Of a DNA stretch of 64,000 nt, positions 1 through 64,000 are shown in pieces (position 1 is the first letter of the stretch; each line of letters opens with the position of its first letter). Under the pieces are notes generated by a model. The model did no database searches, was not told the DNA's origin, and saw only the letters and a list, made by a program, of their open reading frames with translations. A program made the position numbers and the translations under genes. Origin of the DNA: Nitrososphaerota archaeon (GTDB lineage Archaea; Thermoproteota; Nitrososphaeria_A; Caldarchaeales; Calditenuaceae); NCBI GenBank assembly GCA_038845265.1, contig JAWBQR010000001.1, positions 104,081-168,080 on the forward strand, read 5' to 3'.

Positions 1-372
1 TCCGATGATTGAGCCTATTAGAAAGCCGCCGCCACTCAGAAAACCTATTATGGAGAAGATTAGTATGATTATTCCCCACAATTGAGTATCTTTTGGATTT
101 ACACGAATCATTAGGCCGCCCAGAATGAGGAGAGCCCCTGCCACTATTCCTAGGATAGAAACAAATGCCATCATGCCTGTAAAGGGCCATGCCATCATTG
201 GTCCTCCCCATCTCCACATCATACCACACATTGGGCAGCCCCATGTCGGAAACCAAGCGATCGATGGTGCTAATAGTGATAATATCATATAAATGACACT
301 GTTGAGTAGGATCAATGATCCGCCAGTGATTGTGAGAGCAACGACTGCCGATAAGCTTCTATCATTACTCAT
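1..372 (-). CDS. Membrane protein with Cys/Met/Trp-rich loop (3' end runs off the window)
   Basis: Not in ORF track. ATG at 372-370 opens MSNDRSLSAVVALTITGGSLILLNSVIYMIL...WGCPMCGMMWRWGGPMMAWPFTGMM...GGGFLIGSIIG. Several hydrophobic helices; overlaps the upstream gene's stop. Confidence 0.8.
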   Translation of the reverse strand, partial: MSNDRSLSAVVALTITGGSLILLNSVIYMILSLLAPSIAWFPTWGCPMCGMMWRWGGPMMAWPFTGMMAFVSILGIVAGALLILGGLMIRVNPKDTQLWGIIILIFSIIGFLSGGGFLIGSIIG

Positions 373-1057
373 TTTCCTCTACCTCGATTTCCTGAATGAA
401 CTCTCCATGCCAAGAGTGGTACCAGACGTCGCCTGAGAATGCATTTACGCTGAGCATACCGTGAATCCTGTTATTAATAGTGTAGTCTATAGTGTAATAA
501 CCATAGAATTTTATCGGCTCTTCTAATCCAATGCTTCCTTGAAACCTCTGTGTTAAGTATCTTAACGCTATTTGCTTGGCTTCATCCTCGTCTATTATCA
601 TTTCATCAGGAGTAGGATAATACCGATACATCATTCTGAAGTGCATTCCATATTTAGTGTTCCACATCATGTTAGGCCCCGGCTCCGGCATTATTGCTCC
701 AGTATAGGGATCAACAAGTAACTCGAAAGCACCAACACTAGTATCTTTCTCTATTATAACAGCATAGAAATTATTACTGAACTCCATAATCTCTAATACT
801 GCATAGTTATTCCCAAGTGATTCAACATAAGACTCTAGACGTTTCGTAACTTCTGTTATGTCGAGTCTATTAGCCGTAATGGTTGTGGACCACCTACCTC
901 TATTCATGGGACAAGCATACCAAGATGCTCCTGCAGCAGAGCCCGAGTATTGATAGTTATTTCCACTCCACCCATAGGCGATGATGGCAAGATATACCGT
1001 CGATACACCTACTATGACAAGAATGGTAATTATCGATAGTATGGTTAACTTATTCAA
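365..1057 (-). CDS. Membrane-anchored/secreted PepSY-like domain protein
   Basis: N-terminal hydrophobic anchor, two PepSY-like repeats (ELLVDPYTG, LSVNAFSGDVWYH), motif PEPGPNMMWNTKYGMH. Confidence 0.7.
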   Translation of the reverse strand: MNKLTILSIITILVIVGVSTVYLAIIAYGWSGNNYQYSGSAAGASWYACPMNRGRWSTTITANRLDITEVTKRLESYVESLGNNYAVLEIMEFSNNFYAVIIEKDTSVGAFELLVDPYTGAIMPEPGPNMMWNTKYGMHFRMMYRYYPTPDEMIIDEDEAKQIALRYLTQRFQGSIGLEEPIKFYGYYTIDYTINNRIHGMLSVNAFSGDVWYHSWHGEFIQEIEVEENE

Positions 1058-1104
1058 TTTTACTTCCCTAACTATCTAAACCGCACTCTTAATAATAAAG
1101 TACG

Positions 1105-1138
1105 TGTATTTTATGTAGCATCTTGTAGTTTATTGTAG
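1105..1138 (-). promoter_or_regulatory. Phased direct repeats (CTACA on minus strand), putative operator upstream of a TATA-like element
   Basis: TGTAG at 1114, 1124 and 1134 (exact 10-bp period) plus TGTA at 1105. A TATA-like TTTATTATTAAG lies on the minus strand at about 1088-1099. Confidence 0.5.
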
Positions 1139-1690
1139 CTAAACTTTTTCTTTGATGATCTCTATTGTTACCGCATTTTCTGCTATATGGAAGAATGGAT
1201 GAATATTTATTCTATTGAAGATGGATTGTACATAATGAGCTATTAAAAGTGACCCCTTAAGGCCAAATTGATGCACAAGCGATATTGTTAATTTTTCATG
1301 TGTATCAACCTCATTATACTCAAATAGATTTCCATATCTTGACAAGTCACGTAGATGACTAATAATATTGTCGAGAGTTAGTGCCCCATACTTTACTAAT
1401 ATTATTGATTCGGCTATGTTCTCCCCTGAAATTTGTCCAACTTTTATAATCATACTCTCATGAATTGCTTCCAATAAATATCTAAGTAGCTGCCCCGGTA
1501 TCTTTATAGTGTGCATCGTCTTTGAGTACCTCTCAAAGTTTACATATGAATCAATGAGATGATTCATCAGTGTATTAACACTTATACGCTGCTTTTCAGC
1601 ATCCTCTTGAATTACCCTAAAGGCCTGTTCAGAAAATCTAAAAGACCTAGTTATTGTCTCATCTGTAGCTGGCAAGACGAGTCTTTTCAA
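1139..1690 (-). CDS. Putative transcriptional regulator (N-terminal ribbon-helix-helix-like region plus C-terminal sensor-like domain)
   Basis: TITRSFRFSEQAFRVIQEDAEKQRISVNTLMNHLI fits a beta-strand plus two helices; resembles a family common in Nitrososphaeria. Confidence 0.6.
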   Translation of the reverse strand: MKRLVLPATDETITRSFRFSEQAFRVIQEDAEKQRISVNTLMNHLIDSYVNFERYSKTMHTIKIPGQLLRYLLEAIHESMIIKVGQISGENIAESIILVKYGALTLDNIISHLRDLSRYGNLFEYNEVDTHEKLTISLVHQFGLKGSLLIAHYVQSIFNRINIHPFFHIAENAVTIEIIKEKV

Positions 1691-1833
1691 TATATAATCA
1701 TAGTTGTTTTTATTCTTTTAAAGAAACTCTAGTTATGACCCTACAATTAAATGGTGTCTGGATGTTGAGAGCGAATATTTAATTAGTGTTTATAAAGTAG
1801 CTGGGATTGAAGTTATATTTTGGGTGAGTAAGT

Positions 1834-3504
1834 CTCGGCAAGTGGCTAGTATGCGCGGCCTGGCCATACATAAACAATTTGCCTCACCTAGGCACACTTA
1901 TAGGTTCCGTCCTCTCTGCTGATGTCTTCGCACGATACCTGAGACTTAGGGGTGAAGAAGTCTTATTCGTTAGTGGCTCAGATGAGCACGGCACACCCAT
2001 CGAAATTGAAGCAATAAAGAGGAGAGTCCATCCAAAGACACTTACAGACGAAGTACACTCGTTGGTCACAGACTTATTCAAGAGATTTTCAATATCATTT
2101 GATAATTATACTCGTACTCATAACGATATTCATATCAATTTTTGTAGGGAGTTATTTTTACGAATCTATGAGAAAGGTTTTATCTATGCGAGAGATGTGG
2201 ATCAGCTCTTCTGCGAGACTTGCAAAAGATTTCTGCCAGACAGGTTTGTAATTGGCACTTGCCCTAAGTGTGGATACCCATCGGCTAGGGGAGACCAGTG
2301 CGAGAATTGCGGAATTGTACTTGAGCCTCTTGAACTAGTGGACTATAGGTGTAGTATTTGTGGCTCGATTCCGGTGATAAAGAAAACGAAGCATTGGTAC
2401 TTTGACCTTCCTCGTTTCTCAGAGAAGTTGCGGACGATGATTTTAAATAATGATAGGCTGCCAGAAAATGCGAAGAATTTCTCTCTTAGCTGGATTAATG
2501 AAGGGTTAAGGCCGAGGGCGGTAACTAGGGATAATCAATGGGGCATACCTGCCCCATTTCCAGGAGCTGAGGGGAAGACGATTTATGTCTGGTTTGAGGC
2601 CGTCATAGGCTATGTCACAGCAACAATTGAATGGTCATTAATGCGCGGCAATCAAGAATTATGGAAAAAATACTGGTTAGACCCTGAGACGAAGAGTGTA
2701 TACTTTATCGGTAAAGACAATATACCGTTTCACACAATCATTCTGCCTGCTCTCCTCATGGCTTATGATGAGAGATTCGTCCTTCCCTGGAATGTATCGT
2801 CCACTGAATACCTAATGTTTGAAGGACAGAAGTTCTCCAAAAGTCGAGGCGTAGGTATATGGCTTGACCAAGCCCTTAGCTACTTCCCCGCTGACTATTG
2901 GCGATATTACCTTATCAAGATAAGGCCTGAAAAGAGCGATACAAACTTTAGCTGGGACGATTTTCAAAAGACAATCAACAATGACCTTAATGATAATATT
3001 GGTAACTTCGTACATAGGGTCTTAACCTTCATCTATAACCACTATGGTGGTGAGATTCCTAAACCTCACGCCTTCGATGAATCCGACAATGACCTGTTAT
3101 CACACATTAAAGCCACACCTATAGAGTCTGGCAGATACCTAGACGAACTAAAGATGAGGCAGGCACTTGAAGTGATAACTGAGCTGTCTAGCCAAGGAAA
3201 TGTATACCTGACCAGGAAGGAGCCCTGGCACTCAATAAAAAAAGAGCCCGAGAAAGCGGAGACAACATTATATGTCGCGTCTCAAGTGGTTAAAAGTCTC
3301 TCGATTCTTCTAGAACCCTTCATTCCTGAATCAGCTGCAAAGATAAGGGATATGCTTGACTTGAAAATTCAGGAACGAGACGCGTGGTTCAGTGCTGGTG
3401 AAACACCTCTTAGGCCCGGACATAAGATAAATAGGCCTAAACCCTTATTTGAAAAGATACCAGACAGTAAAATCGCGGAATTAAAAAACAAAACTAAAGG
3501 TTAA
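1834..3504 (+). CDS. metG: Methionyl-tRNA synthetase (start position uncertain)
   Basis: HIGH-like PHLG, GSDEHG, Zn-knuckle CxxC pairs, KFSKS. Conserved KWLVCAAWPYIN lies in frame upstream of the ORF-track start at 1879. Confidence 0.95.
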   Translation, partial: LGKWLVCAAWPYINNLPHLGTLIGSVLSADVFARYLRLRGEEVLFVSGSDEHGTPIEIEAIKRRVHPKTLTDEVHSLVTDLFKRFSISFDNYTRTHNDIHINFCRELFLRIYEKGFIYARDVDQLFCETCKRFLPDRFVIGTCPKCGYPSARGDQCENCGIVLEPLELVDYRCSICGSIPVIKKTKHWYFDLPRFSEKLRTMILNNDRLPENAKNFSLSWINEGLRPRAVTRDNQWGIPAPFPGAEGKTIYVWFEAVIGYVTATIEWSLMRGNQELWKKYWLDPETKSVYFIGKDNIPFHTIILPALLMAYDERFVLPWNVSSTEYLMFEGQKFSKSRGVGIWLDQALSYFPADYWRYYLIKIRPEKSDTNFSWDDFQKTINNDLNDNIGNFVHRVLTFIYNHYGGEIPKPHAFDESDNDLLSHIKATPIESGRYLDELKMRQALEVITELSSQGNVYLTRKEPWHSIKKEPEKAETTLYVASQVVKSLSILLEPFIPESAAKIRDMLDLKIQERDAWFSAGETPLRPGHKINRPKPLFEKIPDSKIAELKNKTKG

Positions 3505-3551
3505 CATTTCAGTAAATAATTAATTGTTTAAGGATGAGTATTGCCCCTTTT

Positions 3552-4685
3552 TCAGCTTCTGAGCCTTTTTATGCCTAGCTCCGCTATCAGTTTCTCTAGT
3601 TCGTCCTCCTCCCTCTCATGTATCGACTCATCTGGCACTTGATGAGTTTTTGACTCTATTTTGTGTGATTCATCGGCATTCAGGTTTACTACTGGTTCTG
3701 ATTCGCCGATCGAGGTAACTGATACGCTTGATATTCCTGTCAGTATCAGGGCGACCTGCATCGTCGAGGCATAATAGTTATCGATTCTTGCTCCCCAAAC
3801 GACTAGTCCTTCATCACCCATGAGTTCCGATATTATTTCTGGCGGTCTAGAGGCTTCCTTAAGCTTCATGTCTTCCCCTCCAGTTACATGGACGATAGCC
3901 GCGGTTATTCCATCAAAGGTACCCTCAAGCAGTGGCGATTGAAGCGCGTTAAAGGTAGCTTCTTCTGCCCTGTTAGGCGAACTGCTCCTTCCAATTCCAA
4001 GAGATGCTAGCTTTCCCTGACTAACAACTGCTTTAAAGTCTTCAAAGTCAATATTGATCAAACTAGGCTTTACAATAGATTCTGTAATGCTAAGAATCAT
4101 GTTGTTGATTACTTCATCAGCTAGTGAAAAGGCCGTCTTAAGGTTATATTGTGGATACAACTCGAGTAGCCTGTTATTATCGATGACCACTACAGTATTA
4201 GTATACTTTTGTAGTTCTTCAAGGCCTTTTATCGCTATTCTTCGCCTAACATTTCCCTCAAACCTGAAAGGCATCGTGACAACGCCTACAACGATAGCGC
4301 CCAGTTCTTTCGCAACCTTCGCAACTAGGGGAGCTGCACCTGTCCCTGTGCCTCCACCAAGCCCTGCCGCTATGAATACTAAGTCAGAGTCTTGTAATGC
4401 TCCGCGAATTTCTTCAATTGATTCCTCCGCAGCCACTCTTCCAATTTCTGGATTACCACCAGCTCCATGAAACTTGGTTACGGACGGGCCCAAAAGAATT
4501 TTTTGATGGGCCCTTATCGTGTCTAAATGTTGTTTATCAGTATTTGCTGCTATTGTCACTGCGCCATACAGCCCGCCAGTGACGAGCCTATTTACAGTGT
4601 TACATCCAGCGCCTCCTACTCCAATTAGCTTTAGTCTAACCCCATCAACATCATCCGTGTACGTCTGCAGTAAGGGCTCACTCAC
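3552..4685 (-). CDS. ftsZ: Cell division protein FtsZ
   Basis: GVGGAGCN, tubulin signature GGGTGTG, T7 loop INIDFED. Confidence 0.95.
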
Positions 4686-4824
4686 TTGTCCTTGCCTCCT
4701 CCTTTATAAAGTCCCTCACAGCCATCCTGATAGCTTCCGCACGATTTGGATAAAGACGCCTTCTAACAAGTTCGTCTATAGCTTCTAAGTATGCTTCAGG
4801 TAAGTGAACCGTCACTACTCTCAT
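4678..4824 (-). CDS. cdrS: Ribbon-helix-helix regulator, CdrS-like, coupled to ftsZ
   Basis: [39 protein letters not shown]; GGGTGA SD 5 nt before ATG 4824; overlaps the ftsZ start. Confidence 0.8.
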
Positions 4825-4952
4825 TCTAATCACCCTGAGGGTAGCTAGAATGTGAATTAGGGAAAAAGATTGGTAATACATCGATTAACGCATAATATGA
4901 CGCTCCACGCTAAGACCGCGTATTCTGTTGCATTTTATGATAATTCTATATA

Positions 4953-5369
4953 TTGGAATCGAGATATTCTATCCTAAAAATGCGCAACGAGGAGGAAGAC
5001 GAGATACGTGAAGTGATCGAGCTCATAAATAGCAGTATTGATAATAATACATTGATTCTAGTTGAAGGCGTGACGGACCTCAGGGCTCTACAAGAAGCAG
5101 GCATCAACGCTAAGATCTTTACACTTTTTGACTTTTACAAGTGGATGGACTCGGAACAACATGGCAAGGCTTTTAGAGTCATTGCCATGCTAGACCTAGA
5201 TAGGGAAGGAGAATCAACGTTAAGAAAATTGAAGAATAAATACTCAAACATTGTCAATTTTGATGAGCTCCCAAGAAAGAAATTAAGGATGACGAACAGG
5301 TATAAGAAGGGGTTAAGAACAATTTATCAATTGTTTAATGTGTCAAATAAAGGGAATGAATATGTCTGA
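4953..5369 (+). CDS. Small Toprim-domain protein
   Basis: ILVEGVTD and DLDREG (DxD) Toprim motifs. Confidence 0.8.
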   Translation: MESRYSILKMRNEEEDEIREVIELINSSIDNNTLILVEGVTDLRALQEAGINAKIFTLFDFYKWMDSEQHGKAFRVIAMLDLDREGESTLRKLKNKYSNIVNFDELPRKKLRMTNRYKKGLRTIYQLFNVSNKGNEYV

Positions 5370-7698
5370 GATAGAATTGATGCCAAAAATTGGTGAAAAA
5401 GTCTGGAACCCATCGATTGAGATTTTAATCATGAATGAGTGGGAGAAATCGAAAATTTACCATTTTAATAAGAAAACTAGAAAGAAAATATTCGTTATAG
5501 ACACTCCTCCACCATACCCCTCAGGTAGGCCGTGGCATATAGGAGCAGCCGCGCAGTACGCCCAGATTGATATGATTGCAAGAACTGCCCGAATGATGGG
5601 CTACGAAGTGAGATTCCCAATAGGGATCGATAGGAATGGAATACCAGTAGAAAAATATGTTGAACGCGAGCTAGGCGTAAGATTAACCGATGTCCCTCGG
5701 GAAGAGTTCTTGAGGTTATGCTCAGAAGCGTTGGATAAACTTGAGGACGAGATGATAAATATAATGAGGAGAATGGGTCTCTCCGGAGAACTCACTAATC
5801 ATTATCGGACTGATTCAGAGGAGTACAGAGCCATTACCCAAGCTACCTTCATAGAGCTTTTCAAAAAAGGATTGATATACACTTCATCTAGGCCGAACAA
5901 TTATTGCTGGGAGTGCGGCACAACTGTTGCGGACGCCGAGGTGGATTATAGAGAAACAACTACACAGTTAATCTACATGAGGTTCACAGTAAAAGAAACA
6001 AATGAAAAAATAATAGTTGCTTCAACACGTCCGGAACTTTTATGTGCATGCAGGGCAGTCATATATAATCCAGAAGATAGTCGATATCTCAATTTATCAG
6101 GAAAGACGGCAATAGTGCCTCTTTACGGCCATGAGGTCCCCATATTTCCTCACAAGGCAGCTAGACCTGAATTCGGAAGCGGCCTTGTAATGGTGTGTAG
6201 TTATGGTGACCAGACAGACGTACAGCTCTTCAGAGAGCTTGGCTTAAGGGAGGTTATAGCGATAGATACAAGCGGCAAGATGACTGAGGCGGCTGGACCA
6301 CTCAAGGGACTGCCAGTAAAAGAAGCTAGGTTGAAAATAGTCGATCTTCTACAGGCATCCGGAGACATAGAAAAGATTGAAAGTATAACTCATAGCGAAC
6401 CAATCTGCGAAAGATCAGGAACCCCGATTGAGATAATCCCCATGAACGAGTACTATCTCAGGCAGCTTGAATTCAAAGAAGAATTATTAAGAATTATTGA
6501 AAAAATGAAATTTCATCCACCATTTCATCGCCAATTGCTGATTGATTGGATTAAGTCCTTGACTATTGACTGGCCCATCTCAAGGCGGCGGTATTATGCT
6601 ACAGAAATTCCAATCTGGTATTGTAGAGTATGTGGGGAGCCCCATACACCGGAGCCAGACAGATATTATAGACCTTGGGTCGAGAATGCACCATTTGAGA
6701 AATGTCTGAAATGTGGTTCGAGTGAATTCATTGGAGAGGAGAGAACGTTCGATACGTGGATGGATTCTAGCATCACGCCACTATTTGTAAGTGGCTATAG
6801 AAGAGATATGGACTTATTCAGGAGAGCATACCCAACAGGGATAAGACCGCAGGGAAAAGATATCGTTAGGACTTGGCTATATTACACGATACTTAGGTGC
6901 TACCAGCTTACCGGAAAACCACCATTCAAACACGTATGGATCGGTGGATTAGGATTGGATGAAAAAGGAGAAAAGATGAGTAAGAGTAGAGGAAACGTTA
7001 TTGATCCAGGCCCAATACTTGAGAAATATGGTGCAGACGTTTTTAGGTACTGGTCAGCTCAAGAGGCAAGCCTAGGCTATGACTTTAGAATCTCCGAACA
7101 GAGAATTGCATCAGCTGGAAGATTCTTAACCAAGCTCTGGAATATAGCTAGGTTCGTATCTCAGTTTCCATATCCACGAAGAGCAAAATTGTCGCCAACT
7201 GATAGGTGGATACTGGCAGAGCTCAATAAGCTAGTTAATGAATGCATCGATGGATATAATTCATTTAACTTCTTCATCCCTGCGACTCGTATAAGAGACT
7301 TTCTCTGGAATACATTTGCTGATCATTACATAGAGATGGTTAAAGGCAGAGCATTGATGCGTGGAGAAAAAAAATCGTCTGCGAGGGCTGCTTGGTATAC
7401 TTTACATACCTGCTTAAAGACGTGCCTAATACTGCTGGCACCTATAGCTCCCTTCATCACTGAGTATATATGGAGGACACTTTATTCAAAGAAGAGCATA
7501 CACCTGCAGAGGTTGCCAACTAAACGAAGGGTCAGCAAGTTGATAGTTTATACCGATAAGATTAAGGAATTCAACAGTAATGTATGGAGAATTAAAAAAC
7601 TTCAAAACCTCTCACTTAGAGACCCAATAAAAATCGAGATACCTAAAGAGCTAAAGCCATTTGAAGATGATCTAAGAAGGATGCACAACATTACCTAA
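5362..7698 (+). CDS. valS: Valyl-tRNA synthetase (archaeal type)
   Basis: DTPPPYPSG, HIGA, DWPISRRR, DTWMDSS, KMSKS. Confidence 0.95.
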   Translation: MSEIELMPKIGEKVWNPSIEILIMNEWEKSKIYHFNKKTRKKIFVIDTPPPYPSGRPWHIGAAAQYAQIDMIARTARMMGYEVRFPIGIDRNGIPVEKYVERELGVRLTDVPREEFLRLCSEALDKLEDEMINIMRRMGLSGELTNHYRTDSEEYRAITQATFIELFKKGLIYTSSRPNNYCWECGTTVADAEVDYRETTTQLIYMRFTVKETNEKIIVASTRPELLCACRAVIYNPEDSRYLNLSGKTAIVPLYGHEVPIFPHKAARPEFGSGLVMVCSYGDQTDVQLFRELGLREVIAIDTSGKMTEAAGPLKGLPVKEARLKIVDLLQASGDIEKIESITHSEPICERSGTPIEIIPMNEYYLRQLEFKEELLRIIEKMKFHPPFHRQLLIDWIKSLTIDWPISRRRYYATEIPIWYCRVCGEPHTPEPDRYYRPWVENAPFEKCLKCGSSEFIGEERTFDTWMDSSITPLFVSGYRRDMDLFRRAYPTGIRPQGKDIVRTWLYYTILRCYQLTGKPPFKHVWIGGLGLDEKGEKMSKSRGNVIDPGPILEKYGADVFRYWSAQEASLGYDFRISEQRIASAGRFLTKLWNIARFVSQFPYPRRAKLSPTDRWILAELNKLVNECIDGYNSFNFFIPATRIRDFLWNTFADHYIEMVKGRALMRGEKKSSARAAWYTLHTCLKTCLILLAPIAPFITEYIWRTLYSKKSIHLQRLPTKRRVSKLIVYTDKIKEFNSNVWRIKKLQNLSLRDPIKIEIPKELKPFEDDLRRMHNIT

Positions 7699-7752
7699 CT
7701 ACAGCGTCTAAAGCCAACATTTTTATAGTGTAATCATTAGTTTTTCTCCAGG

Positions 7753-9156
7753 ATGGCCTCATACTTTAGCAAGGTATCAAGCAATGATGTAGAGTACTTG
7801 GAAAAGCTTTGCGGTTCAAACAACGTAAGCATTGCCGAAGAAGATTTAGTGACGAATGCAATTGATGCACAGCTAGGCGGATTCCATAGGCCTGAAGTAG
7901 TTGTATGGCCAGAAAATTCGGAGCAAATCTCAAAGATATTGAAATACGCTGATGAGAAGAAAATCCCCGTCTACCCCAGGGGAGGGGGGACAGGACTTAC
8001 GGGCACGGTCCCGATCTATCGCGGTATTGTCGTCAATATGAAAAAGATGAATAAGATAATTGAAGTCGACGAGGATAACATGCAGACTAGGGTGCAGCCA
8101 GGAATAGTTTACGACAACCTGAACAGAGAGTTGGAGCGCTATGGACTATTTTTCCCTCCTGACCCATCGAGTGGAGCTTCATGCACAGTTGGTGGAATGG
8201 TGGCATCCAATGCCTCTGGGCTGAAGGCCGTGAAATATGGAACGACGAGAGAATACGTCCTAGGATTTGAAGCCGCTTTTCCCAAGAATGGACTCTTGAG
8301 GCTAGGTACAAAGACGTTCAAGTATTCACTAGGTTTTGACATTGTTAAGATGCTTGTGGGATCGCAGGGCACATTAGCTATTTTTACCGAGGTCACCTTA
8401 AGGCTCAGACCTCTGCCCGAAAGCATGGCTACAGTTGCCGCATTCTTTAAATCCATAGCCGAGGCAAATAGGACTATCTATAACATTGTCAGGCGTGGAT
8501 TAGATGTCGCAGCGCTCGAATTCATGGATAAATCGACTATGAATGCCGTTTCTGAGTTTAAGAAAATTAATTTTCCAGACGCCGAGGCAATGCTATTGAT
8601 AGAGACTCATGGATGCGAGAAGACTGTATCAGAAGAATTGGGGAGATGCATCAATATTGTTAAACAGAATGGGGGGTTTGAGATATGGCATGCGACTAGT
8701 AAGGAAGAAAGGGAAAGGCTCTGGGCGGCGCGTAAAGGCGCCTATCCATCTGTTCTGAAGCTCGGACGATACACGTTGATCAGCGACGTCATCATTCCAC
8801 TCTCAAGACTAGTGGAGGCTGTTCAGAAAGCGTATGATATAGGCAATAAGTATGGACTGAAGACATCATGTATAGGGCACTTCGGTGATGGGAACCTTCA
8901 TGTCAACTGGGGAACAGATAAAAGCATCGAGGACCTCCACAGGGCAAACGACGAGCTGAATCGATGGGTAATCTCAATCGGAGGAGCCGTGTCCGGCGAA
9001 CACGGTATAGGGACCGAGAAGAAAGCATACATGAAACTCCAGCACGGCGAATCATATAATATGATGATTAAAATTAAGAGATTATTGGATCCAAACTTTA
9101 TTCTCTCACCTGGGATAATCTTCGAATTAGAGGATCTATTATCATCGAGTGGTTAG
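7753..9156 (+). CDS. FAD-linked oxidase, GlcD/D-lactate dehydrogenase family
   Basis: PRGGGTG, FPPDPSS, GHFGDGNLH, GEHGIG. Confidence 0.9.
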   Translation: MASYFSKVSSNDVEYLEKLCGSNNVSIAEEDLVTNAIDAQLGGFHRPEVVVWPENSEQISKILKYADEKKIPVYPRGGGTGLTGTVPIYRGIVVNMKKMNKIIEVDEDNMQTRVQPGIVYDNLNRELERYGLFFPPDPSSGASCTVGGMVASNASGLKAVKYGTTREYVLGFEAAFPKNGLLRLGTKTFKYSLGFDIVKMLVGSQGTLAIFTEVTLRLRPLPESMATVAAFFKSIAEANRTIYNIVRRGLDVAALEFMDKSTMNAVSEFKKINFPDAEAMLLIETHGCEKTVSEELGRCINIVKQNGGFEIWHATSKEERERLWAARKGAYPSVLKLGRYTLISDVIIPLSRLVEAVQKAYDIGNKYGLKTSCIGHFGDGNLHVNWGTDKSIEDLHRANDELNRWVISIGGAVSGEHGIGTEKKAYMKLQHGESYNMMIKIKRLLDPNFILSPGIIFELEDLLSSSG

Positions 9157-9159
9157 GAG

Positions 9160-10389
9160 ATGAAGAATATGGATGCATTAGATGAATTGTTAGGCGATTA
9201 CTTAAATGATGTATTGAAGTGTGTCAGGTGTGGATTCTGTAACAGCGTCTGTCCGACATCCAATACTTCGTTCTCATACAAGGATTCAAAGACGTCACGG
9301 GGCAGAATAGTACTCCTGCAGGCTAAGCACTATAATGTTCTTGGCATGACAATCGGTAGCGAAGAATTTCAAGAGCTCATGGATCTCTGTTTCGGTTGTA
9401 GAAGATGTTTGGAGGTCTGTCCGGCAGGAGTTAGAATTCCCCAAGTAATATGGCGAGCAAAGAGTGCCGGAAGTTTCAAACTCAGTAAAATAATATTCGC
9501 AAACTATGGCTTATTTGAGAAGCTTGGATCTACATTTCCGTCTCTCTCAAACACGTTGATCAAGAGCAAGATGGGTAGGTCGCTTCTCGAGGCTATGGCT
9601 GGGATAAAGCAGGAGGCACCATTTCCAAGCTTTCAGGACGATACACTCGAGAGATACATTAGGGAACGAGGGGTAAAGTCTGGGAGCCGAGGTAGACTTG
9701 CATACTTCATTGATGTCTATACAAATTATCACGAGGTTGAGTTGGGAAAAAAGGCAGTCCAGACGTTAGAGAGGCTTGGATATTCAGTAGAGGCACCAAG
9801 ACAGAGGGAGGCTGGGACACTTGCATTAGAGTGTGGCGCATTAGAGAATGCCATTAAAATTGCTAGATTTAACGTCGATAGTTTTTATGAATCTGTAAAT
9901 CGTGGAGCGAAGATAATAACGACTTCTCCTGCCGCTTATGTTGCTTTAAAAATAGACTATCCTGAACTCCTATGTGATGAAAAATCTAGAGTAGTGGCTG
10001 AGAATACGTTAGACATTGTTGAGCTACTTCTAAATGAGTACGATGCGGGTTCTATTGACTTTACTGATAGAGATAGTGAAGCGGTCTATCATCATAGCTG
10101 CTTCACTAAGGCATCACATTTGACTAACCATGTTAAGAGACTCCTAGAATTAGCCGGTTATAGGTTATTGGAGCTTGATGAATGCTGCGGAGTCGCGGGA
10201 GTATGGGGACTCAGCAAGAAGCACTATAAAGAATCTATAGAGATAGGTTCAAAGCTCTTTTCAAAGATAGATGAAGTCAGGCGGCCCGTCTTTTCTCAAA
10301 GCGAAACATGTAGACTACAGATTAGGCATCATACAAAGTCAGTCGTAATGCATCCATTAGAAGGAGTAATGGACAGGATAAAACTATAA
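9160..10389 (+). CDS. GlcF/GlpC-like iron-sulfur subunit
   Basis: Two 4Fe-4S motifs (CVRCGFCNSVCP, CFGCRRCLEVCP) and a C-terminal CCG domain; follows the GlcD-like gene. Confidence 0.85.
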   Translation: MKNMDALDELLGDYLNDVLKCVRCGFCNSVCPTSNTSFSYKDSKTSRGRIVLLQAKHYNVLGMTIGSEEFQELMDLCFGCRRCLEVCPAGVRIPQVIWRAKSAGSFKLSKIIFANYGLFEKLGSTFPSLSNTLIKSKMGRSLLEAMAGIKQEAPFPSFQDDTLERYIRERGVKSGSRGRLAYFIDVYTNYHEVELGKKAVQTLERLGYSVEAPRQREAGTLALECGALENAIKIARFNVDSFYESVNRGAKIITTSPAAYVALKIDYPELLCDEKSRVVAENTLDIVELLLNEYDAGSIDFTDRDSEAVYHHSCFTKASHLTNHVKRLLELAGYRLLELDECCGVAGVWGLSKKHYKESIEIGSKLFSKIDEVRRPVFSQSETCRLQIRHHTKSVVMHPLEGVMDRIKL

Positions 10390-10449
10390 CGAATAAATGC
10401 GAGAAAATTTAATACGGGCAGGTGAAAGTTATTGCTCGGTTATTAGAGT

Positions 10450-10521
10450 AGCCCGGGAGGGGATTCGAACCCCTGTAAAGCGGCTCTGCAGGCCGCCGCC
10501 TAGCCGCTCGGCCACCCGGGC
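10450..10521 (-). tRNA. tRNA-Cys(GCA)
   Basis: GCCCGGG acceptor stem, anticodon arm GCGGC-CTGCAGA-GCCGC, GGTTCGAATCC T-arm. Confidence 0.95.
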
Positions 10522-10575
10522 CAGAAATTCTATGCAAAAACACTAATAAAAAGTTTAACGAATATAATATCTGCC

Positions 10576-10676
10576 GCGGGGGTAGCCAAGTCTGGCCAAA
10601 GGCGACGGGCTTAAGATCTCGTTGATAAGGCACCCGTTCCCGTAGGGGTTCGTGGGTTCGAATCCCACCCCCCGCA
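10576..10676 (+). tRNA. tRNA-Leu(TAA) with a 16-nt intron at 37/38 (10616-10631)
   Basis: Anticodon stem ACGGG/CCCGT, long variable arm, bulge-helix-bulge CTTA-AGA...TAAG-GCA. Confidence 0.93.
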
Positions 10677-10824
10677 CTGATTTTCTGAATCACCATGTAA
10701 AATTTCATGAAGTGTCTTTATAAACTCATAATCCTAAATCATTTTGAGAATATGCTCAAAATCCAGTATCGAGTGATGGTTTTTAGTGGTTGATGAATTC
10801 TACATTACTTATTCTTGATGAATA

Positions 10825-11385
10825 ATGAAAAGTTTAATTGAGGATCAATCAGAAATTTTGTGTGTGGAATCATTAAGCGAGAATTTGAGACGAAAAATTA
10901 ATGATTTCCTAAGTCGTCCACTTATTGCCAAGATCGCTACCATAAATGCCGATGGATCACCGCATGTTGTACCTGTCATATATAGTTGGGATGGCATGAA
11001 CCTATACCTGATTGGTAGAAAACGTGCATCTTGGATTGAAAACATCAGAAGGGATCCTAGAGTTGCTGTATTAGTAGACGACCCCAATCCACCAAATTCA
11101 AGAGTACTCATCCAAGGTGAAGCGATGATAGTAGGAACCGACTGGGTTGAGATGGGGAAGAAAATGCTAGAAAAATATATGGGAAAAGAAATGAGCCAAA
11201 AGTATCTTGAAGGAACTATTGATCAACCAAGATGGATAATCAAGATTGTCCCTAAGAAAATTACTAGCTGGATTATTTCAGAAAAAGACGCTGTTACTAG
11301 GAAAGCATGGCATCCCAGATACTACGAGCCCGGCACAAAATGGTATGAAGAATACATCAAAGAAGTTGGCTCATTTAAGTCATAA
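10825..11385 (+). CDS. Pyridoxamine 5'-phosphate oxidase-like (PPOX) flavin/F420-binding protein
   Basis: IATINADGSPHVVP, ENIRRDPRVAVLVD. Confidence 0.85.
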   Translation: MKSLIEDQSEILCVESLSENLRRKINDFLSRPLIAKIATINADGSPHVVPVIYSWDGMNLYLIGRKRASWIENIRRDPRVAVLVDDPNPPNSRVLIQGEAMIVGTDWVEMGKKMLEKYMGKEMSQKYLEGTIDQPRWIIKIVPKKITSWIISEKDAVTRKAWHPRYYEPGTKWYEEYIKEVGSFKS

Positions 11386-11425
11386 AATATCCAACCAGAC
11401 TCATAGCTTCAAAATATTTATGGGC

Positions 11426-12250
11426 TTATGATTTCACTGCGCCCATGGTTAATCCCTTGATTAGGTATCGTTGTACAAAGGTTATGAATATGAATGCAGG
11501 TATCATCGAGATTGTCGTTATTGCAGCCATTATGGGCCAGTCTAGTTTATGTGTACCTGAAAGTGCAGTTATTAGTACTGGGACTGTTCTTGCGTCCCTC
11601 GATGTCAGTATGAAGGCCATGAGGAATTCATTCCAAGCCAAGACAAATGTCAATATGCTCGCCGACGCTATCATTGGTACAGAATTCGGTAAAATTATCC
11701 TGAAGAGAGCAGTTGTTTTCGTCGCACCATCAATAAGTGCTGATTCTTCGAGCTCTTTTGGAAGCTCCTCAAAAGTGATCTTGAGAAGCCAGGTAGTAAA
11801 TGGAATTGCAAAGACTAAGTATGTGATGGCTACCGCCCAGATCGTATCAATAAGTTTTAGATAATACATAATTATGAAGTATGGTACGATCACAGCGAAT
11901 GCCGGAGCCATCCTGACGGATATTATCCAGAAGCCGAGGTTTTTTCCAACAGGATTATTCAGTCTTGATAATGAATATGCAGCAGGAATTGCTAAGATTA
12001 ATGAGACAGAGACAGTTATTGCAGATATTACTAAACTGTTCATGAATGCCCCCATGAGTTGGCCACCAAAGAATAGTCTTCTATAGTTGTCGAGAGTTGG
12101 CTCAAAGATTAATGGAGGAGGAATTAAGAATATCTGGTACATCGTCTTAAACGACGCAATCACTAGCCAAGCAATCGGGAACACGACCAATAAACAAGCC
12201 ATTATTGCCAATGCATATAATATTGCAAGTTTTAGGTTGTTTTGATGCAT
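11426..12250 (-). CDS. Carbohydrate ABC transporter permease (MalG-like)
   Basis: EAA loop ELEESALIDGA, C-terminal GLTMGAVK. Confidence 0.92.
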   Translation of the reverse strand: MHQNNLKLAILYALAIMACLLVVFPIAWLVIASFKTMYQIFLIPPPLIFEPTLDNYRRLFFGGQLMGAFMNSLVISAITVSVSLILAIPAAYSLSRLNNPVGKNLGFWIISVRMAPAFAVIVPYFIIMYYLKLIDTIWAVAITYLVFAIPFTTWLLKITFEELPKELEESALIDGATKTTALFRIILPNSVPMIASASILTFVLAWNEFLMAFILTSRDARTVPVLITALSGTHKLDWPIMAAITTISMIPAFIFITFVQRYLIKGLTMGAVKS

Positions 12251-12257
12251 CCCTGGA

Positions 12258-13106
12258 TCACCTGCTGATTGACCTTATCAAGGGCATACTCAGGAACATC
12301 ACTATTAATAGCAACAGTACACCGATCGCAGATGCTGTACCTACGTCAAAGTAGTAGAAGCCGATCTTCCAGCCGAGCATTGGCAGAGTATGTGTCGCCA
12401 TTCCCGGGCCTCCCTTTGTCATCACGAATATCACGTCAAAACTATTAAACGCATCTATTGTCCTCAGAATCGCCGCCACGGTTATCGGCTTCTTCATGTT
12501 TGGTAAAGTTATCGACTTGAAGATCTGCCAACTCCCTGCACCGTCTATCTTGGCAGACTCATAATAGACTGGAGGTATTCCTGCAAGACCTGCAATAAAT
12601 ATGAGGAATGGTAGCGGTGTTTTTCCCCATATATCTGCGAGGATTACTGAGACTAATGCAAGAGTGGGATCTCCGAGTAGGCTCAAGTCTCCGAGCCCGA
12701 TCAGCCTCATAAAGTATGCCCCTATCACACCAACCTCACTGCTGAGCAAGAATTTCCAAGTGAAGCCAACAACAACTGGCGGTAAAACTATAGGCAAGAC
12801 GATTATCGTCCTCATAATTCTTTTTCCTTTCAAATTCTCACTAAATAACAATGCTAGTCCTAGCCCTAAGAGGAGTGAAAAGACTACTGAGGCAGCACTG
12901 AATACCAGCGTCACGAATAAGGAAGTAACAAAGTCAGAGGATTGTAAGAGCTTGATGTAATTCTCAAGCCCCGCAAAGGATGGTCCGGTCGGGTCTCTAA
13001 GAAACCATCTGAGAAAACTTGTGTAAAATAGGTAAAACGTAGGTGCAGCAACTAGAAATGCCAGTACACTTACAGCAGGTAACAATAATTTGTATTCATC
13101 TCGCAA
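12258..13106 (-). CDS. Carbohydrate ABC transporter permease (MalF-like)
   Basis: GLENY, YESAKIDGA, MTKGGP. Confidence 0.92.
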   Translation of the reverse strand: MRDEYKLLLPAVSVLAFLVAAPTFYLFYTSFLRWFLRDPTGPSFAGLENYIKLLQSSDFVTSLFVTLVFSAASVVFSLLLGLGLALLFSENLKGKRIMRTIIVLPIVLPPVVVGFTWKFLLSSEVGVIGAYFMRLIGLGDLSLLGDPTLALVSVILADIWGKTPLPFLIFIAGLAGIPPVYYESAKIDGAGSWQIFKSITLPNMKKPITVAAILRTIDAFNSFDVIFVMTKGGPGMATHTLPMLGWKIGFYYFDVGTASAIGVLLLLIVMFLSMPLIRSISR

Positions 13107-13164
13107 TTTATCTCTACACCATCTAAAAAATAATAAATAATTAATTAATGTATTTTTGTGATTT

Positions 13165-14724
13165 TTATTTGTAGTATCCTCTGCTTGTCATTAGGTCTGT
13201 GGCCCATTTTTGAAGCTCTGACAATGCTACTTCCACAGTCTTGGCTCCAGCGACTACTTCAGAAGCCGTTGTGCCTATCTTGTCCATGAATAGGTCGAGC
13301 TCAGGGATGTATGGGAAGTATATTGCAGGATTCTCCAGCACTGACCGCTCGTTGAGTTCTATCTCTTCAATCCCATACTTCTTTATCAGTGGATATGAAT
13401 ACAAGACAGACCTCATAGTTACGTTGGGCCATCCTGTCCTCTCTGCAAATGCCTCCATCGATTTACGACCAGTCAAGTAGGTAAGCACTCTCCATGCGGC
13501 TTCTTTATTCTTTGAGAACTTGTTAATCCCTAGAGAGAACGTCCAATAACTGTTTATCCTCTTTTTACCCGGACCGAATGGAGTTAACATGAACTTTGTA
13601 TACTTCTTTACATTTTCATCCTCTGTTATGCCAAGTGCGGCATAGCCATTAATGGCTGAAGGCATTAGGATTGCTGCCTTACCCACTGCATATGTATTCA
13701 TCATATCGACCCATGTATGAGTCGATGCACCTGGTGGACAGAACCTCTTCGCCCAGTCTGTGAATGCTCTAAACCCAGCCTCAAAGTCTGATGAGTCGAA
13801 GATTGGCTTGGCCTTCTTGTTCTTTATTTCTCCCGGCCAGATCGCGCCTCCTTCAAACCAAGCGGGATATCCTGCATATGCATATATGAAGCCTGCCAAG
13901 TCTAGGGTAGGCTCCTCCCCTGGGCCCGCTCTCATTGTCAGTGGATACACATCCGTTATCCCATCCTTTCTCAATCCTTCGAGGATTTTCTCCATGGCTA
14001 TCTCGAGGTCATCCGTAGTCCAGTTCTCCTTGGGGAGATCTGCTCCATACTTCTCGAATAAGTCACGTCTATAGATTACTCCTGGTCCGAAAGAGTAGTA
14101 AGGCAACGCGTATAGTGTCCCCTCTATTCTATTGGCGTCCAGGAATGATGGATATACATCGTTAGGGTCAAAGTAATCCTGTGGATATTTGTTAAAGTAT
14201 TCATCTAATGGATCTAGGTATCCTGCATATCCGTATGCCTGCACTGCACCGTCGCTTCCCACTAGAATAATATCGTATTTACCTACCTGAGCCATGACAT
14301 CCGCTGCCACCTTCTCCCTTACGGCCCATTCATCACCCCATTCAATAGTAACATCAACATTCTCAGCATTCTCGAATCTCTTCAATACATCCGTCTCAGT
14401 AGTTCCGTCTGAGCCGAAAAGCTCCGGCCAGGCGAATCCTTGAGCAAAGGCTATGACGTTTATCTTGACCTTCTCTCTGGGCGGAGCTGTTACATACTGA
14501 GTTATCGTTCTCTCAACTGTTGCAGCTGCCTGAGTCACAGTAGTCGTCACTGTCCTGCCTGGCTCTCCGACTGTCTGAGTTACTGTTCTGACTGCCGCCT
14601 CTGGCTTTGCGACCCACCCTATCGCTGTACCTACTGCTAATCCACCTATGAGTCCGCCGATTGTCCCAAGCATAGCCCTACGTGATAACCTCTTCTCAAT
14701 TTCTGACATGGCGTAATTACGCAT
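13165..14724 (-). CDS. Carbohydrate ABC transporter substrate-binding protein
   Basis: Tat-like SRRAMLG signal, Thr-rich linker, LYALPY, YRRDLF, SKNKEAAW. Confidence 0.9.
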   Translation of the reverse strand: MRNYAMSEIEKRLSRRAMLGTIGGLIGGLAVGTAIGWVAKPEAAVRTVTQTVGEPGRTVTTTVTQAAATVERTITQYVTAPPREKVKINVIAFAQGFAWPELFGSDGTTETDVLKRFENAENVDVTIEWGDEWAVREKVAADVMAQVGKYDIILVGSDGAVQAYGYAGYLDPLDEYFNKYPQDYFDPNDVYPSFLDANRIEGTLYALPYYSFGPGVIYRRDLFEKYGADLPKENWTTDDLEIAMEKILEGLRKDGITDVYPLTMRAGPGEEPTLDLAGFIYAYAGYPAWFEGGAIWPGEIKNKKAKPIFDSSDFEAGFRAFTDWAKRFCPPGASTHTWVDMMNTYAVGKAAILMPSAINGYAALGITEDENVKKYTKFMLTPFGPGKKRINSYWTFSLGINKFSKNKEAAWRVLTYLTGRKSMEAFAERTGWPNVTMRSVLYSYPLIKKYGIEEIELNERSVLENPAIYFPYIPELDLFMDKIGTTASEVVAGAKTVEVALSELQKWATDLMTSRGYYK

Positions 14725-14773
14725 GAATTTTCTTCTATAAAAACTTTTATAATAATAATCTGATTACTCAGAT

Positions 14774-15775
14774 GTGGTTGATTTGATTAGGTTTGGCGTT
14801 ATTGGTCTAGGCGATTTTGGGGAGAGACATGTTCAAGCACTGAAGAGTATCGCTGGGGTTGAGGTTGTGGCCGTTTGTTCACGTACCCGGAGCCGTGCAG
14901 AAGAGGTAGCGAGGAGATATGGCGTGAAGAAGTGGTATACGGATAGGGAGAAGCTCGTGAGGGATGATGAGGTGGATGCAGTCACGATTGCGACTGCTGA
15001 CGATGATCATGTCGAGCCGACAATTCTCGCAGCTGAGGCCGGTAAGCCGGCTCTCCTTGAGAAGCCTATGGCGACAACTCTTGAAGACGCTGACAAGATA
15101 ATCAGCGCAGTTAAGAAGAGCAAAATAATCTTCATGGTTGGACACATATTGAGATTTGATAAGCGCTATAGAACTGTCTGGAAGATGGTTAGGGAGGGAC
15201 GGCTTGGAAGGATCGGCTCGATGTATGCCCGCAGAATAGGGAGGCAGAAGGCTGCAGGCATCTTTCTTAACAGGGTCTCGGCTCCAGTCCAGACAGGAGT
15301 ACATGATATCGATATTATTAGATGGATAACAGGAAGAGAGGTGGTTCAGGTCTCAGGCTTCGCTGCCAGAAGAATGAATTATAAGTATCCTGACATATTC
15401 TGGACCGTCATGAGGTTTGACGACGGAACTCTAGGAATCGTTGAGAATGGATTTATGCTTAGTGACAATTATCCACACTTCATTGATTCTCAGCTAGAAG
15501 TCATTGCTGAAAAAGGGACCATACATATATTGACTCCTGGCGAGTACTTTTCGATTTACAGTACTGAGGGTGTCGACAAGCCTGACGTGACTTACTGGCC
15601 GAAGATGAATGGGCATGCCGAGGGGGCGCTTAAAGACGAGCTAGAATACTTTGCTAGATGTGTAAGAGAAGGACGACAACCAGAGGTTATTCCAATCGAA
15701 GACGCGAGAAGAGCACTGGAGATCGCGATCATGGCCATGAAATCCGCTGAGCAGGGGGCTACATTGTCCATATAG
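14774..15775 (+). CDS. Gfo/Idh/MocA family oxidoreductase
   Basis: GVIGLG, EKP motif, HDID. Confidence 0.92.
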   Translation: MVDLIRFGVIGLGDFGERHVQALKSIAGVEVVAVCSRTRSRAEEVARRYGVKKWYTDREKLVRDDEVDAVTIATADDDHVEPTILAAEAGKPALLEKPMATTLEDADKIISAVKKSKIIFMVGHILRFDKRYRTVWKMVREGRLGRIGSMYARRIGRQKAAGIFLNRVSAPVQTGVHDIDIIRWITGREVVQVSGFAARRMNYKYPDIFWTVMRFDDGTLGIVENGFMLSDNYPHFIDSQLEVIAEKGTIHILTPGEYFSIYSTEGVDKPDVTYWPKMNGHAEGALKDELEYFARCVREGRQPEVIPIEDARRALEIAIMAMKSAEQGATLSI

Positions 15776-15921
15776 ATTGCAATTGATTCTTTGATGCAGA
15801 AAGGCAATCTATTCTATCTCCCAAGATGCACAAATATGTTGCATAAGTATGTGAATCAGACCTTTATTTTTTATGTGGTAAGGAGTGAGAGTATCCAGAA
15901 TTAAAAAAGATTGTTAGAATC

Positions 15922-17235
15922 TTACCTCGAGATTTCTTCTAGTGTTTTACCTTTAGTCTCTTCTCCTATTATCGCAGTAATTATACCGGCCAATAGATGG
16001 GCCAGGGCAAATACCACGAATGCTAAGAGGAGTGCCCCACCACTAACTTCGAAGAGGTACCCAGTGATAGAGGGCGCGAGGATGCCTGCAAGTCTGCCTA
16101 TACTTGCTGCAGTTCCTGAACCTGTACCCCTGAGTTTTGTGGGATAGAGCTCTGGAGTATATGTGTATAGTCCGGCCCATGCGCCTAGGTTGAAGAAAGA
16201 TATCAGGGCACTATACAGTAGTATTAGCTCTAGTTGATTTGTAGAGGCTAGCAATAGGCATCCAAGTCCAGCAACTACTAAATACGATACGAGAACGCCC
16301 TTTCTACCTACCTTATCTAGAATCAGAGCAGCACTATAATACCCAGGAACTTGAACGAAAGTTATTATCAATACCCACTCCAGGCTCTTAACTACTTCGT
16401 ATCTGAAGAGACGCGCATAGATGTCTGGAAGCCATGTAAAGATTCCATGATAAGTGTATACTAAAACTGCCCAGAGTATCCAGAGCATGATCGTCCTCTT
16501 AAGATACATGTCGGAGAAAAGTGTAGTTATTGGTACTTTTTCTTCTTTCGCCACATCAATACTGATTCTCTCAACATCTTTAACTAAATTATATTTTACA
16601 AGTATGTTCTTGATATCGTTCAGCTTCTCTTTCTTCTCCAGGAATCTAAGAGATTCAGGAGCATAGTATGCGATTGCAGGTATCAATAGCAGGGGGATGT
16701 AGGATATTGTGAAGACGGCTCTCCACCCTATCTGAGGCATGATTATTCGAGCCAATATTATGCCTAGGAGCACGCCCCAAACCCACGCAGTCTCGACTAT
16801 TCCTACAAATCTTCCACGATACTTTGCAGGAGGATACTCCGACATGTATACTCCAGGGAGTGGAAGAGTTCCTCCCAATCCTATTCCTGCAAGTATTCTG
16901 AAGATTGACATGGACCAGAAATCCCATGTAACTCCGCACAGACCTGTAAAGACCGAGCCGACCAAGATCATGACGATCATGGTATATTTTCTGCCTATCC
17001 TATCAGCTATCAATCCGCTAAATATTGCTCCGAGGAACATCCCAACATATCCGAAGCTTAGCAGGTATCCAGCCTCTGTCAAGCTTAGCCCCCATTCGGC
17101 TCTAATCGCCGGTAGGAGAAGACCTATCAACATTACATTCATGGCAGTCAATCCATATGCCAGCGAGGCTATAGTTAGGAGGACGTAATGAAATCTACTC
17201 AACTTAAGGTCTTCAAGAATCTTTACTACGCTCAC
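15922..17235 (-). CDS. MFS transporter (aromatic acid/sugar-like)
   Basis: About 12 TM segments, ADRIGRK, PES, ELYPTKLRGTG. Confidence 0.92.
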   Translation of the reverse strand: MSVVKILEDLKLSRFHYVLLTIASLAYGLTAMNVMLIGLLLPAIRAEWGLSLTEAGYLLSFGYVGMFLGAIFSGLIADRIGRKYTMIVMILVGSVFTGLCGVTWDFWSMSIFRILAGIGLGGTLPLPGVYMSEYPPAKYRGRFVGIVETAWVWGVLLGIILARIIMPQIGWRAVFTISYIPLLLIPAIAYYAPESLRFLEKKEKLNDIKNILVKYNLVKDVERISIDVAKEEKVPITTLFSDMYLKRTIMLWILWAVLVYTYHGIFTWLPDIYARLFRYEVVKSLEWVLIITFVQVPGYYSAALILDKVGRKGVLVSYLVVAGLGCLLLASTNQLELILLYSALISFFNLGAWAGLYTYTPELYPTKLRGTGSGTAASIGRLAGILAPSITGYLFEVSGGALLLAFVVFALAHLLAGIITAIIGEETKGKTLEEISR

Positions 17236-17421
17236 TTCTACACATCCCTCTTCTACTTCAAGACGGAAGATACGTAGTCAGGATTTATTATACATGGATT
17301 TATTGGCAATAATTGACAGAAGTTTCTATTGATTGGTAATAGATTGCCACATTTTATCTATTTAATGATTTTTCAGTTAGCTATGTTTATAGCCTCAATG
17401 TCTAGGCATTATTCATAAGGG

Positions 17422-18444
17422 ATGAGACTGGTCTTTAGAGTAGCTTCTGGTACTGGGCCGGCGACAAAGGAGGTCTATAAACTACTCAATGACCTGAAGC
17501 TCGATTCACCGGTCGTAACTACTCTAGTCGGATACAGCATCGAAGATTCAGACATCGTAATCGTGGTTGGAGATGATAAGACAATCCTTAGGTCAATATT
17601 TGAGTTGGGGAATAGGGGGGTTCCAGTGCTTGGTGTCAGTGAGGACCCTACGAGGGGCTTCTTATCTCAATGTACCATAAATGAGCTGAGATATGCAATC
17701 AATAATATTCAGAAGGGAATGTATTCCGTTGAGGAAAATACTAGACTCGAAGTCAGGGTTGATGATGACAAGGTGGTTCCAGCAGTTAATGAGGCAGCTA
17801 TATTCCCCCACATTAGCGCTACCTTGATGGAGTATACATTATCGATTAATGATGAGATGATTTGGCGAGATTATGCAGATGGAGTAATAATAGCTACACC
17901 GCTAGGGTCCAGTGCATATTCGCTCTCAGCTGGAGGCTCATTAATTCATCATGACGCACCAGTATTTGAGATAGTGCCCGTCAACTCTATAGACATTACT
18001 AGGAGACCATTAATCGTTCCTAATAATTCCGTCATCACGATCGATGGTGTATCTTCAAGGCACGGAGTCGAAGTCGTAATTGACGGCCTCGCGAGACTAC
18101 CAGTCAAGGAGAGAATAGCGATTACTAAGAATGAGGTGCCTTGCAGATTTATACATGTGGACGGGCCATCGTCTATCTTGAGCAAGATCGAGAAGAAGAT
18201 TCATTTGGCTGAGGAGCTCCTCCGAATACCACCATCAGCTAAGCTAATCATTAAGATATTAGAATATGAGGGGCCCCTAACCTATAGAGACCTCGTTAAG
18301 AGAACAATGTTGCCTGAGAGAACTATACGTCACGCATTGAATGTATTAGTCTCGCGCAGGCTCGTTGCTAAGAAGCCATTGCTCAGAGATGCGAGACAGA
18401 AGTTATACTATTTACCAACTCATCTCTCTAGCTTTAATCGATGA
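17422..18444 (+). CDS. NAD kinase-family protein with C-terminal winged HTH
   Basis: NE motif, DGVIIATPLGSSAYSLSAGG; C-terminal PPSAKLIIKILEYEG...ERTIRHAL wHTH. Confidence 0.85.
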   Translation: MRLVFRVASGTGPATKEVYKLLNDLKLDSPVVTTLVGYSIEDSDIVIVVGDDKTILRSIFELGNRGVPVLGVSEDPTRGFLSQCTINELRYAINNIQKGMYSVEENTRLEVRVDDDKVVPAVNEAAIFPHISATLMEYTLSINDEMIWRDYADGVIIATPLGSSAYSLSAGGSLIHHDAPVFEIVPVNSIDITRRPLIVPNNSVITIDGVSSRHGVEVVIDGLARLPVKERIAITKNEVPCRFIHVDGPSSILSKIEKKIHLAEELLRIPPSAKLIIKILEYEGPLTYRDLVKRTMLPERTIRHALNVLVSRRLVAKKPLLRDARQKLYYLPTHLSSFNR

Positions 18445-18498
18445 AATGGTCTCTTGAGAAGCAAGATATATTTAATCCCCGATGACTAATTATTCTTG

Positions 18499-18559
18499 GT
18501 GATGATACCGACCTGCACTGAGAGCCATCGGCTCTTTGAAGAGCATGTCTCCTCGCTGA
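18499..18559 (+). ncRNA. C/D box small RNA
   Basis: Box C GTGATGA (18499), 12-nt guide, D' CTGA (18518), hairpin GAGCC-ATC-GGCTC, C' TTGAAGA (18536), 13-nt guide, D CTGA (18556). TATA-like ATATTTAA about 25 nt upstream. Confidence 0.8.
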
Positions 18560-18579
18560 ATAGTGGTCGGTGAGCCTGA

Positions 18580-18858
18580 ATGATCTTCGAATTTTTTGGC
18601 CCAGCCAGGTCATATGCTGGACTAAAGTCACTTACTGTTAAGATTAATGAGCCACTCTTTCTTAGAGAGGCTTTGAAGCTTCTTCCAGAGCCCATCAGAG
18701 GATTAATTATAGATGAGGAGGGAAATGTCAGGTCCGGGATGTTGATTCTTGTAAATGACGTGGATGCTCGTAGTGTCTATGGATTTAACATACAGGTAAG
18801 GGATGAGGACAAAGTCACCATTATACCTTTGATTCATGGAGGAGTTTTGTCTTGTTAG
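18580..18858 (+). CDS. Urm1/SAMP/MoaD-family ubiquitin-like protein
   Basis: LILVNDVD core and Urm1-like IPLIHGG, followed by VLSC. Confidence 0.85.
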   Translation: MIFEFFGPARSYAGLKSLTVKINEPLFLREALKLLPEPIRGLIIDEEGNVRSGMLILVNDVDARSVYGFNIQVRDEDKVTIIPLIHGGVLSC

Positions 18859-19391
18859 TCTCTAGGTACAGGGAATACTGCATGGCCGTCGTTATTGTTG
18901 ACAATATAGTGAATGACCCATTTGAGGTCGTCGAGAAATTCATACCTACGGATGAATTCTCAGTCCAGTTTATTGATCCTCGGAGCATCTATACTTATCG
19001 ACAGTTAATCGTGGGATTTATGGGTGCAGTAGATGCCTATCGAGTAAATGGGCAGCGAGCAAAGAAATTTGAGGTCGAGTTTCTGCTGAGGTTCTCTGGA
19101 AAAACCCAGATCAATGAGGCGATCGAGGCAGTTGGTTATAGGAAGGGAGATAGGAGTGTCTGCGTCTGTGTATTCATGAAGGATGAGAGTAAGATTGGAG
19201 AGGTGGTTCAGAAGATTGCAGAGCATCTCGGCGGAACGATCTCCGAGGAGATAGAGAGGGGGACCCTTAAAAATGTCCTAGAGCTTTATGGCATCTCCAT
19301 TAATGAGTTAGAAGTTCTTGCGCCTTCCCGCGAGGTGAAGCCTGGCGAGTTGCTGATACTGGAGAGAATAGCTATGAGTGGCCTAGCATGA
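18852..19391 (+). CDS. cgi121: KEOPS complex subunit Cgi121
   Basis: AKKFEVEFLLRFSGKTQINEAIE and C-terminal LILERIA. Confidence 0.85.
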   Translation: MLVSRYREYCMAVVIVDNIVNDPFEVVEKFIPTDEFSVQFIDPRSIYTYRQLIVGFMGAVDAYRVNGQRAKKFEVEFLLRFSGKTQINEAIEAVGYRKGDRSVCVCVFMKDESKIGEVVQKIAEHLGGTISEEIERGTLKNVLELYGISINELEVLAPSREVKPGELLILERIAMSGLA

Positions 19392-19449
19392 CTCTACTGA
19401 TGATATCTTTAAATCGCTCTCTGGAATAGTTAGATGCTGATATTAAGAA

Positions 19450-19896
19450 ATGGCGCGGATGCATGCGAGAAAGAGGGGTAAGTCGAGGTCCAATAGGCCC
19501 TTAAGCAAAGATTCTCCAGAGTGGGTAAAGGTCACGCCGGAGGAGGCCGAGGCCCTCGTAGTCAGGCTGGCTAAGGAGGGGACGCCTCCAAGTAAGATTG
19601 GAGTAATTCTAAGAGATATTTATGGGATACCGCTCATAACCCAAGTAACTGGAAAATCAATTACCCAGATACTTCAGGAGAATAATCTTTTGCCAGAGAT
19701 ACCGGAGGACCTGGCTAACTTGATCGAGCGGGCTAGACGGATGCAGCTACATCTATCAACTCACAGGTCTGATAGATACAACAAGAAGCGGCTCCAGCTG
19801 GTCGAGGCTAAGATCCATAGGCTCGTCAAGTACTACACGAGGATCGGAAGAATACCTAAAGACTTTAAGGTAAAGACGCTTTATACATATGCCTAA
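19450..19896 (+). CDS. rps15: 30S ribosomal protein S15 (uS15/S13e)
   Basis: MARMHARKRGKS, IPEDL, KIHRLVKYY. Confidence 0.97.
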   Translation: MARMHARKRGKSRSNRPLSKDSPEWVKVTPEEAEALVVRLAKEGTPPSKIGVILRDIYGIPLITQVTGKSITQILQENNLLPEIPEDLANLIERARRMQLHLSTHRSDRYNKKRLQLVEAKIHRLVKYYTRIGRIPKDFKVKTLYTYA

Positions 19897-19919
19897 TCAA
19901 TTGTGAAGTGCTCTGATGT

Positions 19920-21140
19920 TCATCTATCCCACTCGACTGGCCATACGTTTTGGCTCCAGTATATAGCGGGTATCTCGGCTATCTTAGCGCCTCTGGCCAG
20001 GTATGGAATTACGATTAGGTTCCGGAATGATGGTGTGAGCATCCTGACCCTGTAAGGCCTATCTGTGCCGTCCGACCTGACATAGTAGACGTTCTCTCCG
20101 TGTGCCGCCTCAGCTCTCCCGATTGCCTCTCCTGCAGGGACCCTGATATTCACTGGGTGCTGCTTATTCTTCACTGGCCCTTCTGGAAGCGCCTCGACCG
20201 CCTGAGTGATTATTCTGATGCTCTGCCGCATCTCTTCGAATGCCACAACTGCTCTTGCATATGAATCTCCTTCACTTCTTATCGGGACCTCGAACTTGAA
20301 TTCCTTATAGGCGTCGTACGGCTCATCTATCCTGACGTCCCTCTTGATTCCACAGGCCCTAAGCGTCACTCCCACTGCGCCCAGTTTAACCGCTTCCTGA
20401 GCTGTGAGCTTCCCGACATTTACTGTCCTGTCCATAAAGAGTGCATTGTCCAGTATCAGGTCCCAGTAATGGTCAAGCCTCGCATCGAGGAACTCCATCA
20501 CTCTCAGGACATATTTCTGAAAGTCGTCAGTCAATTCGTCCTCGTTTGGTGACTTGCCGGTAGCGTCTCTGTACCAGGCCCTGAACTGCTTTACTAATCC
20601 GCTTGGCACCTTCTTTGGCACATCATTCCTCACTCCACCGGGAACAAAGTATGAATGAGTTATTCTCTGTCCGCCCATGAACTGGACTAGGTCAACTATG
20701 AATTCACGGTCGCCGAATGCCCACATAAATGTCGTCGTCAATCCGAGGAATACGCCATAAAGCGCGAAGTAGTAGAAGTGGCTTCCAATCCTGTTTAGCT
20801 CGGCGACTATAGGCCTGATATACTTAGCCCTCAGCGGCGGATCTACTCCCATCAATTTCTCAACGGCTAGGCAGTAGGGATAGAGAAGACCAGCCGCGTC
20901 GAGGATCGCCGGCCTCTCAAGGTGAGGTATATTTGTTATCCATGTCTTGTACTCGCAGAGTTTCTCCTCACCCCTGTGGACGAAGCCTATATCTGGCTCG
21001 AGTGAGAGAACCGTATCGCCTATGACTCTGACTATAAATCTGCAATGACCTGTTCCTGGATGCTGGGGCCCATATGAGAACGCCATCCCCTCGCCAGTAT
21101 CGTAAATGGATACCTCCTTGACCTCATCTGGACAATCCAT
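19920..21140 (-). CDS. nuoD: NADH:quinone oxidoreductase subunit D
   Basis: GPQHPG, HRGEEK, ELNRIGSH, C-terminal EWDR; no Ni-binding CxxC pairs. Confidence 0.92.
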   Translation of the reverse strand: MDCPDEVKEVSIYDTGEGMAFSYGPQHPGTGHCRFIVRVIGDTVLSLEPDIGFVHRGEEKLCEYKTWITNIPHLERPAILDAAGLLYPYCLAVEKLMGVDPPLRAKYIRPIVAELNRIGSHFYYFALYGVFLGLTTTFMWAFGDREFIVDLVQFMGGQRITHSYFVPGGVRNDVPKKVPSGLVKQFRAWYRDATGKSPNEDELTDDFQKYVLRVMEFLDARLDHYWDLILDNALFMDRTVNVGKLTAQEAVKLGAVGVTLRACGIKRDVRIDEPYDAYKEFKFEVPIRSEGDSYARAVVAFEEMRQSIRIITQAVEALPEGPVKNKQHPVNIRVPAGEAIGRAEAAHGENVYYVRSDGTDRPYRVRMLTPSFRNLIVIPYLARGAKIAEIPAIYWSQNVWPVEWDR

Positions 21141-21189
21141 GACTTACCGATAAAACTCATTGCCGCGCCTTTAATATAGTATTTTTCGT

Positions 21190-21384
21190 CTACTTACCCG
21201 TTCTCTGCATCCTAAATACCACTAATCCAAGCAACAGTAATATGATGAATATCAATAGTCCTAGGCGGAGAAATATTCCAAGGACTGCCCTTATACCAGT
21301 GAGTAATCCCCACGTAAAGATGCTGAATGCGCTTACAAAAGTAACCAGAATGATTATCAATATCATCAATGACCGGGGGCTCAT
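21190..21384 (-). CDS. Small two-TM membrane protein between nuoC and nuoD
   Basis: 64-aa hydrophobic ORF filling the nuoC-nuoD gap on the same strand. Confidence 0.6.
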   Translation of the reverse strand: MSPRSLMILIIILVTFVSAFSIFTWGLLTGIRAVLGIFLRLGLLIFIILLLLGLVVFRMQRTGK

Positions 21385-21395
21385 GATTGTGATTC

Positions 21396-21884
21396 CTACC
21401 TGCCCGGAGGCTTATAATCCTTCCTTAGAGGCGGGATATCTGACCACCATTCTGGCAAGAGCAATCTCCTAAGGTTAGGATGACCAGTGAAGATTATTCC
21501 AAACATCTCATATGTCTCACGCTCATGATACTCGCAGCTCGGCCAAATCGAGGTAAGCGAGGAGAGCTCGGGATTATCCCTAGGAATCTTGGTAGAGAGT
21601 GTTAGGACGATGGATCCTAATTCGGGAACAGTATATGAGCCCAGGTGATACATGACCTCGAAGGCGTTCTCAGGCGGCTTTAATGCTGATAGGTCAACGC
21701 CAGTCACACCCTTGACGTGGTCAAATCCCCTTTCCCTCAGAAGTTTCGCGGCTCTAATCAGTGCATCCTTCTCAACAGTTATCTTAATGATCTTTTTATC
21801 GAACTTCTCCTCCTTTATCGAGCCGCCTAAATTCTGCTTCACCGAGTTAATTATTTCTGTAATGATTAATTCGCTCAACTTCAA
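21396..21884 (-). CDS. nuoC: NADH:quinone oxidoreductase subunit C
   Basis: ERETYEMFGIIFTGHPNLRRLLLP, PLRKDY. Confidence 0.93.
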   Translation of the reverse strand: MKLSELIITEIINSVKQNLGGSIKEEKFDKKIIKITVEKDALIRAAKLLRERGFDHVKGVTGVDLSALKPPENAFEVMYHLGSYTVPELGSIVLTLSTKIPRDNPELSSLTSIWPSCEYHERETYEMFGIIFTGHPNLRRLLLPEWWSDIPPLRKDYKPPGR

Positions 21885-21931
21885 TTACTCATTACTGAGC
21901 TTAGATATAGAGATATTTTCGGTAAGGATTG

Positions 21932-22582
21932 TTAGAGAAATTCGCCAAGTATTTTGTCCCTTAGCAGTAGTAGTCCTTGGATTAGGGCCTCTGGCCTAGG
22001 TGGACAACCAGGTACGTATACATCCACCGGCACGATGTCGTCTACTCCCTGAATAACGTTGTAGGAGTCCTTAGCGTATAGCCCTCCAGATATTGCACAT
22101 GCACCCATAGCTACAACCCACTTCGGGTCAGGCATCTGGTCATAGATTATTCTTACACGCTGAGCCATCTTTGTCGTAACCGTGCCTTCAATTACTATTA
22201 CATCCGACTGCCTAAGCGAGCCGACAGCATTCAGGAATCCAAATCTTTCAGGATCATACCTTGGACTGACGCTACCCGCAAACTCCACTGAGCAGCATGC
22301 AGTCGTTAGATGAACAGGAAATAAGGAAGAAAGCCGGCCCCAATTCACTAAGTATCTTATAAGGGATCTTCTTCTAATCCACTGAATTATGAAGTTCGGA
22401 CCATTTCTTCCCTCAACCCTATTTACCCTTCCTAGCCCGTATAGCTTAATTGCTTCTCTTTTTTCCTCCTCAGGAATGACTGACTCTTCAAACAGATCAA
22501 CAATTTTTTCCGATTGTAAGGTGGAGATCCTAAAGTTGCCTGTTCTAATTCTGAAGCCAATGCCTTGAGGAGCTGAGGACAT
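21932..22582 (-). CDS. nuoB: NADH:quinone oxidoreductase subunit B
   Basis: TACCSVE, MGACAISGG, PGCPPRPE. Confidence 0.94.
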   Translation of the reverse strand: MSSAPQGIGFRIRTGNFRISTLQSEKIVDLFEESVIPEEEKREAIKLYGLGRVNRVEGRNGPNFIIQWIRRRSLIRYLVNWGRLSSLFPVHLTTACCSVEFAGSVSPRYDPERFGFLNAVGSLRQSDVIVIEGTVTTKMAQRVRIIYDQMPDPKWVVAMGACAISGGLYAKDSYNVIQGVDDIVPVDVYVPGCPPRPEALIQGLLLLRDKILGEFL

Positions 22583-22666
22583 CCCCAGAAAACATGTTCT
22601 ACCTTGTTAATTAACTGTTCCCAAGCAATCGAAAACTTAATCAAAGAATCTGAACAAGGTTTCATC

Positions 22667-23023
22667 ATGAGGGTCTGGAAGCTGAGGAATGATTGGGATG
22701 TGTTGAGGCCGGGCGTTTATAGACAGATGCTTTCGTTTGACGAGAACATAATGCTTATGATTGTTAAAATCCATCCAGGTGCATGTGTTCCGAAACATAG
22801 TCATAGCAATCTACAGACTGGAGTAGTGATCAAGGGCAAGCTATTATTCCGGACTGATCGCGGAGAGATGGAGATTTCAGAGGGCTGGTCCTACTATATT
22901 GAGCCCAATGAGAACCATGAAGTCTACAACACTACGGATAGGGAGGCCGTGGCGCTTGATATCTTTATGCCAAAGAGGGATGACTACACGCCCTACACAC
23001 GTCCGCCAGACGTTTCATTATAG
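22667..23023 (+). CDS. Cupin domain protein
   Basis: PKHSH...Q and PNENHEV cupin motifs. Confidence 0.85.
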   Translation: MRVWKLRNDWDVLRPGVYRQMLSFDENIMLMIVKIHPGACVPKHSHSNLQTGVVIKGKLLFRTDRGEMEISEGWSYYIEPNENHEVYNTTDREAVALDIFMPKRDDYTPYTRPPDVSL

Positions 23024-23024
23024 G

Positions 23025-23675
23025 TTAATCTTGTATTTTTATCCTACTAATGCTCGTCTCTCTCCTAAAGTATAGATATGCAGCAATGGACGTAACGAGA
23101 AAAACAATGATCGGTATCGATAATGCAATTAGGCCGCCGCCAAGAATGTATGGATAGGTCAGGGAGATAGACAATACTAGTGATGTCGGCAGGATGATGA
23201 TGAACAATGCAACCAAGAGAATCCTCCTAGATTGCCTATGCATTGATAATATCTTGGCGGACTTTATCCAGCTATCCTTTACCTCTATCTTTACTCCATG
23301 TTGATTACTTAATCGTCCTATATGACGATTGAGTTCTGACAATAAGATGGGGTCAGATGCGCCGAATCCGTCTCTCTTGACCACTCCTACGGGCTCATTC
23401 TCTCTTAATATGTGGATATCCGGCGGAGAGAAAACCACATTCATTCCAAAATTTTTTGCTATCCAATTGACCTTAAGTATCATTTTTGAGTCTAGCTCTA
23501 TGTTAAGTTCTGGGCCTGAATACCCAATGATTAATGGATTGAAAGAATAGATCTTATTGATGACTAATTCGTTGTCCCTGAATGTTGGCATCGTTAGCAT
23601 TATTGTTGATAATGGTTTACCATTATCTACCTCTCCTTTAATCCACTCTAATGCCTTTTCGAATGCCCCAGTCAA
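23025..23675 (-). CDS. Hypothetical protein with two C-terminal TM helices
   Basis: 216-aa ORF; no recognised family. Confidence 0.65.
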   Translation of the reverse strand: MTGAFEKALEWIKGEVDNGKPLSTIMLTMPTFRDNELVINKIYSFNPLIIGYSGPELNIELDSKMILKVNWIAKNFGMNVVFSPPDIHILRENEPVGVVKRDGFGASDPILLSELNRHIGRLSNQHGVKIEVKDSWIKSAKILSMHRQSRRILLVALFIIILPTSLVLSISLTYPYILGGGLIALSIPIIVFLVTSIAAYLYFRRETSISRIKIQD

Positions 23676-23712
23676 CTCGAGCAGAATAATTTTATCAGGC
23701 TAATTTTAGTCT

Positions 23713-24441
23713 TTACTTCTCTGCGCCCACCCTTATTGTAGTGTCTACTGTTCTGATTGCTGCGGGCGGTAGACTTACAGTTACTTTGACCTTGTCGCCA
23801 TCTTTTAGCCCATATTTTCCTCTTAGATAAATTGGGGATATTACCTCGATGACGTTTTCGCCATAGTGTGTCCTCTCTATGAATAGTATGGCGCAGATGT
23901 CCTTCTCATTGAATGTTCCGAGTATTCCCCTGACCTGGCCATATGTCCTTACACCATTCCTAAAGCCTTCAATCTCTACGTCTGCGTACCTCTTGACTAG
24001 CTCCCTATTCTCTATCGCGTCCTTTGAGAGGAGATTTATGTTCAGTGTTCCTGGATAAGGGTCAAAGCCAAACTTTTCTCTTATCTGTCTCCGGTAGTAG
24101 TCCTGTGATAAGTAGTATGCTCCTTCTCCGAGCCCTGTGAATATTCTACCATCAAGTGTTACTTCCATGGGTCTTTCAATAATTGATTTAAGCTCCATGT
24201 ATAGATTTTTGAGCTCGTTTATTCCTTTCTCGGTAAGCTTGATGTAGCTTAGACGCCCCACTATTCTTCTCTCTATTAATCCCTCATTCTCCATTTTTAT
24301 GAGGATTCTAGAGGCGGACTGTTGCGAAGTTCCCAGCATCTGGGCGAGTGTGGGAGTCGTGAATTTAACACTTTTTACATATGCTTCGTTTTCAGCTAAT
24401 AATAACAATGTTTTTAGATGCATCTTATTTAAATTCATCAA
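23713..24441 (-). CDS. ribK: CTP-dependent riboflavin kinase with N-terminal wHTH (RbkR type)
   Basis: GTSQQSASR HTH, GLGEGAYY, PYPGTLN, IEVISPIYLR. Confidence 0.92.
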   Translation of the reverse strand: MMNLNKMHLKTLLLLAENEAYVKSVKFTTPTLAQMLGTSQQSASRILIKMENEGLIERRIVGRLSYIKLTEKGINELKNLYMELKSIIERPMEVTLDGRIFTGLGEGAYYLSQDYYRRQIREKFGFDPYPGTLNINLLSKDAIENRELVKRYADVEIEGFRNGVRTYGQVRGILGTFNEKDICAILFIERTHYGENVIEVISPIYLRGKYGLKDGDKVKVTVSLPPAAIRTVDTTIRVGAEK

Positions 24442-24517
24442 ATATTACAGTGTTATACTCCTATTTTACCTTAACCTACCCAAAAATGAGGCATAAGACA
24501 AACGGATGAGTAAATTA

Positions 24518-25138
24518 TCAGCTTATGGTTATTGAGTCGTCCTTCACGACTCCCTTTGGCCCAATTAGTAAGATATCTATTCCGTTCCCGCTGCCAGCGT
24601 CCCTAGCAATGGCGGCCTTCATAGACCTCACAGCGAGATCGTATATTTCTGGTCCTGATAGGTCAGGCCGATAACTACTCTCTAATACGCCCACCGCTAT
24701 CTCTGCTCCCGACCCAACAACGGCGAAGTCATCCTCGATGAGTGACCCGAGAGGGTCTAAGACGAAGACATGAGCCCCAGTAGAGTCAAATCCTCCAACT
24801 ATAGTCTCAGTAATGTATGGAAAGTATCTGCTTCCAAATAAGTAATTCGAGAGGATCTTTGCGACTGAGTTTACCGAGGCTGTTCGCTGATTCTCTATCT
24901 GGTATAGATTTACGGCCGCCGTTATTTCTTTGAGGAGGTTCTGCATGTCCGAGACAAGCCCCGCGCAGGCAGCACCGATCGTCGGGGTTATCTTGAAGAC
25001 CTTTCTCACGTTCTTGGAGACTACGAAGTAGCCATAGGAAAGCCTCTTCTCCGAGGCCAGTACCACGCTGTCTTTTCCCCTGATTCCAAGCGTGGTCGCG
25101 CCTGGGAATGGAAACTGAGTACTCATCTCGAGTCCCAA
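24518..25138 (-). CDS. psmB: Proteasome beta subunit
   Basis: Propeptide then ATTLGI, GSG, RDAGSG. Confidence 0.95.
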   Translation of the reverse strand: MGLEMSTQFPFPGATTLGIRGKDSVVLASEKRLSYGYFVVSKNVRKVFKITPTIGAACAGLVSDMQNLLKEITAAVNLYQIENQRTASVNSVAKILSNYLFGSRYFPYITETIVGGFDSTGAHVFVLDPLGSLIEDDFAVVGSGAEIAVGVLESSYRPDLSGPEIYDLAVRSMKAAIARDAGSGNGIDILLIGPKGVVKDDSITIS

Positions 25139-25222
25139 TAAAAAATGTGCATGGCATGTTTTAAGTGTTCTTCTGAGACAACACCGATGATTAAAGATTA
25201 ATAAGTCGAGTACTATATACCA

Positions 25223-25723
25223 ATGATAAGAATGGAGACTCAGACACGCGATGTCAGGATAATCGTCAGGATGCTAGGCACTGATCTTGACGGCACTAAG
25301 CAAGTTCCATATGCACTTGCGAAGATCTTCGGCGTCGGAGTCAATTTTGGCTATGCCGTAGCTCGTGCAGTAGGAATAGACCCTTCCCTCAAGCTCGGGC
25401 AGCTAACCGAGCATCAGATATCACTTCTGGAGGACGGGATAAGAAATCCATCAAAGTATAGAATACCTGCATGGCTGTACAACGATAGAAAAGATCCAGT
25501 AACGGGACGCGATATACACCTAGTGGGCCCAGACCTAGAGCTCAATATAAAGGAGAATATTCAGCGAGAGATGAGAATAAAGTCTTGGAGAGGAGTCCGA
25601 CACTCTCTCGGACTAAAGGTTAGAGGGCAGAGAACTAGAACTACGGGCAGGAAAGGAGGACCAGTCGGAGTCGCGAGGAGAGCGGTTGCAGAGGCAGGCG
25701 GCTCAGGCGAGTCTAAGAAGTAG
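25223..25723 (+). CDS. rps13: 30S ribosomal protein S13
   Basis: RGVRHSLGLKVRGQRTRTTGR. Confidence 0.97.
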   Translation: MIRMETQTRDVRIIVRMLGTDLDGTKQVPYALAKIFGVGVNFGYAVARAVGIDPSLKLGQLTEHQISLLEDGIRNPSKYRIPAWLYNDRKDPVTGRDIHLVGPDLELNIKENIQREMRIKSWRGVRHSLGLKVRGQRTRTTGRKGGPVGVARRAVAEAGGSGESKK

Positions 25724-25724
25724 A

Positions 25725-26852
25725 TTATTGCTTTTCCCAGATACTCCTAGCCAGGCTTGCTCCTTCTACTAGGCTAAGCTCTTTCTTGTACGCGACCTCC
25801 CATCTTCTAGTTCTTAGGCCACAGTCATTACAGGCAATCACTAGGGACGGGTCTCCCAGTAACTTTGCTGAGTAGAGCAGCCTATCGCTGACGAGGTCCG
25901 GACTCTCGATGAAGTCTGTATGAACATCGATTACGCCCGGAGCAACCTTGAATTTTACACCGTACTCCCTGAAAATTTTCAGAATCAAGTATCCCCTCCT
26001 CTTCTCATCGTCCTGTCCCTTGTATGGTGTATCACGGTTCGCACATTCTATCGAGAGCTCGTCGATCTTCATCTCTAACACGTGTGGGAAGAGTCTCCTA
26101 TAATCGCTATAACAGATGTGGAGGGTGAATATTGCATCTATGCCTGTGACAACCTTGTTGAAGGCCTCGACGAATAGTTGCATCTCTTCAGGATTCGTCG
26201 TCGCAGCGGGTTCATCTATCTGTATACGTTTAGCCCCGGCGTCGCTCAGCTTCTTTATGACTGGACGCAGAACCTTCTCGGCCATGTCGAGGACCAAGTC
26301 TCTCCGAGCAAGCCTCTTCCTCTCCATGATGTTCTTCACATTCTTATGCATTGCGTAGTGATGCTCAGGGAAGCTCCAGTCGGCAAGTGTATATGGACCT
26401 GTAACAGGTATCTTCAGCTCCCTGGAAGCGAACCTTTTTGCGAATAAAAATTCATTGAGGTATATTGGGTTGAGTAGTCTTGGCTCAGAGACTATTGCGG
26501 CCTTGTTGTAAGTCTCAACGTCCCATACCTTGACCTTTCCATAAAAGACAGCTCCCTCAATGTTCCTCAGTGGATACTCATACATCTCTACTCTTCTCTG
26601 CTCACCGTCCCAGACGACGTCGAGGCCTGCGCTCTCGAAGAATCTCAACCCATAGATTGAGGCCCATTCATATAGCTCATCCCTAACATACTTGCCAGTC
26701 TTGAGAATCTCAACCAGTTTCTCATACTCAGGGACGCAGAGCAGTCTACCCCAATACTCTGTCTCGCTTATCTCCCTCTCAGAGATTGTCTTCTTGAGGA
26801 ATGGCGCGCGTAGGAGACTTCCAACCTCCTGTGTTGGGAAAAGCTTCTTCAT
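25725..26852 (-). CDS. metE: Cobalamin-independent methionine synthase, catalytic (Zn-binding) half
   Basis: TQEVGS, DGEQRR, TGPYTL, QIDEP, HIC and DCG Zn ligands. Confidence 0.88.
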   Translation of the reverse strand: MKKLFPTQEVGSLLRAPFLKKTISEREISETEYWGRLLCVPEYEKLVEILKTGKYVRDELYEWASIYGLRFFESAGLDVVWDGEQRRVEMYEYPLRNIEGAVFYGKVKVWDVETYNKAAIVSEPRLLNPIYLNEFLFAKRFASRELKIPVTGPYTLADWSFPEHHYAMHKNVKNIMERKRLARRDLVLDMAEKVLRPVIKKLSDAGAKRIQIDEPAATTNPEEMQLFVEAFNKVVTGIDAIFTLHICYSDYRRLFPHVLEMKIDELSIECANRDTPYKGQDDEKRRGYLILKIFREYGVKFKVAPGVIDVHTDFIESPDLVSDRLLYSAKLLGDPSLVIACNDCGLRTRRWEVAYKKELSLVEGASLARSIWEKQ

Positions 26853-26853
26853 A

Positions 26854-27932
26854 CTACGTACTCACCAATTTTCTATAAGCAATTCCGAGATTCATCACTT
26901 TCTTATCAGCTATTTGTCTCGGTAGGAAGTCTAGGTCGGCCGAGGGGCCGATATGTATGGCGGGAGGCTCTAGCGCCTCCAGCAACGCCTCGGCCGTGCT
27001 TACCAGTTCCTCGATAGGCTCTACATAGCTGTTTCGTGAATCAACTATTCCCACAAATATCGGTCTATCAAAGTCATGCTCAGCCAATCTCTCAATATCT
27101 GTTGCTGTAAGGTCCATGCCGAGAATTCGATAGGCTCTACATAGCTGTTTCGTGAATCAACTATTCCGGCAAATATCGGTCTATCAAAGTCATGCTCAGC
27201 CAATCTCTCAATATCTGTCGCTGTAAGGTCCATGCCGAGAATGTCTGCGCCAGAATCGAGTATCCATGGAGCAGCATTGGAGAAATCATTGAAAAAAGTG
27301 TGGAGCAATATTTCCCCATCGAAGGATTTCTTGATTAGTTCGATGCCTTGCCTCACAATCTCAACTGAGTCTTCATCCATTTTTCTCTGGGCGAGAATTG
27401 GCGCGCTTAGCTGAGCTATGGATAGTTGACTATTACTCCGAATTATAGATAATTCTCTTGCTATAATCTCAGCAATATCCAAGACCAGTTCTTTGAAACT
27501 AACATAGTACCTGTTGTCGCACATGGAGGCAAAAGTAAATGGTTCTGGAAGTATTATTTTCCATTGTTCATTCCTCACCACATCTAAAAACAAGTAATTA
27601 ATGAGGACAGGGTTCTCCCAGACTAATTCGTTGACAATGATGGGTTTTTTATAAAACATGTTATTATCAAACCACCTAGTCAATGGTCCTGGCTCCATTC
27701 CCTGTATCGTCTCGGAGAATGGCCGGAAATGATCGTGCCAGAGAAGTTGACCCTCGATGAGTAGGGTCATACCTGCCTTCTTCTGAATCTCGGCGATCTC
27801 CCTACATTCCTTCTGAGCTGCCGATAATAGTTCCTGCTTAGTTATCTCCCCCCTGCTATGCTTCCTCATCGTCGTGAATAATTGGTCTGACCTAGGATAG
27901 AGCCCAGCCAAGTGGCACCCTGCAAACTTCAT
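26854..27932 (-). pseudogene. MetE N-terminal-like partner subunit, frameshifted by a 116-bp tandem duplication (or assembly artefact)
   Basis: GLYPRS, EGQLLWHD, TRWFDNNMFYKKP, GIVDSRN, LDFLP. Removing one repeat copy joins ORFs 27045..27995 and 26854..27117 in frame. Confidence 0.8.
27011..27242. repeat. 116-bp tandem duplication (27011-27126 and 27127-27242), 3 mismatches
   Basis: Direct comparison: CCCAC vs CCGGC and GTTGC vs GTCGC are the only differences seen. Confidence 0.95.
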
Positions 27933-28018
27933 ACCCACACTATGCCGCGGAACGCCTCGATAAATACTAAACCTAAGATAAACACTCAAATACACCAGCT
28001 CAAATGATTAATTCGTAA

Positions 28019-29476
28019 ATGGACATTGGTGCTTCTCAGTTATTTTCAGCGGCTCAAAGAGCATCAGAAATTATTAAGAAGCATGTACTGGAGGGTGCCA
28101 ACATATTGGTCGTTGGGCATAATGATGCCGACGCCCTCTCCTCAATCGGAATAGTATGTGGCTCCCTCAGTCTACTTGATGCATATGTGACTGCGAGGAG
28201 CGTCGCAAGAATAGATGAGTTTGTAGAGTCAAACATAGAGAATTACGACTTGATAGTCTTTGTAGACTTGGGCAGTGGTTACTTGTCCGACCTGAAGTCC
28301 AAGATCTCGAGGGGCGACGTAATAATTATTGACCATCATAGACCTTCTGAACTCGATATTCCGAGTAATTGGTTTCATGTCAATCCGCACTTGTTCGGAA
28401 TAGATGGAATGACTGAGATCAGCGCCTCGGGGCTATCATACCTAGTATCTAGGCATCTTCACCCAGAGGCTGTAAAGTACTCAGCGATGGCAATAGTCGG
28501 AGCACTCGGGGACCTGCAGGACAAAAATGGTGAGAGAAGGCTGAGGGGAATAAACGAGTTTATCGTCAACGAGGCAAAGGAGGCCGGAGTTATAAGCATG
28601 AGTGAGGACTTAATTCTATATGGCCGGAGCTTCCGTGGAGTCCATCACGCATTGGCGAGTACTTACAGCCCATTCATACCTGGGCTCTCTGGAGATGAGG
28701 CTGCTTGCCTCAGCCTAGTAATCTCATGCGGCATAGAGATTAGGAAGGGAGACCAGTGGAGAACACTCGCGGACCTATCCGAAGACGAGAAGAAGAGGCT
28801 CTACAACGGAATCATTGGGCACCTAGCGACGCATGGCTATCCATCGTCAATCGCCTCAGAACTCATTGGGACAGTATACGAAATTAATGGAGAAGAGGCA
28901 TGGACATATACGAGAGATGCGCGGGAGTTCGCTACTCTATTGAACTCCACGGGAAAGACCAATAAGGCATGGGTCGGGATCGCACTGGCCATGGGAGTTA
29001 GGGGATGGGTATTAGAGGAGGCGAATAGGTTGCTCGAGGAGTATAGAAAATCCATAGCCAGGGCGATTAACTACGTCACTACTCCTGGCGCACTCGAGCA
29101 GATGCACCACATAGTCATACTAAGGGGTGGAACAGAGGTCGATCCTAGACAGATAAGCTCGATCGCATCGATTCTCTCCTCCTCGCAGCTTCTGCCCCAA
29201 GATAAGCCATTGATTGCGATTGCGCAGGAGGGAGGATTGGTAAAGGTCTCTGCAAGGGCGAGCAGCAAGCTCGTAGACATTGGACTAGACCTCGGAGAAA
29301 TAATGAGGAGGGCCGCAGAGATGTATGGAGGCAAGGGTGGAGGACATAGAGTGGCCGCAGGAGCAGAGATAGCGGCGGATAGGCTGACGCTATTTTTACT
29401 GGAGGTAGATAAGCTCGTGGGCATGCATATGAGGGATGCCGGGCTTCCAGCGCAGTCAACCCTCGACGAGGCATGA
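28019..29476 (+). CDS. DHH/DHHA1 phosphoesterase (RecJ/GAN-like)
   Basis: HNDAD, DLGSG, IDHH, GDLQD, GGGHRVAAGA. Confidence 0.92.
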   Translation: MDIGASQLFSAAQRASEIIKKHVLEGANILVVGHNDADALSSIGIVCGSLSLLDAYVTARSVARIDEFVESNIENYDLIVFVDLGSGYLSDLKSKISRGDVIIIDHHRPSELDIPSNWFHVNPHLFGIDGMTEISASGLSYLVSRHLHPEAVKYSAMAIVGALGDLQDKNGERRLRGINEFIVNEAKEAGVISMSEDLILYGRSFRGVHHALASTYSPFIPGLSGDEAACLSLVISCGIEIRKGDQWRTLADLSEDEKKRLYNGIIGHLATHGYPSSIASELIGTVYEINGEEAWTYTRDAREFATLLNSTGKTNKAWVGIALAMGVRGWVLEEANRLLEEYRKSIARAINYVTTPGALEQMHHIVILRGGTEVDPRQISSIASILSSSQLLPQDKPLIAIAQEGGLVKVSARASSKLVDIGLDLGEIMRRAAEMYGGKGGGHRVAAGAEIAADRLTLFLLEVDKLVGMHMRDAGLPAQSTLDEA

Positions 29477-29727
29477 AGATCTCTGCTACAATAATGATTA
29501 AGTTCTGCGATGAGAGTGAGGCAGCATCTGTGCTCAAAGCGGTTGAGCCGGACAACTCGCCACTTCCGCCTGGACTAAGGATAGAGACTAGGCAGGAGGG
29601 ATCAACAATTTCCTTCGAGATTATCTGTGAGAGAGGGCCTGAGTCTCTCCTCTCCACGGTCGATGACCTATTGGCGGCCATTCAGCTCGCTGAGAAGACC
29701 ATCTGCAGGAGGATCGCTAAGGTATAA
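29473..29727 (+). CDS. pcc1: KEOPS complex subunit Pcc1
   Basis: AVEPDN, SLLSTVDDLL; sits between the DHH gene and rps3ae. Confidence 0.85.
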   Translation: MKISATIMIKFCDESEAASVLKAVEPDNSPLPPGLRIETRQEGSTISFEIICERGPESLLSTVDDLLAAIQLAEKTICRRIAKV

Positions 29728-29760
29728 AGCATCCCTAAGACGGAGATTCTTGATAAGGAT

Positions 29761-30393
29761 ATGTCGAAAAAGGCAGAGCGGAGCAGGGCGCCGAAGTCTC
29801 TCTACTTGATTAGGGCGCCGAGCTATTTCGGCAACAAGGAGATAGGCACGACCCTATGCGACGACCCAGCAAAGCTCATTGGACGCACGGTAAAGGTCAG
29901 CCTCTACAACCTCACCGACGACTTCAGCAAGCAGTACATGATTATCAGGTTTAAGATAATTAGGGTTGATGGAAGCGAGGCCCACACAGTCTTCTATGGA
30001 CACGAATATGGAAGAGAATTTCTTAGAAGCCTAGTCAGAAGGGGAACGTCACGGATCGATGGTTACTACAACCTTAAGACTCTGGACAACGTAGCGATGA
30101 GGGTTCAGGGAACAGTCTTCACAGTTAAGAGAGAGACATCGGGGAAAAAACGCATAATTAGACGCATAATGAAGGAGGTACTCGAGGCTTCCTCCTCTAA
30201 GCTGACGCTTGACCAGTTTGCCCAGGAGCTCGTGCTTGGAAAGACAGCATCAGACATCTATAACTCTGTCAAGAAGATACTGCTTCCAAGACACGTAGGA
30301 ATCGTAAAATCAAAGGTATTATCGCTTCCGCAAGATGTCCTAAAAGAGATGCCTAAGACAGAGATAGCTGAGACCACAGAGAATAGTGGATGA
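29761..30393 (+). CDS. rps3ae: 30S ribosomal protein S3Ae (eS1)
   Basis: APSYFG, IGRTV, LRSLVRRGTSRID. Confidence 0.95.
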   Translation: MSKKAERSRAPKSLYLIRAPSYFGNKEIGTTLCDDPAKLIGRTVKVSLYNLTDDFSKQYMIIRFKIIRVDGSEAHTVFYGHEYGREFLRSLVRRGTSRIDGYYNLKTLDNVAMRVQGTVFTVKRETSGKKRIIRRIMKEVLEASSSKLTLDQFAQELVLGKTASDIYNSVKKILLPRHVGIVKSKVLSLPQDVLKEMPKTEIAETTENSG

Positions 30394-30405
30394 ATGATTA
30401 GGGAT

Positions 30406-30765
30406 TTATCTTCGTAAATGTCTGCTGCTATATTTTCTTAAGTAGTATCCTTCCTCCTTCATTGGGCCGAAGCTTCTCACGCCCAGGTTCTTAACCTGGT
30501 CTCTCAGCTCCTGGGATAGCTTACCATCTATCTCTCCCCTCTCTTCTAGGTATTTAATGACCTCCAGCGCTTCCTCGTCGTTGCTGCATCTTCTGAGATA
30601 GTCGATTGGTCCCGGGGTATAGCTTTCTGGAATGGTCTGAGCCTCTCGCTCAGCCTCTTCAACATCAAGCCTGACTGAGTCTATCCTAACCGACATGTCC
30701 TGCCTCAATATTTCTCGGTAGAGTCTTGGGAAAAGCTTCTTGAAGTCTCTTAGATCCCACTCCGT
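30406..30765 (-). CDS. DUF2095-family protein (probable ACG start)
   Basis: YTPGPIDYLRRC, GVRSFGPMKEEGYY; N-terminal EWDLRDFKKLFPRLYREI lies upstream of the ORF-track start. Confidence 0.8.
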   Translation of the reverse strand, partial: TEWDLRDFKKLFPRLYREILRQDMSVRIDSVRLDVEEAEREAQTIPESYTPGPIDYLRRCSNDEEALEVIKYLEERGEIDGKLSQELRDQVKNLGVRSFGPMKEEGYYLRKYSSRHLRR

Positions 30766-30858
30766 CGCCTATCCCACCCAGTGATTATAATAGGCACTCT
30801 CAATAAATGTCTTTCCATCTGTATAATCTTTTTAGGTGGCATGCATGTTGGATTATTA

Positions 30859-31554
30859 ATGAATTTTGACATTAAGCATAGGCCATCATATGCATTGCTT
30901 GAGGTTAAGCTTGAGCCCAATGAGTCGATAAGAGCTGAGGCAGGAGCCATGACCTACATGTCTCCGAACATTGATGTAAGAACGGTGATGCGGGAGTCGA
31001 GCTTCATAGAGACGCTGGGGCTGAAGCTCCTGGGTGGCCAGTCATTCTTCGTCAATGAATACGCCGCGAAATATTCATCTGGAGTCGTGGGGCTTGTCTC
31101 TGCGCCTCTAGGAGACATCGCGCATCTAGTGGTCTCGGATGGGAGAGGCTTCATTATCCAGAAGTCTGCATACGTTGCTTCCAGCCCTACAATAGACCTA
31201 GATATTAAGTGGCAGGGATTCACGAGGGGAATATTTGGACAGGGGCTCTTCATGATAAAGGTGACTGGGAGAGGAGACCTATTTATCAACACTTTCGGAG
31301 CGATCGAGAAGAAGACCCTAGTGCCGGGAGAGGAGCTCATCGTCGATAACTTCCATGTAGCGGCATTCTCAGAGACATGTAGATACGAGGTGAAGAAATT
31401 CGGGGGACTCAAATCGACACTGCTTGGCGGCGAGGGGCTTGTCTTGAGAGTGACAGGCCCAGGCGATGTATACATCCAGACGAAGAACCCGGCAGAGTTC
31501 GCGGAGTGGCTCTGGGTGCTCCTTGAGCCATACGTCAGGTCTCGTTCAAGATAA
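30859..31554 (+). CDS. TIGR00266/AIM24 family protein
   Basis: RAEAGAM, LGGQSFFVN, LLGGEGLV...GPG. Confidence 0.9.
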   Translation: MNFDIKHRPSYALLEVKLEPNESIRAEAGAMTYMSPNIDVRTVMRESSFIETLGLKLLGGQSFFVNEYAAKYSSGVVGLVSAPLGDIAHLVVSDGRGFIIQKSAYVASSPTIDLDIKWQGFTRGIFGQGLFMIKVTGRGDLFINTFGAIEKKTLVPGEELIVDNFHVAAFSETCRYEVKKFGGLKSTLLGGEGLVLRVTGPGDVYIQTKNPAEFAEWLWVLLEPYVRSRSR

Positions 31555-31573
31555 ATTCAAAACGAGTTTCGAC

Positions 31574-32167
31574 ATGAACAGGTCGGAGCTGATAGCTGGG
31601 TGCTGCGGCATAATCAGCCCAGTGCTTGGGATCGGTCTTGTATTGATCGCGACGACACTCTCAGGAAGATTTAGCTGGGAGAGGAATGCTCTCAGCGATC
31701 TCGGGGTGGCCGAGCCAGCAGCCGCGATGCTCTTCAACAGCTCGCTCATACTGGCCGGCGTACTCTTCCTATGCTTCGTATACGGACTCCTGAAACAAGT
31801 CAGCGATGACAAGAAATACAGGTCTGGGCTGGCCTTTCTTCTCGCGGGGGGAGTGTCGCTGATTTTTATCGGCATCTTCACCGAGCACTATGGAGTGCTT
31901 CACTTCATCTTCTCCGCGGGATACTTCATCCTCACCCCCATCGGCATCATTTTGATCGGGGCGTCGCGCCCCTCTAGGCTGGTCAGCCAGAGAGTCAGAA
32001 TAATAAGCATAATAGAGGGATCATCGTCATTGTTTGTAATCACAGTGGCTTATCTACTCCTCAACTCGGTTGGGTTGAGAGTGGGCTTCGCGGTCCCAGA
32101 GTTAGCGGCATCACTCATAATCTCATTCTGGGTAATCATGATTGCAGCGAGGCTTATCAGACATTGA
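31574..32167 (+). CDS. DUF998-like membrane protein
   Basis: FSWERNALSDLG, FNSSLILAG, IGIF, PE. Confidence 0.8.
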   Translation: MNRSELIAGCCGIISPVLGIGLVLIATTLSGRFSWERNALSDLGVAEPAAAMLFNSSLILAGVLFLCFVYGLLKQVSDDKKYRSGLAFLLAGGVSLIFIGIFTEHYGVLHFIFSAGYFILTPIGIILIGASRPSRLVSQRVRIISIIEGSSSLFVITVAYLLLNSVGLRVGFAVPELAASLIISFWVIMIAARLIRH

Positions 32168-32225
32168 CAGGATTATTCTAAAAAATTAATTACTCTATGA
32201 TTAATGATTTATTTCTGGATGAATC

Positions 32226-33026
32226 ATGGCTCGGAGAATCGTTGGTCTCCTGACTGATTATGGAGTGATTGATACATATGTAGGAGAATTGAAGGCGGCA
32301 CTGCTCTCGAGGAACCCTGAACTCACAATTGTGGACATTACGCATTCTGTCAGTCCATTCAATATTCTTGAGGGCGCCTTTCTCCTCTATCTATCCTATC
32401 GCCACTTTCCAGTTGATACGATCTTTCTCGTGGTTGTAGACCCAGGCGTCGGAACGGTTAGGAGGGGAGTTGCCTTGAAGACAGATAGATACTGGTTCGT
32501 CGCTCCCGACAATGGAGTTGCATATCCCGCGGCATACGAGGATAGGATAATATCCACCTACATGATAGACCAATCCAGGCTCAGAACATATGGAGGAGAA
32601 ACATTTCACGGAAGAGATATCTTCGCACCAGTGGCAGCAATGATCTCTATGGGTGAACTAGACTTATTGATCGAGATAGACCCGAACAGCCTCGTCAAGC
32701 TTCAGCTCCCCTCGCCCATCATTAATAAAAATGAGATAGAGGCGACCATACTTCATGTCGATAACTTCGGAAACGCAGTGCTAAATGTTTCGCGGAAGAG
32801 TTTTGGACACCTCATCGATAGACTGGTAGGAGAAACAATTGATGTATCCATTGGCCGTAGGAGATATAGGGCTAGACTCGTTGAGGCATATGGAGACGAA
32901 AAGAGGAGCAGAGTCGTCGCTCTCTGGGGAGGGACAGGGTTCCTCGAGGTCTCAGTGGTGGAGGGAAGCTTCGCTAAGAGAAGCGGAGCAAAACCAGGAA
33001 TGAGAATGAAGATTAGGTGGCACTAG
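32226..33026 (+). CDS. SAM hydroxide adenosyltransferase (SAM hydrolase, DUF62/chlorinase family)
   Basis: [29 protein letters not shown]. Confidence 0.92.
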
Positions 33027-34801
33027 CCTGCGACTGCCTCTATCGGCAGTGACTCAAATTCTTTGACCATGGCCTCCCTCAGCTGCTTAAGCCTCTCAAC
33101 CTCTGTATTCTTGACTTCATACCTCGCCCTAAGAATATCAGGTATAATCTTCATGGCCCTTATGCGGTCTATGCTCACCCCTCTCCTCAGCGCCGCCTCT
33201 GCTAACTCGTAGAATTCCACGAATATCCTCATCAATTCGTACTGCTTCTCTGGGCTACAGTAAGAGTCGACCTCGTCATAGGCGCTCTGCTGTAGATATC
33301 CCTCCCTGATCATGCGGGCCGCATCGAGTACCAGTTTTTCCTCATCTGCAAGCGACTCAGGCCCGAGAAGCCTAACAATCTCGAGCAGCTCATCCTCCCT
33401 CCTAAGTATCTGGTATAGCTTTGTCCTCAATATGTGCCAGTCCTTCGCAACCTTCTCAACCCACCATGACTTCACCGTATCGACATATGCAGAATAGCTC
33501 TGAATCCAGTTGATTGCTGGATAATGCCTCGTATAAGCGAGGTTTGCATCGAGGGCCCAAAAGACCCTGACGAATCTAAGGGTATGCGTCGTCACCGGCT
33601 CGGTAAAGTCTCCTCCCGGAGGCGAGACAGCACCGACTAGAGTCATACTGCCTATTCTCTCTGGCTTTCCCAGGACGACGACTCTTCCAGCCCTCTCGTA
33701 GAACTCTGCAAGCCTACTTGCCAAGTAGCTTGGGTACCCTTCCTCAGCCGGCATCTCCTCTAGCCTGCCACTTATCTCCCTCAGCGCCTCGGCCCACCTG
33801 CTCGTTGAGTCTGCAACGAGCAGTACATCATAGCCCATGTCTCTGTAGAACTCAGCTATTGAAGCCCCCGTATAGATGCTGGCCTCCCTCGCCGCTACTG
33901 GCATATTGCTAGTATTCGCGATGAGGACTGTTCTCTCCATCAACGGCCTGCCTGAGCGAGGATCAACAAGTTTGGGGAAGCCAGTCAACACCTCGGCCTC
34001 CTCGTTGCCCCTCTCCCCACAGCCAATGTGTAGAATCACTTGAGCATCGCTCCACTTAGAAAGCTGGTGAAGAGTCACGGTTTTGCCAGTGCCGAAGGCC
34101 CCTGGTATGCATCCAGTCCCTCCCTTAGCCATCGGGAAAAGTGTATCAAGAACTCTCTGACCAGTAATTAGCGGTATGACTGGATCGAGCCTGCTCTTAA
34201 ATGGCCTAGGAGTCCTAACCGGCCACCTATGATGCAGCATAACTTTCTCAACTCTTCCGTCCGTTGAGATCTCTGCTACGACGTCCTCAACACTGTAGTC
34301 GCCCTCATCGGCTATGTATTTAACCTCGCCCGGCGGATAGTTCGGAGGCACCATTATCTTGCATTTTACCAGAGGCGTCTCCTGCACCTCGCCCAGAATT
34401 GTGCCGGGCTCAACTCTTACTCCTCTTTTGACCAGAGGCATGAATCTCCACTTATTCTCGACTGGGAGTGAAGGTACCGATATTCCTCGCCTGACGAACG
34501 GGCCTACCGCTAAGGCTATTCTGTCAAGGGGTCTCTGGACACCGTCGTAGACGCTCCCAATCATTCCTGGACCAAGCGTGACTGAAAGCGGCTGCCCAGT
34601 ACCAATCACGGGCTCTCCTGGAGAGAGGCCTGAAGTGTTCTCGTATACTTGGATGAAGGCTGTGTCTCCTGTCAGCCGTATGACCTCGCCTATCAGCCTC
34701 TCCCTGCCGACATATACCATCTCATACATCTTTGCACCCATCATTCCATCAGCCTTGACGGCCGGCCCCGCTATCCAGATTATCTTTCCCTTAACCGCCA
34801 T
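33023..34801 (-). CDS. atpA: A/V-type ATP synthase subunit A
   Basis: [26 protein letters not shown]; no intein. Confidence 0.97.
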
Positions 34802-34856
34802 AGGTCAATCTCATAATGCTTAGCCATCTAAAAACCCTTCAACCCCATAGCCGAGA

Positions 34857-35594
34857 CTACACTATAAGTGTATAGATCTTGTACGTTGTGACAATTACGA
34901 TGAGTAGACCAAATATCTGTCTCAGCCTACTGCTTGAGACACGCGAGCTTGTCAACTTTGCGCCCGCAAAGGACCCAATAGCACCCAGAATCACTAGCGG
35001 AGCCATGAGCCCGGTATCCCACTTGGCCGCGCCGAGATGAGGAATCAGTGAGGAGAATGATGGAGGAGTGACTGCGAATGCGTTGATTCCTGCGGCCTTC
35101 TTTGGATCATGTCCAAGAATAACAAGCGTCGGCATTAGAAGGAATCCGGGACCTACGCCTAGGAATCCGCTCAGGACCGATATCGGAACGGCCAAAACGA
35201 CCGCCAACCCAAAGTTTTCATTCTCTAGAGATTCTTTTGCAGGCCTAAACAACCGGTATGTTAGGTATATGACGGCCGTGAAGTAGAGCAGCCAGACGTA
35301 TCTTTGCTCGACGAACTGGACGAGGAGAGCACCAACCGGAGCCGAGACAGTCGTCACCACTGCCAGCATCGTTGCCTTCCTCCAATCCACTAAACCACTT
35401 CTAGCAAAGCCAATCGTAGCAAGAAGAGCCGTGACTCCGTTCAGGAGCAGGCTCAGCGGCTGCACCTGATGAACCAGGTCTGTCATGAATAGGCCTAGGA
35501 ACGGGATCGCTGCGAATGCTACGCCGAGGCCAAGCATGCCCGAAACGAGTGAGAGCACAAAGATTCCGGCAAAAATCAGAAGAGAATCAATCAT
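34857..35594 (-). CDS. TauE/SafE (sulfite exporter) family membrane protein
   Basis: SGMLGLG and SGFLGVGPG repeats, about 8 TM segments. Confidence 0.85.
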   Translation of the reverse strand: MIDSLLIFAGIFVLSLVSGMLGLGVAFAAIPFLGLFMTDLVHQVQPLSLLLNGVTALLATIGFARSGLVDWRKATMLAVVTTVSAPVGALLVQFVEQRYVWLLYFTAVIYLTYRLFRPAKESLENENFGLAVVLAVPISVLSGFLGVGPGFLLMPTLVILGHDPKKAAGINAFAVTPPSFSSLIPHLGAAKWDTGLMAPLVILGAIGSFAGAKLTSSRVSSSRLRQIFGLLIVIVTTYKIYTLIV

Positions 35595-35649
35595 ATTTAT
35601 CCCCCCTTAAAACAAAGAAATAACACCTTACTCAGCCCTTGTTTTTAGT

Positions 35650-36252
35650 CTAAGTCATCAATTCTTTGATGATCATTGTGCGTATCTCGCTTCTCAATCT
35701 TTCTAGGCGGGCCTCGATTGTGTTGTCGAGCTGGACAGTGCCTTCCTTATTCATGATTCTTATTCCTCCGATGGTCTTAAGGGAAACTGGCTCGATGCTG
35801 AATTCTACGTTCAATTCCCTCGTGATTCTCTCCGCCACTCTCGCAACTCGCTCCCTATCGTCCTCGCTGCAGGTTATCCTGAAGCTCCTACCACCTATCG
35901 CCTCGACCGCTCCTCTCATCAGGACCTCTAGGGATTTCTCATACGTCTCCGAGTTCTTTAATTCTTTGACCCTCTCGATTGATTCCTTGATGACGCTTTC
36001 CACCAATTCCTCGATTGCCTGGAGATATCTCCTCTTCGCATCTAGCTCTGCCTGACCGATTCTCTTGACGGCCTCTATCCTCGCCTCCCTAGCAATGATT
36101 GTTAGCTCGTTCTTCAGCCTCTCCATCGTCTCTGATTTGTGTTGCCTAAGCCTGCTGAGCCCCTCCTCCAGCGCCTGGTCAATTGATTTCTCGCATTGGC
36201 TGAATGCTTCGCTCACGACCTCCCTAATAAGCTCCTCGAGGCTCATCGACAA
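35650..36252 (-). CDS. atpE: A/V-type ATP synthase subunit E
   Basis: Coiled-coil N-terminus, IGGI...LDNTIEARL. Confidence 0.9.
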   Translation of the reverse strand: MSMSLEELIREVVSEAFSQCEKSIDQALEEGLSRLRQHKSETMERLKNELTIIAREARIEAVKRIGQAELDAKRRYLQAIEELVESVIKESIERVKELKNSETYEKSLEVLMRGAVEAIGGRSFRITCSEDDRERVARVAERITRELNVEFSIEPVSLKTIGGIRIMNKEGTVQLDNTIEARLERLRSEIRTMIIKELMT

Positions 36253-36288
36253 TTCTTCTTCACTCTCCAGTTATCTCTTCATGCTGAT

Positions 36289-36585
36289 TCATATACCTAG
36301 AACCTGCCTCATGATTGCTCTATAGTCGACCCGCCTGACCTCTGAGCCCGGAGCTGGTATCTGATAGATGATTGGGACCGTCAGCCTGGACCTAAGCTCG
36401 TTTAGCCTCTTTGAGAATTCTTCACCATATTCATCGCTCACGAGTAGCATGCCTATCTCCGGGTTCTGGATGAGCTTATTGACGGCCCTAGTCGCCTCCT
36501 CAACAGTCTCCGCCACCACTCCACCCACACCTGCCAGTCTAAGCGTGTTGACGAAGACTCTACCACCGACCGCTACCACCCTCAA
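36289..36585 (-). CDS. atpF: A/V-type ATP synthase subunit F
   Basis: MRVVAVG, LRLAGV, C-terminal RQVLGI. Confidence 0.9.
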   Translation of the reverse strand: MRVVAVGGRVFVNTLRLAGVGGVVAETVEEATRAVNKLIQNPEIGMLLVSDEYGEEFSKRLNELRSRLTVPIIYQIPAPGSEVRRVDYRAIMRQVLGI

Positions 36586-36648
36586 ACCACAAAACTAAAC
36601 AACGCCTTTACTTTTATAACTATCCTCATACTCATTGTTGAAGTGGTG

Positions 36649-36720
36649 GGGCCGGTAGATCAGTGGTAGATCGCCCGCCTCGCACGCGGGAGGCCGCGGG
36701 TTCGAATCCCGCCCGGTCCA
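36649..36720 (+). tRNA. tRNA-Ala(CGC)
   Basis: GGGCCGG/CCGGTCC stem with G3:U70, anticodon arm CCCGC-CTCGCAC-GCGGG. Confidence 0.95.
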
Positions 36721-36983
36721 TTCATTATCTTTTTTATGTTTCGAATCGCCTACGCTGTTTAGATACCGTAAAGCACTACAGTATCGTTAAAAAGTAATAA
36801 ATCAAAATATCACTAAAGAGTTATCTATCTCTCAAGTGTTTTTACAAAATTTGTCCGTTAATTACGTTGAATTTCGGTAAACATTTTCTAAGCGATATTC
36901 CTGGCAATCCTGATTTATTTTAGACCGACAGTCGTTGCTCTGATTTAAAACTTAATATCCTACATTATGAATCATATTAATTT

Positions 36984-37580
36984 GTGAAGCCTTTACCGAT
37001 ATTTATTGCTGTGTTTCTCGTTGTAGGGTTTATTTTGGGCTTTACTTTAGGCTCACTGGCGAGTTTATCCACTAAAACTGTGACTGTTTTCGGCGGAACT
37101 ATTGAGACCGAGACTTTGACGAGTTACACATTTGTAGAGAAAGTCGTAACCTTGACTAAGCCTACGACTATTGTTTCTTTGAGTGAAAAAACCATTATAA
37201 ATACGATAACTATGACGGTCACCAAAACATTCTATAAGACTGATAGAAGCATCAATGCATCCTGTATTGTCTTCAGGACTAGCAAAGATGTTTACAAGAT
37301 GTCTGAGGAGGTCATAATAGTTTTGAAGAATAATTGTAATTATGCCCTAGTTCTACCCAATTCAGCTCCGTGGGTGGTAACCGACGCTGATGGCAGGGTT
37401 GTTTACTCTCCGATAGCATTACAAGTTATTAGAGAGGTTAGTCCCGGCGGCGAGCTTAAGTGGGTCTGGGAGCAAAGAGATAATGGGGGCGGGCAAGTCC
37501 CGCTTGGAACATACTATGCAAGAATTTTTACGTTAAATGGTGGTGTGTTTGTAGTCGAGTTTAAGATAATTGAGGTCTAA
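36984..37580 (+). CDS. Membrane-anchored protein with Thr-rich stalk and BsuPI-like (Ig-like proteinase inhibitor) domain
   Basis: N-terminal TM, Thr-rich linker, LKNN...DADGRVVY...SPGGELKWVW...PLGTY pattern. Confidence 0.6.
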   Translation: MKPLPIFIAVFLVVGFILGFTLGSLASLSTKTVTVFGGTIETETLTSYTFVEKVVTLTKPTTIVSLSEKTIINTITMTVTKTFYKTDRSINASCIVFRTSKDVYKMSEEVIIVLKNNCNYALVLPNSAPWVVTDADGRVVYSPIALQVIREVSPGGELKWVWEQRDNGGGQVPLGTYYARIFTLNGGVFVVEFKIIEV

Positions 37581-37618
37581 AAGATAAAAAATAAGGAGTG
37601 GATAAAATAATGGATGTT

Positions 37619-40600
37619 TTAGCTTCCGGTATTCAGGAATGTTATAATCTCGTCTATTAGCTGCGCTCTTGTTCCGGCGTCGCTTATAGCCTCGAATCCG
37701 AAGCTTAGATAGACTAGTCTATATGGTGTTGACGGCGCAGGCATGGCTGATGGGAATCTTATACCTCCAGCAATCGGATCTCCTCCTAAAGTGAATAAGT
37801 CACCTTCTTCATCTAGGTAATTGAATATCGCCGTTGAGCCTCCGATGGGTAGTATGCCATCTGCAAAATATTGATTATCTGCTCCATCACCATCCCATAT
37901 AACGAGCATCATCTCATTACCATCAGGCGGGCCTACAGGATCACTTACAGGATCATTTGGAACACCGGCCAAAGCTAAAACACCATAATAATCATCATCA
38001 TCTTGTTCCGAGGTTATGTCATCAAATAGGTAGTCTGCTTTGAGGAAGTTGTTGTACCAGAGGATTGCATCAAATGATGGAGCCCAATATGAGTACATCA
38101 CAAATTCATTTAGATACCAACCTATTTCTTGCCCAGTTATGAAGAGTTTCTTCCCAGCTCCTAGATAGCTTGACAAGGTTGATCTCTCATATCTCGTCAA
38201 TGTGGTAGATGCGTCATCTCCAGTAAACCATATTGTGATCGCGTATGGTGCTAGGTCTCCTGGGCTCGGTGGACCTGCTTCGAAGACGTCCCAATAAGCA
38301 AAGCTATATCCAGCATCCGTTAAAGCCGCAGTAAACCACTCTGAGTAATCAGGCCATCCTAGCGCCCCACTACCATCATCGTCAACTAAAATTATTGTTG
38401 CGCCACTCGCGGGTTTGAAACCAAATATTGGTACTCTCTTATTCACCGTTGATGGCGAGCCTGTGCCGCTCTGCTTGTATACGTGCCACCAGAAATCTGC
38501 TGTACCTGTAGCAGTTGCAGAGCTGATGGTGCTAGTTACAGATGATCCCTTAAAGATTCTTGTAACTGCTCCTGAGCCGACGAGCTTCCCCCAATGTGCA
38601 GATGGAGGCATCTGTACTCCGAAATTGTATGTTTTTCCAGATAATGGTCTATAGACGAGCGTATCGACGGGTCTCTCAACATCATACAAAGAGTCAACAA
38701 CGATTTTTGCGTATGGAGGATTGTCTAAGTCTCCAAGATTAAGGAATGGGTGTATCCTTACATCATCGGGCAATACATGAAGGTTAATATCCATGTCTCT
38801 ACCAGCCACGTCCTCGACTCTCGGGAAGTCCGGATGCTCTAAAGCACAGATTTCACCAAAATAGTTGCACCACTGGGAACTTACCGCCCATTCGATCCAT
38901 CCTGGATTGTACTGGTTCCACGTCGTTACTACTGTGAGATATGTTGTCGGCTTAACCTTAGCCATGTAGAAGTCTACGTCCTCTGTTATCTGTCCAGCAG
39001 TGACTGTCACAGTTCTGGTCTGCGTGACGTATCCTTTCTTGGTTACTGTCAGGGTATATGTTCCGGGTGCCAATCCCGTGATTGTGTAGAAGCCACCATT
39101 ATTGCTGAACGCGTATTTTATAGTCGTGGCCTTAACCTTGGCCCCTCCGAGAGTATCGTAGAACCAGTCTGAGTTCTCCGCATCTATTATCTGGCCCTGA
39201 ATACCAGTAAGGGTTATTCCGAGAGCCCTAGCTATATCCACTCTGGGCACAGGTTTCGGGAAGCCCTTCTCAGGTCCTAGTAACCTTCCAGTAAATACTA
39301 GTTGATCCATAACTTGAAGGTTATTCCATGTCGGGTTTTTACCCCAAACCCTCGCAGCCGCTGCAGCAACAATCGGAGCTGAGAAAGATGTCCCGCCATA
39401 CCATACATAGTAAGCATTATAGATACCTAGAGTTAGTATCCTGAATCCTGGCGCGGCGATGTCTACATAATTCAGCGTGTTGGTTCCATAGTTGCTGAAA
39501 TATGTTCTCGCATCAGTCTCATCCGTTGCCGCTACTGTAAAGCTGCTCGGTATAGCCGCAGGAACTGGAACAAGATCATAGTAGGGCGTAAAGGGATCAT
39601 CATAATAATACGTTATTAGGTTATCTTCATTGCCGGCCGCGGAGACAACAATCTTACCTTGATCAACACACAAATCGATGATGTCCTCGAACATCAAATA
39701 CTCATCTGATTCGTAATCTACGTATCCCCCTAGGCTCAAGTTTATTATCTTAACAGAATCTACACTGCAGGCCTCTATCAACCCACTCATTACATCATCG
39801 AATGTTCCCTCACCATTTTCATCTAGTACTCTGATTGCGTATATCATGCTCCTTGGAGATATTCCAGCTATACCCTTAGCATTATTCACCTTGGCGGCGA
39901 TTATTCCCGCCACAGCTGTACCATGACCATACTCATCATATGGATCATAATCGCCATCAACATAATCATATCCCAGTATCACTTTTCCAATGAGTTCTTC
40001 ATGGTCGTATTGGACTCCGGTATCTATCACGGCTACTGTTGGCGCCGTTGAAGCTATAGGTGCAAGGTCTTCCTTGGTCTTGAAGAGATACCATTGATAA
40101 GACCTGAATGGGTCTGCTGTTGGAGCTTTAGGCGATACCTCAGGTTTACCCCTAAACGCTTCATGCCTTATTGGTGGAGCCTTAACCTTAAAGTTCCTCG
40201 CAACATACAATACATTTTGATTCTTCTTTAGCTCTACCTCAGCTTGTTTAGCCTTTTCTTCATCCTCAAACTTCAACAACTTGACAATCTTCTCCTCACC
40301 TTTACGGCCTAAGATTGCGACATCTTTTACGGAGAGAGGCTTAACCTTTCTTACGATCTCATCAGCCTTCTCCCTTGTCAATGTAGGCTTAAAAACAATT
40401 ATTCTCTCCCCCTTAACATAATTAGCTCCAGTCTTTATCTCCTCAATAGTTTTAAGAATCGGCTCAGCCCTTTCCTTAATCTTCTCCTCTATTGACGGAG
40501 AAATCCTGGGTAGACGCTTAGCGAAATCCTTAGACTCATCTATCACGAGCGAGCTAGTCGGCGTAACAAAGGTCAGCAAAGTCGACGTGAATAACAAAAC

Positions 40601-40645
40601 GATTAGAAGAAAAGAGCCGACACCCATAACATATACTTTTTTCAT
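37619..40645 (-). CDS. Secreted subtilisin-family (S8) serine protease with C-terminal accessory domains
   Basis: Signal peptide, propeptide, triad VIDTG / HGTAVAG / GTSFSAP, AAGN, carboxypeptidase-regulatory-like domain, acidic ILVDDDG domain. Confidence 0.93.
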   Translation of the reverse strand: MKKVYVMGVGSFLLIVLLFTSTLLTFVTPTSSLVIDESKDFAKRLPRISPSIEEKIKERAEPILKTIEEIKTGANYVKGERIIVFKPTLTREKADEIVRKVKPLSVKDVAILGRKGEEKIVKLLKFEDEEKAKQAEVELKKNQNVLYVARNFKVKAPPIRHEAFRGKPEVSPKAPTADPFRSYQWYLFKTKEDLAPIASTAPTVAVIDTGVQYDHEELIGKVILGYDYVDGDYDPYDEYGHGTAVAGIIAAKVNNAKGIAGISPRSMIYAIRVLDENGEGTFDDVMSGLIEACSVDSVKIINLSLGGYVDYESDEYLMFEDIIDLCVDQGKIVVSAAGNEDNLITYYYDDPFTPYYDLVPVPAAIPSSFTVAATDETDARTYFSNYGTNTLNYVDIAAPGFRILTLGIYNAYYVWYGGTSFSAPIVAAAAARVWGKNPTWNNLQVMDQLVFTGRLLGPEKGFPKPVPRVDIARALGITLTGIQGQIIDAENSDWFYDTLGGAKVKATTIKYAFSNNGGFYTITGLAPGTYTLTVTKKGYVTQTRTVTVTAGQITEDVDFYMAKVKPTTYLTVVTTWNQYNPGWIEWAVSSQWCNYFGEICALEHPDFPRVEDVAGRDMDINLHVLPDDVRIHPFLNLGDLDNPPYAKIVVDSLYDVERPVDTLVYRPLSGKTYNFGVQMPPSAHWGKLVGSGAVTRIFKGSSVTSTISSATATGTADFWWHVYKQSGTGSPSTVNKRVPIFGFKPASGATIILVDDDGSGALGWPDYSEWFTAALTDAGYSFAYWDVFEAGPPSPGDLAPYAITIWFTGDDASTTLTRYERSTLSSYLGAGKKLFITGQEIGWYLNEFVMYSYWAPSFDAILWYNNFLKADYLFDDITSEQDDDDYYGVLALAGVPNDPVSDPVGPPDGNEMMLVIWDGDGADNQYFADGILPIGGSTAIFNYLDEEGDLFTLGGDPIAGGIRFPSAMPAPSTPYRLVYLSFGFEAISDAGTRAQLIDEIITFLNTGS

Positions 40646-40852
40646 CACGTTTTTAGTATAAAAAGCCCTTAAAATATTTTTCTCATAATGCATTCTTTTA
40701 ATCTCAGGCTTATCTGCAAGTCTCCATTATCTCATTTTTTATATTCGCATTCTAAAAAAATAATTCCTTTTGAGCGATTCAAAACATTCCTTTCCTTAAT
40801 CGAGAGGGCGAGGGCTAAATATGCTTATCTGTTAGAAGGAGTATGATTATGT

Positions 40853-41011
40853 GTGGTAAAGGAAGTTTTAAAGAATAATGAGACGCTCTATGTCTGTGAG
40901 GCATGTAGACATGTTTACAGGGAGAGAGTATGGGCCGAGAAGTGTGAAGACTTCTGCTTCAAATATCATGCATGTTCACTAAGTATAACGAGTCATGCCG
41001 TTCTTATTTAG
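40853..41011 (+). CDS. Small Cys/His-rich putative metal-binding protein (52 aa)
   Basis: Not in ORF track. MVKEVLKNNETLYVCEACRHVYRERVWAEKCEDFCFKYHACSLSITSHAVLI, with AGGAG upstream. Confidence 0.75.
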   Translation: MVKEVLKNNETLYVCEACRHVYRERVWAEKCEDFCFKYHACSLSITSHAVLI

Positions 41012-41108
41012 CCTCTCTACAGTGTTTGTCTACTCAATCATAAGTGGGTCCTCTACAAATAAATAGGATATATGGGTCCCGTCTGACTCAACGTTTAGGT
41101 GAATAATC

Positions 41109-41966
41109 TTGATTGGACAATACGTAGTAGCATTCAGGGAAACACTAGAGGCTGCAATAATAATCGCGATAATTCTCTCCTATTTAGCAAGAAGCGGACG
41201 ACGTAATTTTTCGCGATTTGTTTGGCTAGGCGTAGCCTCAGCAGTAACTGTAAGTCTGGGGACAGGAATGCTGGTATGGTATGCTTACGGCGCTCTTCCA
41301 GAAACTATTAAGATGTTATTCGAGTCGTTGACTGCGTTTATCGCTGTTCTTGTCTTATCGACAGTGATTTATTGGATGACACTCAAAGGCGGAACTATAC
41401 ATATAGAGATGGAGAGACGCACAGAAGTCGCTGCCACGCGGGGTGCTAGCTTAGGATTACTTTCATTGAGTTTTGTTGTCGTCTTTCGGGAGGGCTTTGA
41501 GACTATTCTCTTTCTCACTCCTTTCTTTCTCGCTGATGCCTTGGGGAGTCTTGTTGGAACGTCTCTTGGAATATTTACTGCTATCATGTTGGCCTACGGC
41601 ATTTTTATCGTAGGCATGAAGATTAACCTGCAGAGATTCTTCTACTTCACTGGCGTACTTCTGATTCTGCTTGCAGGCGGTTTAGCGGGATATGGAACGC
41701 ATGAGCTTCTTGAATACTTTGAGGCAATTGGCTTAGATACTGGTTGGCTGGGAGAGTCCGCCTATACGCTGAATATACCAGTGGATAGTCCGTTTCATCA
41801 CAGGGGAGCGGTGGGCTCCATACTCGCAGTGATGTTCGGCTATACTATAAGCGCTGAGTGGGCAAGAGTAATAGTCCACTCAGCATATCTAATAACAGCG
41901 CTACCACTCTTATCGCATATTTATAGAAAAAAAATACGCATAGAATCTTCGAGTGAATATCTATAA
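41109..41966 (+). CDS. FTR1/EfeU-family iron permease
   Basis: Two RExxE motifs (RETLE, REGFE); GGTGA SD 6 nt before TTG. Confidence 0.92.
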   Translation: MIGQYVVAFRETLEAAIIIAIILSYLARSGRRNFSRFVWLGVASAVTVSLGTGMLVWYAYGALPETIKMLFESLTAFIAVLVLSTVIYWMTLKGGTIHIEMERRTEVAATRGASLGLLSLSFVVVFREGFETILFLTPFFLADALGSLVGTSLGIFTAIMLAYGIFIVGMKINLQRFFYFTGVLLILLAGGLAGYGTHELLEYFEAIGLDTGWLGESAYTLNIPVDSPFHHRGAVGSILAVMFGYTISAEWARVIVHSAYLITALPLLSHIYRKKIRIESSSEYL

Positions 41967-42725
41967 TATCGTGTTGCCGCCATCTATTACAATATTCTGT
42001 CCAGTAATGAAGCTTGATTTATCACTCGCTAAGAAGACGACTAGGTTTGCGACGTCCTCAGGAAGCCCCATTCTGCCAAGGGGTATGCTTCTTACTGTTT
42101 GCTCGTAGAATTCTTTTGCCAATCCTATAGCTTCTGTCCCGGGGGACTGAATTGGACCAGGCGAGATAGCATTGACGTTTATTCCATACGGGGCCACCTC
42201 TAGGGCCACCTCTAGGGCCAGTGCCCTCGTGAAGCCTACCACGCCTGCTTTACTTGCTGAGTAGTGAGCCAGATTAGAATAGCCAACCATGGAGCCGGCA
42301 ATTGAGGCAATATTGATTATTTTACCGCTTCTCTGCTCTATCATTTTTGGCAATACTGCCCTTGTCACGAGGAATGTTCCCTTCAAATTAATGTCCAAAA
42401 CCCTTTCCCAATCCTGTTCAGTCATCTGTAAGATGGGCTTGAATGGATAAATGCCGGCATTATTGACTAATATATTAATCCTCCCGAATTCACTTATGGC
42501 TTCCTTTACAGCTTTCTCCACCTCTTCTGCTCTAGAAACGTCGCATTTAACAGCCAACCCCTTAACCCCTAGCTTTTCTATCTCTTTCAACACATCAAAG
42601 ATCTTATCGCCAATATCGAATAAAACAACGCTTGCACCATGCTTAGCCAACGTGAGGGCTATTGCTTTTCCTATGCCTTGTCCGGCCCCCGTTACGAGGG
42701 CTATTTTATCCTTTAACTCATACAT
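41961..42725 (-). CDS. Short-chain dehydrogenase (FabG-like)
   Basis: TGAGQGIG, NNAG, YSASK. Confidence 0.93.
   Translation of the reverse strand: MYELKDKIALVTGAGQGIGKAIALTLAKHGASVVLFDIGDKIFDVLKEIEKLGVKGLAVKCDVSRAEEVEKAVKEAISEFGRINILVNNAGIYPFKPILQMTEQDWERVLDINLKGTFLVTRAVLPKMIEQRSGKIINIASIAGSMVGYSNLAHYSASKAGVVGFTRALALEVALEVAPYGINVNAISPGPIQSPGTEAIGLAKEFYEQTVRSIPLGRMGLPEDVANLVVFLASDKSSFITGQNIVIDGGNTIL
42191..42220. repeat. 12-bp in-frame tandem duplication in the SDR gene
   Basis: GGGCCACCTCTA x2 plus GGGCCA, encoding ALEVALEVA. Confidence 0.9.
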
Positions 42726-42947
42726 TCATTAATCACTTCAATAATGAATACAAAATCTCATATTTATATCTATATGTATACAAAACTATACACTTCCAGA
42801 CATTTATCATTAATTCCCTAAAAACCAACTACTTCCATAAACCTCAAGAACATGTACTTTATACCTACAATTCCGGCCATATCTAATTGGGAAACATCAC
42901 AAATCTTATACGCTGTATCAGGACATAGTGCTATAGGGACTTTGCTA

Positions 42948-43352
42948 ATGAGACACGTATTATTTGTCTGTGTAGAGAATAGTTTTAGAAGCCAAGTAGC
43001 AGAAGCATATTTTAACAGATATGCACCGGTGGGCTGGAAGGCAATTAGCGCAGGCACTAGGCCAGCTGAAAATGTCCATCCGATGGCGGTCGAATTAATG
43101 AAGGAGGATGGTCTAGACATAAGTAAGCAAAAAACAAAGCCTCTCAATAGAGAACTCCAGGACCTGGCCGAGATAGCAGTTATTGTTTGTAGCGGCTCAT
43201 CCTGCCCAGTTATCCATTCCAGAAAAGTATTGAAATGGGATATACCAGATCCATCATCTATGTCAATAGACGAAGCAAGAAAAATCAGAGACGAATTAAA
43301 AATAAGAGTATTACAGCTAATCAACCACCTAAACAAAAATCAAAGCCCTTAG
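42948..43352 (+). CDS. arsC: Arsenate reductase / low-MW phosphatase family
   Basis: P-loop CVENSFRSQ, SAGT, second Cys pair CSGSSCP, WDIPDP. Confidence 0.85.
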   Translation: MRHVLFVCVENSFRSQVAEAYFNRYAPVGWKAISAGTRPAENVHPMAVELMKEDGLDISKQKTKPLNRELQDLAEIAVIVCSGSSCPVIHSRKVLKWDIPDPSSMSIDEARKIRDELKIRVLQLINHLNKNQSP

Positions 43353-43751
43353 ATAAATTTACGTATTCTAACTAGTGCCAGAATCTTTAATCTAACTCAT
43401 GCATACGTGACCGAGTTATTGAAGTGTTATTATCTGAGTAAGAGCGTTTGTAGCTTGTGCAATTTATCCACATTACACAACGAAAATATCGCCTAATCCT
43501 TTAATATTCATGGAAATATTGATCAATTATATCGAAGGCGACAAAATAAACTGTCCAGCACATAACTACTCATAATTATTTAATTAATTATTTCACAAAT
43601 AATATATTCTAGAAAGACACATATTATAACAGAATTGAGCAAGGCAGTCAGACGGGTAAGATACATCAAGAATAGAATGAAACATAGCGACGTAGATAAA
43701 TTTGTTAAGCAATTTTCAATAAAATTCGCTATGCTTAACAGATTTAGGGAA

Positions 43752-44186
43752 TTATTGAATGACTATTTTCTCTATTGCATGATGTCTCTTGACGATCTGC
43801 TTGATTAGGTCTATGTTCTTTCCGCCCTTACCGATAGTCATCCCCTTATCACTTGGATCTACTTCGGCAATCGCAATCTTGATTCCCCCATCCTTCTCGA
43901 GTACCCTCACTTGTTTCACGTTCGCCGGCTTAAGAGCATTCGCAATAAACGCAGCAACATCATCAGAATATTCAATGATCTTGAGGCGCTTCTGGAAAAT
44001 ATTCGAGAGCTCCCTAACCTTTACCCCCCTCTTCCCAACAGCCTGCCCAAGATCACCTCGATCAACAACAAAAATCAACATATTCTCATCCTCAACACAG
44101 TCCCTAACCGTCGCGCCTGTGTATTCCTGGAAGAGAGAAATAAAACGAAGCTCTCTCTCAGTAAACTTTACTTTCTGGCTAGCCAC
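43752..44186 (-). CDS. nusA: Archaeal NusA
   Basis: Two KH motifs (VGKRG, IGKGGKNI); GTG 44186 overlaps the L30e stop. Confidence 0.93.
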   Translation of the reverse strand: MASQKVKFTERELRFISLFQEYTGATVRDCVEDENMLIFVVDRGDLGQAVGKRGVKVRELSNIFQKRLKIIEYSDDVAAFIANALKPANVKQVRVLEKDGGIKIAIAEVDPSDKGMTIGKGGKNIDLIKQIVKRHHAIEKIVIQ

Positions 44187-44487
44187 TCTCCTCTCCACCC
44201 TCAAGCAGCGAGGAACTACCCGGATCAATGATCGCCACGACAGAGGCACCGAAGGGCTTACCGAGAGCCAGCCCCATGTCCCTCGAGTCAAAATCAGCCT
44301 CAATCACCTTTACATCCCTCATCTTGGCAGCAACCATCATCTCAGACCTCATCTCAGCCGGACAGTTCCGAGAGAGGACAACAAATTTCGCCTTACCCGA
44401 GAGAACCGCGAGATAAGACTGTCTATAACCAAGAATGAACTTCCCAGTCCTTCTAATAATCGAGAGCTCCTTCTTCACATCCACCAC
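44179..44487 (-). CDS. rpl30e: 50S ribosomal protein L30e
   Basis: TGKFILG, LGKPF, DPGSS; conserved position after rpoA. Confidence 0.95.
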   Translation of the reverse strand: MVDVKKELSIIRRTGKFILGYRQSYLAVLSGKAKFVVLSRNCPAEMRSEMMVAAKMRDVKVIEADFDSRDMGLALGKPFGASVVAIIDPGSSSLLEGGEESG

Positions 44488-44493
44488 GTCAAA

Positions 44494-47400
44494 TCACCCC
44501 CCAGCAGAGCCACTTACATCTTCACGGTTCCTCCTACCAGGATAAAGCATGAGCAAATTAACCATACCAGTACCGACAGGAACCTCCTTACCAATCAAGA
44601 TCCTCTCAACGTTACCTCTAAGATTATCAACCTCTCCCCTAGCAGCAGCCTCAAGAAGCGTCTGGACGCTGATCTCAAAGGCAGCCCTCGCCAGCACGCT
44701 GCTCTTAAGCCTCACAACGCCGTGACGACCGACCTGCCTAACCTCGCCATTAATCGTCATCATATCAGCCAAGAGCAAGAGATGCCTAACATCGACATCG
44801 AGCCCCTGCTCCCTCAAGACCTGTCTAGCCTCCTCGACTATGAGTTGCCTGGCAGCCTCTATACCCAAGACGCTGGCAACCTCATGAATATCGTTTGTCC
44901 TAACCCTTCTAAAGTCAACTTCTGGAACATCCATCACTTCCCTCAGATTAGACCCCTCAGTATTGATCACGTACTCATCGCCCTCCTTCCTAACCAATGC
45001 TTTCTTGATCCTCTTAATACCCTTAACCCTCGTCGCGAGTATCCTCTCCCTAATCTGTCCCATCTGCAACTCAACCTCCTCAGGCATCGTCAATACAAGC
45101 TCGTCCTCACCACTGATCTTTGCCTTATACTGCTTAAACGTCCTGACCAAGTCGGCATTCGTCACGCCCAGCTCACGCATACTTTCCCTGTCAAGCTTTA
45201 CGATCAAAAGATTCCTCCTCAAGTCAATCCTGACCTCATCAGTAACATCGCTAAGAGAAGTAAACTGCAACTTCCGTGCAACCTGCCTAGCGAGCTTAGG
45301 ATCACTATTGTAGGGAGGCTTAAGATATATCTTCATGATAGGCGTAGAAGGCGTCCTCCTAGCATCTATAATCTCAATCAATCTCGGAAGCCCAAGAAGA
45401 ATACTCTGCTCCCTAACACCCGCGAAGTGGAAAGTCCTAAGCGTCAGCTGCGTGCCAGGCTCACCGATCGACTGAGCGGTAATCACGCCGACAGGATCTC
45501 CGACCTCTATAAGGCTCTGGAGATACGCCCTATGCGCCTCTCTAAATATTGCCGGGACAGCACTAGCCGGCGCCTTAAGCTTCAACGCAGCTGTGACCAG
45601 CTCATTCAGAAGCAGCGGTGGAATAATGCCCTCATACTTCTTTGCCTCAGCCTCAACTACTTCCTTGGGCGAGGGATCCCCACCCCCAGCATGAGCCTCC
45701 AGCACTCTCTCAACAATCAATCTCGGAATGAACGCCTTCCCATGATCACTCTTCGCAGGATCCACACCATCCTCCCCGTAGAGGAACTGAACAATCTTCT
45801 TACTATCAGACATCCTCACAGAACCATCGTACTCGACATAGAGAGACTCAAGGGCATTAATCAACCGACGCTGCATATAGCCACTCTGCTGCGTCCTCAC
45901 AGCCGTATCCACCAAACCATCCCTCCCTCCAGCCATGTGGAAGAAAAATTCAATAGGCGTAAGCCCCTTCACGAACGAATTAAAGACAAAACCCCTCGCA
46001 GGAGGCGAAAGATCTCCCCTCTCAAAAAATGTAAGTACACGGTCTAAGAAACCCCGAGAAGGCCGCTCCCTCCGCACCGCCTGCTGCCCAACAATAGCAA
46101 TCATCTGGTCAATATTCAGAGTACTCCCCCTAGCCCCAGTCTTCGCCATAATCACTAACGGACTCGAGGGCGGAACATACGTCCTAATCAGAGAACCAAC
46201 CTTATCCCTAACCCTAGACAACATCTCAAGTATCGAAGACTCGAATGCCTTCTCAGGCGTCTCACCAGGCTTAATCTCAAGCCTACCCCTCTCATAATCA
46301 GACTTTAATTTTTGATACTCCTGCTCCATCTCCCTAATGATGACCCCAGCCTGCTCATAGGCCGACTCAGGCACAATCAAATCCTCGATACTAAGCGTAA
46401 ATCCCCTAACGTTGATATAGGTATTTGCGAGCCTAACAAGCGAGTTAAGAAACTTAGCAGCGTTCTCAGAGCCATAATCTTTAGCAATTCTGTGAAGAAC
46501 ACTGTTAGGCTTTTCGATTCCGACCACAGACTTATCAACATAACCCTTAACGAGGACACCATCCCTAATCACTATTTCATCGTCAGGGTTGAAGGATGCC
46601 TGGACGCGGTGACTGAACCCTCGAGGTAGCAATAGACTAAAGATCTGTTTCCCACTCCACAACGGGACTGGCTCCGTCTTCTCTGGTGGAGGAAGTGGAC
46701 CATTATACCTCATAGATGCCAAGAGATAACCGACAGTCTGTTTGTCAAGATATGTGCCGTCCTTAGTCAAGAGGTACAGAGAGGTTAGAAAATCTCTTAT
46801 GGCTCCTATGATGGGAGCTCCGTATCTTGCTGAGATTATGTTTCTCTGAACTTGAAGGAGGAGACGGGCCTCTGCTTGTGCCTCCTCGCTCTGAGGGACG
46901 TGGAGGTTCATCTCGTCGCCATCGAAGTCGGCGTTATATGGTGTACATACAGCGAGGTTAAGCCTAAATGTCTTATAGGGCAGGACTCGTACCCTGTGAG
47001 CCATTATGGAGACTCTGTGAAGGCTTGGCTGTCTATTGAATAGGACAATGTCTCCGTCCATCAGGTGTCTCTCGACTATCCAGCCGTCTTCGATCGTTTC
47101 AGCGACTTCTTCAAGATTATGTACAAACTTGAGCCTTATCATCTTCTTATCTGGCTTAATGATGTACTTTGCGCCAGGATACTTGTCCGGTCCGTTCCTG
47201 ATTAATCTCTTTAACTTCTCTTTATTCCAAGCATTGACAACTTCTGGTACAGTCAGCTGCATCGCAATCTCGAGCGGCACACCGACCTCGTCTATATCTA
47301 TATTTGGGTCCGGCGAGATTACAGTCCGCGCGGAGAAATCAACTCTCTTCCCTGACAAGTTAAGCCTGAACCTTCCTTCCTTTCCCTTAAGTCTCTGAGC

Positions 47401-48291
47401 AAGAGTCTTCAAGATTCTACCTGATCTATGTTGTGCCGGAGATATGCCGACTGTTTCGTTGTTTATGTAAGTAGTTACGTGATACTGAAGTAGGTCTGCA
47501 AGTTCCGCGATGACTGGTGATGGTGCTCCAGCAGCTATACTCTCCTTAAGCCTTTTGTTTACTCTTAGAATGTCTACAAGCTTATGAGTAAGGTCGTCTT
47601 CAGATCTATAACCAGTTTCAAGAGTGATAGATGGCCTGACATAGACGGGTGGGACCGGTAAGACTGTGAGAACCATCCATTCAGGCCTAGCATACTCTGG
47701 GTCGATGTCTAGAAGCTCTAGGTCTTGATCATTGATTCTCTCGAGCCTCTGCCTGACGACACTTGCAGACAGCCGTACCGTTCCTTGGGGAGTGACCTCT
47801 AGGAAAGTTGATGGCTTCTCTAAATCTAACTTGTATTGCTTCTCTCCACAATGTGGACAGATATTTGTAGCCATCGCCTGCTGCTTGACCTTATAAAAGA
47901 TGTGTCTATACTGTCTTCCCTCTGCTTTATGCATCTCGATCTCCTTTCTAAAGTTCTCAATGGATTCATTTTTCAGCAGTAATCTGCCGCAACTCCTACA
48001 GGTGGATCTTAGAAGCTCTTGAATTATCTTGACAAAACCAATATGAATGACGGGGACTGCGAGCTCGATGTAGCCGAAGTGTCCTGGACAGTTGAGGTAG
48101 GTATTTCCACATGTCTTGCATCTCTGCCCTGGCTCTAGTGTTCCTAACCTTGGGTCCATAACCCCTGTTGGGATTGGAGAACCGTCTTCGTCATATGTAT
48201 CTGAATTCTGTATCTCAGCTACAGCCATCTTCCTGATGAAGTCCGGTGAGAGTATTCCAAACTTTATTGCAGCTATGCTTCCCTTTACCAT
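44494..48291 (-). CDS. rpoA: RNA polymerase largest subunit, unsplit A'A''
   Basis: NADFDGD, CPGHFG, GEPGTQLTLRTFH and ARAAFE in one ORF. Confidence 0.97.
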   Translation of the reverse strand: MVKGSIAAIKFGILSPDFIRKMAVAEIQNSDTYDEDGSPIPTGVMDPRLGTLEPGQRCKTCGNTYLNCPGHFGYIELAVPVIHIGFVKIIQELLRSTCRSCGRLLLKNESIENFRKEIEMHKAEGRQYRHIFYKVKQQAMATNICPHCGEKQYKLDLEKPSTFLEVTPQGTVRLSASVVRQRLERINDQDLELLDIDPEYARPEWMVLTVLPVPPVYVRPSITLETGYRSEDDLTHKLVDILRVNKRLKESIAAGAPSPVIAELADLLQYHVTTYINNETVGISPAQHRSGRILKTLAQRLKGKEGRFRLNLSGKRVDFSARTVISPDPNIDIDEVGVPLEIAMQLTVPEVVNAWNKEKLKRLIRNGPDKYPGAKYIIKPDKKMIRLKFVHNLEEVAETIEDGWIVERHLMDGDIVLFNRQPSLHRVSIMAHRVRVLPYKTFRLNLAVCTPYNADFDGDEMNLHVPQSEEAQAEARLLLQVQRNIISARYGAPIIGAIRDFLTSLYLLTKDGTYLDKQTVGYLLASMRYNGPLPPPEKTEPVPLWSGKQIFSLLLPRGFSHRVQASFNPDDEIVIRDGVLVKGYVDKSVVGIEKPNSVLHRIAKDYGSENAAKFLNSLVRLANTYINVRGFTLSIEDLIVPESAYEQAGVIIREMEQEYQKLKSDYERGRLEIKPGETPEKAFESSILEMLSRVRDKVGSLIRTYVPPSSPLVIMAKTGARGSTLNIDQMIAIVGQQAVRRERPSRGFLDRVLTFFERGDLSPPARGFVFNSFVKGLTPIEFFFHMAGGRDGLVDTAVRTQQSGYMQRRLINALESLYVEYDGSVRMSDSKKIVQFLYGEDGVDPAKSDHGKAFIPRLIVERVLEAHAGGGDPSPKEVVEAEAKKYEGIIPPLLLNELVTAALKLKAPASAVPAIFREAHRAYLQSLIEVGDPVGVITAQSIGEPGTQLTLRTFHFAGVREQSILLGLPRLIEIIDARRTPSTPIMKIYLKPPYNSDPKLARQVARKLQFTSLSDVTDEVRIDLRRNLLIVKLDRESMRELGVTNADLVRTFKQYKAKISGEDELVLTMPEEVELQMGQIRERILATRVKGIKRIKKALVRKEGDEYVINTEGSNLREVMDVPEVDFRRVRTNDIHEVASVLGIEAARQLIVEEARQVLREQGLDVDVRHLLLLADMMTINGEVRQVGRHGVVRLKSSVLARAAFEISVQTLLEAAARGEVDNLRGNVERILIGKEVPVGTGMVNLLMLYPGRRNREDVSGSAGG

Positions 48292-48292
48292 T

Positions 48293-51200
48293 CTACATCA
48301 CCTCCTCAAAGATTAATTTGGGGTAGATCCCCATCGAGAGCAGCTCGTTGAGCAATAGGTAGAAGGCATATGACATATTGACTGGCCTCTCAGAGACGTC
48401 TTTTCCATGCACTGGGCAGATAAATTTCTCTTGTTTTAGGTCGTAGTAGGCTGGCAGTCCGCATTTCTCACAATAGTAGACTGTATATTTATCGCTCTGT
48501 TCTAGTAGTCTATCGAGCAACAAGTAGGAGGCGCCATAGGCTATTAGGCAGTCTCTCTCCATCTCTCCAAATTTTAATCCTCCTCCTCTCGACCTGCCTT
48601 CGGTTGGCTGTCGAGTCAGTATCTGCACCTGCCCCCTCGACCTAGCATGAATCTTGTCCCTCACTAAGTGGTGTAGTCTCTGATAATATACGATGCCTAT
48701 GAAGACCTCTACTTCATATTTCCTTCCAGTCAGCCCATCGTACAGCACTTCTGTTCCACTTGGTTTAAACCCAAGCTCTGCAAGTTCTTTTCTCAACTCG
48801 TCCAATGGTTTTCCGATGAAGGGTGATCCGTCGATTATTGTTCCTTTAGCAGCAGCTAATTTTCCGGCTAGGCTCTCGATTAGTTGTCCTACCGTCATTC
48901 TTGAGGGGAATGCGTGTGGATTTATGATTAGATCTGGCACTATTCCACTCTCCGTGAAAGGCATATCGGCCTGTGGAAAGAGCATGCCGACAACCCCCTT
49001 CTGTCCATGACGTGAGGCGAACTTGTCTCCTATTTCAGCGAAACAGATACTCCTAACCTTTGCCTTAACTAGCTTATTGCCCTCTTCAGTCTTTGTAATG
49101 TAGATATTGTCTACTACTCCTACCTCGGTGGGCCTTACGGCCTCGGAGGCGTCTCGCCAAACCATCTCTCTCGCGGGAGCCCTTGTATACTCCTCCATGA
49201 ACCTTGGAGGACTAACCATCCCGACTAGTACTGTTCCACCAGTGACGTCAGATTCTGGAAAAGCTAATCCATCGACATCAAGTACTCGGTAGTATTGCTC
49301 TCCTCTGTATCCTCTTACATTCGAGTCAGGAATAGCTAGCCTGTCCTTTTCACCGCCCATGTATTGCTTAGCCTCAACCTCGTAGGTTCTATAGCTGATA
49401 GTAAATCCTACGCCTCGCTCGACTGACGATTTGTTCAATACGACGGCATCTTCCATATTGTAACCATAACCCGTGAGTATAGCTACTACTAAATTCTGAC
49501 CAATAGGGCGCTGATTGAGCCCTAATAGCTCGATCGTCCTAGTCGTCACCAGTGGTTTCTGTGGATTTATCATTAAGTGAATTCTTGAATCAACCCTTAG
49601 ATTATTCGCGATTGATGAGATGCCAAGCGCCTGTTTCGCCATTGATGCTTCATAGACATTTCTAGGTGATTGGTTGTGATTGCTGTATGGAATAATTGAG
49701 GCGACAGCCCCCAACATTAGCAGAGGCGAGACCTCTAGGTAGTTATGTGATTCAGTTACTGCTTCGGGTGACACTGCAACTAATGCATTCTCTTCTTCCA
49801 TCGCGTCTAAGTATTCGACTGAGCCTATGCTCACCAAATCTCTAAACTTGAGCGTACCTGACTTAAGAGACTCGATGGTGTTTGGATTAAGCTTTATTTC
49901 TCCCTTCTCCACGAGGATTAATGGACGCCTAACCCTTCCCTCATCTGTAAATATTTCAACCTCAGTTACATGTTCATACTTGTGATAGGCAATGTTTATC
50001 ATCGGGCTGATCTCGCCTGACCTCCTCATCGCTTTTAACTCGCTGACAAGTTTCTCCCAATCAGTATGATAACCAATCAATTCATTATCTAGATATACTC
50101 TCGCAGCGGTCATTAATCGTCTACTACGTCTTTTTTCCTCATGTGCGACCAATGTGCTTATAAGTCCGAGGGACCAAAGTTTTGCCCTAAGCTCCTTTTT
50201 ATCATTCTCTGAGAGAGGAACGGTTATCTCAGCGCCAAGCGCAAGATTCTTAACCAGCCCGGAGTTACTGCCTTCAGGTGTCTCTGCAGGACATATTCTT
50301 CCCCAATGCGTTCCATGCAGGTCTCTTGCCTCAAAGTGTGGCTGGCTCCTGCTTAAGGGAGATTGAACTCTCCTGAGATGACCTATAGTGGATAGGTAAT
50401 TTGTCCTATTGAGAAGCTGAGTTACTCCCACTCTCCCGCCGGGCCAGTTTCCTGTCGAGAATGCGTGTAAAACGAGGTCGTTGACTATTCCTGGCCTGAC
50501 GAAGGTTGAGATAGAGATTGGCTGCCTAGTCGCGATAACCCTTTCGAGCTGGTATTTAATGTCTCTGATCAACTTCATGAATGCCATACGGTAGAGCTCC
50601 ATCAACAATGGCGCTTCAAGCTTGAGCCTCTTGTTCCCATAGTGGTCTTTATCACTGGGCTTCCTGATCCCTAGACTTGTCTCCAACAATTTTCCGACCA
50701 TATCGCAGAGAAAGATTGCTTTTTTGTATCTTGAATCACTAGTTGTACCGACGTGCAGTAGGAAGATATTATCAATCATCTGTTCCGCTCTTTGGACCCT
50801 ATACTCCTCTGCATAGCCAAACGCCACCCTGTTTCCAATATATCTTAACGCATCTTGAGGAGTCTCGATACCTTCAGCCTCGAGGAAAGACGGTGCAAGC
50901 AATTCTTGTACATCGGGCCTATTGGAGACAAAGTTTACTATATCAGAGTCCTTCGTCATTCCCAAGGCTCTTAATAGAATTATCAACGGTATTCCCTTGT
51001 ATATACGTGAGAAGAAGACACGTATCGGGTTGCCTGGCTTATACGTGACCTCAACCTTACTCTGCCTACCATAAGAAGATGATAGAATGACGGCTGAGTA
51101 TTGCGGAACCTTATCTCCTTCCTTCATCGTAATCAGTATTCTGTTGGGAGCAAGATCCTCTATGGCGACAATAACTCTTTCAGACCCATTAATTATGAAG

Positions 51201-51682
51201 TAGCCTCCCGGATCCAATGGGTCTTCTCCTATCGACATTAGTTCTTCTGACGTCATTCTCCGAAGTGGACATAGCTGTGACTTAACTAGAATTGGAATAT
51301 CACCAACATAGACTTTTTCATTACTTACAATTGGTTTTCCATCGACGCTCAATGACATCCTTATATAAATCGGTGCTACATAACTGAGGTTCCTGAGCCG
51401 ACACTCCAGCGGAGTTATATTCTCCCTTACCATACCGTCTATCTCTACGATTCGCGGGCTGCCGATCTCAACTGACTCAAACTTCAGCAATAAGTTGCCA
51501 TACTTTGTCTTTATCTCCTGTGGAGATAGACTCTTAACAAGCTCGGCAAGTCCCTCCTTCACAAAATAGTCATAAGACTTAAAGTGATGACTTACAAGAC
51601 CCTCATCCTGAAGAATGCTCTTGGCTACTTCCCAGAGATCTTCATGTGTTAATTGAGTCTCAAAATGAGACTTTGCCTTCAC
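48293..51682 (-). CDS. rpoB: RNA polymerase subunit B
   Basis: [24 protein letters not shown]. Confidence 0.97.
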
Positions 51683-51990
51683 GCCTCACTCACCACCACT
51701 CTATAATATACAGCCGTCCCCGCTGTAGGCGAATTTCTAGTAATTTTTAAAACGTCGCCAACCCTTGCGCCCAATTCTTTCACTACAGGGTCACTGATCA
51801 ATATTTGAGGAAGTTGGTTAAGGCTTGCCTTGTACTTCTTAAGCAGCTCCTCAACTTCTTCCTTGCTCAGAATTTCGTGTTTAGGTACTAGTTCATGCTC
51901 AAGTATGCTCGGCCTTACAGCATCAGGAGCCACTGCTTCTTTAGTCTGCTTAGAGGAAACACCCTTCTTCTTACTCAAACTCAACACCAA
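51679..51990 (-). CDS. rpoH: RNA polymerase subunit H (Rpo5)
   Basis: [14 protein letters not shown]...DPV, YYRVV. Confidence 0.95.
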
Positions 51991-52172
51991 CCCTAGACAA
52001 AGTCTAATAATGTAATTGACAATATGTGAGTTATTAACTTTATTGCTCGCACTGTATTGTAAAGGATTACCCCATGATATAAGAACTCAAGCTCTATTAG
52101 TTAAGCCGGGATGCTTTGAAAGTTGACGCGTGCGTAAATACTTAAACTTTATAAACACTTAATTAAACGGAT

Positions 52173-53741
52173 TTGCTAATGGGGCCTAGTGATAATCTCG
52201 CAAAGATAATTCCTGTTACGTATCTCGGAATTTATCTTCACGCAGCCTTCTTATCCATCTCAATGGGTACGCCTCTCGTACTCATAGCCTTAATTTACCT
52301 ATGGAATAGGAGTAAAAATGAGCTCTATTTCAGGGCAATCAAGACCCTCACCAGTATACTGGTAGTAAATTTTGCAGCAGGAGCAGCCACCGGTACTCTT
52401 GTCGAGTTTGGGCTTGTCCAAGCATGGCCAGGAACGATATTTGTCTTATCGACTGTTGGATTTGTACCCTTTACGCTGGAACTCATAGCATTTGTAGGCG
52501 AAATCGTTCTTCTGCTACTCTTTATCATAACTCTCGGGCGACTGAAGCCCTTTACCAGTTTGACATTTATGGCGATATACTTTGTCTTCGCAGTTTTTTC
52601 AGGAGTAGTTATAACCTCTGTGAATAGCTGGATGAATGTTCCATGGGGTACTGCAGATCTCGCTAGGACGTTTTACCCATTTCTACCCACATATGGACCA
52701 TTGCTAGTCTCCGAAGAATCTTATATCAATCTTAGACTCATGCTTCTCTCATCATCTGGTTTTGCCTCACAGGTAATCCAAGACCCCTCGATGGTCAGGG
52801 AAATTGGGAAATTTCTTAACGATCCATTTGTAGCGATCTTTAATGAGTACAACTTGGCAAGCGTACTTCACAATGTAACGGCTGCGATAATAATTGGTAT
52901 GTCGATCATTCTTGCTGGATACGCATACTCATATGTTAGAAATAATAATGAAGACTCGCTGAAGATTATTCGTGCATTCATACCGATACTTGTAGCCCTA
53001 CTAATCGTGCAGCCAATAGTTTTTGGAGACTTTATGGGAAAAATGGTTGCTTCCTATCAGCCTACAAAATTCGCCGCTATCGAAGGACTATACGAGAGCA
53101 AAAAAGACCCACTTCTGGGATTCCTTGCATTTAACGATCCAGACGCATTGCTGGTAGGTTTCAACGACTTAGCAAAGAGATGTGATGAAGTAAGTGGATT
53201 TAAGATTAAGGATATTATTCCAGCAACATCAAAAACGTCACTCGACCAGACATTATACGAGCTTGATATTGGAGAATTGTGTAGAAGAGATCTCATTAGA
53301 ACGCAGAACAATACGCCACTCCTGAATACCGTTTATTACGTCAAAATTGGTGGCGGCATTGCAGCGCTGGCCGGAAGCGTCGGCTTATTCTTAACATTTT
53401 ATAACTTCGGCCCATTTTCTAAAATATTGAGAAAGATTCTTGGTCTACTAGGTCAAAAAATAAGCGTTGCGCTTCTATCCATATTGGTCCTCTCGGGAAG
53501 CATCCTAGCATCGACTATTGGATGGTTCGTGAGAGAGGTAGGAAGAAGTCCCTGGACAATCTACGGATATCTGTGGAAAGAAGAAATTATTACTGCGGTG
53601 CCCATAGACGCTGTAATTATCACTATGTTTACGATTACTTTCTTAGCAATAGGGCTTGCCAGTGCTTCTGCAATGTATCTCATTGCGACAAGGCCGCAGC
53701 GCCTTGACGAAATGCTAAGGAGATTGAGTAAAAATGAATGA
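52173..53741 (+). CDS. cydA: Cytochrome bd-type oxidase subunit CydA
   Basis: Heme-ligand His (LHAAF, LHN), GTLVEF, QPTKFAAIEG, GWFVREVGRSPW. Confidence 0.9.
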   Translation: MLMGPSDNLAKIIPVTYLGIYLHAAFLSISMGTPLVLIALIYLWNRSKNELYFRAIKTLTSILVVNFAAGAATGTLVEFGLVQAWPGTIFVLSTVGFVPFTLELIAFVGEIVLLLLFIITLGRLKPFTSLTFMAIYFVFAVFSGVVITSVNSWMNVPWGTADLARTFYPFLPTYGPLLVSEESYINLRLMLLSSSGFASQVIQDPSMVREIGKFLNDPFVAIFNEYNLASVLHNVTAAIIIGMSIILAGYAYSYVRNNNEDSLKIIRAFIPILVALLIVQPIVFGDFMGKMVASYQPTKFAAIEGLYESKKDPLLGFLAFNDPDALLVGFNDLAKRCDEVSGFKIKDIIPATSKTSLDQTLYELDIGELCRRDLIRTQNNTPLLNTVYYVKIGGGIAALAGSVGLFLTFYNFGPFSKILRKILGLLGQKISVALLSILVLSGSILASTIGWFVREVGRSPWTIYGYLWKEEIITAVPIDAVIITMFTITFLAIGLASASAMYLIATRPQRLDEMLRRLSKNE

Positions 53742-54864
53742 GTTAGAATTCTTTGGATTTAGCCTTTTAGGACTCTCCGTCTTGATTCACATAGTATTCG
53801 TAAATATCACTATAGGTACTGGATGGATCTCAGCGGTCAGTAGATACTTGTCCTGGCGAAGAATGGATGCAGATTTAGAGCTGATGTCAAGAAGAGTCTT
53901 CAGGATATTAGTAATTACCGAGCTTTTCAGCGGTGTATGGGGCACGATCATGACAGTCATCCTAGCGGGCATATTCCCCACATTACTCGCTCTAGCAACA
54001 GATGTTCTCTTCTATCCAATCCTGATATCGTTAACATCGATAATCATAAGGATACCCTCTATTGCAGTTTTTTGGTACACGTGGGGTAGAATAAGTCCCA
54101 GGACCCACTCAGTAATTGGATTAGTTATGGCTGTATCCGGGCTCGGCGTCCCAATTGGTTTTAGATACATCTTCGCAGAGATTACGAGTCCCTACGCCAT
54201 CCGAATGGCTCTAGAAGGTATGAAGGAAGAAGCACGTCTAGCGGTTTTCCTTAACCCAACCTATCCGCCACTCATTCTACATACAATAGCTGGAGCAATG
54301 CTTGTCGGCTCACTGATGACAGCGTCCTATTTCGCCACTAAGAATAACATGAATGTTAAGTATAGCAGATATGGAATATTGATCGGGCTTCCCTTCGTTG
54401 TCCTCCAAGGCTTCGCGGGCACATGGTATCTATTATCATTAATGACGTACTCACCTATACTTTTTAGAAATCTGATGGGGATTGGCGGCGTAACATTTAA
54501 TGCTGGACCAATATTCATCGCGAAAGTCCTCGTGATCGCTGTTATATTGTTTATGATGCATATGGGATATAGAGGTATGAAGCGAGAGAGCAACATGACA
54601 CCCAGCTATGTAGCGCATCTCGGTACGCTGGGCGTAGTCATGTTGATTATCTCAGAATTCTTAAATGATGGAGCAAGGTATCCCTATATGGTACTCATCG
54701 GCGAGGACGGACTTCCACCAATAAACTTCATGAATGTCTACATGGATATTCCACTGCCGATCGTATATGTAATATTGGGCTCCCTAATGGTATTGACGGG
54801 CGTCTTCCTCTTAATATTCTACTATGCACTGAATAAACGATATCTCCCAGAAATTCCTGCCTAG
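53734..54864 (+). CDS. CydA' (second CydA-homologous subunit of an archaeal CydAA' oxidase)
   Basis: IHIVFV, GVWGT, LHT, EFLNDGARYPY paralleling the GRxPW motif. Confidence 0.8.
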   Translation: MNELEFFGFSLLGLSVLIHIVFVNITIGTGWISAVSRYLSWRRMDADLELMSRRVFRILVITELFSGVWGTIMTVILAGIFPTLLALATDVLFYPILISLTSIIIRIPSIAVFWYTWGRISPRTHSVIGLVMAVSGLGVPIGFRYIFAEITSPYAIRMALEGMKEEARLAVFLNPTYPPLILHTIAGAMLVGSLMTASYFATKNNMNVKYSRYGILIGLPFVVLQGFAGTWYLLSLMTYSPILFRNLMGIGGVTFNAGPIFIAKVLVIAVILFMMHMGYRGMKRESNMTPSYVAHLGTLGVVMLIISEFLNDGARYPYMVLIGEDGLPPINFMNVYMDIPLPIVYVILGSLMVLTGVFLLIFYYALNKRYLPEIPA

Positions 54865-54880
54865 ATTATCAAATGTAACA

Positions 54881-54969
54881 CGCCGGGGGCGGGATTTGAA
54901 CCCGCGCGGCCTGCAAGAGGCCACAGGCTCTCAAGGCCTGCCCCTTGGTCCTGGCTTGGGTACCCCGGC
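54881..54969 (-). tRNA. tRNA-Ser(TGA)
   Basis: GCCGGGG stem, anticodon arm CAGGC-CTTGAGA-GCCTG, long variable arm, G discriminator. Confidence 0.94.
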
Positions 54970-55034
54970 TGTGGAATGCTTGTTTATCCGTTCATATAAG
55001 CCTTATATCTACACTGGATTGAGTTTAGAGAGAG

Positions 55035-56609
55035 TTGAGTATTAGGCAAATTCCTAGGACCATGGCTTCCCAGCATCCCGACAACGCCTGCATCCCAGAA
55101 TGGTGCAGGAGCGAAGTCATATCCGGCGACGACGAGGTCTACGAGGTATACTTTGACTACGCAGTTCTCGGTTGCCAAGAATCAATGTGGGATGCAGAAG
55201 GAAAAGACATTGATCCACATGTGGTTAGAAAGCTATTCTCGAATCATGGGGATTTCTTTGCTGAAAAGAAACTTGGATCCGATGTATTCCTTACATTTAG
55301 GCTTCCGAATCCTTCTATCGAGGTTGCGGAAAGGAAAGTCTTCATAGAGACGCTTGAGTCGATTCCGAGACACAACGATGTTGCTAGGGCTGTATATGGG
55401 GAAGAATTTGATAAAGCATTGTTTGAGGTTATTCTACCATTCACGACCAGTGCAGAGGATCTGCTAAGAGTCAGGGAGATTTATAAAAAAGCAGTCGTTA
55501 AGCCTACGGGCGAATGGATCGAGTCATGTAGACACTTGCTAAAGGAGTTTATCGGAGAGGTAAAGCCTGAAGATGTTGAGGTCATACCACTCTTCGAGGA
55601 CATGAAGACACTATACAATTGTGGCGAGATTATGAGAAGCTATGCAAAACTTACAAGACCAAACTACCTAAGAGTCTTCATCGCCCGCTCAGACCCTGCT
55701 CTAAATTATGGATTCATATCTGCAGTTATGCTTGCAAAACTTGCACTTTCAGAATGTGAAGAAGTAGCGATAGAGACAGGAATACCAGTATATCCAATCA
55801 TAGGTGCCGGCTCCCTACCATTCAGGGGACATAACTCTCCGCAAAATGTGGATGGCTTCCTCGAGGAGTATCGGGGCGTATGGACCGTCACAGTCCAGTC
55901 TGCCTTCAGATATGACAATTCTCTAGAAGATGCGAGACGAGCCATATCTCGTCTCAACGCCTTACTGCCTAGAGATAAAGCCAGGATATTCGAGGATTGG
56001 GAGAAAAATATGCTCCAGGAAACAATCTCTAAATTAGCAAACACTTATCAGGGCATGATAGAAAAATGCATGGGTGCCATAGATTATGTCGTTGAGCTAG
56101 TCCCACCTCGTCGCAGCAGGAAGCTCCATATAGGCCTTTTCGGATACTCAAGAGTCATTTCGGGCAGGTCGGCTCCAAGAGCCATACCCTTTGTGGCCGC
56201 TCTCTATTCACTCGGCTTGCCTCCCGAATTTATTGGATTAAAGGCGATAAGAAACATAGAAGAGGAATCCTATAGCCTATTAATGGAGACATGCGTTAGA
56301 TTGAAAGAAGATTTGAGAGAGGCTGGCAGACACCTAGTGTGGGACGCAATATCAATTATGTCTGAGTATAAGGAAGAATTATCTAAGTTCTTAGGAATAA
56401 ACTTCTTGTCGAATTTCCTTCCATCATATATTGAGGATCTATCAGTCGCGCAGGAGAATCTAGGCATAAAGCTCGGAGAAAACTCACTCTACTATCGCAG
56501 ATATGCAAACGCAGTAGAGAACTTCCTAATCCACATCATTGAAAAAGACACTGAGATGGCGCGTTCTGAACTTATAAAGGCAGCCGTGATGCGTAGATCT
56601 CTTGGATAA
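55035..56609 (+). CDS. ppcA: Archaeal-type phosphoenolpyruvate carboxylase
   Basis: IPRTMASQHPDN, ARSDPALNYG, GSLPFRGH, PRAI. Confidence 0.95.
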   Translation: MSIRQIPRTMASQHPDNACIPEWCRSEVISGDDEVYEVYFDYAVLGCQESMWDAEGKDIDPHVVRKLFSNHGDFFAEKKLGSDVFLTFRLPNPSIEVAERKVFIETLESIPRHNDVARAVYGEEFDKALFEVILPFTTSAEDLLRVREIYKKAVVKPTGEWIESCRHLLKEFIGEVKPEDVEVIPLFEDMKTLYNCGEIMRSYAKLTRPNYLRVFIARSDPALNYGFISAVMLAKLALSECEEVAIETGIPVYPIIGAGSLPFRGHNSPQNVDGFLEEYRGVWTVTVQSAFRYDNSLEDARRAISRLNALLPRDKARIFEDWEKNMLQETISKLANTYQGMIEKCMGAIDYVVELVPPRRSRKLHIGLFGYSRVISGRSAPRAIPFVAALYSLGLPPEFIGLKAIRNIEEESYSLLMETCVRLKEDLREAGRHLVWDAISIMSEYKEELSKFLGINFLSNFLPSYIEDLSVAQENLGIKLGENSLYYRRYANAVENFLIHIIEKDTEMARSELIKAAVMRRSLG

Positions 56610-56621
56610 TCCCAAACATTT

Positions 56622-57530
56622 CTATGCAAATAGTCTACTTATCAAAAAGTCCTTTGTGAATGGTATAAGATCATCAAGTCCCTGCCCGACACCAATAAAT
56701 AGTATGGGCTTACCGATCGCATAGCATATAGATATTGCAGAGCCGCCCCTTGTATCGCTGTCGAACTTGGTGAGTATGACGTAATCAATCCCGACATAGC
56801 TATGAAACTGGCGAGCCTGCTCCAACGCTACATTGCCCGTCAATGAGTCACCGACATATACAACTGAGTCAGGCATAGTCACACGCTTTATCTTCCTCAT
56901 CTCCTCCAGTAAGTTTCTATCAATCTCTGTTCTTCCAGCAGTGTCTATCAATACGACGTGTGCTCCACTTGCCCTTGCACTGTTTATTGCATCTATAGCT
57001 ACGGCTGCTGGGTCGCTTCCGTACACCTGACTCACGGTCCTGACACCTATCTTGTCAGCCAGTTTCTTCAGCTGCTCTATGGCGGCAGCTCTAAAAGTAT
57101 CGCTACAGGCAATAACAGGCACCAGGCCTGATTTCTTAAAAAAGTGGGCCATCTTTGCTACTGTCGTGGTTTTTCCACCTCCATTAGGACCAACAAATAA
57201 AATGATGTATGGAGCAGCATTACTAGATTTTTTTGCAATAACACTATTGAGAAGTGATTTTGGATTTGCCTCTATTAATATTGAGCTCAAGGAGTCAATC
57301 ACGACTTGCTTAATTGCTGCATCTCGATCAGAGAATCTATGAACTTTAAGAGTCCTAAGCCTCTCCTCGATAAGCTCTGATAATCTCTCAGCAGCCTCTA
57401 TCGAGACATCATTTGCTGCAAGCTGAAACTTGAAGTCTTCTAGAATTTTCTTGATCTCGCTACTTGAGAGCTGAGTTGTCGAGAAATGCTCTGCGAGGCT
57501 CGTGAACGCCTTCTTGAGGCCATCTAACAT
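56622..57530 (-). CDS. ftsY: SRP receptor FtsY
   Basis: GPNGGGKTT, DTFRAAA, DTAGR, TKFD, GVGQ. Confidence 0.96.
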   Translation of the reverse strand: MLDGLKKAFTSLAEHFSTTQLSSSEIKKILEDFKFQLAANDVSIEAAERLSELIEERLRTLKVHRFSDRDAAIKQVVIDSLSSILIEANPKSLLNSVIAKKSSNAAPYIILFVGPNGGGKTTTVAKMAHFFKKSGLVPVIACSDTFRAAAIEQLKKLADKIGVRTVSQVYGSDPAAVAIDAINSARASGAHVVLIDTAGRTEIDRNLLEEMRKIKRVTMPDSVVYVGDSLTGNVALEQARQFHSYVGIDYVILTKFDSDTRGGSAISICYAIGKPILFIGVGQGLDDLIPFTKDFLISRLFA

Positions 57531-57998
57531 TTAGCCCTCACTCTTGGGCGCTCGCTGACGCTCAAGCGCCCTTTCAACAGCCGTTAAAAATCGCCTTAGC
57601 GCCTCTGCTCTCTGAGTAGAATTCTGAATATTCTCAACCAACCTATCTCTGGTACTTCTAAGTCCCTGTAGCCTTTTATCAAGTATCTCCCTACACCTCT
57701 CAATCGGAGCCTCGATGAATATGTCTTGCCCTATTCCTATTCTTAGTCTGTCCTTCACAGTGATTGTTGCCTCCACCATACTTATACCCCCAATCGGCAC
57801 AAGGACGTTCATAGCTTCAGGCGACTTTACCATTTCATTAATCAATTCAACCGCCCTCTCATGGTCAGCTATGGATGAATCAATAGCAATTAGTTGTGCC
57901 TGGAGTTCACGTAATAACTGCTCAATGATGTTTAGTTCTAAAAGTGCCCTTTGAACATCCTCCTGAGTAACCTTTACTCCCAATTCACTTAAAACCAT
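57531..57998 (-). CDS. pfdA: Prefoldin alpha subunit
   Basis: Coiled coils flanking LVPIGG / IGIGQDIFIE hairpins; conserved position before ftsY. Confidence 0.9.
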   Translation of the reverse strand: MVLSELGVKVTQEDVQRALLELNIIEQLLRELQAQLIAIDSSIADHERAVELINEMVKSPEAMNVLVPIGGISMVEATITVKDRLRIGIGQDIFIEAPIERCREILDKRLQGLRSTRDRLVENIQNSTQRAEALRRFLTAVERALERQRAPKSEG

Positions 57999-58033
57999 GT
58001 ATGTGGCAGTTAATATATTAAGCTCGCTAAGAA

Positions 58034-58735
58034 TTAAAGCCCTAAGCCGCGAGAAATAGTCATAAGCTCAGGACCATTTGTTCTAGCGCCAATAAGCACT
58101 CCTTTAGTGTTTGCAAGCACACCGCTACGCACATACTTTACACCATCATTCACGGTTGATCTCACGATACTTACATGGCAGATCTTCTCTACGTTCTTTA
58201 AATCCTCATCACTCGCGTCTATATGTATTAGTCCTCCGCGGTCAGTCAACAGACATATTGAGCCAACATAGCTTCGAGACGCTATCGATGTTTTAAGCAC
58301 TTCGACCCCAAGCACGTCGGAAATTTTGCTCAATTCTGCTGCCCCAAACTCGGGAGAAGCAATAGCGCCTTTATTATTAGTTGCAATCAAATTGCCGAGG
58401 GCAGTAAATCTAGACTCAAGGACAGCTACGTTAAGATCTCTTGCAACTTTCTTAATTGCTTCTAGCTCTTCTTCCAGTACTATGGGTGGTAGTAATATGC
58501 CACTCGAATTCATTACTATCATAGGTCCCAGCAGATGTGTCCCACAGACCGATGTCGTTATCGCCTCTACTCCCAAAAAATCCTCAATCATCCTTATCTT
58601 GCTGCTCGAAACTAATTTTGATACTATAAGAAATTCTTCACTAACAACAGCAAAGAGGCCTATATATGGAGTGCCCAATATATCCATCAGCTGCACATTG
58701 GATTCCGAGAGCCTATTCGCCGGTATCTTCCTCAC
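58034..58735 (-). CDS. eif6: Translation initiation factor 6 (true start probably about 58696)
   Basis: PYIGLF, ALGNLIATN, STVNDG. Confidence 0.92.
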   Translation of the reverse strand: MRKIPANRLSESNVQLMDILGTPYIGLFAVVSEEFLIVSKLVSSSKIRMIEDFLGVEAITTSVCGTHLLGPMIVMNSSGILLPPIVLEEELEAIKKVARDLNVAVLESRFTALGNLIATNNKGAIASPEFGAAELSKISDVLGVEVLKTSIASRSYVGSICLLTDRGGLIHIDASDEDLKNVEKICHVSIVRSTVNDGVKYVRSGVLANTKGVLIGARTNGPELMTISRGLGL

Positions 58736-58985
58736 CTCTTAACTTAACTTCTACAACCCCTTCCTCGCCATGCTCAATTATTACTGAAACCTTTCTTGGA
58801 GGCTTCTCAGCCCCCCTTGACCAAATATATGACACAACTTTATTCGATAGTCGGATACGCTCAGCCTTAGAGATCCTCAAGATCTTTGCCCTTAACAAAT
58901 TTATCGCTCTTTTCGCTCTCCTCCACTTAGCTGCCTTGTAGGCATCTCTAAGATTAAGTGTCAATTCAAGTCTTTTCTCCGACAT
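58713..58985 (-). CDS. rpl31e: 50S ribosomal protein L31e
   Basis: RRAKRAI, IWSRGAEKPPRKV. Confidence 0.95.
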   Translation of the reverse strand: MSEKRLELTLNLRDAYKAAKWRRAKRAINLLRAKILRISKAERIRLSNKVVSYIWSRGAEKPPRKVSVIIEHGEEGVVEVKLRGEEDTGE

Positions 58986-58999
58986 TTATCTCATCACCA

Positions 59000-59152
59000 T
59001 TAGGGCTTTATTCTGCCGCTTCTCCGCCAATGCCTAGCCCTGTGACTCATACGTACTTCTCCTCCAGTCCTAGCAACTATCCAAGCTGGCACGGGGTCTG
59101 ATCTCTTAGCCGCTGCGGCCAACCTTTTCTTCATCGGCAATGTCTTAGGCAA
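59000..59152 (-). CDS. rpl39e: 50S ribosomal protein L39e
   Basis: Not in ORF track. MPKTLPMKKRLAAAAKRSDPVPAWIVARTGGEVRMSHRARHWRRSGRIKP. Confidence 0.93.
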   Translation of the reverse strand: MPKTLPMKKRLAAAAKRSDPVPAWIVARTGGEVRMSHRARHWRRSGRIKP

Positions 59153-59211
59153 CTCTAATCCAGAATTAGTGAACATTCTTCCTTCTAAAATAGATTTTCA
59201 TAGAAGAAGAC

Positions 59212-59547
59212 TCAAAAATCTCTGCTCAAGCGCTGAATCTTAACCTCCCTCTTCGGGGGCGCAATTCTGCTAAGAATATCCTTTAGAACCTCGTCGGTTA
59301 TCTGACTCTTGATTCTTCCTGCCTTTGCTAACTGATATAGATAATTCTCCACCGCTTCAGCGACCTCTGGCCTAGCTATCTTAAGATTAGCAAGCCGCTG
59401 CCTCGCTTCAGGTGTAAGGATTACCCTCAACACAGCCATTCTCTCTGCTTCAAGCCTCCTCCTCTCCTCTTCTTCTGCGGCTTTTGCCTGAAGTTCAGCA
59501 AGCTTTCTCTGCCTAATCTCCTCAAGTTCCTCATCATCCGCCGACAC
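59212..59547 (-). CDS. PDCD5-like DNA-binding protein
   Basis: DEELEEIRQRKLAEL, LTPEARQRLANL. Confidence 0.92.
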   Translation of the reverse strand: MSADDEELEEIRQRKLAELQAKAAEEEERRRLEAERMAVLRVILTPEARQRLANLKIARPEVAEAVENYLYQLAKAGRIKSQITDEVLKDILSRIAPPKREVKIQRLSRDF

Positions 59548-59610
59548 GTCCCTTTTACCTCAAGTTAGAATATTCAAGTCTCTAAATTTAAGAATTTCAT
59601 GAACAAAAAT

Positions 59611-59934
59611 TTAAGAAGACTGCTTTTTCTCAGGCTTTGGGATTAAACCCTCCCTCACCAATATATACCTGGGCTCAAAACGCTTTAACAACTCGTCTGA
59701 GGTGTAGACCCTTGCGAATACATTGCAGGAACGTGCTCCGAAACCTGAATCAATCCTGAGAATGACAAGCTTTCCCTCATCGACTCCTAACTTAGAGGCT
59801 ATTATTTCCCTCAGCTCCTTTCTACTCGGAGTACCGTCATCGTAATCAACCCTCAAAACATATTCCTTCCTCTTTATCAGCTTATTTTCACTTTGCTTAA
59901 CAATCGTAATATTACTAACAGTCATACCCATCAC
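59611..59934 (-). CDS. rps24e: 30S ribosomal protein S24e
   Basis: ENKLIKRKE, GTPSRKE, SGFG, FEPRYIL. Confidence 0.92.
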   Translation of the reverse strand: MMGMTVSNITIVKQSENKLIKRKEYVLRVDYDDGTPSRKELREIIASKLGVDEGKLVILRIDSGFGARSCNVFARVYTSDELLKRFEPRYILVREGLIPKPEKKQSS

Positions 59935-60335
59935 TTCACTAATACTGCATTAATCTGCGCAGTTGAGTCACTAATTACGTTCCCCCTAATGGTCACTCTT
60001 TTTCTTAGCCCCCTTACACTTCTCCTATTCCTTCGCTTCTTCCTCTTAGAGGGGGGCTTTCTCCTCGCCTTAAATCCAGTAGACTTAGTCAGTAGTATAC
60101 TTACAAGTCTAGAACCACTGACATCGCTCCGCATTGGAAATCCACTATTATCAGTCCCACCCGTTATTCTTACTTTACCCTGCCCCAACCCGAGCGCCGA
60201 GGCATCAATTTCATCACCAATCTTCTTTCCTCTAAATATTGAAAAAAGCTGAGGAGTCAAGACAATCGTCTGCGCTTTACCTGTAGATGGGTCAGACAGT
60301 ACTAATCTAGGCCCCGTAGTCTCCTTCTTCGACAT
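59931..60335 (-). CDS. rps6e: 30S ribosomal protein S6e
   Basis: SDPSTG, ITGGTDNSGFPM, RGNVI, QINAV. Confidence 0.95.
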   Translation of the reverse strand: MSKKETTGPRLVLSDPSTGKAQTIVLTPQLFSIFRGKKIGDEIDASALGLGQGKVRITGGTDNSGFPMRSDVSGSRLVSILLTKSTGFKARRKPPSKRKKRRNRRSVRGLRKRVTIRGNVISDSTAQINAVLVK

Positions 60336-60389
60336 CTCCTGGCCAGAGCAAAGGAATAACTGCTATTTTAATCTCTTCTACTCCTATTC

Positions 60390-62171
60390 CTACCTAGCCC
60401 ACAGAGGATTTATCTTTCTATTGATGTTGAGGACCTCGTCGAGAATCTTCCTCGACTGCTCATCTAGCTTATTCATAAAGACCGTCGAGAGAAGCCTTGC
60501 ATCATTTTCTGGAATAGCAACGTAGAGATACTCATTTTCCTTTACATGTCTGCCGACTATGGGTTCCTTCATCGATATAGCGACCTTCATTCCAGCAGTA
60601 GCAACTGGAACTGCCTTCCCCATATCCTGTATTTGCATAATAGTCCCCACAATCTTTCCCTCCTCATTCATTAGGCTAACCCTCGGCGTTATCAATCCAC
60701 CAACAACTTCAACACCAACGATAGCTGGATTACTTCTCCTAAAGACCATCCCCTCAATAATTCTTATCTTTCCAGGCTTAACCAGTTTCTCAAACTCTCC
60801 CCTTTCTCTTTCACTCTTTGTCTTATCAACCCATTCGATGTACTCATCTATAAGCCTGAATAGAACAGGATTTCTAAATATCTTGACGCCTCTATTCGCC
60901 GCCTCGATTTCGATGCTCTTAGAGACATCTACGTTATACGCAAGTATGACTCCTAAGAATTCATCTTTCTCCCGGACTATTGATGCCTCCATTACATCTC
61001 TCTTGCTTACTTCGCCAATATCAGCAAGCCTTACGGATAATCCCCTCTCGTGAAGATATGCAACGAGTGACTCTAGAGCGCCGAGGCTATCAGCCTTCAC
61101 TACGATTCCAACCTTATCAGTACTAATCCTAAACTCTCCAACTTCGGCAGACAACCTATCAAAAACCACCTGCGCTTCTTCCTGAGTACGCAGCCCATAT
61201 ATAGGCGAGCCCGGAAAAGCTTGTTCAAGCCCCTCAGCCACTATCTTTACTCCCGCCGAGGCAACGACCTCCTCAATTGCTTTGAACCTATCCCTAGGAT
61301 CCCTCATCTCATCAAGCGGCTTAGGCATCATTAATGCTCTAACCCTAGTTAAGAATGGCCCATCCTTTCCGAGAAGGGCTATTCTATCACCGACCCTCAA
61401 TACACCATTACTGATTACCGCATTTATCGTTACCCCCATCCCTTCCTCCTCGACTATCTCCAATACAACACCCTCGCACCCATCTCCCCGCAGGGCCAGT
61501 CTATCACGAAGATAGACCTGAGCAAGGCCGAGAACTAGCATCAACAAGTCTGGAATACCTTCACCCGACTTTGCACTCACAGGAACTATAGCTAAGGTCT
61601 TTGCGAAAGAAGTTATACGAGTATAAAGATCTGCCTGAAAACCATGCTGTGAAAGCTCACCGGCAAGTAGATATATCCTCTTTTCTAGTTCTTCCACGAC
61701 TGACTTCGACTGATAAGCAAATGCCTTCGAGATAGGTGCAGACTCCAATGGCCTCCACCCGGGAATCATGTCTATCTTAGTCAATGCCACTACGAAGGGA
61801 GTCTTCCTAGCCCTGAGCAGCTTAATACTCTCCACTGTCTGTTCCTGAACTCCCTTCATCACATCAACCACCAGAATAGCGAGGTCGGCCACCGAGCCCC
61901 CTCTCTTCCTCATGTTAGCAAACACCGCGTGTCCAGGTGTATCAATGAATAATATTCCAGGAACCTTAAGGTCAACCTTAACCTCTCCAAGAAGGGAGCG
62001 GCAAGTCTCTACCACTGCGTCAAGAGGAAAGAGACTAGCACCTATCTGCTGAGTAATTCCCCCTGCCTCCCTAGCAGCAACAATAGTACCCCTCATCTTA
62101 TCAAGCAGAGAAGTCTTACCATGATCAACATGCCCCAAAACAACAACTATCGGTTCTCTAAGATTCTTCAA
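60390..62171 (-). CDS. infB: Translation initiation factor aIF5B (IF-2)
   Basis: GHVDHGKT, GITQQIGA, DTPGH, TKID. Confidence 0.96.
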   Translation of the reverse strand: MKNLREPIVVVLGHVDHGKTSLLDKMRGTIVAAREAGGITQQIGASLFPLDAVVETCRSLLGEVKVDLKVPGILFIDTPGHAVFANMRKRGGSVADLAILVVDVMKGVQEQTVESIKLLRARKTPFVVALTKIDMIPGWRPLESAPISKAFAYQSKSVVEELEKRIYLLAGELSQHGFQADLYTRITSFAKTLAIVPVSAKSGEGIPDLLMLVLGLAQVYLRDRLALRGDGCEGVVLEIVEEEGMGVTINAVISNGVLRVGDRIALLGKDGPFLTRVRALMMPKPLDEMRDPRDRFKAIEEVVASAGVKIVAEGLEQAFPGSPIYGLRTQEEAQVVFDRLSAEVGEFRISTDKVGIVVKADSLGALESLVAYLHERGLSVRLADIGEVSKRDVMEASIVREKDEFLGVILAYNVDVSKSIEIEAANRGVKIFRNPVLFRLIDEYIEWVDKTKSERERGEFEKLVKPGKIRIIEGMVFRRSNPAIVGVEVVGGLITPRVSLMNEEGKIVGTIMQIQDMGKAVPVATAGMKVAISMKEPIVGRHVKENEYLYVAIPENDARLLSTVFMNKLDEQSRKILDEVLNINRKINPLWAR

Positions 62172-62282
62172 GCCCTATCCAAACTAGTGATAATAAAGAG
62201 CCACCAATATAGACCTTCCCAACACTACTACTAAGTTTAAGAAAAGGGAACTATTAGCACCGTGGTCACGAAAATAATTTAG

Positions 62283-62585
62283 GTAAATATTTTCGCAGTT
62301 AATGGAGGAGCTAAAAGTAAGATATGGAGACAGATAGTATCAGATATAATTGGCTTGCCCCAAGTGTATTCTAAAAAACAATTGGGAGCACCGTTTGGTG
62401 ATGCCTATTTAGCAGGAATCGGTGTAGATATTTTCAAAAAATTTGAAGACATTAAAAAATTTCAAGGCGAGGTGGAAGTAACCATGCCCAATCCTGTTAA
62501 TTACAATATTTATTGTAAATATTATGAGCTATATAAACAACTTTACAGTAAAACAAAAGAAATAATGTCGAGTATTTCACAATAA
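62283..62585 (+). pseudogene. C-terminal fragment of an FGGY-family sugar kinase (xylulokinase-like)
   Basis: In-frame VNGGAKSKIWRQIVSDIIG...GDAYLAG...YKQLY preceded by stop TAG at 62280; N-terminal domain absent. Confidence 0.8.
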
Positions 62586-62675
62586 TAAATATTGAGAGTT
62601 GTTATTATAGAAGCTCATCTGACATTTAGTCATAAAAATAAAATATTTTTAAGAAATCACGCCTAATAATTAGGT

Positions 62676-63407
62676 ATGATTGAAAGAGTTGTTACGGGGG
62701 TTCCTGGTTTTGATGAAATTTTGAATGGCGGCATTCCTAGACGTAATGTTGTTTTGCTTGCGGGAGGGCCTGGAACTGGGAAATCGATTCTGGGTTATCA
62801 GTACTTGTTTAATGGTGTTAAAAGAGGTGAGCATGGACTTCTAGTTGCTCTTGAAGAGCATCCAGTTCAGATAAGAATTTCCATGTCGCAGTTTGGTTGG
62901 GATGTGTCAAAATATGAGGAGGCAGGAGAATTCGCCATTATTGATGCCTTTACTGCCGGGATAGGCGAGGCTGCAAAAAGGGAAAAATACGTAGTTAGGT
63001 CGCCTGATGATTTTCAGTCATTGATAGATGTTTTGAGGACAGCAATTAAGGAGGTAAAAGCGGAAAGGGTCGTCGTAGACTCTGTTACCACACTTTATAT
63101 TACTAAGCCGGTCATGGCTAGAGGTATGGTCTTACAGCTGAAGAAAATATTGTCAGGTATGGGGTGTACTTCCATACTTATTTCTCAGGTAAGCGTCACT
63201 GAAAGGGGTTTCGGCGGCCCTGGTGTAGAACATGCTGCAGATGGAATCATACGTCTAGATTTGGATGAGGTAAAAGGTGAGCTTAAAAGAAGTCTGATCA
63301 TATGGAAGATGAGGGGCACGTCGCATTCAATGAAGAGGCATCCATTCGAGATTACGGAAAAAGGGATAACCGTATATCCTAAGGAAGTAGTAGAAATTCC
63401 AGTGTAG
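62676..63407 (+). CDS. KaiC-like RecA-superfamily ATPase (single domain)
   Basis: [33 protein letters not shown]. Confidence 0.93.
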
Positions 63408-63418
63408 GAGGGATATAT

Positions 63419-63964
63419 ATGAGTGAGGAAATTTCTTTAACACCGATTGGGAGGGAACAAATACATAAACTAGAATCAGCATTATTGATTGCAAGCATCT
63501 TTAGTCCCTCAGTTTTAAGCGAGCTCCAGAACCCAACTGAAAGATTAACTTGGATTGATAGCTTAGCAGTCGCTGCAGCTGCAGTAGCACGAGAGAAGGC
63601 AAAGATGAGTGTTTCTCAGATAGCTGAGGAGCTAGGGAGAACTGAAGCAACTATTCGAAATCATTTACAAGGTAAGACAAGGGCGGGACAAATAGTACGT
63701 GAAACATACAGTAGATTCTTAAAAGAGGGAGTAAAAATTCCTATCAGTCCGGAGCTATTTAAAATCAAACAAAGTTATTTAATGGAGGAAAATAAAACAA
63801 TGGAAATAGAAAGCCTAAAGTTGGAAATCGAGTCCTTAAAAAAACAAATTCAAGAAAACCAAGTAAAAATTAAGGAATATGAAGAGTTGATAAATAGATT
63901 AAGAACAAACATAGAAAGGGTTGTGGAAACAATTAATCAATGCTTAACTGAATTAAAAAAGTAG
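63419..63964 (+). CDS. KaiC-associated HTH regulator with C-terminal coiled coil
   Basis: ERLTWIDSL, IAEELGRTEATIRNHLQGKT, heptad-rich tail. Confidence 0.85.
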   Translation: MSEEISLTPIGREQIHKLESALLIASIFSPSVLSELQNPTERLTWIDSLAVAAAAVAREKAKMSVSQIAEELGRTEATIRNHLQGKTRAGQIVRETYSRFLKEGVKIPISPELFKIKQSYLMEENKTMEIESLKLEIESLKKQIQENQVKIKEYEELINRLRTNIERVVETINQCLTELKK

Positions 63965-64000
63965 TACTAAAAACTCATTTATTTTTGTGGACTCATTTTA

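What the first reader, a model, noticed from the sequence alone, without database searches (positions are those of the whole stretch)
18465..18582. Unannotated C/D-box sRNA forming the leader of urm1-cgi121, with a guide complementary to the urm1 ribosome-binding region
Seen: a full C-D'-C'-D arrangement (18499-18559) ending 20 nt before the urm1 ATG, with a single TATA-like element upstream. The D' guide segment ACCGACC (18507-18513) is the perfect complement of GGTCGGT (18565-18571), which overlaps the GGTGA SD (18569-18573). Established: L7Ae binds C/D kink-turns and can regulate archaeal mRNAs through leader kink-turns. Inference: a switch in which L7Ae/Nop5/fibrillarin assembly or sRNA excision controls translation of a unit linking 2'-O-methylation, Urm1-type sulfur relay and KEOPS t6A. 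I could not assign trans targets (expected UGCAGGUCGGUA and CGAGGAGACAUGC). A 7-bp match can also arise by chance.
Basis: partly seen in the sequence, partly recalled or inferred. Interest (0 to 1): 0.7.

Follow-up and report, generated by a model that had tools for sequence, protein, structure and literature searches.

The report
Conserved rRNA-methylation guide RNA before urm1
This is a genuine small guide RNA of the kind that directs methylation of ribosomal RNA, sitting just ahead of two tRNA-modification genes in a group of hot-spring archaea; its match to the next gene's ribosome-binding site looks incidental.

Summary
Window 18499-18559 (+) is a complete box C/D sRNA (C, 12-nt guide, D', hairpin, C', 13-nt guide, D). 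A strict motif scan finds it twice in the 1.37-Mb genome and never in 10 random genomes. A covariance model finds it in 69 of 76 genomes of the order.

The D' guide pairs 11/12 with the organism's own 16S rRNA (helix 34; G1160, E. coli A1197 equivalent). Guide and rRNA co-vary across families (12 of 13 genomes). In relatives the D guide matches the opposite strand of helix 34 perfectly. In this lineage it has drifted.

Comparative evidence supports the "leader of urm1-cgi121" reading. sRNA, urm1 and cgi121 stay together in 33 of 50 loci (10 of 15 genera). Spacers are mostly 10-36 nt, and the TATA-like box sits about 27 nt before the C box. No RNA data were available.

The 7-bp guide:RBS complementarity is real (shuffle P about 0.01-0.02) and is kept in 3 of 3 genomes of the genus. 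It is absent from most relatives and disfavoured in folding. rRNA targeting explains why the guide itself is conserved. The proposed switch is not supported. This is a new member of a known kind.

The parts
18466..18475 (+). TATA-like box (ATATATTTAA) of the sRNA promoter. The implied transcription start is about 18496-18498, 1-3 nt before the C box.
   Evidence: sequence. GCAA-ATATAT-TA-TCCC is kept in 3/3 genomes of the genus; across 50 loci the A+T fraction peaks at 0.80-0.86 at positions -29 to -26 from the C box. The start site is inferred from the usual archaeal TATA-to-start distance (established knowledge); it is not measured.
18499..18505 (+). Box C (GUGAUGA)
   Evidence: UGAUGA is invariant in 11/11 aligned sequences.
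18506..18517 (+). D' guide (UACCGACCUGCA, 12 nt). It pairs with own 16S rRNA 1157-1167. The fifth nucleotide before D' (C18513) faces G1160.
   Evidence: 11/12 Watson-Crick pairs, duplex -22.4 kcal/mol, next best -16.6. (the 11-mer is unique to 16S in the genome). (guide/rRNA covariation). (G1160 = E. coli A1197).
18518..18521 (+). Box D' (CUGA)
   Evidence: It is CUGA in 11/11 genomes of the two closest genera and CGGA, CCGA or CAGA in other families.
18522..18534 (+). Hairpin between D' and C' (GAGCC/GGCUC stem, AUC loop). It gives the internal C'/D' motif a closed stem instead of a short loop.
   Evidence: in the MFE structure. (one pair switches G-C to A-U in 3 of 11 sequences); 36 of 50 loci have a spacer of 13 nt or more with a predicted stem; 14 of 50 have a 6-10 nt spacer without one.
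18536..18542 (+). Box C' (UUGAAGA; both GA steps kept)
   Evidence: TGA.GA is invariant in 11/11 sequences.
18543..18555 (+). D guide (GCAUGUCUCCUCG, 13 nt). This is a drifted version of an ancestral guide against the 5' strand of 16S helix 34. No clean target exists in this genome.
   Evidence: best rRNA/tRNA matches are 9 WC + 2 GU of 13, or 6+5 bp around a 2-nt target bulge at 16S 1004-1016; relatives carry CAUGCACCUC, the exact complement of 16S GAGGUGCAUG. CATGTCTCCTC is invariant in 11/11 sequences.
18556..18559 (+). Box D (CUGA)
   Evidence: Invariant in 11/11 sequences.
18565..18571 (+). GGUCGGU: a 7-nt complement of the D' guide and a partial copy of the 16S target. It overlaps the Shine-Dalgarno GGUGA (18569-18573).
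   Evidence: (P = 0.012 / 0.021). TGGTCGGTGA is invariant in 3/3 genomes of the genus while its flanks vary, and it is not kept in most relatives.
18580..18858 (+). urm1-like gene (92 aa, ThiS/MoaD/Urm1 beta-grasp)
   Evidence: Pfam Urm1 E = 1.5e-07, ThiS E = 2.4e-06. Orthologues align from residue 1.
18852..19391 (+). cgi121 (KEOPS subunit). Its start overlaps the end of urm1 by 7 nt.
   Evidence: Pfam CGI-121 E = 5.7e-13. It follows urm1 in relatives.

Best explanation
Window 18499-18559 encodes a genuine archaeal box C/D guide RNA. With L7Ae, Nop5 and fibrillarin, all encoded in this genome, its D' guide pairs with 16S rRNA 1157-1167. It directs 2'-O-methylation of G1160 (E. coli A1197 equivalent) on the 3' strand of helix 34, next to the decoding site.

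The ancestral RNA was a dual guide for both strands of helix 34. Its D guide faces the G that precedes UGCAUGG (own G1010, E. coli C1051 equivalent). In this genus and its sister genus the D guide has gained a nucleotide and diverged. It can pair there only around a bulge, so it is probably a weak guide or only a folding helper.

The RNA has its own TATA promoter, which starts transcription at or just before the C box. There is no room for another promoter in the 20 nt before urm1, and no T-run there. urm1-cgi121 is therefore most likely expressed by read-through from the sRNA promoter, with the sRNA as the 5' leader. The sRNA would then be released by trimming around the protein-protected core.

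The 7-bp match between the D' guide and the urm1 ribosome-binding region is a genus-level feature with no demonstrated role. It is most likely a coincidence helped by the GGU of the Shine-Dalgarno motif.

Shown: motif, conservation, rRNA complementarity and covariation, synteny, promoter position, presence of the protein genes. Inferred: methylation itself, transcription start, co-transcription, processing.
For: - Motif beyond chance: 2 hits in the genome against 0 in each of 10 random genomes.
- Conservation: blastn matches end exactly at the C and D boxes in 10 of 18 family genomes. Covariance model R1 finds it in 69 of 76 genomes of the order, nearly always as a single hit.
- Both guides and all four boxes are invariant in 11/11 sequences while the flanks diverge.
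- Target: 11/12 Watson-Crick pairs with own 16S, 12/12 in G001. Duplex energy is -22.4 kcal/mol against -16.6 for the next best rRNA/tRNA site. The 11-mer occurs nowhere else in the genome on either strand, apart from the antisense of the guide itself.
- Covariation: 16S GGTCGGTA goes with guide CCGACC in 6 genomes, and GGTCAGTA with CTGACC in 6 genomes. Twelve of 13 genomes keep a Watson-Crick pair at that position; G002 has a C.A mismatch.
- D guide ancestry: in f2 and most of f3 it is CAUGCACCUC, the perfect complement of the invariant 16S GAGGUGCAUG. MAGs labelled Nitrosocaldus and Archaeoglobaceae, and an uncultured archaeon, carry RNAs with the same two guides.
- Helix 34 assignment by alignment to E. 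coli 16S. The weak Rfam hit to snR56 shares the guide core GACCUG and its register to D'. snR56/Gm1428 and snR40/Gm1271 are both helix-34 sites in yeast (PMC2794176, passages).
- Proteins: fibrillarin, Nop5 and L7Ae genes are present.
- Leader: sRNA, urm1 and cgi121 are linked in 33 of 50 loci, covering 10 of 15 genera. Spacers are 10-36 nt in 27 loci. The flanking genes (NAD kinase, rps15) are not kept with them.
- Promoter: an A/T-rich box is centred about -27 from the C box across 50 loci.
- Terminator: 30 of 33 linked loci have no run of 5 or more T within 25 nt after the D box.
- The general phenomenon is in print: sRNA genes less than 25 nt from ORFs, processed from longer transcripts (PMC7994747, passages; PMC6009581, passages).
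Against: - No RNA evidence was available. No listed run is on record as RNA with confidence. The one contig that bridges 18371-19147 comes from a library labelled metatranscriptomic but flagged 'probably DNA', and a contig cannot show a single transcript.
- Neither methylation nor the transcription start was measured.
- The D guide has no acceptable target in this genome, and its 13-nt spacer departs from the usual 12. Yet it is invariant in 11/11 genomes, which drift alone does not explain.
- G002's rRNA mismatches its guide at one position.
- TGGTC, just upstream of the Shine-Dalgarno motif, is invariant in 3/3 genomes of the genus while its flanks vary. This hints at selection that 'coincidence' does not account for.
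- There is no terminal stem next to the C and D boxes in this lineage.
- The sRNA is unlinked from urm1 in 17 of 50 loci (family f4 and genus g2), so the linkage is not obligatory.
Confidence: 0.8

Rival explanations
1. In the primary transcript the D' guide pairs in cis with GGUCGGU and masks the Shine-Dalgarno motif of urm1. Assembly of L7Ae/Nop5/fibrillarin, excision of the sRNA, or competition by nascent 16S rRNA (which carries the better target) frees or blocks the site. This would tie Urm1/KEOPS expression to ribosome biogenesis.
For: - The 7-bp complement exists and is unlikely in shuffled spacers: P = 0.012 for the D' guide and 0.021 for either guide.
- TGGTCGGTGA is invariant in 3/3 genomes of the genus while the flanks vary.
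- Weaker echoes occur in G004 (6 bp) and G011 (6 bp).
- The leader element is a partial copy of the rRNA target, so competition is conceivable.
- L7Ae regulation through leader k-turns is established in S. acidocaldarius (PMC5539422, passages).
- Lui et al. speculate that an unexcised 5' sRNA could block initiation (PMC6009581, Discussion passage).
Against: - Twenty-two of 27 tightly linked loci have only 2-4 complementary bases, including 7 of 8 in the sister genus and 0 of 15 in families f2 and f3.
- The consensus fold shows no such helix.
- Predicted pairing probability is about 0 at 37 C, 0.01 at 60 C and 0.14-0.17 at 75 C. Forcing the helix costs 8.0, 5.4 and 3.5 kcal/mol. The whole leader folds no better than shuffles (z = -0.92).
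- The pairing starts exactly at the methylation position and has no pairs on the D' side.
- Relative to the C/D k-turn the pairing is a pseudoknot, which these folds cannot score.
- The Shine-Dalgarno motif supplies GGU for free, so the shuffle P is optimistic.
- rRNA targeting fully explains why the guide is conserved.
Confidence: 0.08
2. Regulation without guide pairing. The sRNP assembled on the 5' leader, only 10-36 nt from the start codon, sterically hinders the small subunit, or caps the 5' end and protects the mRNA from 5'-to-3' decay. Each transcript would then be partitioned between sRNA production and urm1-cgi121 translation.
For: - The unit sRNA-urm1-cgi121 is kept in 33 of 50 loci and 10 of 15 genera, while neighbouring genes change.
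- Spacers are short: 10-36 nt in 27 loci.
- In naked-RNA folds the Shine-Dalgarno motif is paired with the D box and the end of the D guide (18552-18559 with 18567-18574). Protein binding to the D box would therefore change its accessibility.
- Precedent for L7Ae control at leaders (PMC5539422) and the speculation in PMC6009581.
Against: - There are no expression or binding data.
- The linkage was lost in family f4 and genus g2 (17 of 50 loci) without visible replacement, so it is dispensable.
- Four linked loci have spacers of 129-311 nt.
- Conserved adjacency can result from shared promoter use alone.
- The D box/SD pairing shows no covariation, and the fold is not better than shuffles.
Confidence: 0.2
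3. Two independent units that merely abut. The sRNA is made as a short transcript, and urm1-cgi121 is transcribed from an unrecognised start inside or after the sRNA, or by read-through from the NAD kinase gene.
For: - The bridging contig in a possibly RNA library begins at 18371, inside the NAD kinase gene and upstream of the TATA box.
- All 3 genomes of the genus have a T6 run within 35 nt after the D box, at 18592-18597 here, which could end a short sRNA precursor.
- Compact genomes pack genes tightly.
Against: - The 30 nt before the ATG are the G+C-rich D guide and D box, with no A/T-rich box at about -27.
- The same tight spacing recurs in many genera whatever the upstream gene is.
- The T6 run lies inside the urm1 reading frame, so termination there would also end urm1 expression from any upstream start.
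Confidence: 0.12

Closest known systems
Archaeal dual-guide box C/D sRNAs, especially those whose two guides address opposite strands of one rRNA helix (for example N. equitans sR15 and sR17; Dennis et al. 2015, PMC4644070, section 11 read)
   Same: The C-D'-C'-D layout, the 12-nt D' guide and the fifth-nucleotide rule are shared. The targets lie in a functional rRNA region. In relatives the two guides match the 5' and 3' strands of 16S helix 34, which is the pattern proposed to chaperone helix formation.
   Different: No Rfam family reaches its cut-off. In this genome the D spacer is 13 nt and its match to helix 34 is interrupted. The D'-C' spacer is a 13-nt hairpin instead of the usual short loop. 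The clade (records labelled Caldarchaeales/'Aigarchaeota') has no described sRNA set in the library searched: 1 paper holds both 'Aigarchaeota' and 'box sRNA', a general review seen only in the listing.
Yeast snR56 / human U25 (18S Gm1428 / Gm1490) and yeast snR40 / human U32 (Gm1271 / Gm1328)
   Same: Both eukaryotic sites are in helix 34 of the decoding centre (PMC2794176 Table 1 passage). The snR56 Rfam consensus shares the guide core GACCUG at the same distance from D', so the same G of CAG*GUC is addressed. In relatives the D guide faces the G before UGCAUGG. From recall of the yeast sequence, that is the snR40 position.
   Different: In eukaryotes the two sites are served by two separate snoRNAs; here one RNA serves both. 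The Rfam score is 17.4 bits against a cut-off of 54, so this is functional equivalence and not demonstrated homology. The yeast-to-archaeon position match rests partly on recalled sequence and was not aligned here.
Archaeal C/D sRNA genes that abut or overlap protein genes and mature from longer transcripts (Tripp et al. 2017, as cited in PMC7994747; Lui et al. 2018, PMC6009581)
   Same: [quoted passage not shown] The association with orthologous genes is conserved.
   Different: Here the sRNA lies wholly in the leader, does not overlap the ORF, and carries the promoter itself. The partnership with urm1-cgi121 spans three of the order's four families. No paper in the library holds 'Urm1', 'box sRNA' and 'archaea' together (0 papers). 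Tripp et al. 2017 itself was not read.
L7Ae autoregulation through a k-turn in the l7ae 5' UTR (Daume et al. 2017, PMC5539422, passages; Huang et al. 2019, PMC6298567, listing and abstract start only)
   Same: A k-turn-forming element lies in a 5' leader close to a Shine-Dalgarno motif, in an archaeon that encodes L7Ae.
   Different: In l7ae the Shine-Dalgarno motif flanks the k-turn bulge directly. Here the D box ends 9 nt before GGUGA, and the element is a full methylation guide with an rRNA target. No binding or reporter data exist.

Membership tests
Archaeal box C/D sRNA | Box C (RUGAUGA) near the 5' end and box D (CUGA) near the 3' end | tested here: met
   GUGAUGA at 18499-18505 and CUGA at 18556-18559. 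Both are invariant in 11/11 relatives.
Archaeal box C/D sRNA | Internal D' and C' boxes that retain the GA steps | tested here: met
   CUGA at 18518-18521 and UGAAGA at 18537-18542. TGA.GA is invariant in 11/11.
Archaeal box C/D sRNA | Guide spacers of about 10-12 nt between C and D' and between C' and D | tested here: inconclusive
   The D' spacer is 12 nt (met). The D spacer is 13 nt in this genus and its sister genus and 12 nt in other families.
Archaeal box C/D sRNA | At least one guide with 8 or more contiguous pairs to rRNA or tRNA, paired at the fifth position before D or D' | tested here: met
   The D' guide makes 11 contiguous Watson-Crick pairs with 16S 1157-1167, including position 5 with G1160. 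The D guide fails in this genome but is met in relatives.
Archaeal box C/D sRNA | Guide co-varies with its target across species | tested here: met
   A G-to-A change in 16S is matched by C-to-T in the guide. Twelve of 13 genomes keep the pair.
Archaeal box C/D sRNA | L7Ae, Nop5 and fibrillarin are encoded by the organism | tested here: met
   PF01248, PF01798 and PF01269 matches are all above their cut-offs.
Archaeal box C/D sRNA | A stable RNA of about 50-70 nt is made, and the target is 2'-O-methylated | not testable with these tools
   No reliable RNA run holds the locus. No modification data exist.
Any Rfam C/D family (snoPyro_CD, snR56 and others) | Score at or above the family's gathering threshold | tested here: not met
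   Nothing passes at gathering thresholds. The best scores are 17.4 bits against a cut-off of 54 (snR56) and 14.3 against 45 (snoPyro_CD).
L7Ae-controlled leader k-turn (Daume 2017 type) | A k-turn strand overlaps or directly flanks the Shine-Dalgarno motif, so that L7Ae binding masks it | tested here: not met
   The D box ends at 18559 and GGUGA begins at 18569. The spacing varies from 10 to 311 nt among relatives.
L7Ae-controlled leader k-turn (Daume 2017 type) | L7Ae binding lowers translation of the downstream gene | not testable with these tools
   This needs a gel-shift and a reporter or toeprint assay.
   Six or more pairs occur in 5 of 27 tightly linked loci (genus 3/3, G004, G011). 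The other 22 have 2-4 pairs. The consensus fold has no such helix.

The most novel reading that the evidence does not exclude
Through most of the history of the Caldarchaeales, the helix-34 methylation guide has served as the obligatory 5' leader of the urm1-cgi121 mRNA. Occupancy of that leader by L7Ae/Nop5/fibrillarin would report spare ribosome-biogenesis capacity, and would set the translation or stability of a tRNA-thiolation carrier and a KEOPS (t6A) subunit. In the window's genus the leader has additionally evolved a decoy of the 16S target (GGUCGGU over the Shine-Dalgarno motif). Nascent 16S rRNA and the urm1 ribosome-binding site would then compete for the same guide.
Probability: 0.08. 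Interest if true: 0.65.

Novelty: new member of a known kind. Interest (0 to 1): 0.3.

Why it matters
It adds a well-supported, previously unmodelled guide RNA to a poorly studied thermophilic clade and assigns its target. That target is a decoding-centre position in 16S helix 34, apparently the same position that eukaryotes methylate with snR56/U25. This is a useful data point for how old that modification is.

The report also documents a long-lived physical coupling of an rRNA-modification guide to two tRNA-modification genes. That coupling gives a concrete, testable case for an open question raised by Lui et al. 2018: what happens to translation when an sRNA sits unexcised at the 5' end of an mRNA.

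The specific riboswitch-like mechanism that made the finding look exciting is not supported.

Tried and rejected
- RNA evidence: the look-up of sequencing runs listed no holder on record as RNA. I laid two libraries labelled metatranscriptomic but flagged 'probably DNA', together with two DNA runs of the same study. One 777-nt contig spans 18371-19147. It says nothing about transcripts, ends or strand. The parts without cover are not evidence.
- D-guide targets: a scan of own 16S, 23S and 43 tRNAs gave nothing better than 9 WC + 2 GU of 13.
- The candidate at 16S 1434-1443 was rejected because the site changes in the sister genus while the guide does not.
- The one perfect genomic complement, at the start codon of an FtsX-like permease on contig C4, was rejected. 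The match is not kept in G002 or in three genomes of the sister genus, and the protein was not found in G001. About 0.65 such hits are expected by chance.
- The exact complement of the family-f4 D guide occurs at or below control frequency in 5 genomes.
- The 'class' search returned the same 76 genomes as the 'order' search and added nothing.
Only the archaeal rows were followed up.
- Pair counting for the D'-C' hairpin on the model-fitted 50-sequence alignment was inconclusive, because the spacer length varies (50% of cells paired). I rely instead on the 11-sequence alignment and on per-sequence folds.
- T-runs as terminators show no consistent pattern between linked and unlinked loci.
- The search of earlier findings was not open.
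- Supplements were not opened. The Additional files of Dennis 2015 and Table S7 of Lui 2018 may already list helix-34 guides or conserved sRNA-gene pairs in other archaea.
Full report
**1. What is in the sequence**

- GTGATGA (18499-18505), then a 12-nt spacer TACCGACCTGCA, then CTGA (18518-18521).
- A 13-nt hairpin GAGCC-ATC-GGCTC (18522-18534), then TTGAAGA (18536-18542).
- A 13-nt spacer GCATGTCTCCTCG, then CTGA (18556-18559).
- Twenty nucleotides follow, then the ATG of a 92-aa ORF at 18580.
- ATATATTTAA lies at 18466-18475.
- ACCGACC (18507-18513) is the exact complement of GGTCGGT (18565-18571), which overlaps GGTGA (18569-18573).

Pfam names the neighbours: NAD kinase (17422-18444), an Urm1/ThiS-type protein (18580-18858), CGI-121 (18852-19391) and ribosomal protein S15 (19450-19896). 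An in-frame TGA directly precedes the urm1 ATG, so the ORF cannot reach into the RNA.

**2. Is it more than chance?**

A strict C-D'-C'-D regular expression gave 2 hits on both strands of the 1.37-Mb genome, this one included. It gave 0 hits in each of 10 first-order Markov random genomes. The other hit (contig C5) also has an upstream A/T box and a D' guide with 10 contiguous pairs to 23S rRNA. The organism therefore uses such RNAs. Fibrillarin, Nop5 and L7Ae are all encoded.

Rfam has no family for this RNA at gathering thresholds. In E-value mode only weak C/D hits appear: snR56 at 17.4 bits and snoPyro_CD at 14.3 bits.

**3. Conservation**

- blastn of 18440-18860 against 40 relatives matched in 10 of 18 genomes of the family. 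In the sister genus (8/8) the match begins and ends at the C and D boxes.
- In an 11-sequence alignment all four boxes and both guide cores are invariant, while the flanks and the hairpin loop vary. One hairpin pair switches from G-C to A-U in 3 sequences.
- A covariance model built from these sequences found the RNA in 69 of 76 genomes of the order, almost always once per genome. The 'class' search returned the same 76 genomes.
- Named public records that carry the motif are MAGs labelled Caldarchaeales, Caldarchaeum, Terraquivivens and 'Aigarchaeota'.
- RNAs with the same two guides also occur in MAGs labelled Nitrosocaldus and Archaeoglobaceae and in an uncultured archaeon.

**4. The trans target**

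The D' guide pairs with the organism's own 16S rRNA at 1157-1167: 11 of 12 Watson-Crick pairs, with only the position next to D' unpaired. In G001 the match is 12 of 12. Duplex energy is -22.4 kcal/mol, against -16.6 for the next best site among 16S, 23S and 43 tRNAs. The 11-mer occurs nowhere else in the genome except as the antisense of the guide.

By the fifth-nucleotide rule (established; restated in PMC7994747), C18513 faces G1160. Alignment to E. coli 16S places G1160 at A1197, on the 3' strand of helix 34.

Guide and target co-vary. Six genomes with 16S GGTCGGTA have the guide CCGACC. Six with GGTCAGTA have CTGACC. One (G002) has a C.A mismatch. So 12 of 13 genomes keep the pair.

The snR56 consensus shares GACCUG at the same register to D'. 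snR56 guides yeast Gm1428 (human Gm1490) in helix 34 (PMC2794176).

**5. The D guide**

In this genome it has no acceptable target. The best matches are 9 WC + 2 GU of 13, or 6 + 5 pairs around a 2-nt bulge at 16S 1004-1016.

Relatives explain this.
- In families f2 and most of f3 the guide is CAUGCACCUC, the perfect complement of the invariant 16S GAGGUGCAUG on the 5' strand of helix 34.
- Family f4 has one mismatch, and so does genus g3.
- The window's genus and its sister genus carry an extra nucleotide and two changes.

The ancestral RNA was thus a dual guide for both strands of helix 34. This is the pattern Dennis et al. proposed for chaperone-like sRNAs (PMC4644070, section 11). The ancestral target G (own G1010) is E. 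coli C1051. From recall it corresponds to yeast Gm1271 (snR40), also in helix 34.

One point stays unexplained: the drifted guide is nevertheless invariant in 11/11 genomes.

**6. Leader of urm1-cgi121?**

- Of 50 loci examined (30), 33 have urm1 and/or cgi121 directly downstream on the same strand. These cover 10 of 15 genera.
- The 17 loci without it are family f4 (12) and genus g2 (5).
- Spacers from the D box to the start codon are 10-36 nt in 27 loci and 129-311 nt in 4. Two loci with only a cgi121 hit were not measured.
- Flanking genes are not kept. NAD kinase is adjacent only in the genus, and rps15 varies in presence and orientation.
- Across all 50 loci, A+T peaks at 0.80-0.86 at -29 to -26 from the C box. 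That is the usual place of an archaeal TATA box for a start at or just before the C box.
- The 30 nt before the urm1 ATG are the G+C-rich D guide and D box. No run of 5 or more T lies within 25 nt of the D box in 30 of 33 linked loci.

Co-transcription from the sRNA promoter is therefore the most economical reading, but it is inferred.

The only possibly-RNA data are contigs from libraries flagged 'probably DNA'. One contig bridges 18371-19147, which proves nothing.

The general phenomenon is in print. sRNA genes lie less than 25 nt from ORFs and are processed from longer transcripts, and only about 20% have their own TATA motif (PMC7994747). Lui et al. discuss excision from mRNAs and possible interference with initiation (PMC6009581).

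**7. The guide:RBS pairing**

In favour:
- Shuffling the 23-nt spacer gives 7 or more pairs with P = 0.012 for the D' guide and 0.021 for either guide.
- TGGTCGGTGA is invariant in 3/3 genomes of the genus while the surrounding spacer varies.
- G004 and G011 show 6-bp echoes.

Against:
- Twenty-two of 27 tightly linked loci show only 2-4 complementary bases.
- The consensus fold has no such helix.
- The leader folds no better than shuffles (z = -0.92).
- Pair probabilities are about 0 at 37 C, 0.01 at 60 C and 0.14-0.17 at 75 C. Forcing the helix costs 8.0, 5.4 and 3.5 kcal/mol.

In these folds the Shine-Dalgarno motif pairs instead with the D box and the end of the D guide (18552-18559 with 18567-18574). 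There is no covariation to support that either.

The leader element is a partial copy of the rRNA target, and the Shine-Dalgarno motif contributes GGU for free. Relative to the C/D k-turn the cis helix would be a pseudoknot, which the folding tools cannot score, so it is not excluded.

I rate the switch at about 0.08. A pairing-independent effect of the sRNP on translation or stability rates about 0.2.

**8. Verdict**

This is a new member of a known kind: an archaeal dual-guide C/D sRNA co-located with protein genes. Two modestly new points emerge.
- Its target is the archaeal counterpart of a conserved eukaryotic decoding-centre methylation.
- Its coupling to urm1-cgi121 is long-lived. No paper in the searched library holds 'Urm1', 'box sRNA' and 'archaea' together.

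Interest: 0.3.

Noticed in passing
own genome, contig C4:75317-76808 and contig C2:140923-144751 (outside the window): The 16S and 23S rRNA genes lie on different contigs, each well inside its contig, so they appear unlinked. The 23S match spans 3829 nt for a 2987-position model, which suggests large insertions or introns.
   Followed up: no
window 17422-18444 (+): The NAD kinase carries a C-terminal helix-turn-helix of the RPC82/HTH_9 type (residues 276-315, 23.5 bits against a cut-off of 23.4). This is an unusual fusion, if it is real.
   Followed up: no
window 18846-18858 (+): The Urm1-like protein ends ...HGGVLSC, so the diglycine is followed by four residues, and the ORF overlaps the TTG start of cgi121 by 7 nt. 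Most relatives align only up to residue 88, the second glycine, so this tail is mostly not conserved.
   Followed up: partly
window 18592-18597 and 18606-18611 (+): A T6 run lies in codons 5-6 of urm1; all 3 genomes of the genus have a T6 within 35 nt of the D box. CAGGTC lies inside the ORF and is a second 6-nt complement of the D' guide, seen only in this genome.
   Followed up: partly
own genome, contig C5:101663-101714 (+), outside the window: This is a second clean box C/D sRNA with an upstream AAATTTAAATAA box. Its D' guide makes 10 contiguous pairs with 23S rRNA near position 1822.
   Followed up: partly
L014 (G013:C13:18981-19037, minus strand): One relative holds a partial second copy of the sRNA with its upstream flank. 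The C box is broken and the sequence after the D box is unrelated. This may be a decayed duplicate or an assembly variant.
   Followed up: no
own genome, contig C4 near 3009 (minus strand), outside the window: The only perfect genomic complement of the D guide covers the Shine-Dalgarno region and ATG of an FtsX-like permease gene. It is not conserved in four relatives, so I take it as chance.
   Followed up: yes
L174, L160, L158 (named MAG records): MAGs labelled Nitrosocaldus and Archaeoglobaceae, and an uncultured archaeon, carry C/D sRNAs with the same helix-34 guide pair. They are not next to urm1, and in two of them T-runs follow the RNA. The guide pair is therefore older than the gene linkage.
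   Followed up: partly
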